Of a stretch of DNA of 24,000 nucleotides, positions 1 through 24,000 are shown one piece after another. The position numbers and the translations under genes are program-made. Below the pieces are notes generated by a model. The model made no database searches and had not been told where the DNA came from. It worked only from the letters and a program-made list of their open reading frames with translations. The stretch is from Bacillota bacterium (GTDB lineage: Bacteria > Bacillota > UBA994 > PWPR01): positions 7,751-31,750 of the forward strand of contig JANQLZ010000052.1 in assembly GCA_028280325.1 (NCBI GenBank). The letters are read 5' to 3'. Within the stretch, counting starts at the first letter, position 1. Each line of letters opens with the position of its first letter.

Positions 1-110
1 CATAGACAGGCGTAACCTTTTGATTTTTTTGCCAGAAAAAATAAGATATACTGCTACAATGTATTCAACTGCATTGACACGAAACAAGTAATAAAAATAG
101 AGGTGATATT

Positions 111-1409
111 ATGCTGCAAACACCTAAAGTTGTGTTGATTGGAGTTAACATAAATAATCAAAAGTTTTTTAATGAGTCGATGACGGAGTTAAAGAATCTG
201 GCTGTAGCTTGTCAATTTGAGATTGTCGGTATAGTCGAGCAAAACCTGAAAACTCCTAACCTAAGCTATTACATCGGTTCAGGCAAGACAGAAGAAGTTC
301 AACGTTTAATGGATTACACAGCTGCAGAAATATTGATATTCAACAATGAGCTGTCACCATCGCAGTTGCGAAACCTGGAAAAGCTCTTTGACTGTGAGAT
401 TTTGGACAGAACGGCACTCATTTTAGAGATATTTGCTAAAAGAGCTAAAACCAAAGAGGCTAAATTGCAAGTTGAAATGGCCCATCTTCAATACCTTCTC
501 CCCAGAATTATTGGAGCCGGGCAGGCTCTAAGCAGACAGGGAGGCGGTACTGGTGGTGCCGGCAACAGAAGCAGAGGTGAGGGTGAACAAAAACGAGAGC
601 TGGACCGTAGGAGAATTATTGATAAGAAAAACAAAATAAGACAAGAGCTGGAATTGATCAGCAGATATAGAGCAACTCAACGAAAAAAGAGGAGCTCTTC
701 AGGATTGCCATTAGTGGCTTTAGTCGGCTATACTAATGCCGGTAAATCCAGCTTAATGAATGCCCTGATTGAAGAGTATAGCGGTGCCATAGATAAAAAA
801 GTATTGGAAAAAGACCTGCTTTTTGCTACCCTGGACACTGCTGTCCGGGAGATTAACTTGCCAGACAATAAAAGGTTTCTGTTGGCTGATACAGTTGGTT
901 TCGTCAGTGACTTACCGCATGATCTGGTCAAAGCCTTTCGCTCTACCCTGGAGGAAGTTCGAGAAGCTGATCTGCTGCTTCATGTCATAGACATTTCCAA
1001 TAGCAACTATTTACATCAAATTAAGATTACCGACAGCACCTTAAAGCAAATTGGAGCTGACAAAATTCCCGTGATTAAGGTTTATAACAAGGCAGATTTA
1101 ACAGACTTCAGCCCTCCTTACCTGGGGGTAGAAAATGATATATATATCTCTGCTAAAAAAAAAATCGGCCTTAATGAACTGAGTCAGTTGATTTGCAATG
1201 AAATATTTAAAAAATATATCGACTGTAAAATGCTCATACCGTATGACTGTGGCAAGGTGATAGGCTACATTAATAAACATGCTCATGTCAAGATGATGAA
1301 ATACCAGCATGAAGGTGTAGCCCTGCATTTGTCCTGCAGCGAGGCTGATTTTCGTCGTTATCAACAGTATATTTACCAACCTGCTCCACCAGGCCAGGAG
1401 CACAGTTGA
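111..1409 (+). CDS. hflX: GTPase HflX (ribosome-associated)
   Basis: 432-aa ORF. HflX-type N-terminal region followed by G-domain motifs G1 GYTNAGKSS, G3 DTVGF, G4 NKAD. SD agaggtga just upstream of ATG 111. Confidence 0.9.
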   Translation: MLQTPKVVLIGVNINNQKFFNESMTELKNLAVACQFEIVGIVEQNLKTPNLSYYIGSGKTEEVQRLMDYTAAEILIFNNELSPSQLRNLEKLFDCEILDRTALILEIFAKRAKTKEAKLQVEMAHLQYLLPRIIGAGQALSRQGGGTGGAGNRSRGEGEQKRELDRRRIIDKKNKIRQELELISRYRATQRKKRSSSGLPLVALVGYTNAGKSSLMNALIEEYSGAIDKKVLEKDLLFATLDTAVREINLPDNKRFLLADTVGFVSDLPHDLVKAFRSTLEEVREADLLLHVIDISNSNYLHQIKITDSTLKQIGADKIPVIKVYNKADLTDFSPPYLGVENDIYISAKKKIGLNELSQLICNEIFKKYIDCKMLIPYDCGKVIGYINKHAHVKMMKYQHEGVALHLSCSEADFRRYQQYIYQPAPPGQEHS

Positions 1410-1501
1410 GGGGCTTTTTCAGTAATAACACATGCCTACTCATTAAAAACAGATGTATAGTATAATGCAGTTAGCTGAGAATAATAGCGAGGTCGAAATG
1501 T

Positions 1502-2902
1502 ATGAATAAAAAAAATAAAGTAAAGACAAATAAAAAAATAACCCGGAAAGCCCCCATCAAGAACAAGAGAATGGTGGTTGAATGCCAGAGGATTGACGAT
1601 GCTGGCCGGGGCATAGTAGAAATCTACGATCAAGAGGTGCCCGTACCCAACTTGCTGGCAGGAGAAAGAGCTATTATTGAGGTTATTAAAAAACCGCAGC
1701 ATTTGACTGCCAAGGTAGTTAAAATCAAAAAATCAGCGCCTGGCCGGGTTAAACCCAAATGCCATTTAGCAGCAGATTGTGGGGGCTGTCAATTGCAGCA
1801 CATGTCTGCTGCTATGCAGCAGGAGCTTAAAGAAAACGCAGTAAAAAAGCTGTTGGGTAAATACGGCCCGGTCAATGAAATTATCACTATGGACGAGCCC
1901 TATGATTACCGCAATAAAATTCATTCAACATTTACCTATGGACAGGGTGGAAAAATAATTTCGGGTATGTACGAACAGCACAGCCATTGGGTTTTGCCGG
2001 TAGAACGATGTTATATACAGGACCCGGTCGCTGACCAGATAATTGCTACTATTCGCAGCCTGATGGTTAAACTGAGGATTAAGCCTTTTAACGAGGACAC
2101 TGGTGAAGGATTCATGCGCCATGTTTTGATCAGAACCGGTCAACAAAGCCGGCAAATTATGGTGGTGCTGGTTGCTTCCTCAACAGAGTTTCCTCAAAGA
2201 AACAATTTTATCAGTGCTTTACTCAAAAAACACTCCGAGATAAATACAATTGTTTTAAATATTAATAATAGCAAAACTAATCTGGTTTTGGGCCAGGAAC
2301 AGCAGGTTTTATACGGAGAGGGATTCATTCAGGATACCCTCTGTGGCTGTGTATTTCAGATATCTGCTAAATCCTTTTATCAGGTTAATCCGATTCAGGC
2401 TGAAAAACTTTACCGAAAGGTGATAGAGATGGCAGATTTTAAAGGAACCGAAGTTGTTCTGGATGCCTACAGCGGAATTGGCACAATAGCATTAATTATC
2501 AGTTCCCATGTCAGCCGGGTTATCGGTGTGGAACTGAGCCGAACGGCAGTTAAGGACGCGATAAAAAATGCCAAGCTGAATCAAATTGAGAATGTTCGTT
2601 TTTATCGTGGCGATGCCGGCAGTACTATGCTGGAAATGGCTAAAGCCCGAAAATCAATAGATACAGTTATTCTTGACCCGCCCCGCAGCGGCTGCGATGA
2701 GAGATTTTTGACTGCAATTCAGGAATTAAAGCCTCAAAAAGTAATATACATTTCCTGCAACCCGGTTACCCAGGCCCGGGATATTGCCGTATTGGTCAAG
2801 GGTGGGTATCAGGTAGGGGAGATACAACCACTGGACATGTTCCCTCAAACCCATCACATAGAGGTAGTTGTAGAATTACAAAGAAATGAATATATGAAAT
2901 AG
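1502..2902 (+). CDS. rlmD: 23S rRNA (uracil-C5)-methyltransferase, RumA/RlmD (RlmCD) family
   Basis: 466 aa. TRAM-like N-terminus, Fe-S cysteine cluster CHLAADCGGCQLQH plus a later Cys (ERCY), SAM motif LDAYSGIGTIAL, DPPRSG, catalytic ISCNP. Confidence 0.88.
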   Translation: MNKKNKVKTNKKITRKAPIKNKRMVVECQRIDDAGRGIVEIYDQEVPVPNLLAGERAIIEVIKKPQHLTAKVVKIKKSAPGRVKPKCHLAADCGGCQLQHMSAAMQQELKENAVKKLLGKYGPVNEIITMDEPYDYRNKIHSTFTYGQGGKIISGMYEQHSHWVLPVERCYIQDPVADQIIATIRSLMVKLRIKPFNEDTGEGFMRHVLIRTGQQSRQIMVVLVASSTEFPQRNNFISALLKKHSEINTIVLNINNSKTNLVLGQEQQVLYGEGFIQDTLCGCVFQISAKSFYQVNPIQAEKLYRKVIEMADFKGTEVVLDAYSGIGTIALIISSHVSRVIGVELSRTAVKDAIKNAKLNQIENVRFYRGDAGSTMLEMAKARKSIDTVILDPPRSGCDERFLTAIQELKPQKVIYISCNPVTQARDIAVLVKGGYQVGEIQPLDMFPQTHHIEVVVELQRNEYMK

Positions 2903-3035
2903 TAGTGTTCTCAGGGTTGTAAAGTTTTAAGTTTATCAAGGATAGGCAAAGTTTCAAGAATAATGTACCTAGGCCCATTATAAGAAAACCATAGTCTATA
3001 ATGGTAGTTGAGATGTAGAGTTGAGAGGAAAAATA

Positions 3036-3389
3036 ATGAAAGATCCAATAAACATTGAAGCAATGCTAAAGATGTCACAAGATCTCTGGGAGAAGAATAA
3101 AAACAATTGGTCACCGATGGAACCTGAGCATGGTCGCACATTCATATTGTACATGATTGAAGAAATAGGAGAAGTGATATCCATCATCAAAAAGAAAGGC
3201 GAAAATCAAATTATGGAGAATCCTGAAGTTAGAGAAAGGTTCATAGAGGAAATGTGCGATGTGATGATGTACTATTCGGATGTTTTAAATCGATTTGGAA
3301 TTAGCTCTAAAGAATATAGTGAGGTATACAATAAAAAATTTCAAAGCAACATTACAAGAGACTATAAAGTAGATCATGAGAACAGTTAG
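3036..3389 (+). CDS. MazG-like nucleotide pyrophosphohydrolase (small all-alpha NTP-PPase)
   Basis: The ORF track opens at TTG 3021, but ATG 3036 lies 6 nt after SD gagagga (3023-3029). Paired acidic helices EEIGEV and EEMCDVMMY are typical of the MazG/NTP-PPase fold. Size is about 117 aa. Confidence 0.6.
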   Translation: MKDPINIEAMLKMSQDLWEKNKNNWSPMEPEHGRTFILYMIEEIGEVISIIKKKGENQIMENPEVRERFIEEMCDVMMYYSDVLNRFGISSKEYSEVYNKKFQSNITRDYKVDHENS

Positions 3390-3450
3390 CAGTAAATATA
3401 GAGTGCTTACACCCCGGGTCCCCTAATTGGATCACAGTAAACGTCTTTAA

Positions 3451-3486
3451 GACCCACTCAAAATGAGATTTTGAGTGGGTCTTTTG
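3451..3486 (+). terminator. Rho-independent terminator after the MazG-like gene
   Basis: Perfect 14-bp stem GACCCACTCAAAAT / ATTTTGAGTGGGTC with a 3-nt loop (GAG), followed by TTTTG. It lies between convergent genes. Confidence 0.7.
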
Positions 3487-3518
3487 TATCAGATTATAAT
3501 AATTGTTTAATAAGGTGA

Positions 3519-4466
3519 TTATAGACTCAAAACATAATCGTTAAAAGTATTTTCCAGGTCTGTAAGCAGCTCGAGCTTAGCTATCACTTTTTCTAATTTA
3601 TTTGCCTGAAGATAAGTTTGAGTAGCGCCAAATGCCTTAGCTTTGTTCAAAAAGATATTAGCCAGCTCTTGGTCGTAATCCTTAAAAAAGTTATAGTAGT
3701 CAGAGCATCTTCTGGCTGCCAGTTGAAAACTAAAGAATCTCAGATTATTCTCTACATGAATGGGTAGATTACCTTGTTGCATGACCTTTTTCATATAATT
3801 AAAGGCATTGGCTCCTGTAATTAAACTATTCTGCAAATTATCTTCACCGGCAATGGCGTTTTTCAATCTTGTTATGACATTTGATTTAATTTGGATATCG
3901 TCAGTAGCCCTGACTCTGTTGAATTTTCCCCACATCGAGTATGATCCACTTTTATACACTATTTTTTCGGCGAAACAGGATTCCATAAATATCTCAACAG
4001 GTAGATGTACAAACGGGAACCCTGCTGGATCGTGGAAGTAAATATTGTACTCATCTATATCATAAACAGCAACATAGTGATCAACACCATTCAAGTCCTG
4101 GTGATTAGGATTGCTGATCAAGTAGCCCATGTCTAAGGGGCCGACAATTACAGGTCCGCCCGTCAGGAGATCGTGTAATTTTCTCAGTGCTTTTTCCCTA
4201 TGATTTCCTTCACAATTACTATCGAAATACCTTCCATAACGAAGTCCGAGGTTATCCAAGGCAAAGCTGATAGCTTCTTCTGGATCAAGCATTGGGCTTG
4301 AAAAGAAAGGAACGCTGTTCTCGCCTTTAGTCCAAAACGCACTGAATCCAATCATCATTAAACTCTCTAAGTAACTTGAATGATACTCATAATCAAATGA
4401 CTGTAACACCATTGAGGTAGAGTTAGCGTAACAATAGTGTCCAGATCCGACATAATTTAAGTTCAT
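3519..4466 (-). CDS. BtrH-N-like papain-fold cysteine peptidase/acyltransferase with helical C-terminal domain (DUF4872-like)
   Basis: 315 aa. N-terminal GSGHYCYANS (candidate nucleophile Cys), later GVDHYVAVYDIDEYNIYFHDP (His/Asp region), then an all-helical C-terminus. Strong SD aaggagag upstream of ATG 4466. The family assignment is from memory of the domain layout. Confidence 0.45.
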   Translation of the reverse strand: MNLNYVGSGHYCYANSTSMVLQSFDYEYHSSYLESLMMIGFSAFWTKGENSVPFFSSPMLDPEEAISFALDNLGLRYGRYFDSNCEGNHREKALRKLHDLLTGGPVIVGPLDMGYLISNPNHQDLNGVDHYVAVYDIDEYNIYFHDPAGFPFVHLPVEIFMESCFAEKIVYKSGSYSMWGKFNRVRATDDIQIKSNVITRLKNAIAGEDNLQNSLITGANAFNYMKKVMQQGNLPIHVENNLRFFSFQLAARRCSDYYNFFKDYDQELANIFLNKAKAFGATQTYLQANKLEKVIAKLELLTDLENTFNDYVLSL

Positions 4467-4516
4467 AATACTCTCCTTAATTTACTTTTTGTGTTAAGCT
4501 TATTATATAAGTCTAT

Positions 4517-4535
4517 TACGACATATACTGTCGTA
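4517..4535. promoter_or_regulatory. Inverted repeat, candidate operator of the WYL regulator
   Basis: TACGACA-tatac-TGTCGTA (perfect 7-bp arms) in the 91-bp divergent intergenic region. It sits just downstream of a TATATA -10-like element (4504-4509; TTTACT at 4481-4486 is 17 nt upstream). Confidence 0.35.
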
Positions 4536-4557
4536 GTTGAGGAAAAAGGTGTTCAAA

Positions 4558-5501
4558 TGAATAGGTTTAAGAGGCTTTATACAATTTTACAGACGATAAA
4601 TCGAAAAAAGAAATTTACTGCCCGGGAACTGGCTGAGGAGTTCAATGTTTCGGTAAGAACTATTCAAAGAGATTTATTGGAGCTTGCGGATCTTGGTGTC
4701 AGTTTGTATGCTACCGTTGGTAATTCAGGAGGATATGAAGTTGTAACTGAGAGAGTTTTACCTCCGGTATCTTTCACCGTGAATGAAGCTACAGCGATGT
4801 TTTTCGCTTATAAGTCTTTAGAGAATTACAATCAGCTACCATTTGATATTGAGAGTATTTCGGCATTAGAGAAGCTGTATAACTGTTTACCTGCAGATGC
4901 TAAAGAGAACATAGACAGTATGAGAGATAAAGTCATGTTTTGGTCGCCGCCAAGAGAGAGAACTCTGGAACATCTAAAATCAGTCTTTGAAGCAGTGCTC
5001 AGCTCCAATACGATACAGATTAAATATGTTTCTACAAACAAGACTAAAGCGAGGGTGATACAACCATTTGGTCTGTACACTCAACATGGCTACTGGTATG
5101 CTACGGCCTATTGTTTTAAGAATCAGGAGTTAAGGCAGTTTAGAGTAGACAGAATTAGCGAAGTGGAGTCATCTACCCAGGAGCCATTAGATCAGATTCA
5201 AAAGCTAAAGCTGGAGGATTGGTTTGAAATCCCCCAGAGTAGACTGACAGAGGAATTGCTTGTAGAACTTACAGGCGAGGGTGTCAGGGTGTGTGAGCTG
5301 GAACCTTATCTGGCAAAATACATTGAAAAGAAAGGCGATGGTACAGCTTTTATCTCCTGTAAAATACAAAGAAGTGATCTAAATTACTATGCAAATTTCT
5401 TTCTCAGTGCTGGCAAAGGAGCAAAAGTGATAAGTCCCATAACTTTGTGTGAACTGATTATTGAGAAAATTAAGGATATCGGTACTGTTTACAAAGTATG
5501 A
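4558..5501 (+). CDS. WYL-domain transcriptional regulator (YafY family: HTH-WYL-C-terminal extension)
   Basis: The ORF track opens at 4491, but ATG 4558 follows SD gaggaaaaagg. HTH is ARELAEEFNVSVRTIQRDL. WYL core is HGYWYATAYCFKNQELRQFRVDRI. Confidence 0.82.
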
Positions 5502-5561
5502 TTATACTTTGAGCCAAGGCATAATGGTCAACCGTTGAGGTGGCTGGGGAGTAGCGATATT

Positions 5562-6806
5562 TTATTTAAGCATATTAATAATGATTTTGGCACAGTCTTT
5601 GGCCCCATTTTCTGATCGGATTTTTTCACCGATCATTTTTGCTTTTGTTTGAATTGTTGGATTGTAAGCTTCTGAAATAGCAGCGGCAAGTCTCTTTGGG
5701 GTTAACTTTTTGGCATAAATTGGTTTTACACCAATGCCTAGATCATATGAGCGATGGGCCCAGGCGAACTGATCATTCGAAAAAGGAATAATGATACTTG
5801 GAACTCCTGCTCTAAAGCCGGCAGCAGAAGTACCGGCTCCCCCATGATGGCATACTGCTGAGACATGGTTAAATAGCCAGGTATGTGGAATACTACCCAG
5901 TGCGAAAATGTCTTTTGTAAGTTTAGCAGGCTGACCAAAGCCACTGACAATACCCCGTTTGCCACTGTCTGTGATTGCTTCAACTACCAGTTTACCTAGT
6001 TTATCGTGCTTTTTCATCATAGACATGCTTCCAAAACCTATATAGACTGGTTTTTCACCACTTGCCAAAAAAGCAGCCAATGCAGGATCAGGCCTGTAGT
6101 CATTACTTTCTTCAACAAACCAATAGCCAGTTTGATGGATATGATCGTTCCAGTCATCAGGACGTTTAAAGATATAATTACTACAGGAAACAAGAGCAGG
6201 TTGTTCAGATTTGTTGTGATATTCGAATGGGGCTCTGAAGTCCTGTGGCAAACTTCCAAACTGTTTTTTCCAAAAAGACTTAATAGAACTCTTTGAAGCC
6301 ATCCATAGCATACCTTGCAACATGGTGTAACTCAGTTTTATATTTAGAGCAGTAGGTTTCGATTTACCATACATTACAACAGATAAGTATTCCTTAGTTT
6401 TATGCATTGGAAAAGGTGAAGCAAGCACAGTTGGGATACCCAGCTGTTTGCCAGTAAAATAACCAATAGTACACCCGGGGTGGTAAATGATTAGTTCACT
6501 GTTTTTACATGCTTCGAAGTATTCTTTTGTTGTATAAATGCCATATGATTTCATTTTGTTGAAGGCAAGCAGCATTTTTATTGGATTATCTGCTGAGCCA
6601 GCTGCTTCAAGAAGCTTAGGGTCGATATTCAATGATGATATATCAACACTGATTGGATGGAATCCAATACCATAGCCAGTGATGAAGTTCTCAAAGTTTT
6701 TGTTGCCAACAATACGTACTTCTTTTCCCAGTTTAATTAATTGTTGAGCCAGAGCAATATACGGTTGGAAGTCGCCTCTTGAACCGGCGCAGAGAATTGT
6801 AATCAT
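5562..6806 (-). CDS. GT1-family UDP-glycosyltransferase (MGT/sterol-glucosyltransferase-like)
   Basis: 414 aa. N-terminal ILCAGSRGDFQPYIALAQQL. C-terminal nucleotide-sugar signature HHGGAGTSAAGFRAGVPSIIIPFSNDQ. SD ggggaga. Confidence 0.8.
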   Translation of the reverse strand: MITILCAGSRGDFQPYIALAQQLIKLGKEVRIVGNKNFENFITGYGIGFHPISVDISSLNIDPKLLEAAGSADNPIKMLLAFNKMKSYGIYTTKEYFEACKNSELIIYHPGCTIGYFTGKQLGIPTVLASPFPMHKTKEYLSVVMYGKSKPTALNIKLSYTMLQGMLWMASKSSIKSFWKKQFGSLPQDFRAPFEYHNKSEQPALVSCSNYIFKRPDDWNDHIHQTGYWFVEESNDYRPDPALAAFLASGEKPVYIGFGSMSMMKKHDKLGKLVVEAITDSGKRGIVSGFGQPAKLTKDIFALGSIPHTWLFNHVSAVCHHGGAGTSAAGFRAGVPSIIIPFSNDQFAWAHRSYDLGIGVKPIYAKKLTPKRLAAAISEAYNPTIQTKAKMIGEKIRSENGAKDCAKIIINMLK

Positions 6807-6853
6807 AATGTTCTCCCCATCTTTCAGATTTTAAAGTACACTTGTTTATTCCG

Positions 6854-6865
6854 ACAACCTGTTGT
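6854..6865. promoter_or_regulatory. Short inverted repeat, possible TetR operator
   Basis: ACAAC-ct-GTTGT. It lies in the spacer of a candidate tetR-side promoter (TTGTTT-17-TATGGT) and overlaps the -35 (TTGTCG) of a candidate GT-side promoter (18 nt to TAAAAT). Only 5-bp arms. Confidence 0.2.
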
Positions 6866-6951
6866 ATGGTATTAGTATAAGTGGCTCAAACGCATGATTC
6901 AATCAACAATACTGTAAGAAGTGTTGGATTAATGATAAACGGAGGAAGAAA

Positions 6952-7527
6952 ATGAACAAAAAACAACCTAAAACAACAGCTAAAACAAAACAAGCAATAA
7001 AAGATGCTTTTTGGGAGTTATACAAGCAGCAAAAGATTGAAAAGATTACAGTCAAAGATATTACAATGAGGGCAGGATATAACAGATCAACGTTTTATGC
7101 ATATTTTACAGATGTTTATGATGTACTCGAGCAAATTGAGGAAGATCTGATGCCTGGTGTAGAACATTTGCCACCAGTAGGTGTTACAGTAGAGCATCAA
7201 ACTGATTTAATAAACAATTTAATTCTTATTTATGAGAAGCATAGTGAGTATTATTCGGTACTGCTGAGTGAAAAAGGTGATCCAGGCTTTGCCATTAAAA
7301 TGAAAAATGTATTTAAATCTATGATGATGGAATCTGTCAAAGATCAAACAGCAACCCCCATGGAAGAATTGGATTACGCATTGGAGTTTCTCGTCAGCGC
7401 TACAATTTCAATAATAAAGCATTGGTTTCAACAGGATAAGAATATGCCTAAAGAAAGACTGATGCCCTTGATGTATAAGCTCATGAATAACAAGTTTGTC
7501 CAAGACTTGGGTATTGGGTGGAGATAG
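6952..7527 (+). CDS. TetR/AcrR-family transcriptional regulator
   Basis: 191 aa. N-terminal HTH TVKDITMRAGYNRSTFYAYF. SD ggagg. Divergent from the glycosyltransferase gene. Confidence 0.85.
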   Translation: MNKKQPKTTAKTKQAIKDAFWELYKQQKIEKITVKDITMRAGYNRSTFYAYFTDVYDVLEQIEEDLMPGVEHLPPVGVTVEHQTDLINNLILIYEKHSEYYSVLLSEKGDPGFAIKMKNVFKSMMMESVKDQTATPMEELDYALEFLVSATISIIKHWFQQDKNMPKERLMPLMYKLMNNKFVQDLGIGWR

Positions 7528-7629
7528 TCTTTCGTATATTTATCACAATAATAGACAACTTTTATGATAAAGTTAAGCTTGTATTGCTTTTTCAAGCAAT
7601 TATAGAAATAAAGAGCGGGAAGTGATCAT

Positions 7630-8178
7630 ATGTTGCCTAAGTTATATTACCAAATTAAAGGTAATCAAAGTATAAAAATAAGTTTAGAAGAATTATTTGA
7701 TTTCATAACAACAGAACCAACTAATACAGATCAATATTGGTTTAATACTGAAGAAACACTTATTATACTGGCAGCAAATGCTGCTGGTGGAATTTATGCA
7801 GCCATAGAAAAGGGAGATAACATAGAGAAGTTTCCAATAGTGTATATTAGTTCTGAAGGGCAGGCTGGCAAAATAGCTAAATCGTTCAGCGAGCTAGTTC
7901 AACTTATTATTCAATATCCCTACTGGCATGATATGTTAAGGTTCTCAGATGGGGGAGACTTGGAAAAGATGTTTGAAGCTATTCTATACTTAGAAAATGA
8001 GAGAATAGAGGTTCATTCTGATTATAAAGAAGTTCAGCATCAGATTATTGATAAATTGGGGATTGTCAATCGTAGCGATATATTGGAAAATATGCTAAAA
8101 GTAGTTTTTGAAAAGCCATATTTCAGAGTCTTCTCTGCTAATGATAACACTATGTCTGATCATTTAATCGATATTTAG
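7630..8178 (+). CDS. Hypothetical protein, SMI1/KNR4 (SUKH)-like immunity-type fold suspected
   Basis: 182 aa. The pattern ILAANAAGGIYAAIEKGDNIEKFPIVYISSEGQAGKIAKSFSELVQLI resembles the SUKH core (GG.xY...PVvy...g....iA.sF.efl). Motif reading only. Confidence 0.35.
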   Translation: MLPKLYYQIKGNQSIKISLEELFDFITTEPTNTDQYWFNTEETLIILAANAAGGIYAAIEKGDNIEKFPIVYISSEGQAGKIAKSFSELVQLIIQYPYWHDMLRFSDGGDLEKMFEAILYLENERIEVHSDYKEVQHQIIDKLGIVNRSDILENMLKVVFEKPYFRVFSANDNTMSDHLIDI

Positions 8179-8595
8179 GGCAAGAAAATCATTAAGTATT
8201 ATATAAGCAGTTGCCTATAGTAGAGGTGACTGTGTTTTTCAAGTAAACATTTGATATACATAAACTGCTATTTCGGTTCACAGGTGGAATTTAGTAGTCT
8301 TTATTTAAGTTAGTAGAAGTAATTGACTTCAACATTACAATGACTGCTCAACTTTTTCATGGTTTTCTGTTGTGTTTTTACTACCGGCTGTTGGCTATAT
8401 GTTTATGAAAGAATCAATATATATCTGTTTGATATTTTACTGCCTTTTTTATTTAATGACATTAAAATAATGCAAAATTTGAAAGCAATAAGAAAGGTGA
8501 TAATCCCACTAACTTAATTGACATTGGGTGGAACAGAGATGGAGTGTAAAGCTTAAAACATGAGAATAGAGAATAACTGAGAGGACGTGGTACAA

Positions 8596-9435
8596 ATGAA
8601 GGTTATTTTAAGCAGGAAAGGATTTGATTCTGGAACAGGGGGCTATGCCAGTCCCATAATGCCAGATGGAACATTGCTTTCGTTACCTATTCCAGACTCT
8701 TTTTCAGCTGTTAAATACACAGATATAAATTACAATGGAAGTAGTTATCATACTATAATGAGCTCTTTGAAAGGTGATTATTTAAAAAAAGGCGGAAAGA
8801 AAAGTGTGTTAACTCCAAATTGTACATGTCACTTTGATCCCGACTTGATGAGGAATGCCCTTCCCAGAGAAGAGGGCTGGCGAGGGCTTTTTGGGCAAAT
8901 TGATCGAGTGCAGTCTCATTTAGTAAATCAGGGAATTGAAGAAGGTGATTTGTTTCTTTTCTTTGGTTGGTTTAGAAAAACAATAGTAAGAAATGGTGAG
9001 CTGAAGTTTGATCCCAAAGATAGATTCGGTCGACATATAATTTATGGCTATCTGCAAATTGACCAAATTATTCGAGCAGATAGCGAGAAGAAGCTTGAAA
9101 AATGGATAATGCATCATCCCCATGCATTGGCAAGTAGATTAAGTAGATTTAATAATACGATATACATCTCTAAGGAAAGCCTGACGTTTATCGATAATAA
9201 TCCAGGGTTTGGTGTTTTTAAGTATGCGAGTCATCGCGTATTGACAAAAGCCGGTGAGAAAAACAGATCTTATTGGGGACTTCCAGAGGAGTTTAAGAGC
9301 CTTACTATCTCATGCCATAAGCAAAGTAATTGGCAAGACGGCTACTTCAAATCAAATGCCAGAGGCCAAGAGTTTGTAATCCAGCAAAATCAAATGGTCA
9401 GGCAATGGGTAAAAACACTTTTTAGGAAAGGATGA
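8596..9435 (+). CDS. Conserved hypothetical protein, possibly Nmad3-like (nucleotide-modification-associated domain)
   Basis: The ORF track starts at GTG 8587. ATG 8596 is 10 nt after SD gagagga (8579-8585). N-terminus is MKVILSRKGFDSGTGGYASPIMPDGTLLSLPIPD. The family name is an unverified recollection. Confidence 0.3.
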   Translation: MKVILSRKGFDSGTGGYASPIMPDGTLLSLPIPDSFSAVKYTDINYNGSSYHTIMSSLKGDYLKKGGKKSVLTPNCTCHFDPDLMRNALPREEGWRGLFGQIDRVQSHLVNQGIEEGDLFLFFGWFRKTIVRNGELKFDPKDRFGRHIIYGYLQIDQIIRADSEKKLEKWIMHHPHALASRLSRFNNTIYISKESLTFIDNNPGFGVFKYASHRVLTKAGEKNRSYWGLPEEFKSLTISCHKQSNWQDGYFKSNARGQEFVIQQNQMVRQWVKTLFRKG

Positions 9436-10394
9436 GAAAAATAGAAAAGAGTAAATTCTATGGATTATGTTTACAAGGGAAAATCCATAAGGCAATAGCC
9501 TATTTGGAAAGCTTGCAACCTCAAACAGAAGAGGTGAAAGATTTAAAAACAAAGTACACAAGACGATTTCTACTAAGGCAGGAAGAGGTAATACCCAAAA
9601 CAGATGATCCATGGATTGAAATAGTTTTGTCATCTTATCGCAACTATTATTTAGCTGTATTAACTGGATATGATGTGAAGCTGGCTGAAGAACGATTAAT
9701 TGCAGAACTGTCATCATGTTTAGCTGGTTCTATCTATTATGCAATAGATGCAATTGAGAAAGAACTTAAATATAAATTCCAAGAAAAAGGTTATAGCTTC
9801 TTAGGTGGTGATACGTCGCCTTTTTATGGCCCATATATATGGAAGCATACGGAACAGAAATCTTACCAGGTAAAAATACCTGATGGAGTTCAAAAAGTCA
9901 ATGTTTTTTACATCTCCGATTTCCTGATGATCAGCTGGGCCTATTTTGCAACATTTGGAGTAGTCTATGCGGGCGGCTGGGCTAAAGAAGAGGGACTATA
10001 TTATGTTGTCAGAGAGGATACTGCAATCGATGATACTTCTGTAGACTTTGTAACATGTTTTCTTAAACATGAAGCACAACATCTTTATGATTTTAAACAT
10101 AACCCTTCACTAAAAGGCTATCAACTGGAATATAGAGCTAAACTGGTAGAGCTTATTTATTACCCCAATAATAAAAACTTGCTTGAGAAGTTTCATTTTG
10201 AGGCAGCAAATGATAGTGCTTTACCTCATTCCTATGCATCGCACCTAATTATGGAGGAGTATATAAAGAAGCTCAATATTCTTAATCCTATGAACTGGTG
10301 GCAATATTTTGAGGAGTCGGTGTTACGTCAAATAGCAGTTGAGTTATTTAAGGAGAGTTTGAATACTTTAACCGTGTCCACATCTGACATGTAA
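9432..10394 (+). CDS. Hypothetical protein with HExxH (gluzincin-like) metallopeptidase motif
   Basis: 320 aa. Start overlaps the upstream stop in ATGA (9432-9435). H213-E-A-Q-H217 (nt 10068-10082) with Glu residues at 233 and 240 as possible third ligands. Helical N-terminal half. Confidence 0.35.
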   Translation: MRKIEKSKFYGLCLQGKIHKAIAYLESLQPQTEEVKDLKTKYTRRFLLRQEEVIPKTDDPWIEIVLSSYRNYYLAVLTGYDVKLAEERLIAELSSCLAGSIYYAIDAIEKELKYKFQEKGYSFLGGDTSPFYGPYIWKHTEQKSYQVKIPDGVQKVNVFYISDFLMISWAYFATFGVVYAGGWAKEEGLYYVVREDTAIDDTSVDFVTCFLKHEAQHLYDFKHNPSLKGYQLEYRAKLVELIYYPNNKNLLEKFHFEAANDSALPHSYASHLIMEEYIKKLNILNPMNWWQYFEESVLRQIAVELFKESLNTLTVSTSDM

Positions 10395-10458
10395 CTGCAA
10401 GGAAGAAGTACCAAATCAGTATGTAAAACAACATAGCCAAACATTTAAAGGAGAGAAC

Positions 10459-11103
10459 ATGAAGCAATATATTAATCAGGTATCAGAGATTTGGGGTTTA
10501 GGCAGCATCACTGTTAAAAACCTCAGCTCTAAAGGACAAAGAGCAGTACATATAATTCAAACAGACGGTGGTAATTATATCCTGAAATTCTTCCCCCCAA
10601 AAATTAAAGAGAATTTAATTATTAAATATACAGAATCACTGCGGTACCTTAATACTAAAAATCCAAAATTAGCTCCAGAGATAATTGAAACATTTAACGG
10701 AGATTTATATTCAGAAATCAATGGCCAATTTGCATATCTGATGGAAAAAATAGCAGGAAGACCGCTTCAGGAGAATATTGAAGATGAGTACAGGCTGGGT
10801 CAGGCTTCCGCCCGACTACATCAATTTTCTGATTACAATATTCCCAGTTGTTTGGATATTGACAGTATAATATCAGACATGAAAACCAAGTTTGCAGAGT
10901 ACCAGTTTAAAAGTGAATACAATAAAATTATTGATTCATTACCTGATTTTAATAAGTTTAAACAGACCTTTATCCATACTGATATCGGGCCGCATAATGC
11001 CATGATAGCAGATAGTAATCAAGTAATATTTGTTGATTGGGATGATGCCGGTCAGGGTTCTCCTTATATCGATATTGGGTATCCACTGATTACCCAGTTA
11101 TGA
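10459..11103 (+). CDS. APH/choline-kinase-fold phosphotransferase, N-terminal and catalytic part of a split gene
   Basis: 214 aa. Catalytic loop FIHTDIGPHNAMI (HxDxxxxN) and metal-binding FVDWDDAG. Ends at TGA 11101-11103, right after the activation-segment region. SD aaaggagag. Confidence 0.65.
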   Translation: MKQYINQVSEIWGLGSITVKNLSSKGQRAVHIIQTDGGNYILKFFPPKIKENLIIKYTESLRYLNTKNPKLAPEIIETFNGDLYSEINGQFAYLMEKIAGRPLQENIEDEYRLGQASARLHQFSDYNIPSCLDIDSIISDMKTKFAEYQFKSEYNKIIDSLPDFNKFKQTFIHTDIGPHNAMIADSNQVIFVDWDDAGQGSPYIDIGYPLITQL

Positions 11104-11336
11104 ATAAGAGAACAAAAGAAATAAAATTTAAGCAAAATGTAGCAAAGGCCTTTTATCAGGGGTACAACTCAATTTTACCAATTAAGAAAGAGGAGCTGGA
11201 ATTAATTTATTATGGCGCAGTGTTTATGCAGCTCATGTATATGCCCTGCTTTGGAAATGATGCTGTAGAAGATATGTGGGCGATTCTGAAGTTTAGTATT
11301 GATAATAAGGGAATTCTGTTATCAGCTATTCCTTAA
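11100..11336 (+). CDS. C-terminal part of the same APH-fold phosphotransferase (other frame)
   Basis: 78 aa. FYQGYNSILPIKKEELELIYYGAVFMQLMY looks like the helical C-lobe of APH-type kinases. ATG 11100 overlaps the upstream TGA (ATGA). 214+78 aa approximates a full-length enzyme. Confidence 0.5.
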   Translation: MNKRTKEIKFKQNVAKAFYQGYNSILPIKKEELELIYYGAVFMQLMYMPCFGNDAVEDMWAILKFSIDNKGILLSAIP

Positions 11337-11417
11337 AAAAATATCGTAAGCAAGCTGTTGGGGAAATACGGTAAAGTGAATGATATTATCACCATGGATG
11401 AACCCTCCCACGGCTGA
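11331..11417 (+). pseudogene. Relic of a second RumA/RlmD-like methyltransferase gene
   Basis: 11346-11405 aligns codon for codon with rlmD 1841-1900: 48 of 60 nt by hand count. VSKLLGKYGKVNDIITMDEP versus VKKLLGKYGPVNEIITMDEP is 16 of 20 aa. No start codon, and a stop at 11415-11417. Confidence 0.65.
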
Positions 11418-11445
11418 TGCGTTACGTCATTTAGGAGTAGTCTTC

Positions 11446-11662
11446 CAATAAAAAATTAATTTGCTAAGCTTGATTACCATAATTATTCATTATCAATTGT
11501 TCATTGTTACTTCTTAATCTATGCCAGCTCATATGATGTTTGTAAATTTTTTGGCTAATTATTGATATCTCGGCATAATTCTGAATGGCAAAGTTTAAAG
11601 GAGGCGTTGAGGTGGTTAGCGTGCTTTCAATCCACTGTCACTTCCATAATTGCTCCAGCTGC
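11446..11662 (+). repeat. Left copy of an imperfect direct-repeat module (R1 11446-11529; X1 11530 to about 11625; degenerate R2 about 11639-11662)
   Basis: R1 versus R3 (14579-14648): about 61 of 72 aligned positions identical by eye, plus one 14-nt indel. X1/X2 share collinear anchors tatgatgtttgt (11532/14476), aattctg (11577/14515), ttgagg (11607/14544), ccataatt (11644/14609), ccagct (11655/14643). Confidence 0.6.
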
Positions 11663-11701
11663 GCATCACACGCTAAATATCCATTAGCTTATATTATGTG
11701 A
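11612..11701 (+). CDS. Possible 29-aa Cys/His-rich small ORF (MVSVLSIHCHFHNCSSCASHAKYPLAYIM)
   Basis: GTG 11612 is 7 nt after a strong SD AAAGGAGG (11597-11604). It lies inside the repeat module, so it could equally be a gene relic. Confidence 0.2.
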   Translation: MVSVLSIHCHFHNCSSCASHAKYPLAYIM

Positions 11702-11739
11702 ATCAGTTATTATAAAGAGAAAGGCATTTTATTAGTACG

Positions 11740-12432
11740 GTGACAAGGAATATGATGATAATTGATATGATGGTAAAATTAAGAGACTCAGGAATACTTG
11801 ATTTGCTGAGTATAGCACTTAGCACTTTAATTCCACTTATAATCTTGTATACAACGTTAAAACATAGTAAAGAGCAATTTGGTCTACAACTTAAACAACA
11901 ACTCAAAGAACATTTAGAAAATATAGAAAAAATGGAGTATCAACATAAAGAAATAATGCAACAACAATCTGAGTGCAATCGAATTGCTGCAATGCCCTAT
12001 TTAATAATAGACAAATCAGATATAACAATAAGCAAGGAAAATAATACTATATATTTTAATATTCCTTTTAAAAATATAGGTAATGGGACAGCTATCAAAT
12101 TAACTGGAAAGTATCTTTCCAATTTGTCTGAAGCTTATTTATCCCCTATGTGTGAAACATTATCTTCTGTTTACGGTTGTGCCAGTCCTTTTGATTATGA
12201 GACTGATGTTTTAAAAGCCAATGACATATCATATATCATGCTTTATCAGCTATTAATTAAACCTAACACTCCAGTAAATTGTGATGAGGTTACATTTAAA
12301 ATATTATTTAAAGACATGTATTATAATCAATATGAGCAGCAATTTATGTTCTTATTTAACAACAATACTTTAGATGGTAGCATTTATATTGATCGTGTCT
12401 CTGTAAAACCTCCTGAGGTGTGTGAAAAATGA
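11740..12432 (+). CDS. Hypothetical membrane-anchored protein (N-terminal TM helix, coiled-coil linker, beta-sandwich-like C-terminal domain)
   Basis: The ORF opens at GTG 11740; ATG 11752/11755 after aaggaa is a more likely start. Hydrophobic ILDLLSIALSTLIPLIILYTTL, then a Q/E/K-rich linker, then a beta-rich region with FKNIGNGTAIKL (NxGxGxA motif, as in CARDB-like beta-sandwiches). Confidence 0.5.
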   Translation: MTRNMMIIDMMVKLRDSGILDLLSIALSTLIPLIILYTTLKHSKEQFGLQLKQQLKEHLENIEKMEYQHKEIMQQQSECNRIAAMPYLIIDKSDITISKENNTIYFNIPFKNIGNGTAIKLTGKYLSNLSEAYLSPMCETLSSVYGCASPFDYETDVLKANDISYIMLYQLLIKPNTPVNCDEVTFKILFKDMYYNQYEQQFMFLFNNNTLDGSIYIDRVSVKPPEVCEK

Positions 12433-12705
12433 CTATGATACCTTTTTGTTTGCTTAAGGCATGTAGAGAACGGATGATTACATAATTATACCTTGTGGTG
12501 CCTTACGCCAAAATATTTAAAAACAGATATGTCTCTAAGTATTATTTTTGTGAATATTTTAACTATTGTTTTATTTTTTAGTGTTTTATTTTTGTATTCA
12601 GAAATCGTTACTACTCCTAAATCTAATACAATCCTGAAAGCCACGGCTTAATGGTGATAACACTGATAAATACTGTATTTATGAAATTGATTAGGGGGAA
12701 GATAC

Positions 12706-14271
12706 ATGCAAATAAAGTTAAGGAGCTATCAGATTGAGGCTGTTGAGAAGATTAATGCTTTCTTTTGGTCAGATGTTAATAAGGCCAAGATACATTTAGC
12801 TTCTGGTTTGGGAAAATCAAGTATTATTATATCTTCTATAGAAAGAATACTTGAAAAGAAAAAAAATGCTTTAATACTAATTCTATTCTCTAGGCGAGTT
12901 ATTTGTTATCAGTTTGAAGATGCAGTTAGAAAGGTATTATTGAATGTGCGGATTTCTAAAAACCTTAATGACTCAGAGTTTAGTAATGTTTGCATAACAA
13001 CATATCAAGCGTTCTATAGATTTAGACCAGAAAAGTTAGAAATTTTTGATTTGATTATTTGTGATGAAGCACATTTTTTAAAAAGTGAAAAACATAAAAT
13101 ACTCTTTGATAGTAGTCTAACGAAGTACTTAGGTATAATGAGTACCGAATCATATTCAGAAGGGTGGTTTAGAGATGTAAGGTGTATTTATGTGTACACA
13201 TTGAGAGAGGCATTTAATGATGGATATTTTGAGCACCCCAATGAAAGACAACTAGTTGAGAATTTTTTTGTACCACTATTATCAACACAGAGGTTTAAGA
13301 ATGTACAAACTGGAGTATTATTAAGTGATTATATAAAGGTTGATATGTCAGCAAACAAAGGAGAAGATATTTTTGTTTTTGAAGTAAAAGTTTATAGAGG
13401 ACTTTATAATCCACATAGTACAATAAATGCTGCATTAAACCAAATTATTAGCTATAAAGAAGCTTTAGATAGCCAACCACGATATAAAAAGATCTCATTT
13501 GTTATTATTCTTTTGTGTAAAGTAGAGGAATCTTTTATCCATGAGGTATTTGACAAGTATAAAATTACTATATGGGACATTAGTAATATAATATATCTCT
13601 GCAACAACAACAATGACCTTATAAACTCACTAAGCAAGTATTTACCGTATTCTATAATTGACATTAAAGGACAGGTACCAATAAACCTGAGTTATAATGT
13701 TGGTAAAAGGACTTCATATAAGACCAAAACTCCATTTGCTAAATTAGAATACTTTCAAAATAAGCTTGATGAATGCCAAAAAGGAAGAAATAGTGCTAGG
13801 ACTTATGAAATTATTTGTACAGAAATAGTAAATTATCTGTTCCACACAGAGTTTACACAAATATCTGAGCAACATAGAACAGGTGATGATATGTTCTGTA
13901 TGGATTTATTATGTGGATTGAAGGGTACAACAGAGTTCTGGAAATTCTTGATGCGTTTTTATAATACAAAGTTTATAGTCTTTGAGTACAAAAACTATTC
14001 TGATTATATTTCTCAAAATTTGATTTATACAACAGAAAAGTATTTATTTTCTATGTCTTTGAGAAATGTAGCATTCATAATATCAAGGCTTGGATTCAGT
14101 CCCAATGCGAAAAAAGCAGCTTTGGGATGTTTAAAGGAGCATGGTAAACTAATAATCAGTTTAAATGACGAAGACCTACTTAAAATGATAGCAATAAAGG
14201 TGAATGGTGAGGAGCCATCTGATTATCTCTTATATAAAGTGGAGAATTTATTAATGTCAGTAGATAAATAA
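12706..14271 (+). CDS. SF2 (ResIII-type) helicase N-lobe fused to two PD-(D/E)xK restriction-endonuclease-like modules
   Basis: 521 aa. LRSYQ (5-9), SGLGKS (33-38), ITTYQ (97-101), DEAH (120-123), MSTE (145-148); no helicase motifs IV-VI. D213...E226-V-K228 plus ITIWDISNIIYL. D400...E427-Y-K429. SD aggggga. Confidence 0.6.
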   Translation: MQIKLRSYQIEAVEKINAFFWSDVNKAKIHLASGLGKSSIIISSIERILEKKKNALILILFSRRVICYQFEDAVRKVLLNVRISKNLNDSEFSNVCITTYQAFYRFRPEKLEIFDLIICDEAHFLKSEKHKILFDSSLTKYLGIMSTESYSEGWFRDVRCIYVYTLREAFNDGYFEHPNERQLVENFFVPLLSTQRFKNVQTGVLLSDYIKVDMSANKGEDIFVFEVKVYRGLYNPHSTINAALNQIISYKEALDSQPRYKKISFVIILLCKVEESFIHEVFDKYKITIWDISNIIYLCNNNNDLINSLSKYLPYSIIDIKGQVPINLSYNVGKRTSYKTKTPFAKLEYFQNKLDECQKGRNSARTYEIICTEIVNYLFHTEFTQISEQHRTGDDMFCMDLLCGLKGTTEFWKFLMRFYNTKFIVFEYKNYSDYISQNLIYTTEKYLFSMSLRNVAFIISRLGFSPNAKKAALGCLKEHGKLIISLNDEDLLKMIAIKVNGEEPSDYLLYKVENLLMSVDK

Positions 14272-14473
14272 TTGTTAATTTACTATTGAAAAGTTATAGA
14301 TGGAGTCAAACTTACAGCTGAGATATGTTTTAATAAAAGCCTTTTCTTACAGCTTAATCAAGGTATAATCTCGAAGCAATGGTTTAATGCTAGTGTTTAG
14401 ATGGCTTTTTTTACTACAGATTGAATTTTATATCTTTGTAATACGTAACAATAATCAAAAACATATATCTATA

Positions 14474-14650
14474 TCTATGATGTTTGTGACTATAGTTACG
14501 CTTAATATAGCTTCAATTCTGTGAGCCATGGTATAAAGATGTTTTGAGGGTGTCTAGCAATTTATTTGCAGCTTATATCAATAAAAAATTAGTTGCCAAA
14601 CTAAATTACCATAATTGTTTATTATTACTTCTTAATTCTATACCAGCTTG
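14474..14650 (+). repeat. Right copy of the direct-repeat module (X2 14474 to about 14560; R3 14579-14648)
   Basis: See the left copy. Anchors occur in the same order and at similar spacing. Together the two copies bracket 11663-14473. Confidence 0.6.
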
Positions 14651-14769
14651 TGGTGGTCGATTTGCTAGCGAAAGAATAGGAAGCGTATATAGTGTTATAC
14701 TGGGTATAAATCAATGTATTCTTATTTAATAAGGGATGCTTGTATTGGATATAATTGGAGGCTTAAAAG

Positions 14770-15402
14770 ATGAATACTTTAACGGAGACTTTAGCACAAA
14801 TTAATAAAGCTAGCAAATTTGGTGATCTAAAAAAACTTGCCAAGGAAATTAAAAAAAACCATACTTTAGCCCTAAAACTTTGGGAAACTGGTCAGTACTA
14901 CCCCCGACTCTTAGCAGTATTAATCTTGGACCGAAAGTTAGTTGATCAGGTTTTTATGGATAAAATCGCTACTGATTTAAAAAACCAAAGAGTAGATGAA
15001 TGGAATCAGATATTAGATTGGTTATATGCTAATCAATTGAAGAAATCAAAAAAATTAATAGCTATGGTTGAAAAGTGGAGAACCTCCGAATCGCCAGTGT
15101 TAAGAAAGCTGTTCTGGACCCACCAGTACCGCATAAGGTGGACAGGTAAGACGGGGCATGATAATACGGATGAGATTATAGGTGTTATAGAAGAGACCAT
15201 CATGAGTGAAAGGCGTCTTATCCAAGAGACCATGGTTATGACAGCAGGTTGGATTGGTGTCTATAATTTGGCTTATAGAGACCGTTTGATTATTTTAGGT
15301 GAAGATACAGAGCTATTTAAGGATGTAGAGGTGCCACCGGGTTGTACATCATGGTATTTACCAGACTTTATTAGAACAGAAGCAGAAAAAAGAGGGCTCT
15401 AA
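14770..15402 (+). CDS. HEAT-repeat DNA alkylation repair protein (AlkD/AlkC-like, COG4912-type)
   Basis: 210 aa, all-helical. LALKLWETGQYYPRLLAVLILD, ESPVLRKLFW and IQETMVMTAGWIG resemble the repeat pattern of the DNA_alkylation family. SD ggagg. Confidence 0.5.
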   Translation: MNTLTETLAQINKASKFGDLKKLAKEIKKNHTLALKLWETGQYYPRLLAVLILDRKLVDQVFMDKIATDLKNQRVDEWNQILDWLYANQLKKSKKLIAMVEKWRTSESPVLRKLFWTHQYRIRWTGKTGHDNTDEIIGVIEETIMSERRLIQETMVMTAGWIGVYNLAYRDRLIILGEDTELFKDVEVPPGCTSWYLPDFIRTEAEKRGL

Positions 15403-15588
15403 TTTTAGTAATTTAATTATGGAGAAAGCCAAGGGCATCAGTACTGTTTATAAACTGCTTAAGGTATAGCGATCGGCGTATTTGCTACATCACTTGGTAG
15501 CTTTATTGCCTACTTAGCCATTGTTTTATGTCGAAATGAAGAAAAATATCTGACCAGGCCAGGTCTTAGCAAGATTTGTTAAGAAAGC

Positions 15589-15612
15589 AAGATTATTTTA
15601 ATATATAATCTT
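15589..15612. promoter_or_regulatory. Inverted repeat overlapping a -10-like element upstream of the AraC-family gene
   Basis: AAGATTAT-N8-ATAATCTT (8-bp arms) containing TATAAT (15604-15609). Preceded by a 9-bp direct repeat agcaagatt (15568-15576 and 15586-15594). Confidence 0.3.
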
Positions 15613-15614
15613 AC

Positions 15615-16487
15615 ATGACAGGAGGGGTCTATATTTTGGAAAAATTGGAATCTGTAATTAAGGCACTTAAATTCATCGACCATAATTTTCAAGAGGACCT
15701 GAGTTATATAACTATTGCTGAAAAATATAATATCTCACCATATTATTTCCATCGTATTTTTACCAAAATTGTTGGAAAAACAATAACGGATTTCATCAGA
15801 GAAAGGCGTCTTCAGGAGGCCGGCAGATATCTCTATAATACTGATCACTCAATTACTGAGATATGCTTTAACTGCGGCTTCTCATCTCATCAGTCATTTT
15901 CACGAATTTTCAAAAATTATTTTGGTGTTTCTCCTCGAGAGTACAGAAAGATGTTATATATCCCTTCGTCACAGTCTATTGAAGACATTATTGCAAATTT
16001 CCGAAACAAAACATTAGGGGGTATTAATATGGAACCGAGAATAATGGATCAGGGCAAATTAATTATTGCAGGTGTTTCTGGTGATGGCCGAAAAACTAAT
16101 GAGCTCTGGGAAGAGTTTATGAACTTAGCTGATGGGGTTAAGGGCAGAGTTTCTGATCATTACTATGAAGTGAGACTGAGTGGAGCAGGGATTAATGAGT
16201 GCTATATTGGCTTTAATGTCAAGCAAAAGGACAGTTTTGTTGGACATAAACGGATTGAATTACCCGCCTCCAAATATGCCTGTTTTGACATCTTTGTTGC
16301 GAAAGGCTTTGAAAGCAGTAATCAGGCAATTGAGCAATGGTTGGAAAAGCATAAAGACCGTTATGCTGAGAGGCTTTTCGAGAACGGAGCGCATTACGCG
16401 GTAGAGTACTATGATGAAAGATTTAAAGGCAACAGTGAAGAATCAATTGTTGAAATATGGATTCCAATAATTGATGTGAAAAAATAG
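15615..16487 (+). CDS. AraC-family transcriptional regulator with GyrI-like effector-binding domain
   Basis: Two HTH units (ITIAEKYNISPYYFHRIF; ITEICFNCGFSSHQSFSRIFKNYFGVSPREYRK), then a GyrI-like domain ending VEIWIPI. The true start may be TTG 15636, 11 nt after SD AGGAGG (15619-15624). Confidence 0.85.
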   Translation: MTGGVYILEKLESVIKALKFIDHNFQEDLSYITIAEKYNISPYYFHRIFTKIVGKTITDFIRERRLQEAGRYLYNTDHSITEICFNCGFSSHQSFSRIFKNYFGVSPREYRKMLYIPSSQSIEDIIANFRNKTLGGINMEPRIMDQGKLIIAGVSGDGRKTNELWEEFMNLADGVKGRVSDHYYEVRLSGAGINECYIGFNVKQKDSFVGHKRIELPASKYACFDIFVAKGFESSNQAIEQWLEKHKDRYAERLFENGAHYAVEYYDERFKGNSEESIVEIWIPIIDVKK

Positions 16488-16524
16488 AGATCTATATGCT
16501 GGGCAAATTCACCTTCTATAATAT

Positions 16525-16538
16525 TGACTTTAAAGTCA
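16525..16538. promoter_or_regulatory. Perfect 14-bp palindrome TGACTTTAAAGTCA between the AraC-family gene and the glycyl-radical enzyme gene
   Basis: Self-complementary over all 14 nt. Starts 3 nt downstream of a TATAAT hexamer (16517-16522), about 165 nt upstream of ATG 16702. Confidence 0.3.
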
Positions 16539-16701
16539 GAATAAGCTAATAGTCTGCTCCCCTGAAAAAAAGAAGCTGCGTCAGGGGGGCAACAAACTCC
16601 TCCGCACATTTGGCTTTAACTACTCAATAGCCTCGGGTATACTTATGTTATTAAACTGTTTTACTCCTGGTTTATTGAAATTATAATGGAAGTGATATAT
16701 T

Positions 16702-18219
16702 ATGCAATCTAATCTTCAGGATATTATTGAAATTGTAACTAGTCCAACACTGACTCCGCAGCAAAAATTAATTAGCCTGGGGAATACTGCTGAAAGACTT
16801 ATATCTCCCATCGAGCTTCTGGACTATACTGAAACAGAGCTGTTTTACATTAACAAGCAAATGATCTGCGATTTAAATGAAGGCTATGCCCTGTACAGAC
16901 CCAGGTATATTGTGCCAGACTACCGCGTGTTTGTAGAGAATGGCTGCAGGTTTCTGGAATTAGATCCGCCTCAAGACCTGGACGATCTGTTAGATGGGCT
17001 CTTAATCTTGTATACTCATGTGCCCTCAGTAACTTCCTTTCCGGTTTTTATAGGACACTTAGATAGCTTAATTGAACCATTTTTAACTGATGAAGCAGAG
17101 GACTATAGAAAAATTAAACGATTTCTAAACCATATAGACAAAACCATCACTGACTCTTTCTGTCATTCCAACATCGGGCCTGCAGAAAGCAACGCTGGGA
17201 GACTGATATTAAAGGCTGTTGTGGAGTTGGGTAATCCAACGCCTAATATGAGCATTCGCTATGATAAACAGAAAACATCGAGAGAGTTTGCTAAGCTGGC
17301 AGTAGCTGCCTGTTTACAGGTGTCCAAACCATCCTTCTCTAATGATGCATACTACAATAGCGAAATTGGTAGTCATGCTATCTGTAGCTGTTACAACGCG
17401 CTACCTTTAGCAGGTGGGGCCTACACTTTATCACGTTTAAGGCTGGGTACTATTGCTAAAGAAGCAGATAGCCTCGACATATTAATTAATGAACTGTTGC
17501 CCAAGGTATCAAAGTTGATGCTTTCAATTATGGATAAGAGGAATGCTTTTATAGTTGAGAAGTCGAACTTTTTTGAGTCCAGTTTTCTCCAAAAAGAGGG
17601 GTTTATCAGTAAAGACAATTTCACAGCCATGTTTGGTATTGTTGGTCTTGCTGATGCGGTTAATAGCATGCTTGCTTTAGAGGGATTAAATGAGACATTT
17701 GGTTCATCTATCAGGGGCGATGAGATAGCCCATTTAATCATGAAGACAATTGAGCTCATTGTAGCTGAGCATCAAGGCAAATACGTTACTAGAACCAATG
17801 ACAGATATCTCCTTCATGCCCAGGTCGGTGCTTCATTACATGAAGAGGATAAAGAGAATACTCCAGCCCATAGAATTAGAGTAGGTGAGGAGCCTGCCTT
17901 GCTTGATCACTTAAAACAGTCCGCTCCATTTCATCGATATTTTCCATCTGGTACTGGAGATCTTTTTGCCTTTGATCAAACCTGGCTAACTCATCCAGAT
18001 GCTGTTTTAGATATCATTGAGGGGGCATTTGCCAGTGGTTACAGGTATATTACCACCTACCTTCAGAACTCGGACTTAATTCGGGTTACAGGATACTTAG
18101 TCAAGAAGAGTGAAGTAGAGAAACTGAGGAGTGATCAGGCTGTCTTGAGAGATACGACAATCTACGGTATGGGCACTGCAGATAATAGCCAGGTATTTGA
18201 TCGTAGGCTGAGAAAATAA
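16702..18219 (+). CDS. yjjI: YjjI-family glycine radical enzyme (DUF3029)
   Basis: 505 aa, unusually short for a GRE. C-terminal glycyl-radical signature LIRVTGYL (Gly464, nt 18091-18093). Candidate Cys loop AICSCYNALPLAGG. An activase gene starts 4 nt downstream. Confidence 0.8.
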   Translation: MQSNLQDIIEIVTSPTLTPQQKLISLGNTAERLISPIELLDYTETELFYINKQMICDLNEGYALYRPRYIVPDYRVFVENGCRFLELDPPQDLDDLLDGLLILYTHVPSVTSFPVFIGHLDSLIEPFLTDEAEDYRKIKRFLNHIDKTITDSFCHSNIGPAESNAGRLILKAVVELGNPTPNMSIRYDKQKTSREFAKLAVAACLQVSKPSFSNDAYYNSEIGSHAICSCYNALPLAGGAYTLSRLRLGTIAKEADSLDILINELLPKVSKLMLSIMDKRNAFIVEKSNFFESSFLQKEGFISKDNFTAMFGIVGLADAVNSMLALEGLNETFGSSIRGDEIAHLIMKTIELIVAEHQGKYVTRTNDRYLLHAQVGASLHEEDKENTPAHRIRVGEEPALLDHLKQSAPFHRYFPSGTGDLFAFDQTWLTHPDAVLDIIEGAFASGYRYITTYLQNSDLIRVTGYLVKKSEVEKLRSDQAVLRDTTIYGMGTADNSQVFDRRLRK

Positions 18220-18223
18220 GCAA

Positions 18224-18988
18224 ATGAGATTACCAGTACATCGGATAATACCTTTTGCTAATGTAGATGGTTTGGGGAATAGAACCAGTATTTTTGTGCA
18301 GGGCTGCAATGCCAATTGCTTGTATTGCCATAATCCCGAAACAATTCCTATGAAAAGCAGGGAGTCCACCTTGTTTTCTGTTGAGGAGTTGGTAAGTGTT
18401 ATAAAGAACAGTATGCCTTTTATCCGAGGTATTACTGTCTCAGGTGGGGAGCCTACCTTATATCAACATTTTCTCACTGAGCTTTTTAAACAGGTACACG
18501 ATTTAGGACTGACCTGTTATGTAGATACCAATGGGTTCTTTAACTACAACCAACTGCAAAACCTTATTGAGCAGACAGATAAATTTCTTTTTGATATCAA
18601 GGGATTGGGCCAATCTTTAGAACAGCTGTGTTTTTCAGGTTTTCTCAATCAACGGGTAGTCTTAGCAAGGAACTATCAGCAAAGATTTGTTATAGGTGAT
18701 GAGCATTTTAAAAACCTGGCGCAACTACTCCAACAGGATAAGATTGAGGAGGTGCGCTTAGTATCTATTAAGCATCATTATGATGAATATGGTATTTTAG
18801 AGAAAATTGCGGACCTGATCAAACCATACCCAAAGGTGTGTTTAAAACTAATCAGAGTTCACACCAGAGGGCTGCCTGAGGAGAGAGCTATAAAGCTTAA
18901 AGGGAAGGAACCCAGTAGGGCAGAGCTGACCCTACTAGAAGAATATGCCCGCTCTTTGGGATTAAAGAATATCATTAAGATTATCTGA
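18224..18988 (+). CDS. yjjW: YjjW-family glycyl-radical enzyme activase (radical SAM)
   Basis: 254 aa. N-terminal FANVDGLGNRTSIFVQGCNANCLYCHNPE (C28-x3-C32-x2-C35). GGEPTL SAM-binding motif. Confidence 0.8.
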   Translation: MRLPVHRIIPFANVDGLGNRTSIFVQGCNANCLYCHNPETIPMKSRESTLFSVEELVSVIKNSMPFIRGITVSGGEPTLYQHFLTELFKQVHDLGLTCYVDTNGFFNYNQLQNLIEQTDKFLFDIKGLGQSLEQLCFSGFLNQRVVLARNYQQRFVIGDEHFKNLAQLLQQDKIEEVRLVSIKHHYDEYGILEKIADLIKPYPKVCLKLIRVHTRGLPEERAIKLKGKEPSRAELTLLEEYARSLGLKNIIKII

Positions 18989-19051
18989 AGAAGCCTACTG
19001 GGCCTGTTAGCAGATCATTGCTTGCATTACAACTTTAATACTAATCATGAT

Positions 19052-19597
19052 CTAATCTTTTGATCGTAGGTTTAACCATTCCTCACGTAGAATACCATAA
19101 CTCACCGAATCATAGTATTGACCTTCAACTATTCTGGCCTTTCTGTAAACCGCTTCGCATTTAAGGCCTGTTTTCTCAGCCAGTTTAACCATTCTGGTGT
19201 TTCCGGACCAGGTACTAAGGCCTAATCTCACTATCTCAGGGTATTGACAGAATACCTCATCAATCCACATTGGCAAAGCTTGAAACCCAATACCCTTACC
19301 CCAGTATTGCTCATTAAAGACTACTATTCCGATTTCCATCCATAGTGTTTCCTGTGATCTCCAGTGACAGGTTACTTCACCTATGACTTGATCAGTTTCC
19401 TGATCAGCGATTATTCTTCTTTTTTGATGAATGGCTTTGTCATTGTTTAGTAGTTTTTCTCTTACTTTTTCTATGAGCTTTTTTAATTGCTCTTCAGTTT
19501 CCTGCTCGAAATAGGGTCCATTGAACTTGTGGTGTAACCGGCTAGGGTGCCTTAAGTAGTAATAGTCCTCTAAATCCTCAATTTTAAAACATCTCAA
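19052..19597 (-). CDS. GNAT-family N-acetyltransferase (RimJ/RimL-like)
   Basis: 181 aa from TTG 19597. Acetyl-CoA motif YWGKGIGFQAL. The SD aaaggag lies about 30 nt upstream, and the frame stays open to an ATA at 19621-19619, so the true N-terminus is uncertain. Confidence 0.75.
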   Translation of the reverse strand: MRCFKIEDLEDYYYLRHPSRLHHKFNGPYFEQETEEQLKKLIEKVREKLLNNDKAIHQKRRIIADQETDQVIGEVTCHWRSQETLWMEIGIVVFNEQYWGKGIGFQALPMWIDEVFCQYPEIVRLGLSTWSGNTRMVKLAEKTGLKCEAVYRKARIVEGQYYDSVSYGILREEWLNLRSKD

Positions 19598-19885
19598 ATA
19601 AACTGATTTACGCTCTCGTATAGTATAACACTCCTTTATAGGTCTGATATTATAGACTGTGTTCCTTTATCATTATGACAAAATTGCATTAAAATTGCTA
19701 TATGTTATTTTATTTCTACGAAAAATTTTTTGACATTCCTTAAGAGTAACCAGGAATACAATAAGTTTTGGCAAAAAAGAATGAAAAGCAATAGCTGGAA
19801 GATTGCAAAATAAGAATAACCGAATAACCAGTCATTCGACAGACAGCCTTTGAAGTTGAAGCAAGGAAAACGGTTGAAGGGTTTT

Positions 19886-19934
19886 AAAAAGAGCCTAGCA
19901 TTAGCAATAATTTTGCTGGTGCAGGCTCTTTTTT
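19886..19934. terminator. Bidirectional intrinsic terminator downstream of katG
   Basis: AAAAA-AGAGCCTAGCATTAGCAA-taat-TTTGCTGGTGCAGGCTCT-TTTTT. About 17 bp of stem with one bulge. An A-run precedes it and a T-run follows, so it reads as a terminator on both strands. Confidence 0.65.
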
Positions 19935-19949
19935 GCTGGTTAATTATTT

Positions 19950-22151
<2,202 letters not shown>

Positions 22152-22315
22152 TTAAATTAACATACAATTAGCAATTTGATGTGGGTGCATATTTACAGAC
22201 TCTGAGCACTATAATTCAACCGTTTTACTTGATTAAATTCTGCTTCTGTTCTATTATAATACAAGAAAGAAGAAACAAAAAGGAACAAATATGTTTGTTG
22301 TCTGGAGGCTAATAA

Positions 22316-22639
22316 ATGAGCAAAAAGATGAATGAAGGCTTTAAGTTAATACATGATATTTTCAGAAAGAAGTGGGTTCCTGAGATAATTCAATCTATTG
22401 TGTCTGGTAATGCCAGCTATACTGATATTGCAGATAGTATTGAGTATATCAGCAAAACAGAGCTCAATAGAAAGCTGGCAATGCTGCAAGAAAGACAGGC
22501 CGTCAAAAAAATGTCAGTAGCAGGAAAAGAGGGGTATTATATAACCCCTTTTGGAAGTGATTTGAACCATATCTTTAATCATTTTATTGAAATGAGTGAC
22601 AAATATATTTCGAAAACTTCAAATGTTGAATTGGTCTAG
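22316..22639 (+). CDS. HxlR-type winged-helix transcriptional regulator
   Basis: 107 aa. FRKKWVPEIIQSI...YTDIADSIEYISKTELNRKLAMLQERQAV...GYYITPFG matches the HxlR pattern (gkW..il..l, L...L..Le, Y.lT..G). SD ggagg. Divergent from katG. Confidence 0.7.
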   Translation: MSKKMNEGFKLIHDIFRKKWVPEIIQSIVSGNASYTDIADSIEYISKTELNRKLAMLQERQAVKKMSVAGKEGYYITPFGSDLNHIFNHFIEMSDKYISKTSNVELV

Positions 22640-22684
22640 TTTTTTACTTAGCTCATTGGTAGTGTAGAGTGAGGAGTATGCTAA

Positions 22685-23557
22685 ATGCATTTTAAAAAAG
22701 TTAAAGGCATTTTAAGTGCTAAAAATGGTATGAATATCTATCGAGGCTGTACCCATGGCTGTATTTACTGTGATAGTCGAAGTAAGTGCTACAATATGGA
22801 TCACGATTTCGAGGATATTCAAGTGAAAATCAATGCCCCGGAACTGCTTGAAGATCGTTTAAGACGCAAAAGAGAAAAATGTATGATCGGTACTGGTAGC
22901 ATGAGTGATCCTTATATTGGCCTCGAGAGTGAGTTAGGCTATACCAGAAAGTGCTTAGAAATTATCAATAAACATGGGTTTGGGTTAGCTATTTTAACAA
23001 AGTCAAATCGAATATTACGCGACTTGGATTTGCTAAAGTCAATTAATGAAAAAGCAAAATGCGTAGTGCAGATCACTTTAACCACCTATGATGAAGAATT
23101 GTGCAAAATAGTGGAGCCCAATGTTTCAACAACAAAGGAAAGGGCTGAAGTCCTGAAGATTCTGCATCAAGAGCAGATCCCCACCGTGGTCTGGTTTGGT
23201 CCGCTGCTGCCGTTTATAAACGATACTGAACAGAATCTGCGGGGAATTTTGGATTATTGTATTGATGCTCATGTTTACGGCATTCTCTGCTTTGGCATTA
23301 GCCTCACTTTACGAGAAGGTAATAGGGAATACTTTTACAGAAAACTCGATCAATTCTTTCCTGGACTTAAAGAAAAGTATCACAAAAAATATGGATATAA
23401 TTATGTATTAAATAGCGATAATAATAAACAACTCATGACCCTGTTTAAATCAATCTGTAAAAAACATGGAATTGTCAGCAATACAAAGGAACTTTTTCAA
23501 TACATGAATACCTTTGAACAGAAAAAAGAGTATGAGCAGATGATGCTTTTTGATTAG
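22685..23557 (+). CDS. SPL-family radical SAM protein (SplB/DNA-photolyase-like, COG1533-type)
   Basis: 290 aa. N-terminal GMNIYRGCTHGCIYCDSR (CxxxCxxC), with length and layout typical of this family. SD gaggag. Confidence 0.75.
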   Translation: MHFKKVKGILSAKNGMNIYRGCTHGCIYCDSRSKCYNMDHDFEDIQVKINAPELLEDRLRRKREKCMIGTGSMSDPYIGLESELGYTRKCLEIINKHGFGLAILTKSNRILRDLDLLKSINEKAKCVVQITLTTYDEELCKIVEPNVSTTKERAEVLKILHQEQIPTVVWFGPLLPFINDTEQNLRGILDYCIDAHVYGILCFGISLTLREGNREYFYRKLDQFFPGLKEKYHKKYGYNYVLNSDNNKQLMTLFKSICKKHGIVSNTKELFQYMNTFEQKKEYEQMMLFD

Positions 23558-23678
23558 GAGGCAGACAATAGTAAAAGAGAATTAATGATATATACAGCAT
23601 AAGAAAATTACTAAATAATGATAATCATATTTGCTGCTTATTATCTTAAGTATTTGGAATCAATTGATGCCAAAAAAG

Positions 23679-23707
23679 TTGACAAGAAACATAAGGAGTA
23701 ATACAAT
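23679..23707 (+). promoter_or_regulatory. Near-consensus sigma-A-type promoter
   Basis: TTGACA (23679-23684), a 17-nt spacer, TACAAT (23702-23707). The in-frame ATG at 23712 is only 4 nt after the -10. Confidence 0.45.
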
Positions 23708-23711
23708 AAGA

Positions 23712-23924
23712 ATGGCATTAACTAAGAATACGAATAAACGTATTGAAACTAAAGCAGAGGTTGACTCTTATTTAGCAAAATTGCACTATGCTCTTGATCA
23801 TAGTCAAGTACAAGTCCACTTTATAAAAAAACGTAGAGTTGATTATGAAAAAAATCCGAAATATACAAACCGTTATACAATTGCTGATATATTTCCTGAC
23901 GAAAGCGTGAACTTAGGTTATTAA
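23712..23924 (+). CDS. Small hypothetical protein, probably frameshifted or continuing in another frame to the window edge
   Basis: The track ORF opens at TTG 23631, but the promoter position favours ATG 23712 (MALTKNTNKRIETKAEVDSYL...). After the stop at 23922-23924, another frame stays open from 23900 to the end of the window (RKRELRLLKPDDYIETLKDLRFPKKDELRVFGK...). Confidence 0.3.
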   Translation: MALTKNTNKRIETKAEVDSYLAKLHYALDHSQVQVHFIKKRRVDYEKNPKYTNRYTIADIFPDESVNLGY

Positions 23925-24000
23925 AACCTGATGATTATATTGAGACACTAAAAGATTTACGATTTCCTAAAAAAGATGAGCTGCGAGTATTTGGTAAGAG

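What the first reader, a model, noticed from the sequence alone, without database searches (positions are those of the whole stretch)
8587..10394. Translationally coupled pair of unknown function: Nmad3-like protein plus HExxH protein behind a 400-bp AT-rich leader
Seen: a 279-aa protein begins MKVILSRKGFDSGTGGYASPIMPDGTLLSLPIPD, with later GDLFLFFGWFR and HIIYGYLQI segments. Its stop overlaps, in ATGA (9432-9435), the start of a 320-aa protein. That second protein carries H213-E-A-Q-H217 with E233/E240 downstream, a gluzincin-like spacing. The pair is preceded by 408 nt without an ORF of 60 aa or more (8179-8586). It is followed after 64 nt by the split kinase gene on the same strand. My recollection, which is unverified, is that the N-terminal signature belongs to a family that comparative genomics linked to nucleotide or DNA modification (Nmad3). 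If that is right, modification domain, metallopeptidase-like protein and kinase would form an unusual combination, possibly a nucleic-acid modification or conflict system.
Basis: partly seen in the sequence, partly recalled or inferred. Interest (0 to 1): 0.65.

Follow-up and report, generated by a model that had tools for sequence, protein, structure and literature searches.

The report
Nmad3 gene beside unrelated metallohydrolase gene
Two real genes of unknown function, an Nmad3-family protein and a conserved HExxH metallohydrolase-like protein, overlap by four bases here, but they and the broken kinase gene downstream are not neighbours in any other sampled organism, so this looks like a local chance arrangement and not a new three-gene system.

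Summary
ORF A (8596-9435) is a full-length Nmad3 protein (PF18754, E 3e-67). ORF B (9432-10394) starts inside an ATGA overlap. It belongs to a family of at least 842 clusters with no Pfam, NCBIfam, PADLOC, PHROG or PDB sequence match. H213-E-x-x-H217, D220, E233, R235 and K237 are invariant in this family.

- None of 80 ORF-B loci has an Nmad3 gene within 10 kb.
- None of about 20 independent Nmad3 loci has ORF B.
- Three loci of kinase homologues have neither gene.
- The closest ORF-B locus shares DNA only over 9439-10371. The closest Nmad3 loci share DNA only over 8596-9378.
- The pair recurs only in a 2.3-kb contig that is 100% identical in protein sequence and so is presumably the same organism.
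- The kinase is frameshifted compared with intact homologues of 290-308 aa.

Most likely these are independent accessory genes, co-transcribed by position in a low-GC variable region of a Bacillota chromosome. Nmad3 appears to have a PUA-like (ASCH/EVE) core and sits elsewhere in prophage or mobile-element accessory regions. ORF B has zincin-like topology and is usually a lone gene. Interest is low.

The parts
8179..8595 (+). It includes a terminator-like hairpin of the upstream gene at 8207-8233.
   Evidence: No ORF of 60 aa or more. Terminator-like site 8207-8233. No Rfam family at gathering threshold or at E<=1. MFE z-score +0.69 against shuffles. GC about 0.31.
8596..9435 (+). ORF A: a 279-aa single-domain Nmad3-family protein, complete and carrying all family-invariant residues.
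   Evidence: Pfam PF18754 E 3.1e-67, model positions 1-247 of 247. At least 5036 homologous clusters. Invariant residues D11, H79, D81, P82, D83, Q101, D118, H176, W227 and G257-Q-E-F260 are present. AF2 pLDDT 94.6. Weak fold matches are dominated by ASCH/EVE/YTH PUA-like domains.
9379..9438 (+). Junction between two independently inherited homology blocks. It contains the ATGA stop/start overlap at 9432-9435.
   Evidence: DNA similarity to the closest Nmad3 loci ends at 9378. DNA similarity to the closest ORF-B locus begins at 9439. The ATGA is read directly from the sequence.
9432..10394 (+). ORF B: a 320-aa member of an unnamed conserved family with HExxH...E (zincin-like predicted metallohydrolase). 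HEAQH is at nt 10068-10082 and LEYRAKLVE at nt 10125-10151.
   Evidence: At least 409 clusters, 842 at 50% identity and 502 loci in species-representative genomes. Invariant H213, E214, H217, D220, E233, R235, K237. AF2 pLDDT 93.1 with an N-terminal helical domain, a 5-strand sheet, the HExxH helix and the Glu helix. No match in Pfam, NCBIfam, PADLOC, PHROGs or PDB sequences.
10459..11103 (+). N-terminal 214-aa fragment of an APH/CotS-type phosphotransferase gene.
   Evidence: PF01636 E 2.7e-18 and CotS subfamily E 3.7e-16, below cut-off. Intact homologues are single proteins of 290-308 aa.
11100..11336 (+). C-terminal 78-aa fragment of the same kinase in another reading frame. The frameshift lies near 11098-11103.
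   Evidence: Weak match to the CotS C-terminal part. The joined 214+78 aa sequence aligns over 96-100% of its length to intact homologues. The junction sequence CAGTTATGAATAAG was read.

Best explanation
These are three independent accessory genes that happen to lie head to tail in a low-GC variable stretch of a Bacillota chromosome. They are not a dedicated system.

ORF A is a canonical stand-alone Nmad3 protein.
- It seems to be built around a PUA-like (ASCH/EVE-type) barrel, with an invariant cluster of His/Asp/Gln/Glu residues.
- By analogy with ASCH/EVE/YTH domains, I infer that it binds or processes a modified nucleotide or nucleic acid.
- From its other genomic contexts, I infer that it is a cargo gene of prophages and mobile elements.

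ORF B is a cytoplasmic member of an unnamed but widespread HExxH...E family.
- I infer it is a zinc-dependent hydrolase or peptidase, with H213 and H217 plus E233 (or E240) as metal ligands and E214 as the general base.
- It normally occurs as a lone gene.

In this lineage the two coding sequences were brought together, with the junction at 9379-9438. They now share an ATGA stop/start overlap. They are therefore probably co-transcribed and possibly translationally coupled, with no implied functional link. The downstream kinase is a frameshifted, probably dead APH/CotS-type gene.

Shown here: the family assignments, residue conservation, lack of co-occurrence, homology block boundaries and the frameshift. 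Inferred: the biochemical activities, co-transcription and absence of functional interaction.
For: Family identity:
- Nmad3 by Pfam.
- ORF-B family size and invariant residues.

No co-occurrence:
- 0 of 80 ORF-B loci carry Nmad3 within 10 kb, and no neighbour family is shared beyond lineage synteny.
- No window protein other than ORF B is a recurrent neighbour in those loci.
- Of the Nmad3 loci examined, only L096 has ORF B. L096 is 100% identical in protein sequence and so presumably the same organism.
- The loci of three kinase homologues have neither gene.

Independent inheritance:
- The closest ORF-B locus (80% DNA identity) matches the window only over 9439-10371, with unrelated DNA upstream.
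- The closest Nmad3 loci (about 70% DNA identity) match only over 8596-9378.

ORF B is usually autonomous:
- In 57 of 80 loci the upstream neighbour is on the opposite strand or more than 100 nt away.
- 35 of 147 diverse family members have signal-peptide or lipobox-like N-termini. This fits a general hydrolase better than a nucleic-acid system component.

Nmad3 neighbours differ from locus to locus: serine recombinases, holin/lysin genes, Mrr, DNA methylases, Nmad2, AbiJ-NTD4, HNH and ArdC.

Other points:
- The kinase is disrupted compared with intact homologues.
- GC is 0.29-0.37 across about 6.5-15 kb, against about 0.40-0.42 in the flanking core genes.
Against: - The 4-nt ATGA overlap, with no terminator between the genes, means the two are very probably expressed together here. 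Selection could have fixed that arrangement for a reason.
- In 7 of about 18 informative Nmad3 loci, a same-strand gene follows within 60 nt or overlaps. In three of these (the L105/L106 clade and L104) it is the same 4-nt overlap. Nmad3 may therefore habitually work with a downstream partner.
- Sampling is limited. Only the best 80 of 502 ORF-B loci were inspected, and only about 20 of several thousand Nmad3 loci.
- No interaction prediction or expression data could be obtained.
Confidence: 0.7

Rival explanations
1. Nmad3 is the constant core of a polymorphic two-gene conflict module. A PUA-like reader or enzyme for modified nucleic acid is paired with interchangeable, translationally coupled downstream partners. 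In this lineage the partner is the HExxH hydrolase, acting as a proteolytic effector or regulator.
For: - Downstream genes that overlap Nmad3 or lie within 60 nt belong to different families in different loci. They are HI_0787_N in the closest clade (4-nt overlap), Nmad2 (4-nt overlap), a weak MazG-like match (E 0.003, below cut-off), AbiJ-NTD4 and unknown proteins.
- Nmad3 also carries variable C-terminal extensions.
- Its contexts are conflict-related: prophage ends next to recombinases, Mrr, HNH, ArdC and DNA methylases.
Against: - ORF B is mostly monocistronic elsewhere and never sits next to Nmad3.
- About a third of Nmad3 loci have no same-strand downstream partner at all.
- Variable neighbours are what any cargo gene in mobile regions would show.
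- ORF-B relatives are often exported proteins.
Confidence: 0.2
2. Nmad3, the metallopeptidase-like protein and the kinase together form a nucleic-acid modification or defence system.
For: All three are on the same strand with short spacing (a 4-nt overlap, then a 64-nt gap) and no predicted terminator between them. The family name Nmad3 links it to nucleotide modification.
Against: - There is no co-occurrence, whichever of the three genes the survey starts from.
- The kinase is frameshifted.
- No PADLOC model matches ORF A or ORF B.
- Neither protein is found in 50,697 isolated phage genomes.
Confidence: 0.04
3. The juxtaposition is an assembly chimera joining two unrelated contigs at 9379-9438.
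For: Homology blocks to the nearest relatives break exactly at the junction.
Against: The same Nmad3, ORF B and kinase-start arrangement, with 100% identical proteins, occurs in an independently assembled contig from another sequencing run (Logan SRR20820735, 2325 bp). The reading frames are intact across the junction.
Confidence: 0.02

Closest known systems
Pfam PF18754, Nmad3 (nucleotide modification associated domain 3)
   Same: Full-length match far above threshold, and all family-invariant residues are present. The length of about 280 aa is typical.
   Different: No nucleotide-modification genes such as Nmad2 sit next to it here, whereas two other loci have Nmad2 adjacent. It lacks the roughly 120-aa C-terminal extension of its closest relatives. 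In the literature I could search, no member has an experimentally shown function. The NMAD domain in the DefensePredictor paper (PMC13092281) is Nmad2, not Nmad3.
ASCH / EVE / YTH domains (PUA-like superfamily that reads or processes modified bases)
   Same: The top structural neighbours of the Nmad3 model, in both PDB and BFVD, are ASCH (5y7d, 6kir, 5y6b), EVE (2hd9, 3eop) and YTH (4u8t) domains and phage ASCH proteins.
   Different: All matches are statistically weak (E >= 0.07, TM 0.2-0.35). Nmad3 is about twice the size and has its own invariant His/Asp cluster. There is no sequence-level similarity.
Gluzincin metallopeptidases (clan MA; for example M1 and M61 aminopeptidases and thermolysin-like enzymes)
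   Same: Invariant HExxH on a helix that follows a beta-sheet, with invariant Glu residues on the next helix. The weak structural hit list is enriched for zinc peptidases (4l7a, M1, M61).
   Different: No significant sequence or fold match to any peptidase family. The HExxH-to-Glu spacing is short, with 15 residues between H217 and E233. The N-terminal helical domain is unique. Activity and metal binding are untested.
Nmad2-Nmad3 gene pairs and prophage-end cargo loci
   Same: Nmad3 is a small accessory gene in a variable, low-GC region. In several other loci a downstream gene is also tightly coupled to it.
   Different: Here the partner is an HExxH protein seen with Nmad3 nowhere else. No recombinase, lysis or phage genes lie in the 24-kb window.
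APH/CotS-family phosphotransferases (PF01636)
   Same: The N-fragment matches the APH model, and the catalytic HxDxxxxN and DWD motifs are present.
   Different: The gene is split by a frameshift, whereas homologues are intact. Scores are far below the CotS and other equivalog cut-offs.

Membership tests
Nmad3 (PF18754) | Whole-domain match to the family HMM above the gathering score | tested here: met
   227.2 bits against a cut-off of 27, E 3.1e-67, model positions 1-247 of 247
Nmad3 (PF18754) | Family-invariant residues retained | tested here: met
   20 invariant columns in 120 sequences, including the window protein: D11, H79-x-D81-P-D83, Q101, D118, H176, W227, GQEF257-260
Nmad3 (PF18754) | Genomic association with nucleotide or DNA-modification genes, the basis of the family's name | tested here: not met
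   No Nmad2, base-modification enzyme or DNA methylase lies next to it in the window. Such neighbours do occur in other loci.
PUA-like fold (ASCH/EVE) | Significant structural similarity to solved ASCH/EVE/YTH domains | tested here: inconclusive
   These folds dominate the top hits, but the best E is 0.088 (PDB) and 0.069 (BFVD), with TM <= 0.35
Zincin / gluzincin metallopeptidase (clan MA) | Conserved HExxH motif | tested here: met
   H213, E214 and H217 are invariant in 120 close and 144 diverse members. HExxH is present in 265 of 267 sequences.
Zincin / gluzincin metallopeptidase (clan MA) | Third metal ligand (Glu) on the helix after the HExxH helix, with a sheet-plus-two-helices core | tested here: inconclusive
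   E233 is invariant and E240 at least 90% conserved, both on helix 229-243, which follows the HExxH helix 204-223 and a 5-strand sheet. The metal-site geometry could not be inspected.
Zincin / gluzincin metallopeptidase (clan MA) | Significant sequence or fold match to a recognised peptidase family | tested here: not met
   No Pfam or NCBIfam hit for the protein or for 144 relatives. The PDB profile search found nothing even at E<=10. Best Foldseek E is 0.83.
Zincin / gluzincin metallopeptidase (clan MA) | Zinc-dependent peptidase activity | not testable with these tools
   Needs purified protein
Conserved multi-gene system (operon of Nmad3 + HExxH protein + kinase) | The component genes co-occur in other genomes | tested here: not met
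   0 of 80 ORF-B loci have Nmad3 or the kinase. Of about 20 Nmad3 loci, only the 100%-identical contig has ORF B. None of the 4 contigs carrying three kinase homologues has either gene.
APH/CotS phosphotransferase | Intact single ORF of about 290-310 aa with an APH domain | tested here: not met
   APH domain E 2.7e-18, but the gene is split into 214 + 78 aa. Homologues are intact at 290-308 aa.
Known anti-phage defence systems (PADLOC-DB 2.0) | Match of ORF A or ORF B to a defence-system model | tested here: not met
   No family at E<=0.1 for either protein

The most novel reading that the evidence does not exclude
Nmad3 would be the conserved sensing or enzymatic core (a PUA-like reader of modified nucleic acid) of a polymorphic, mobile-element-borne conflict module. 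Its downstream, translationally coupled partner would be swappable: HI_0787_N, AbiJ-NTD4, Nmad2, MazG-like and, in this lineage, a zincin-like protease recruited from a normally autonomous family. The window would then show a new effector being captured.
Probability: 0.15. Interest if true: 0.6.

Novelty: new member of a known kind. Interest (0 to 1): 0.22.

Why it matters
If the best explanation holds, this locus matters little as a system. It is a reminder that a 4-nt overlap and an interesting domain name do not make an operon a functional unit.

Two by-products are of modest use.
- Nmad3 is a very large family (at least 5000 clusters across bacteria and archaea) with no characterised member in the literature I could search. 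It models confidently. Its core seems PUA-like (ASCH/EVE), with an invariant His/Asp cluster. It sits repeatedly at prophage ends next to recombinases and restriction, Abi or methylase genes. That makes it a reasonable single-gene candidate for defence or counter-defence screening.
- ORF B defines a family of about 840 clusters with an invariant HExxH...E signature. It has no Pfam model and has both exported and cytoplasmic branches, so it deserves a family definition and a biochemical test.

Tried and rejected
- ORF B has no match in Pfam, NCBIfam, PADLOC or PHROGs. Scanning 144 diverse relatives against Pfam gave only scattered noise: MiaE in 3 members at best E 5e-4, and DUF6782 in 1 member.
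- PDB sequence-profile searches with both families gave nothing even at E<=10.
- Foldseek against PDB and BFVD gave no significant match for either model, so I used only the make-up of the weak hit lists.
- The 320-aa gene that overlaps Nmad3 in the closest clade has the same length as ORF B. I tested it as a possible divergent homologue and rejected it (hhalign probability 0.7%). Its precomputed annotation is PF27257 HI_0787_N.
- I tested the 408-nt leader as a possible riboswitch or leader RNA. It has no Rfam hit and no excess structure.
- tblastn against isolated phage genomes found neither protein. ORF B is absent from plasmids.
The Nmad3 neighbourhood sample therefore stayed small: 13 viral contigs, several exact-protein look-ups and 3 plasmid regions.
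- 'Nmad3' does not appear in the searchable papers in any relevant sense. The NAR 2013 paper that I recall as the origin of the Nmad names was not held under the id I tried. The NMAD domain in DefensePredictor is Nmad2.
- An AlphaFold-Multimer run on the pair was not possible with the available tools.
Full report
**Observation.**
- An ORF runs from GTG 8587 or ATG 8596 to 9435. Homologues begin MK(V/I)ILSRKGFD, so ATG 8596 is the start, giving 279 aa.
- The ORF's stop lies in ATGA at 9432-9435, which also provides the ATG of a 320-aa ORF (9432-10394).
- HEAQH is at residues 213-217 (nt 10068-10082). E233 and E240 lie in LEYRAKLVE.
- Upstream, 8179-8586 has no ORF longer than 52 aa.
- Downstream, after 64 nt, an APH/CotS-type kinase gene is split into 10459-11103 and 11100-11336.
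- The 'AT-rich leader' is ordinary intergenic DNA. A terminator-like hairpin for the upstream gene lies at 8207-8233. There is no Rfam match at gathering threshold or at E<=1. Folding is no better than shuffled sequence (z = +0.69).

**ORF A.**
- ORF A matches Pfam PF18754 (Nmad3) over the whole model: 227 bits against a cut-off of 27, E 3.1e-67.
- The family is large, with at least 5036 clusters at 90% identity across bacteria and archaea.
- The window protein has every invariant residue: D11, H79-x-D81-P-D83, Q101, D118, H176, W227 and G257-Q-E-F260.
- An AF2 model from 120 homologues is very confident (pLDDT 94.6).
- No solved or viral predicted structure matches significantly. However, the top of both hit lists is dominated by PUA-like modules that read or process modified bases. 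These include the ASCH proteins EOLA1, CXorf40A and ZmASCH, the EVE proteins PH1033 and THYN1, YTH domains, the Lon N-domain and phage ASCH/EVE/DUF3850 proteins. E values are 0.07-2 and TM 0.2-0.35.
- I take this as a lead that Nmad3 is built on a PUA-like barrel decorated with a probable His/Asp active or metal site. It is not proof.

**ORF B.** This protein has no match in Pfam, NCBIfam, PADLOC, PHROGs or PDB sequences.
- It belongs to a substantial family: at least 409 clusters at 90% identity, 842 at 50% identity by profile search and 502 loci among species-representative genomes. Most are Bacillota, with some Cloacimonadota, Chloroflexota, Riflebacteria and others.
- H213, E214, H217, D220, E233, R235 and K237 are invariant. 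E240 and H266 are conserved in at least 90% of 144 diverse members. HExxH is present in 265 of 267 sequences.
- The AF2 model is confident (pLDDT 93.1). It shows an N-terminal helical domain, a five-strand sheet, the helix carrying HExxH (204-223) and the next helix carrying E233 and E240 (229-243). This is the order of elements in zincins.
- Foldseek finds nothing significant (best E 0.83). The weak list is enriched for zinc peptidases: 4l7a, M1 aminopeptidases and M61.
- About a quarter of the diverse representatives (35 of 147) have signal-peptide or lipobox-like N-termini. None of the 120 close Bacillota relatives does.
- Rare fusions are to NUDIX and GNAT domains, and to an N-terminal region with a weak AAT-like match below cut-off.
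- No Pfam family covers the core in any consistent way.
- The best functional guess is a zinc hydrolase or peptidase of a family not yet named.

- From the ORF-B side, none of the 80 best loci (10-kb flanks) contains an Nmad3 gene. No neighbour family is shared beyond lineage-specific synteny; the largest cluster covers 19 loci and is an elongation-factor-like GTPase, by my reading of its sequence, first seen in a Neobacillus locus. No window protein other than ORF B is a recurrent neighbour.
- In 57 of those 80 loci the upstream neighbour is on the other strand or more than 100 nt away. ORF B is therefore normally autonomous.
- The only close relative of ORF B (76% aa, 80% DNA identity) shares DNA with the window over 9439-10371 only. 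Its upstream DNA is unrelated and has no Nmad3.
- From the Nmad3 side, I examined 13 viral-collection contigs, contigs from seven exact-protein look-ups and three plasmid regions. Only L096 carries ORF B. L096 is a 2.3-kb contig from another run whose proteins are 100% identical to the window's, so it is presumably the same organism.
- The closest Nmad3 loci (63-67% aa identity) match the window DNA only over 8596-9378.
- The two coding sequences thus have separate histories and meet at 9379-9438.
- From the kinase side, intact homologues are single proteins of 290-308 aa that align over 96-100% of the joined 214+78 aa. The window copy is therefore frameshifted near 11100. Three homologue loci contain neither Nmad3 nor ORF B.
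- L096 shows that the junction is not an assembly artefact.

**Context of Nmad3 elsewhere.** Its neighbours are typical of prophage and mobile-element accessory regions.
- They include large serine recombinases, holin/lysin genes, integrases, replisome organisers, DNA methylases, Mrr, HNH and ArdC.
- Two loci have Nmad2 directly adjacent: L104 with a 4-nt overlap (E 6.6e-56) and L089 (a weaker match). L089 also has DUF1643 next door. L090 has a small overlapping downstream gene with a weak, below-cut-off MazG-like match (E 0.003).
- In the clade closest to the window the order is serine recombinase, then Nmad3 (399 aa, with a C-terminal extension), then a 320-aa HI_0787_N protein overlapping by 4 nt, then a 190-aa protein.
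- That 320-aa protein is unrelated to ORF B (hhalign probability 0.7%).
- Downstream genes in other loci are all different from each other. About a third of loci have no same-strand downstream partner.
- Neither protein is found in 50,697 isolated phage genomes. Nmad3 occurs on six megaplasmids or chromids.

**Window context.** Core genes flank a lower-GC stretch that carries assorted accessory genes.
- The core genes have GC of about 0.40-0.42. They include HflX, an RlmD-like methyltransferase, a YjjI glycyl-radical enzyme with its activase, and KatG (which itself reaches GC 0.50).
- The lower-GC stretch (0.29-0.37) runs from about 6.5 to 15 kb.
- It carries TetR, a weak SUKH-like protein, Nmad3, ORF B, the broken kinase, a 230-aa unknown protein, a 521-aa ResIII/PD-(D/E)XK-like protein and a DNA-alkylation-repair protein.
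- No recombinase or phage structural gene is present.

**Conclusion.**
- The best-supported reading (about 0.7) is that an Nmad3 gene, a zincin-like gene and a decayed kinase gene are independent accessory genes. They have come to lie in one probable transcription unit in this lineage.
- The main rival (about 0.2) is that Nmad3 habitually works with a swappable downstream partner, and that ORF B is the partner captured here. Tight coupling of different downstream genes in 7 of about 18 informative loci keeps this open. ORF B's autonomy elsewhere argues against it.
- An assembly chimera is unlikely (about 0.02).
- Novelty is low: a new member of the known Nmad3 family lies next to a member of an unnamed conserved-hypothetical family.

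Noticed in passing
window 12706-14271 (+): A 521-aa protein in the lowest-GC part of the window (0.29). It has an N-terminal ResIII/DEAD helicase motif region (E 1.4e-18) and a weak PD-(D/E)XK_9 match. Its C-terminal 300 aa match phrog_31260 (E 7.5e-57) and PADLOC candidate PDC-M36A (E 7e-10). It looks like a horizontally acquired helicase-nuclease of a candidate defence type.
   Followed up: partly
window 10459-11336 (+), frameshift near 11098-11103: The APH/CotS-type kinase is split into 214 + 78 aa by a one-base frameshift compared with intact 290-308-aa homologues. The family is rare, with only 34 clusters found. Whether this is a real pseudogene or a sequencing error is unknown.
   Followed up: partly
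L083 4462-7205; L105 42-4402; L106 362-3109: In the closest Nmad3 clade the gene order is conserved across three samples. A large serine recombinase comes first, then Nmad3 (399 aa, with a roughly 120-aa C-terminal extension containing WGLRGDPYLWE). A 320-aa HI_0787_N (PF27257) protein follows, overlapping by 4 nt, and then a 190-aa Zn-ribbon/DUF6438-like protein. This could be a small mobile cassette.
   Followed up: partly
L104 6001-7586 and L089 7311-9550: Nmad3 sits directly next to Nmad2. In a Burkholderia plasmid they overlap by 4 nt and lie next to a metallophosphoesterase and ArdC. In a viral contig the order is Nmad2, Nmad3, DUF1643. These are the only contexts seen that fit the 'nucleotide modification' name.
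   Followed up: partly
window 3021-5501: A small MazG-like pyrophosphohydrolase gene (3021-3389) is followed by a 315-aa unknown gene on the minus strand (3519-4466). That gene lies divergent from an HTH-WYL regulator (4491-5501). WYL regulators often control defence or stress genes. A distant WYL homologue also lies about 1.4 kb upstream of Nmad3 in L089.
   Followed up: no
L082 7371-8295: Upstream of the Nmad3 gene in this long-read metagenome contig lie frameshifted fragments homologous to the window's RlmD-like methyltransferase (1502-2902). This suggests residual synteny between the two organisms. Several other genes in L082 are also split, so assembly indel errors are likely.
   Followed up: no
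window 7630-8178 (+): A 182-aa protein with weak, below-threshold matches to SUKH/SMI1-KNR4 immunity-protein families (E 0.004-0.01). It is followed by the only clear terminator-like hairpin in the region.
   Followed up: no
ORF-B family members P0262, P0273, P0281, P0320 and others: Outside Bacillota many family members carry signal peptides or lipoprotein boxes. A few are fused to a NUDIX or GNAT domain, or to an N-terminal region with a weak AAT-like match. The family therefore spans exported and cytoplasmic forms but has no Pfam model.
   Followed up: partly

What the first reader, a model, noticed from the sequence alone, without database searches (positions are those of the whole stretch)
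11446..14650. The two-gene cassette is AT-rich and bracketed by imperfect direct repeats (about 130-180 nt modules)
Seen: a module at 11530-11662 and one at 14474-14650 share collinear anchors. These are tatgatgtttgt, aattctg, ttgagg, ccataatt and ccagct, in the same order with spacings differing only by short indels. An extra copy of the R part (11446-11529) matches 14579-14648 at about 61 of 72 aligned positions by eye, plus one 14-nt indel. The repeats enclose 11663-14473, which holds only the membrane protein gene and the helicase-nuclease gene. Hand counts on single 60-nt lines give 10/60 G+C (12001-12060) and 16/60 (13081-13140) inside. Outside they give 20/60 (601-660), 29/60 (2461-2520), 29/60 (20461-20520) and 38/60 (21301-21360). 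Inference: the cassette was acquired horizontally. Either it inserted into a repeated intergenic element, or it duplicated flanking sequence on insertion. Repeats of this size could also mediate its loss by homologous recombination.
Basis: seen in the sequence. Interest (0 to 1): 0.65.

Follow-up and report, generated by a model that had tools for sequence, protein, structure and literature searches.

The report
Acquired nuclease genes, one flanking repeat
Two AT-rich, horizontally acquired defence-island-type genes lie between two diverged copies of one short (about 70-84 nt) non-coding repeat that looks like an old rearrangement scar, not the end of a mobile element, so the finding is real but fairly ordinary.

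Summary
The core observation holds, but it is smaller and messier than described. One direct repeat is robust. R1 (11446-11529) and R2 (14579-14648) share 62 of 72 aligned bases, and no shuffle reaches their score. The second "L" part (11530-11622 / 14474-14560) is not significant in an honest search space (p about 0.06-0.11). The "ccataatt...ccagct" tail is not significant either. The claimed 130-180 nt modules are therefore not supported.

The AT-richness is real: GC3 is 0.23 and 0.25, against 0.36±0.04 for the other 20 ORFs. Its left edge (about 11691) matches a gene-module edge, not R1.

The "two-gene cassette" is not a unit. The small membrane-anchored protein and the ATPase-dual-nuclease protein each occur separately in other Clostridia. 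There they sit in defence islands or prophages (Gabija, NACHT, Lamassu/TIR, Mrr/Abi, terminase neighbourhoods).

Nothing marks an active mobile element. There is no integrase, tRNA, terminal inverted repeats, hairpin, Rfam match or extra R copy. The left junction also holds a 23-codon methyltransferase gene fragment, so it is a mosaic of scars.

No close relative exists in the searched collections, so no empty site could be checked. Horizontal acquisition is supported. The insertion mechanism is unresolved. Repeat-mediated loss is unlikely, because the longest identical run is 13 nt.

The parts
11335..11406 (+). Fragment of a paralogous or homeologous rlmD-like methyltransferase gene. It matches codons 111-133 of the 1502-2902 gene and lies directly after the stop codon of the 78-aa ORF. 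It is a rearrangement scar.
   Evidence: 76-80% nt identity to 1830-1901. blastx gives 18/23 aa identical, KNIVSKLLGKYGKVNDIITMDEP vs ENAVKKLLGKYGPVNEIITMDEP. It does not match the L020 methyltransferase.
11446..11529 (.). R1, the left copy of the only robust direct repeat. It is non-coding, 25% GC, and contains an internal 14-nt tandem duplication (11481-11494 / 11495-11508).
   Evidence: 62/72 identical to R2. 0/500 shuffles reach the score. No fold better than shuffles. No Rfam hit.
11530..11622 (.). L1, the claimed second repeat module. The similarity to 14474-14560 is not statistically secure.
   Evidence: 57/80 identical with 26 gap columns. p = 0.06-0.11 in the unbiased search space. 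It shares one exact 12-mer, TATGATGTTTGT.
11698..12433 (+). Small-protein gene module (CDS 11755-12432, 225 aa). The protein has an N-terminal TM helix, a long helix and a beta-sandwich. Function is unknown. It travels on its own.
   Evidence: 85.6% nt and 76% aa identity to L020 7948-8679, with homology ending at the stop codon. dN/dS 0.36. Family of 15 proteins. AF2 model has pLDDT 70.7 and no PDB match with E<0.01. The low-GC block begins at about 11691.
12434..12705 (.). Spacer between the two genes, AT-rich (29% GC). It is not related to the flanks.
   Evidence: Local alignment to either flank is not significant (z 0.0 and 2.0).
12706..14271 (+). Gene for a 521-aa protein with a single SF2 RecA-like ATPase domain (1-175) followed by two PD-(D/E)XK-type nuclease domains (180-310, 344-517). 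It is a candidate stand-alone defence nuclease.
   Evidence: Pfam ResIII E 1.4e-18 and weak PDDEXK_9. AF2 pLDDT 84.4. D213/E226/K228 conserved in 36-37 of 37 sequences and D400/E427/K429 in 37/37; Walker-A K in only 28/37. phrog_31260 matches aa 208-520, E 7.5e-57. PADLOC gives only partial hits: REase_I and PDC-M36A. 153 homologues, mainly Clostridia.
14474..14560 (.). L2, the right-hand counterpart of L1 (not statistically secure).
14579..14648 (.). R2, the right copy of the robust direct repeat. It lies 121 nt upstream of the alkD-like start codon and is 23% GC.
   Evidence: It is absent upstream of the alkD homologues in L045-L050.
14726..14755 (+). Best sigma-70-like promoter match in the region (TTAATA-18-TATAAT, 10/12). 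It lies downstream of R2 and just upstream of the alkD-like gene.
   Evidence: This is a consensus match only.
14770..15402 (+). alkD-like DNA alkylation repair gene. It is the right flank of the block.
   Evidence: Pfam DNA_alkylation E 1.6e-08. Closest relatives are 67-73% identical and sit in unrelated contexts.
10459..11336 (+). Left flank: an APH/CotS-like kinase gene split into 214-aa and 78-aa ORFs that overlap by ATGA.
   Evidence: Pfam APH E 2.7e-18. Fusing the two ORFs extends weak kinase-fold matches into the 78-aa part.

Best explanation
The AT-rich 3-kb block is not one mobile cassette. It consists of two single-gene modules that travel independently and were acquired horizontally. 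They sit in a variable, defence-type stretch between a split kinase gene and an alkD-like gene.

One module encodes a small membrane-anchored protein of unknown function. The other encodes a protein with half of an SF2 ATPase and two PD-(D/E)XK nuclease domains. It most likely acts as a stand-alone DNA-cutting defence effector. This role is inferred from invariant nuclease motifs and from defence-island and prophage neighbourhoods. It has not been shown.

The block lies between two diverged copies of one short non-coding segment, R (about 70-84 nt, 86% identical). The left junction is a patchwork: a 23-codon piece of a methyltransferase gene, then 40 nt, then R1. I therefore read R1 as a rearrangement scar. 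It would be a short copy, or a homeologous version, of the spacer upstream of alkD. It was probably left by illegitimate or homeologous recombination while the region was assembled, and it then decayed.

R is not an att site, a target-site duplication, an IS or MITE end, an integron attC or an RNA element. It probably has no present function. It is a poor substrate for precise deletion.

Shown: the repeat, the compositional break, the independence of the modules and the absence of mobility hallmarks. Inferred: the scar origin and the defence role.
For: R is real and private to this locus. No copy was found in 575 kb of related loci or in viral contigs.

The two longest direct repeats in the whole 24-kb window both map into the same roughly 200-nt left junction. 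One of them is a gene fragment.

The low-GC block starts at about 11691. That is also where DNA homology to L020 starts (11698), not at R1.

The two genes are found separately elsewhere. The small gene follows Gabija, a NACHT protein or DUF6883. The nuclease gene sits next to LmuB/TIR/integrase, Mrr/Abi_2/IS, or resolvase/terminase/portal genes, and in three viral contigs. Homologues of the nuclease gene are 27-31% GC whatever the host context, which ranges from 29 to 43%.

No integrase or transposase domains were found in or next to the block. There are no tRNA genes, no significant inverted repeats between the flanks, no structure and no Rfam family.

An independent Logan assembly (L001) is identical over 10780-15074, so the arrangement is not an artefact of one assembly.
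Against: No related genome with a comparable locus exists in the collections. The direction and timing of the duplication, and the ancestral single-copy state, are therefore untested.

If the borderline L similarity (p about 0.06-0.11) is real, the arrangement R-L ... L-R needs a more complex history than a single scar.

Conserved blocks of 12-13 nt inside R could reflect function, such as protein binding, rather than shared descent alone.

Only 24 kb of this genome could be read. R could be a dispersed repeat family elsewhere in the genome.
Confidence: 0.5

Rival explanations
1. R1 and R2 are decayed attL/attR of a former integrative element, a CIME-like remnant that lost its integrase. The block entered by site-specific recombination at an R-like attB upstream of alkD.
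For: Direct repeats flank compositionally foreign DNA. One homologue of the nuclease gene sits in an integrase-bearing island (L015).
Against: There is no recombinase in or near the block. There is no tRNA or tmRNA target. The similarity is spread over about 72 nt with scattered mismatches, not an identical core with unrelated arms; the longest identical run is 13 nt. The low-GC edge lies about 160 nt inside R1. The two cargo genes have independent histories.
Confidence: 0.15
2. R is a functional cis-element present twice, for example an operator or UP-like region bound by a local regulator such as the AraC, TetR or WYL proteins of the window. It would be conserved by selection, not left over from insertion.
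For: Four perfectly conserved 12-13 nt blocks lie within an otherwise diverged AT-rich segment. R2 lies 121 nt upstream of alkD, next to an AraC-type regulator gene. A CATAAT (-10-like) hexamer is conserved in both copies (seen directly in the sequence).
Against: No convincing promoter is conserved in both copies. The best alkD promoter match lies downstream of R2. R1 is about 225 nt upstream of the small gene's start codon, and that gene's own conserved upstream region starts only at 11698. R is absent upstream of alkD homologues at 67-73% identity.
Confidence: 0.12
3. Repeat-bearing spacers are recombination handles that allow single-gene defence modules to be swapped in and out of arrays in Clostridia and their phages. 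R would be one such handle.
For: In viral contig L052 the homologous nuclease gene sits in an array of nuclease-type genes (DUF4365, the homologue, Mrr_cat, unknown). These genes are separated by 0.5-1 kb spacers that share repeated modules: 5517-5700 matches 7602-7782 (z 8.5), and 5668-5878 matches 9244-9455 at about 85%.
Against: The other 10 loci tested show no significant flanking repeats. The L052 repeats are unrelated in sequence to R. With 86% identity and perfect runs of at most 13 nt, R is a poor recombination substrate. There is one example on each side only.
Confidence: 0.1
4. The flanking similarity is a chance resemblance between AT-rich intergenic sequences.
For: This holds for the L part and for the ccataatt/ccagct tail, which do not exceed chance.
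Against: For R, 0 of 500 dinucleotide shuffles reach the score under two scoring schemes (z about 6 to 14). No other intergenic pair in the window scores above 20, against 37 for this pair.
Confidence: 0.02

Closest known systems
Genomic islands or islets flanked by imperfect direct repeats, including integrase-less remnants (CIME-type elements)
   Same: A compositionally deviant accessory block lies between direct repeats in a variable region, and it carries defence-type cargo.
   Different: There is no integrase, no tRNA target and no identical core. The repeat does not coincide with the compositional boundary. The cargo consists of two modules acquired independently.
Defence islands and prophage 'moron'-like single-gene modules
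   Same: The genes are AT-rich and self-contained, with their own upstream regions. They recur in different defence islands and prophages.
   Different: No anti-phage activity has been shown for either gene. Neither matches a complete PADLOC v2.0.0 system model.
Hna, a single-protein SF2 helicase + PD-(D/E)XK anti-phage system (PMC13381803)
   Same: One polypeptide combines an N-terminal SF2 ATPase module with a PD-(D/E)XK nuclease. Both occur in a defence-island context.
   Different: Hna has two helicase lobes (HEL1 and HEL2) and one nuclease domain. The window protein has only a HEL1-like lobe and two nuclease-like domains. Its ATPase motifs are degenerate in about a quarter of the family.
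Type I / type III restriction R subunits (ResIII-type motor + nuclease)
   Same: The N-terminal domain matches ResIII, REase_I and EcoAI-type motors.
   Different: There is no Helicase_C lobe. There is no adjacent methyltransferase or specificity gene, either here or in the homologous loci. All NCBIfam scores are far below the cut-offs.
Integron gene cassettes with attC sites
   Same: Short gene units are separated by imperfectly repeated non-coding elements.
   Different: There is no IntI gene. R and L do not form hairpins better than shuffles on either strand. The genes have their own upstream regions. The lineage is Clostridia-like, where integrons are not expected (own knowledge).

Membership tests
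Integrase-mediated genomic island (attL/attR) | Tyrosine or serine recombinase gene within or adjacent to the element | tested here: not met
   Pfam, NCBIfam and PADLOC scans of all ORFs from 8587 to 16487 found no recombinase. None was found elsewhere in the window either.
Integrase-mediated genomic island (attL/attR) | Identical core sequence in both flanking repeats, with unrelated arms | tested here: not met
   The similarity extends over about 72 nt with scattered mismatches. The longest identical run is 13 nt.
Integrase-mediated genomic island (attL/attR) | Insertion at a tRNA/tmRNA gene or another known att target | tested here: not met
   ARAGORN finds no tRNA or tmRNA in the window.
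Integrase-mediated genomic island (attL/attR) | Empty site with a single repeat copy in related genomes | not testable with these tools
   Window proteins are singletons at 90% identity. The nearest relatives of the flank genes have no synteny.
IS element / MITE | Terminal inverted repeats, a transposase, and multiple genomic copies | tested here: not met
   No significant inverted similarity between the flanks (z 0.0). No transposase domain. No further copies in the window or in fetched loci.
Integron cassette / attC | Imperfect palindromic attC able to fold as a single-strand hairpin, plus an IntI integrase | tested here: not met
   DNA folding of R and L on both strands gives z-scores from -0.7 to +2.4 against shuffles. 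No integrase was found.
Structured RNA element (riboswitch, sRNA, T-box) | Match to a covariance model, or folding energy better than shuffles | tested here: not met
   No Rfam match at E<=1 in 10400-15700. No folding signal.
Hna defence system | Complete SF2 helicase core (HEL1 + HEL2) followed by one PD-(D/E)XK domain | tested here: not met
   The AF2 model and Pfam show a single RecA-like lobe (1-175), no Helicase_C, and two nuclease-like domains. The Hna architecture is taken from PMC13381803. No direct sequence comparison with Hna was made.
Type I/III restriction endonuclease R subunit | ResIII + Helicase_C motor together with cognate methyltransferase (and specificity) genes | tested here: not met
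   Only the ResIII lobe matches. No adjacent methyltransferase gene here or in L015-L019.
PD-(D/E)XK nuclease superfamily (cargo protein domains 2 and 3) | alpha-beta-beta-beta-alpha-beta core with a D...(D/E)xK catalytic motif | tested here: met
   The secondary-structure order in the AF2 model fits. D213/E226/K228 and D400/E427/K429 are (near-)invariant in 37 homologues. Pfam PDDEXK_9 gives a weak hit below its cut-off. No fold-level match specific to these domains was obtained.
Two-gene defence system (small protein + nuclease as partners) | Conserved co-occurrence of the two genes across genomes | tested here: not met
   None of 7 loci with the nuclease homologue carries the small gene. 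None of 5 loci with the small-gene homologue carries the nuclease gene.

The most novel reading that the evidence does not exclude
The most novel reading not excluded is a previously undescribed way of shuffling defence genes in Clostridia and their phages. Single-gene nuclease-type defence modules would be embedded in arrays whose long spacers carry shared repeat modules. Those spacers would serve as handles for module gain, loss and exchange without a dedicated recombinase. The R repeat here and the repeat-bearing spacers of viral contig L052 would be two instances. In addition, the half-ATPase/dual-PD-(D/E)XK protein would be a new stand-alone anti-phage effector.
Probability: 0.1. Interest if true: 0.6.

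Novelty: new member of a known kind. Interest (0 to 1): 0.25.

Why it matters
As a mobility feature it matters little. It is one more accessory islet with a decayed flanking repeat, and no active mechanism can be read from it.

Its modest value is twofold. First, it points to an uncharacterised but coherent protein family of more than 150 clusters, mainly in Clostridia and some phages. These proteins combine half of an SF2 ATPase with two invariant PD-(D/E)XK nuclease sites. They sit consistently in defence islands, so the family is a reasonable candidate for a new single-gene defence effector.

Second, it shows that each gene of an apparent "cassette" can have its own history. That is a caution for island-boundary calls based on hand-aligned repeats in AT-rich DNA.

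Tried and rejected
1. Empty-site search. I scanned GTDB representative genomes with the alkD-like protein (best 49% identity, no synteny). I scanned metagenomes with YjjI as anchor (68-79% identity, only the YjjI-activase pair conserved). I looked at the contexts of the closest alkD homologues (67-73% identity, unrelated neighbours). Exact-protein look-ups returned only the source contig and one Logan run. No empty site could be found.

2. R or L as the native alkD upstream region. There is no similarity to the upstream regions of six alkD homologues.

3. A third repeat copy in the intra-cassette spacer 12433-12705. It was suggested by eye ("gattacataattata") and by a blastn hit, but it is not significant.

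4. Dispersed repeat family. There are no further copies in the window or in 575 kb of fetched loci. The R pattern has no hit in viral contigs. The 25 hits to the L pattern equal chance expectation and do not extend.

5. RNA element or attC. There is no Rfam hit and no folding signal.

6. Plasmid or phage DNA-level relatives of 11300-14800: none.

7. The methyltransferase fragment as a trace of an L020-like donor, where the small gene lies downstream of an rlmD-like gene. The fragment matches only the window's own methyltransferase gene, not the one in L020.

8. Fold-level identification of the cargo. PDB and BFVD matches are driven only by the N-terminal ATPase lobe. The small protein has no significant PDB match.

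9. A literature search for PDC-M36 found nothing.
Full report
**What was checked first.** I read 11200-14900, then computed repeats, composition and ORFs. The block between the claimed repeats holds two real genes. One is 11755-12432 (225 aa; the same start is called in an independent Logan assembly). The other is 12706-14271 (521 aa). Upstream lies an APH/CotS-like kinase gene split into 214-aa and 78-aa ORFs. Downstream lie an alkD-like gene, an AraC-type regulator and a YjjI glycyl-radical enzyme pair.

**The repeat.**
- R1 (11446-11529) and R2 (14579-14648) are a genuine direct repeat. 62 of 72 aligned positions are identical, with indels of 1, 14 and 1 nt.
- The local score is 58, against 22.3±2.5 for dinucleotide shuffles of the complete flanks. 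None of 500 shuffles reaches it, under two scoring schemes.
- Across the whole window and both strands, R1 and R2 are each other's only strong hit (36, next best 19-22).
- No other pair of intergenic regions in the window scores above 20, against 37 for this pair.
- The 14-nt indel is an internal tandem duplication in R1.

**The rest of the claimed 130-180 nt module does not survive.**
- L1 and L2 (11530-11622 and 14474-14560) share 57 of 80 aligned positions with 26 gap columns.
- They look significant only when the test is restricted to the hand-picked segments.
- With R masked and the full flanks as search space, p is 61/1000 or 112/1000.
- Window-wide, the L score of 21 is matched by background hits of 20 and 19.
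- The ccataatt/ccagct tail at 11646-11662 is reached by 95 of 500 shuffles.
- If L is nevertheless accepted, the order is R-L on the left and L-R on the right. The flanks are then not collinear modules.

**Composition.**
- The two genes have GC of 0.289 and 0.298 and GC3 of 0.226 and 0.253. The other 20 ORFs average 0.377±0.034 and 0.362±0.039.
- The enclosed 3049 nt are 29.9% GC, and the rest of the window is 38.4%.
- A two-boundary likelihood fit puts the left edge of the low-GC segment at about 11691. That is roughly 160 nt inside R1. The 168 nt between R1 and this edge are 37.5% GC.
- The right edge is diffuse.

**The cargo is two independent modules.**

*The 521-aa protein.*
- It belongs to a coherent family of about 520-aa proteins. 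The search returned 153 hits, full length at 35-55% identity, in Lacrimispora, Merdimonas, Clostridium, Oscillospiraceae and Ruminococcaceae.
- Its homologues sit next to LmuB, a TIR protein and an integrase (L015). Others sit next to Mrr, IS elements and Abi_2 (L016-18), or between resolvase and terminase/portal genes (L019). Three are in viral contigs.
- None of these loci carries the small gene.

*The small protein.*
- It has its own family of 15.
- Its homologues follow a Gabija pair (L020), a 2113-aa NACHT protein (L021/22) or a DUF6883 protein (L023/24). None has the nuclease gene nearby.

*Module boundaries and selection.*
- DNA homology to L020 covers exactly 11698-12433 (85.6%) and stops at the stop codon. 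Homology to L015 covers 12694-14272.
- The small gene is under purifying selection (dN/dS 0.36).
- Homologues of the nuclease gene are 27-31% GC in hosts of 29-43% GC.

Together these results support horizontal acquisition. They refute the idea of a single two-gene cassette or a two-gene system.

**What the cargo protein probably does.**
- The AF2 model (pLDDT 84.4) shows one RecA-like lobe (1-175) followed by two alpha/beta nuclease-type domains at 180-310 and 344-517. There is no second helicase lobe.
- D213/E226/K228 and D400/E427/K429 are (near-)invariant in 37 homologues. The Walker-A lysine is kept in only 28 of 37 and the DExx aspartate in 25 of 37.
- The C-terminal two-thirds match phage family phrog_31260 (E 7.5e-57).
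- PADLOC, NCBIfam and PDB matches are partial and limited to the ATPase lobe, or to one candidate-system C-terminal domain.
- I infer a nuclease effector whose half-ATPase domain is regulatory. It would act alone, as in single-protein helicase-nuclease defences such as Hna. It differs in architecture, because Hna has HEL1, HEL2 and one nuclease domain (PMC13381803).
- The small protein has a TM helix, a long helix and a beta-sandwich. It has no informative structural match.

**What R is not.**
- There is no recombinase or transposase in or beside the block.
- There is no tRNA.
- There is no inverted similarity between the flanks.
- Neither strand forms a hairpin better than shuffles.
- There is no Rfam family.
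- There are no further copies in the window, in 575 kb of related loci, in viral contigs, or in plasmids and phages at DNA level.
- R2 is not conserved upstream of alkD homologues.
- The best alkD promoter match lies downstream of R2.

**What R most likely is.**
- The two longest direct repeats of the entire 24-kb window both fall in the same roughly 200-nt left junction.
- One is R1. The other, 40 nt to its left, is a 72-nt fragment (11335-11406) of an rlmD-like methyltransferase gene. It is 76-80% identical to 1830-1901 and encodes 18 of 23 identical residues.
- The left junction is therefore a mosaic of short, diverged copies of sequences present elsewhere. That pattern is typical of repeated illegitimate or homeologous recombination at a variable site.
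- I read R1 as such a scar. It would be a copy, or a homeologue brought with incoming DNA, of the spacer upstream of alkD. It then diverged to 86% identity and has no present role. My confidence in this reading is about 0.5.

**Rivals.**
- A decayed att pair (0.15).
- A functional cis-element present twice (0.12).
- Recombination handles for module swapping (0.10).

The last idea gains a little support from viral contig L052. There the homologous nuclease gene lies in an array of nuclease-type genes. Their 0.5-1 kb spacers share repeated modules. Ten other loci show nothing similar.

**Limits.**
- The window's proteins are singletons at 90% identity among about 15 billion sequences.
- The only other occurrence is a Logan assembly of SRR20820735. 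It is identical over 10780-15074. It confirms the arrangement but probably derives from the same sample.
- The nearest relatives of the flanking genes share no synteny. No empty site could be examined, and the ancestral state is unknown.
The longest identical run is 13 nt. That is below the length generally needed for efficient RecA-dependent recombination (own knowledge).

**Verdict.** The larger modules are not supported. It carries an uncharacterised but interesting candidate defence nuclease.

Noticed in passing
window 11335-11406 (copy of 1830-1901): A 23-codon fragment of an rlmD-like methyltransferase gene lies directly after the stop codon of the 78-aa ORF. It is 76-80% nt identical to the intact gene 9.5 kb upstream and does not match the L020 methyltransferase.
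   Followed up: yes
window 10459-11103 and 11100-11336: The APH/CotS-like kinase gene is split into 214-aa and 78-aa ORFs in different frames, overlapping by ATGA. Fusing them extends weak kinase-fold matches (Fructosamine kinase 231-279/288, EcKL) into the 78-aa part. This suggests a frameshifted gene. The same sequence is present in the Logan assembly.
   Followed up: partly
window 8587-11336, and 5562-6806 on the minus strand: An Nmad3 (nucleotide modification associated domain 3, E 3e-67) gene overlaps a 320-aa gene with no known family and is followed by the kinase. A GT28-type glycosyltransferase lies nearby. This could be a nucleotide or DNA modification gene set. There are no PADLOC or PHROG hits.
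   Followed up: no
window 3519-4466 (-) and 4491-5501 (+): A WYL/HTH regulator matches the PADLOC WYL model (E 3e-48) and is divergently transcribed from a 315-aa gene that matches no family in any library. WYL regulators often control defence genes. The whole stretch from about 3000 to 15400 may be one variable defence-type region of lower GC.
   Followed up: partly
L052 3951-10563 (IMGVR_UViG_3300010280_000276): An array of nuclease-type single genes (DUF4365/Argonaute-associated REase-like, the helicase-nuclease homologue, Mrr_cat, unknown). The genes are separated by 0.5-1 kb spacers that share repeated modules with GGGGTGA-type motifs: 5517-5700 matches 7602-7782, and 5668-5878 matches 9244-9455 at about 85%.
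   Followed up: partly
L020 3550-8678; L021 1489-8690: Homologues of the small membrane-anchored protein lie at the 3' end of known or likely defence operons. In L020 it follows Gabija GajA/GajB. In L021 it follows a 2113-aa NACHT protein plus a 1054-aa DEAD helicase. This hints at an accessory or stand-alone defence-island gene.
   Followed up: partly
window 12706-14271 (protein residues 31-40, 116-125): In the ~520-aa family the ATPase motifs are degenerate in about a quarter of members (Walker-A K 28/37, DExx D 25/37), while both nuclease motifs are invariant. The window copy keeps GLGKS and DEAH.
   Followed up: yes
window 8179-8586: An unusually long (408 nt) AT-rich (31% GC) non-coding spacer lies upstream of the Nmad3 gene. 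Its content is unexplored.
   Followed up: no
window 19950-22139 (-): The KatG catalase-peroxidase gene is markedly GC-richer (0.46 overall, windows up to 0.51) than the rest of the window (0.37). This is a second compositional outlier, in the opposite direction.
   Followed up: no

Follow-up and report, generated by a model that had tools for sequence, protein, structure and literature searches.

A RecA-lobe head fused to tandem PD-(D/E)xK nuclease domains: a candidate stand-alone immune nuclease of Clostridia

Shedu (SduA) carries a C-terminal DUF4263 nuclease behind diverse N-terminal domains, which are thought to sense infection and to gate the nuclease, and activation-by-assembly has been described for it (10.1101/2023.08.10.552793). 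Upx, a protein of 1,272 aa with an NTD-MD-CTD organisation, is a monomeric 3'-5' ssDNA exonuclease with an atypical N-terminal nuclease; both nuclease domains are required for defence and are regulated by the non-catalytic domain, and the protein is activated by phage gp16 (PMC13099982). END nucleases consist of an inactive EndoIII fused to a type IIS-like nuclease, and their activity against hypermodified phages has been studied experimentally (PMC12191111).

In a window of 24,000 nucleotides from a Bacillota genome (the whole stretch of DNA that was analysed), one gene encodes a 521-aa protein in which half of a helicase core precedes two nuclease domains (Table 1). Judged by profile and structure searches, the protein appears to follow a Shedu-like logic, yet to fall outside Shedu, Upx and any named PADLOC system. 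As in Shedu, a single polypeptide carries a conserved C-terminal PD-(D/E)xK core behind alternative N-terminal heads, and core-only forms occur in both; Shedu, however, has a single DUF4263 domain in place of the tandem of two Mrr-type domains found here. DUF4263 (PF14082) was matched neither by the window protein at E ≤ 10 nor by 60 family members at E ≤ 0.01, and no Shedu or EndoMS structure was among the top 50 PDB fold matches listed for the C-terminal domain. With Upx (Gao_Upx) the protein shares two PD-(D/E)xK-type nuclease domains on one polypeptide, but size and domains are different and Upx has no helicase-derived domain; neither the window protein nor the 60 members matched the PADLOC Upx profile, and no fold match to Upx was obtained. 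The likeness to END lies in the use of a catalytically dead DNA enzyme as a DNA-sensing head, comparable to the putatively dead C5 DNA methyltransferase and degenerate half-helicase heads described below, whereas the END domains are unrelated to the present family. Mrr/MspJI-like type IV enzymes resemble it in having Mrr-cat/NERD-branch nucleases and in being stand-alone genes without a methyltransferase, but here two nuclease domains stand in tandem behind a half-helicase head, and no Pfam domain of a modified-base reader (Mrr_N winged helix or SRA-type) was found in the window protein or the 60 members. No publication on the half-helicase/tandem-nuclease family was found in the literature.

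Table 1. Coordinates of the gene, its encoded domains and the surrounding cassette, in positions of the window
Feature	Position	Strand	Basis and remarks
CDS, half-helicase and tandem nuclease protein	12706..14271	+	521 aa plus stop, complete, ATG start; ORF list
Shine-Dalgarno AGGGGGA, 6 nt 5' of ATG	12693..12699	+	Read from sequence
RecA lobe 1 only, ResIII/SF2, aa 1-175	12706..13230	+	Pfam, PADLOC and fold matches
Mrr-cat/NERD-like PD-(D/E)xK domain, aa 180-310	13243..13635	+	AlphaFold2 core, Pfam matches in members
Variable linker, aa 311-343, disordered at 330-342	13636..13734	+	pLDDT, pairwise identity
Second restriction-endonuclease-fold domain, aa 344-521	13735..14268	+	AlphaFold2, Foldseek, conservation
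Imperfect direct repeat D1, left copy	11451..11505	.	Repeat search, 76% identity; alignment
Imperfect direct repeat D1, right copy	14583..14637	.	Repeat search, 76% identity; alignment
Co-cassette ORF, 230 aa from GTG / 225 aa from ATG	11740..12432	+	Small Clostridia family

The sequence-only reading had proposed three modules: a RecA lobe 1 on its own, a domain resembling Mrr-cat and, after it, another nuclease-like core; all three were upheld by profile and structure tests. Every residue it had named was found in place, both in the head (L5-R-S-Y-Q9, S33-G-L-G-K-S38, I97-T-T-Y-Q101, C119-D-E-A-H123, M145-S-T-E148, Y164) and in the nuclease domains (D213, E226-V-K228, D400, E427-Y-K429-N-Y431), with motifs far beyond chance. 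The AlphaFold2 model of the full-length protein, an identical copy of which is on record as P0001, has a mean pLDDT of 87, with folded modules at residues 1-175, 180-310 and 344-521, pLDDT values below 50 for linker residues 330-342, and a low-confidence inter-domain arrangement (pTM 0.43). Fold searches with the full-length model returned helicases only, via lobe 1 (TMq 0.25-0.3), and neither profile nor structure searches assigned the entire protein to a characterised family or revealed a two-lobe helicase core.

The head matches Pfam ResIII over residues 3-134 (E = 1.4e-18), aligns to positions 342-526 of the PADLOC REase_I profile, and finds its fold matches in lobe 1 of XPB, RadD and RIG-I. 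The window copy retains the Q motif (Q9), Walker A (GLGKS, 34-38), TTYQ (98-101) and DEAH (120-123). After residue 175 the model continues into nuclease folds, with no second RecA lobe, and Helicase_C (RecA lobe 2, motifs IV-VI and arginine finger) was matched in none of the 60 homologues searched with Pfam. HsdR/Res and ZorD-type proteins share the homologous ResIII lobe 1 and the combination of an SF2 module with a PD-(D/E)xK nuclease; they possess both RecA lobes, however, and translocate DNA at the expense of ATP, whereas here lobe 1 stands alone. The present protein is further set apart by a reversed domain order, by the lack of M or S partners, and by ATPase motifs that are dispensable family-wide. 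Alignments to HsdR profiles are confined to lobe 1, and the helicase-nuclease profiles of PADLOC v2 yielded partial lobe-1 matches only (REase_I; PbeA; DinG; ZorD, 3/60; Nhi, 1/60), with no full-length match to Hachiman, Nhi, Hna, PbeA, ZorD or any other of these profiles.

Across 157 representative homologues, the motifs of the head have often degenerated: a GK[ST] Walker A is present in 91 and a D[DE] Walker B in 67, and both are intact in only 55 (35%), the window copy among them, a pattern that does not point to purifying selection on the ATPase motifs family-wide. The sequence-only reading had raised three options for the lone lobe: oligomerisation, a sensor role and need of a partner. 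A sensor rather than a motor is favoured, since about two thirds of the family have lost Walker A/B, and dependence on a partner is disfavoured, because no neighbour is conserved across 70 loci. The same data bear on a split helicase, in which lobe 1 would combine with a separate RecA2/Helicase_C protein or a second protomer into a functional ATPase able to move the nuclease along DNA. Retention of the Q motif, Walker A and DEAH in the window copy and its clade would fit such an arrangement, as would a single locus in which the gene lies 47 bp downstream of a type I hsdR; we nevertheless consider it very improbable, since neither a Helicase_C gene nor any other is conserved alongside in the 70 loci, Helicase_C is matched in no member, and most of the family has lost one or both Walker motifs while keeping its nucleases. 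The intact motifs in the window's clade could still signify real ATP-dependent activity there.

Both nuclease domains have the core fold and the D...(D/E)xK residue set of Mrr-cat/PD-(D/E)xK enzymes. In the AlphaFold2 model the middle domain forms an alpha-beta-beta-beta-alpha-beta core containing D213, E226 and K228; Pfam matches to it among 60 homologues were PDDEXK_9 (18), NERD (18), Mrr_cat (14) and Hjc (6), with some members matching Hjc and AHJR resolvase models. The C-terminal domain, for which no Pfam or NCBIfam model exists, was modelled alone with a pLDDT of 93.8 and a pTM of 0.90. Its best fold matches are viral models labelled 'Restriction endonuclease' (Foldseek, E = 8e-5 to 1.5e-3), followed by weaker PDB matches to Nt.BspD6I, the nuclease domain of Can2, and NucC, and in one member it matches Pfam Mrr_cat (E = 6e-6). 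A comparison of the C-terminal profile with PDB sequences gave a single match, to G-alpha, which was discarded as spurious. The conserved residues of this domain are E368, D400, E427-x-K429 and Q437. The proposed catalytic residues proved to be conserved among homologues (n = 157), with the middle D/E/K triad intact in 135 (86%) and the D400/E427/K429 triad in all 157 (100%). Profile-profile comparison of the two domains aligned exactly their ExK strands; as this strand alone is alignable, a recent duplication is unsupported.

The half-helicase family, with 157 representatives from gut and rumen Clostridia, has a constant length of ~520 aa (one search counted 153 homologues of this length) and a mean pairwise identity (n = 157) of 26% in the head, 32% in the middle domain, 60% in the C-terminal domain and 18% in the linker. 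Constraint thus sits in the nucleases, not in the helicase lobe. Given that HsdR and ResIII are the best profile matches of the head, the protein might be taken for what is left, decayed and functionless, of a type I or III restriction subunit. This is scarcely credible and effectively refuted by the conservation data, as the length is constant over 157 representative clusters, the catalytic residues are invariant, and the high identity of the C-terminal domain extends across distant taxa; moreover, the gene has its own strong ribosome-binding site and a domain order unlike that of any R subunit.

The C-terminal domain recurs in 1,395 protein clusters (50% identity), always at the C-terminus, which extend from Clostridia as far as Agrobacterium plasmids. 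Of 253 such proteins exceeding 300 aa, 251 also carry the middle domain. The two nuclease domains are an obligate tandem core. Besides the half-helicase, this core occurs alone, with a TIR head, or with a C5 DNA methyltransferase head; the latter lacks the PCQ cysteine, FxGxG and ENV motifs and is predicted to be catalytically dead. The architecture of half-helicase plus nucleases singled out by the sequence-only reading is therefore real, but its helicase half does not define the unit that is conserved, which is the tandem nuclease core. The suggestion of an undescribed system holds in that the searches matched the whole protein to no characterised family, but part of it, the core, is already covered by existing models. 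PHROG 31260 spans the whole tandem core (aa 208-520, E = 7.5e-57) and also matches core-only, TIR-core and MTase-core relatives, whereas the PADLOC candidate PDC-M36A, which matches 52 of 60 members (best E = 6.5e-18), covers only the C-terminal domain of the window protein (aa 358-497, profile positions 295-432 of 457) and is part of a candidate with several genes. Both have the C-terminal domain in common with the present family, both are uncharacterised, and neither contains the half-helicase. Despite the existing PHROG model, tblastn found no match to the tandem core in the phage genome collection. Core-only relatives are labelled 'restriction endonuclease' by PGAP.

Association with defence islands was judged from 11 annotated loci and from neighbour clustering in 70 loci. 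As predicted, homologues adjoin defence genes (Mrr, Abi_2, Gabija, type I R-M, CBASS-like, AAA_21-RloB, TIR), which are the commonest recognisable neighbours of the family, and they keep company with recombinases and phage-like elements. The individual contexts comprise Mrr with Abi_2 and IS elements; an AAA_23 system with TIR and an integrase; type I R-M; Gabija; AAA_21-RloB; SMODS-SLATT with HipA; serine-recombinase elements; and one phage-like element. Recombinases lie within 5 kb in 18 of the 70 loci. No clear defence neighbours were seen in two or three loci (L017, L020 and the window itself). Core-only and TIR-core relatives are likewise found in defence-type contexts. All-against-all clustering of neighbouring ORFs, with 10 and then 70 loci, revealed no universal partner: no neighbour cluster recurs in more than 11 of the 70, and among these loci neither a methyltransferase or specificity (M/S) gene nor a Helicase_C-bearing gene is conserved. 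In 10 loci the gene is coupled, 12-18 bp downstream, to a Fic gene of a toxin-like family.

It is the genomic context that suggests a defence role for the family. A nuclease of DNA repair or recombination, or of mobile-element maintenance, for example a structure-specific resolvase that travels with the elements, is a distinctly less probable reading. It would account for the resemblance of the head to the XPB and RadD repair helicases, for the resolvase matches of some middle domains, for the many loci that are mobile elements, and for a DNA-alkylation-repair-like gene near the window gene. It is harder to reconcile with a patchy, accessory distribution at varying insertion sites, with a fast-evolving, exchangeable head, or with the prevalence of defence genes among recognisable neighbours, and loss of ATPase motifs within one orthologous family is rarely tolerated by repair enzymes.

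The window gene is part of an AT-rich cassette of 3.1 kb with a copy of the direct repeat D1 on either side. The AT-rich setting noted from the sequence was borne out (GC 0.29 over about 12-15 kb versus 0.35-0.41 on the flanks); the flanking repeat exists, but is imperfect over its 55 nt; alignment with a single gap extends it to about 85-90 nt. The cassette also contains the 230-aa ORF, which has no Pfam or PADLOC match and has 15 homologue clusters. It was rejected as a dedicated partner, as its Hathewaya homologue adjoins a 2,113-aa NACHT protein with no gene of the present family nearby. No tRNA that could serve as a landmark for the cassette was found in the window. Two terminator-like sequences were detected, both inside the 230-aa ORF and at chance level, and none after the 521-aa gene. 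A DNA-alkylation-repair-like gene is among the neighbours in the window.

On balance, we somewhat favour as the gene product a stand-alone nuclease, of restriction or innate-immunity type and without a methyltransferase partner, in which the head is a non-motor sensor or gate. We infer that the protein cleaves DNA under the control of a sensor head and acts against phages or plasmids. The working part would be the tandem Mrr-type PD-(D/E)xK pair (aa 180-310 and 344-521), in which both domains have a complete catalytic set. Some restriction enzymes carry two different catalytic domains; modelled on these, the two active sites would act jointly on DNA, most simply on one strand apiece, with the C-terminal site probably the indispensable one. 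The ResIII-derived lobe is unlikely to be a motor, because lobe 2 and an arginine finger are both missing and because its ATPase motifs are dispensable across the family; most likely it is a specificity or gating module. It may bind DNA, recognising DNA structure or the backbone, and in the window's clade, with its intact Q motif, Walker A and DEAH, possibly a nucleotide as well, and this binding would govern access to, or activity of, the nuclease core. As the arrangement of the domains is of low confidence, such gating is purely what we infer. That the same core is used with no head, with TIR and with dead C5-MTase heads argues for the head as an exchangeable sensor on a common effector.

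An abortive-infection effector would use the same parts differently: the head would auto-inhibit the core until it is freed by a cue from the phage, be it a protein, ssDNA or free DNA ends, or the depletion of nucleotides, after which host and phage DNA would be degraded alike. We regard this as unlikely, if the most plausible of the alternatives. In its favour are the lack of a methyltransferase or other self-marking partner in the 70 loci, sister proteins headed by TIR, which typically belongs to suicide-type immunity, the coupling to a toxin-like Fic gene in 10 loci, and the precedents of Upx activation by gp16 and Shedu activation-by-assembly. The evidence fits it and direct restriction alike, however, and Mrr-type nucleases are classically direct restriction enzymes.

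Beyond the preferred stand-alone nuclease, we tentatively advance a broader proposal, of which we are less confident: that the tandem Mrr-type core marks out an extensive superfamily, so far unrecognised, of immune nucleases that act as single proteins, as Shedu does, in which specificity comes from swappable 'dead-enzyme' heads (the half-helicase with no motor, the C5 methyltransferase without its cysteine) or from TIR, and in which the half-helicase of the window's clade acts as a nucleotide- or DNA-structure-gated switch without translocation. If true, this would add a widespread effector module, with its 1,395 clusters outside any Pfam or NCBIfam model, to the catalogue of bacterial innate immunity, and would provide a clean natural case of DNA enzymes, a helicase lobe and a C5 methyltransferase, that have lost catalysis and been put to new use as sensor heads. 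An SF2 RecA lobe 1 that stands alone, its ATPase motifs optional, is unusual, and could reveal what the first helicase lobe does alone. The family could supply compact nucleases and, being common in human and animal gut Clostridia, may hinder phage therapy or genetic manipulation of these organisms.

All motifs listed in the sequence-only reading, which had proposed a half-helicase fused to two PD-(D/E)xK nuclease modules, were found in the 521-residue protein at the residues given there, and this set is not due to chance, since profile searches match: in Pfam, ResIII covers aa 3-134 (E=1.4e-18), a stretch also matched more weakly by DEAD, SNF2 and Flavi_DEAD, and PDDEXK_9 covers aa 216-275 (E=2.7e-3). 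Alignments from PADLOC, NCBIfam and PDB sequence searches were confined to lobe 1 of type I HsdR, RadD and XPB. An AlphaFold2 model calculated with an alignment of 60 homologues as input (mean pLDDT 87, pTM 0.43) shows a RecA-like alpha/beta lobe at aa 1-175 (the head), a disordered stretch at aa 330-342, and modules at aa 180-310 (middle domain) and aa 344-521 (C-terminal domain), both with the alpha-beta-beta-beta-alpha-beta order of PD-(D/E)xK nucleases. Judged by the high pLDDT and low pTM, the three modules are well folded and their relative placement uncertain. The model contains no second RecA lobe and Helicase_C matched 0/60 family members, which together with the ResIII match bears out the lone lobe 1. 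Foldseek searches of the full model against the PDB returned SF2 helicases only (XPB, RadD, RIG-I/LGP2/MDA5) at a TMq of 0.25-0.3, the value that a match through lobe 1 only would be expected to give, and no solved protein with the same architecture was found there.

The Mrr-cat-like character of the middle domain was confirmed by Pfam matches across the 60 members (PDDEXK_9 18/60, NERD 18/60, Mrr_cat 14/60, Hjc 6/60), and the presumed second nuclease core holds by its fold order. When modelled separately (pLDDT 93.8, pTM 0.90), the C-terminal module matched Nt.BspD6I best in the PDB (weakly, E=0.023, TMq 0.56), followed by the Can2 nuclease domain and NucC, likewise weak PD-(D/E)xK matches; among predicted viral structures it matched 'Restriction endonuclease' entries (E=8e-5 to 1.5e-3), and in one relative the domain matches Pfam Mrr_cat directly (E=6e-6). 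In a profile-profile comparison of the two modules the catalytic strand alone aligned, with E226-x-K228 on E427-x-K429. A recent duplication was rejected, as the alignment is limited to this strand. By these comparisons, the modules are two PD-(D/E)xK cores.

Homology searches yielded 153 clusters of nearly constant length (~520 aa), with identities down to 34%, labelled either 'DEAD/DEAH box helicase family protein' or hypothetical. In a scan of species-representative genomes, members of the family came mostly from Clostridia of gut and rumen (Blautia, Merdimonas, Oscillospiraceae, Acutalibacteraceae, Ruthenibacterium, Agathobaculum), and a few bins were assigned elsewhere. Full-length members also occur on short contigs assigned to distant phyla, in metagenome-assembled genomes of Methanobrevibacter (an archaeon, locus L031), Ignavibacteriae (L037), Muribaculaceae (L052) and Melainabacteria (L078), by either horizontal transfer or binning contamination.

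Across 157 representatives, the catalytic residues D400/E427/K429 of the C-terminal domain are intact in all, and the D/E/K set of the middle domain in 135, in line with the expected conservation of the D..ExK residues. Walker A (GK[ST]) is intact in 91, Walker B (D[DE]) in 67, and both in 55. Mean pairwise identity is 26% in the head, 32% in the middle domain, 18% in the linker and 60% in the C-terminal domain. The clade closest to the window protein is where intact ATPase motifs are concentrated (38/53 at >=45% identity vs 9/75 at <40%); because they are often lost outside this clade, the activity that the family conserves cannot be ATP hydrolysis. In SF2 enzymes, hydrolysis requires the motif VI arginine finger located in lobe 2, which the window protein lacks. 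Nucleotide binding may persist in its clade.

Searched by itself against 1.84 billion representative proteins, the C-terminal domain gave 1,395 clusters at E<=1e-3, of which 860 remain at E<=1e-10. Among the best 150 of the 1,395 matches, the domain lies at the C-terminus of the protein. The middle domain accompanies it in 251/253 sampled proteins >300 aa; the evolutionary unit is the tandem nuclease core. Length classes match different heads: core alone (~340 aa, both catalytic sets retained), TIR (~472 aa), half-helicase (~520 aa) and C5 DNA methyltransferase (~640 aa). The last class includes the homologues P0239, P0233, P0249, P0197 and P0246 (about 630-650 aa, same tandem core), with heads devoid of the motif IV catalytic Pro-Cys, the FxGxG AdoMet motif and ENV; these are dead enzymes, which presumably now serve to read DNA or cytosine. 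PHROG 31260 (function unknown) spans the entire core (E=7.5e-57), no NCBIfam model for it was found, and PGAP names core-only proteins 'restriction endonuclease'; one example, on pAtC58 of Agrobacterium fabrum, adjoins a Gabija-like pair.

In the window, the gene lies within a 3.1-kb segment of 29% GC that contains two accessory genes. The copies of an imperfect direct repeat on either side of it share 76% identity over 55 nt, and extend to about 85-90 nt if one gap of 13 nt is allowed. This arrangement suggests an inserted cassette; no integrase or tRNA lies nearby.

Features of the window in and around the putative cassette
Feature	Position	Strand	Remarks
SUKH/SMI1-KNR4	7630-8178	+	weak matches, E about 4e-3
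Nmad3 (nucleotide-modification-associated domain 3) protein	8587-9435	+	E=3e-67
320-aa ORF	9432-10394	+	no family match; start overlaps stop of Nmad3 gene
APH-type phosphotransferase domain	10459-11103	+	214 aa
78-aa ORF	11100-11336	+	overlaps APH-type gene; resembles missing C-terminus of kinase
Direct repeat, left copy	11451-11505		
230-aa ORF	11740-12432	+	225 aa from ATG; N-terminal hydrophobic helix predicted
AGGGGGA	12693-12699	+	upstream of family gene; read from sequence
Family gene	12706-14271	+	521 aa, ATG start
Direct repeat, right copy	14583-14637		

The 230-aa ORF has no Pfam or PADLOC match; its homologues form 15 clusters, a small family from Clostridia. As its Hathewaya proteolytica homologue lies directly downstream of a 2,113-aa NACHT protein, it may be another defence-associated gene; a role as dedicated partner was rejected, as no family gene lies near this homologue. 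The Nmad3 gene and the 320-aa ORF may form a DNA- or nucleotide-modification pair upstream of the nuclease cassette, and the APH-type kinase gene at its left edge may be frameshifted or split. The SUKH/SMI1-KNR4 family is typical among immunity proteins of polymorphic toxin systems.

Homologues lie near defence genes at annotated loci, as supposed: Mrr, Abi_2, IS elements and type I/IIG methylase (L002-L005), type I hsdMSR directly upstream (L007), Gabija (L009), AAA_21-RloB (L013), and SMODS-SLATT with HipA and an integrase (L018). L001 has an AAA_23 three-gene system together with TIR_2 and an integrase, L006 shows a phage-like element in which primase, resolvase, terminase and portal are encoded, and L010-L012 have a serine-recombinase/D5-primase element at the same chromosomal site as L009; L017 and L020 were less informative. 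L009 and L010-L012 share an identical family protein (P0033) and the downstream flank (GntR regulator etc.), with upstream cargo differing by sample (Gabija and Fic vs the recombinase/primase element), which indicates a variable hotspot.

When all ORFs within 5 kb of the family gene were clustered for 70 loci, no neighbour cluster occurred in more than 11; the gene is therefore autonomous and an adjacently encoded split lobe 2 is excluded. Among the options offered for the lone lobe (oligomer, sensor, partner), a partner encoded alongside is thus disfavoured. Recurrent neighbours were a generic ABC ATPase (11), serine recombinase (10), Fic (10), tyrosine integrase (8), and an OLD/GajA-like protein, RhuM and KilA-N (4 each). 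The Fic/DOC gene (348 aa) lies directly upstream on the same strand (L060, L061, L063, L064, L067, L070, L071, L073, L074, L077), ending 12-18 bp before the family gene, which is at about 5990-7590 in these loci. Between loci, identity is 90-100% for the Fic proteins and only 41-98% (median 55%) for the downstream family proteins, in which Walker A is degenerate. A two-gene module in a single subclade could account for this, as could a conserved mobile-element backbone whose cargo slot diversifies.

Two complete PD-(D/E)xK catalytic sets are under strong constraint, the helicase lobe has no motor and its ATPase motifs are optional, heads are exchangeable, the gene is autonomous, and its neighbourhoods are of defence or mobile-element type. 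We lean, with some reserve, towards a general model of a stand-alone protein in which the core is the effector nuclease and the head its sensor or gate. The core would cut DNA, in the simplest case with each site handling one strand, as known for restriction enzymes with two catalytic domains. The head would provide target recognition or gating without translocation, via the DNA-contacting surface of lobe 1, in which T99, Y100, Q9, G34, G36 and Y164 are better kept than K37 or D120; in the window's clade it might also act by nucleotide binding, for which GajA is a precedent as a defence nuclease controlled by nucleotide sensing. Abortive infection in place of direct restriction of foreign DNA seems rather improbable, although the evidence does not tell the two apart.

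In PADLOC v2, none of the 60 members matched a named system over the full length, the sole consistent match being the uncharacterised candidate PDC-M36A, to the C-terminal domain only; the family did not turn up in full-text literature searches. In Shedu (10.1101/2023.08.10.552793), too, the nuclease core is conserved and the N-terminal sensors vary, but its defining DUF4263 gave no Pfam match in the window protein or the 60 members, and the 50 best PDB fold matches listed include no Shedu or EndoMS structure. Upx (PMC13099982) is likewise a single defence polypeptide with two PD-(D/E)xK nucleases, but shows no relationship in sequence, size or fold. Type IV enzymes share the Mrr-cat fold but have a modification reader, absent here, and HsdR and Res share lobe 1, but the window protein is not a translocase. 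END nucleases (PMC12191111) are the nearest conceptual precedent for the dead-enzyme heads. The sequence-only interpretation is supported and sharpened; because nuclease-with-sensor defence proteins are already known, the system is not categorically new. It represents an undescribed family with a putative defence function; its head is unusual, and its tandem-nuclease core is widespread and unmodelled.
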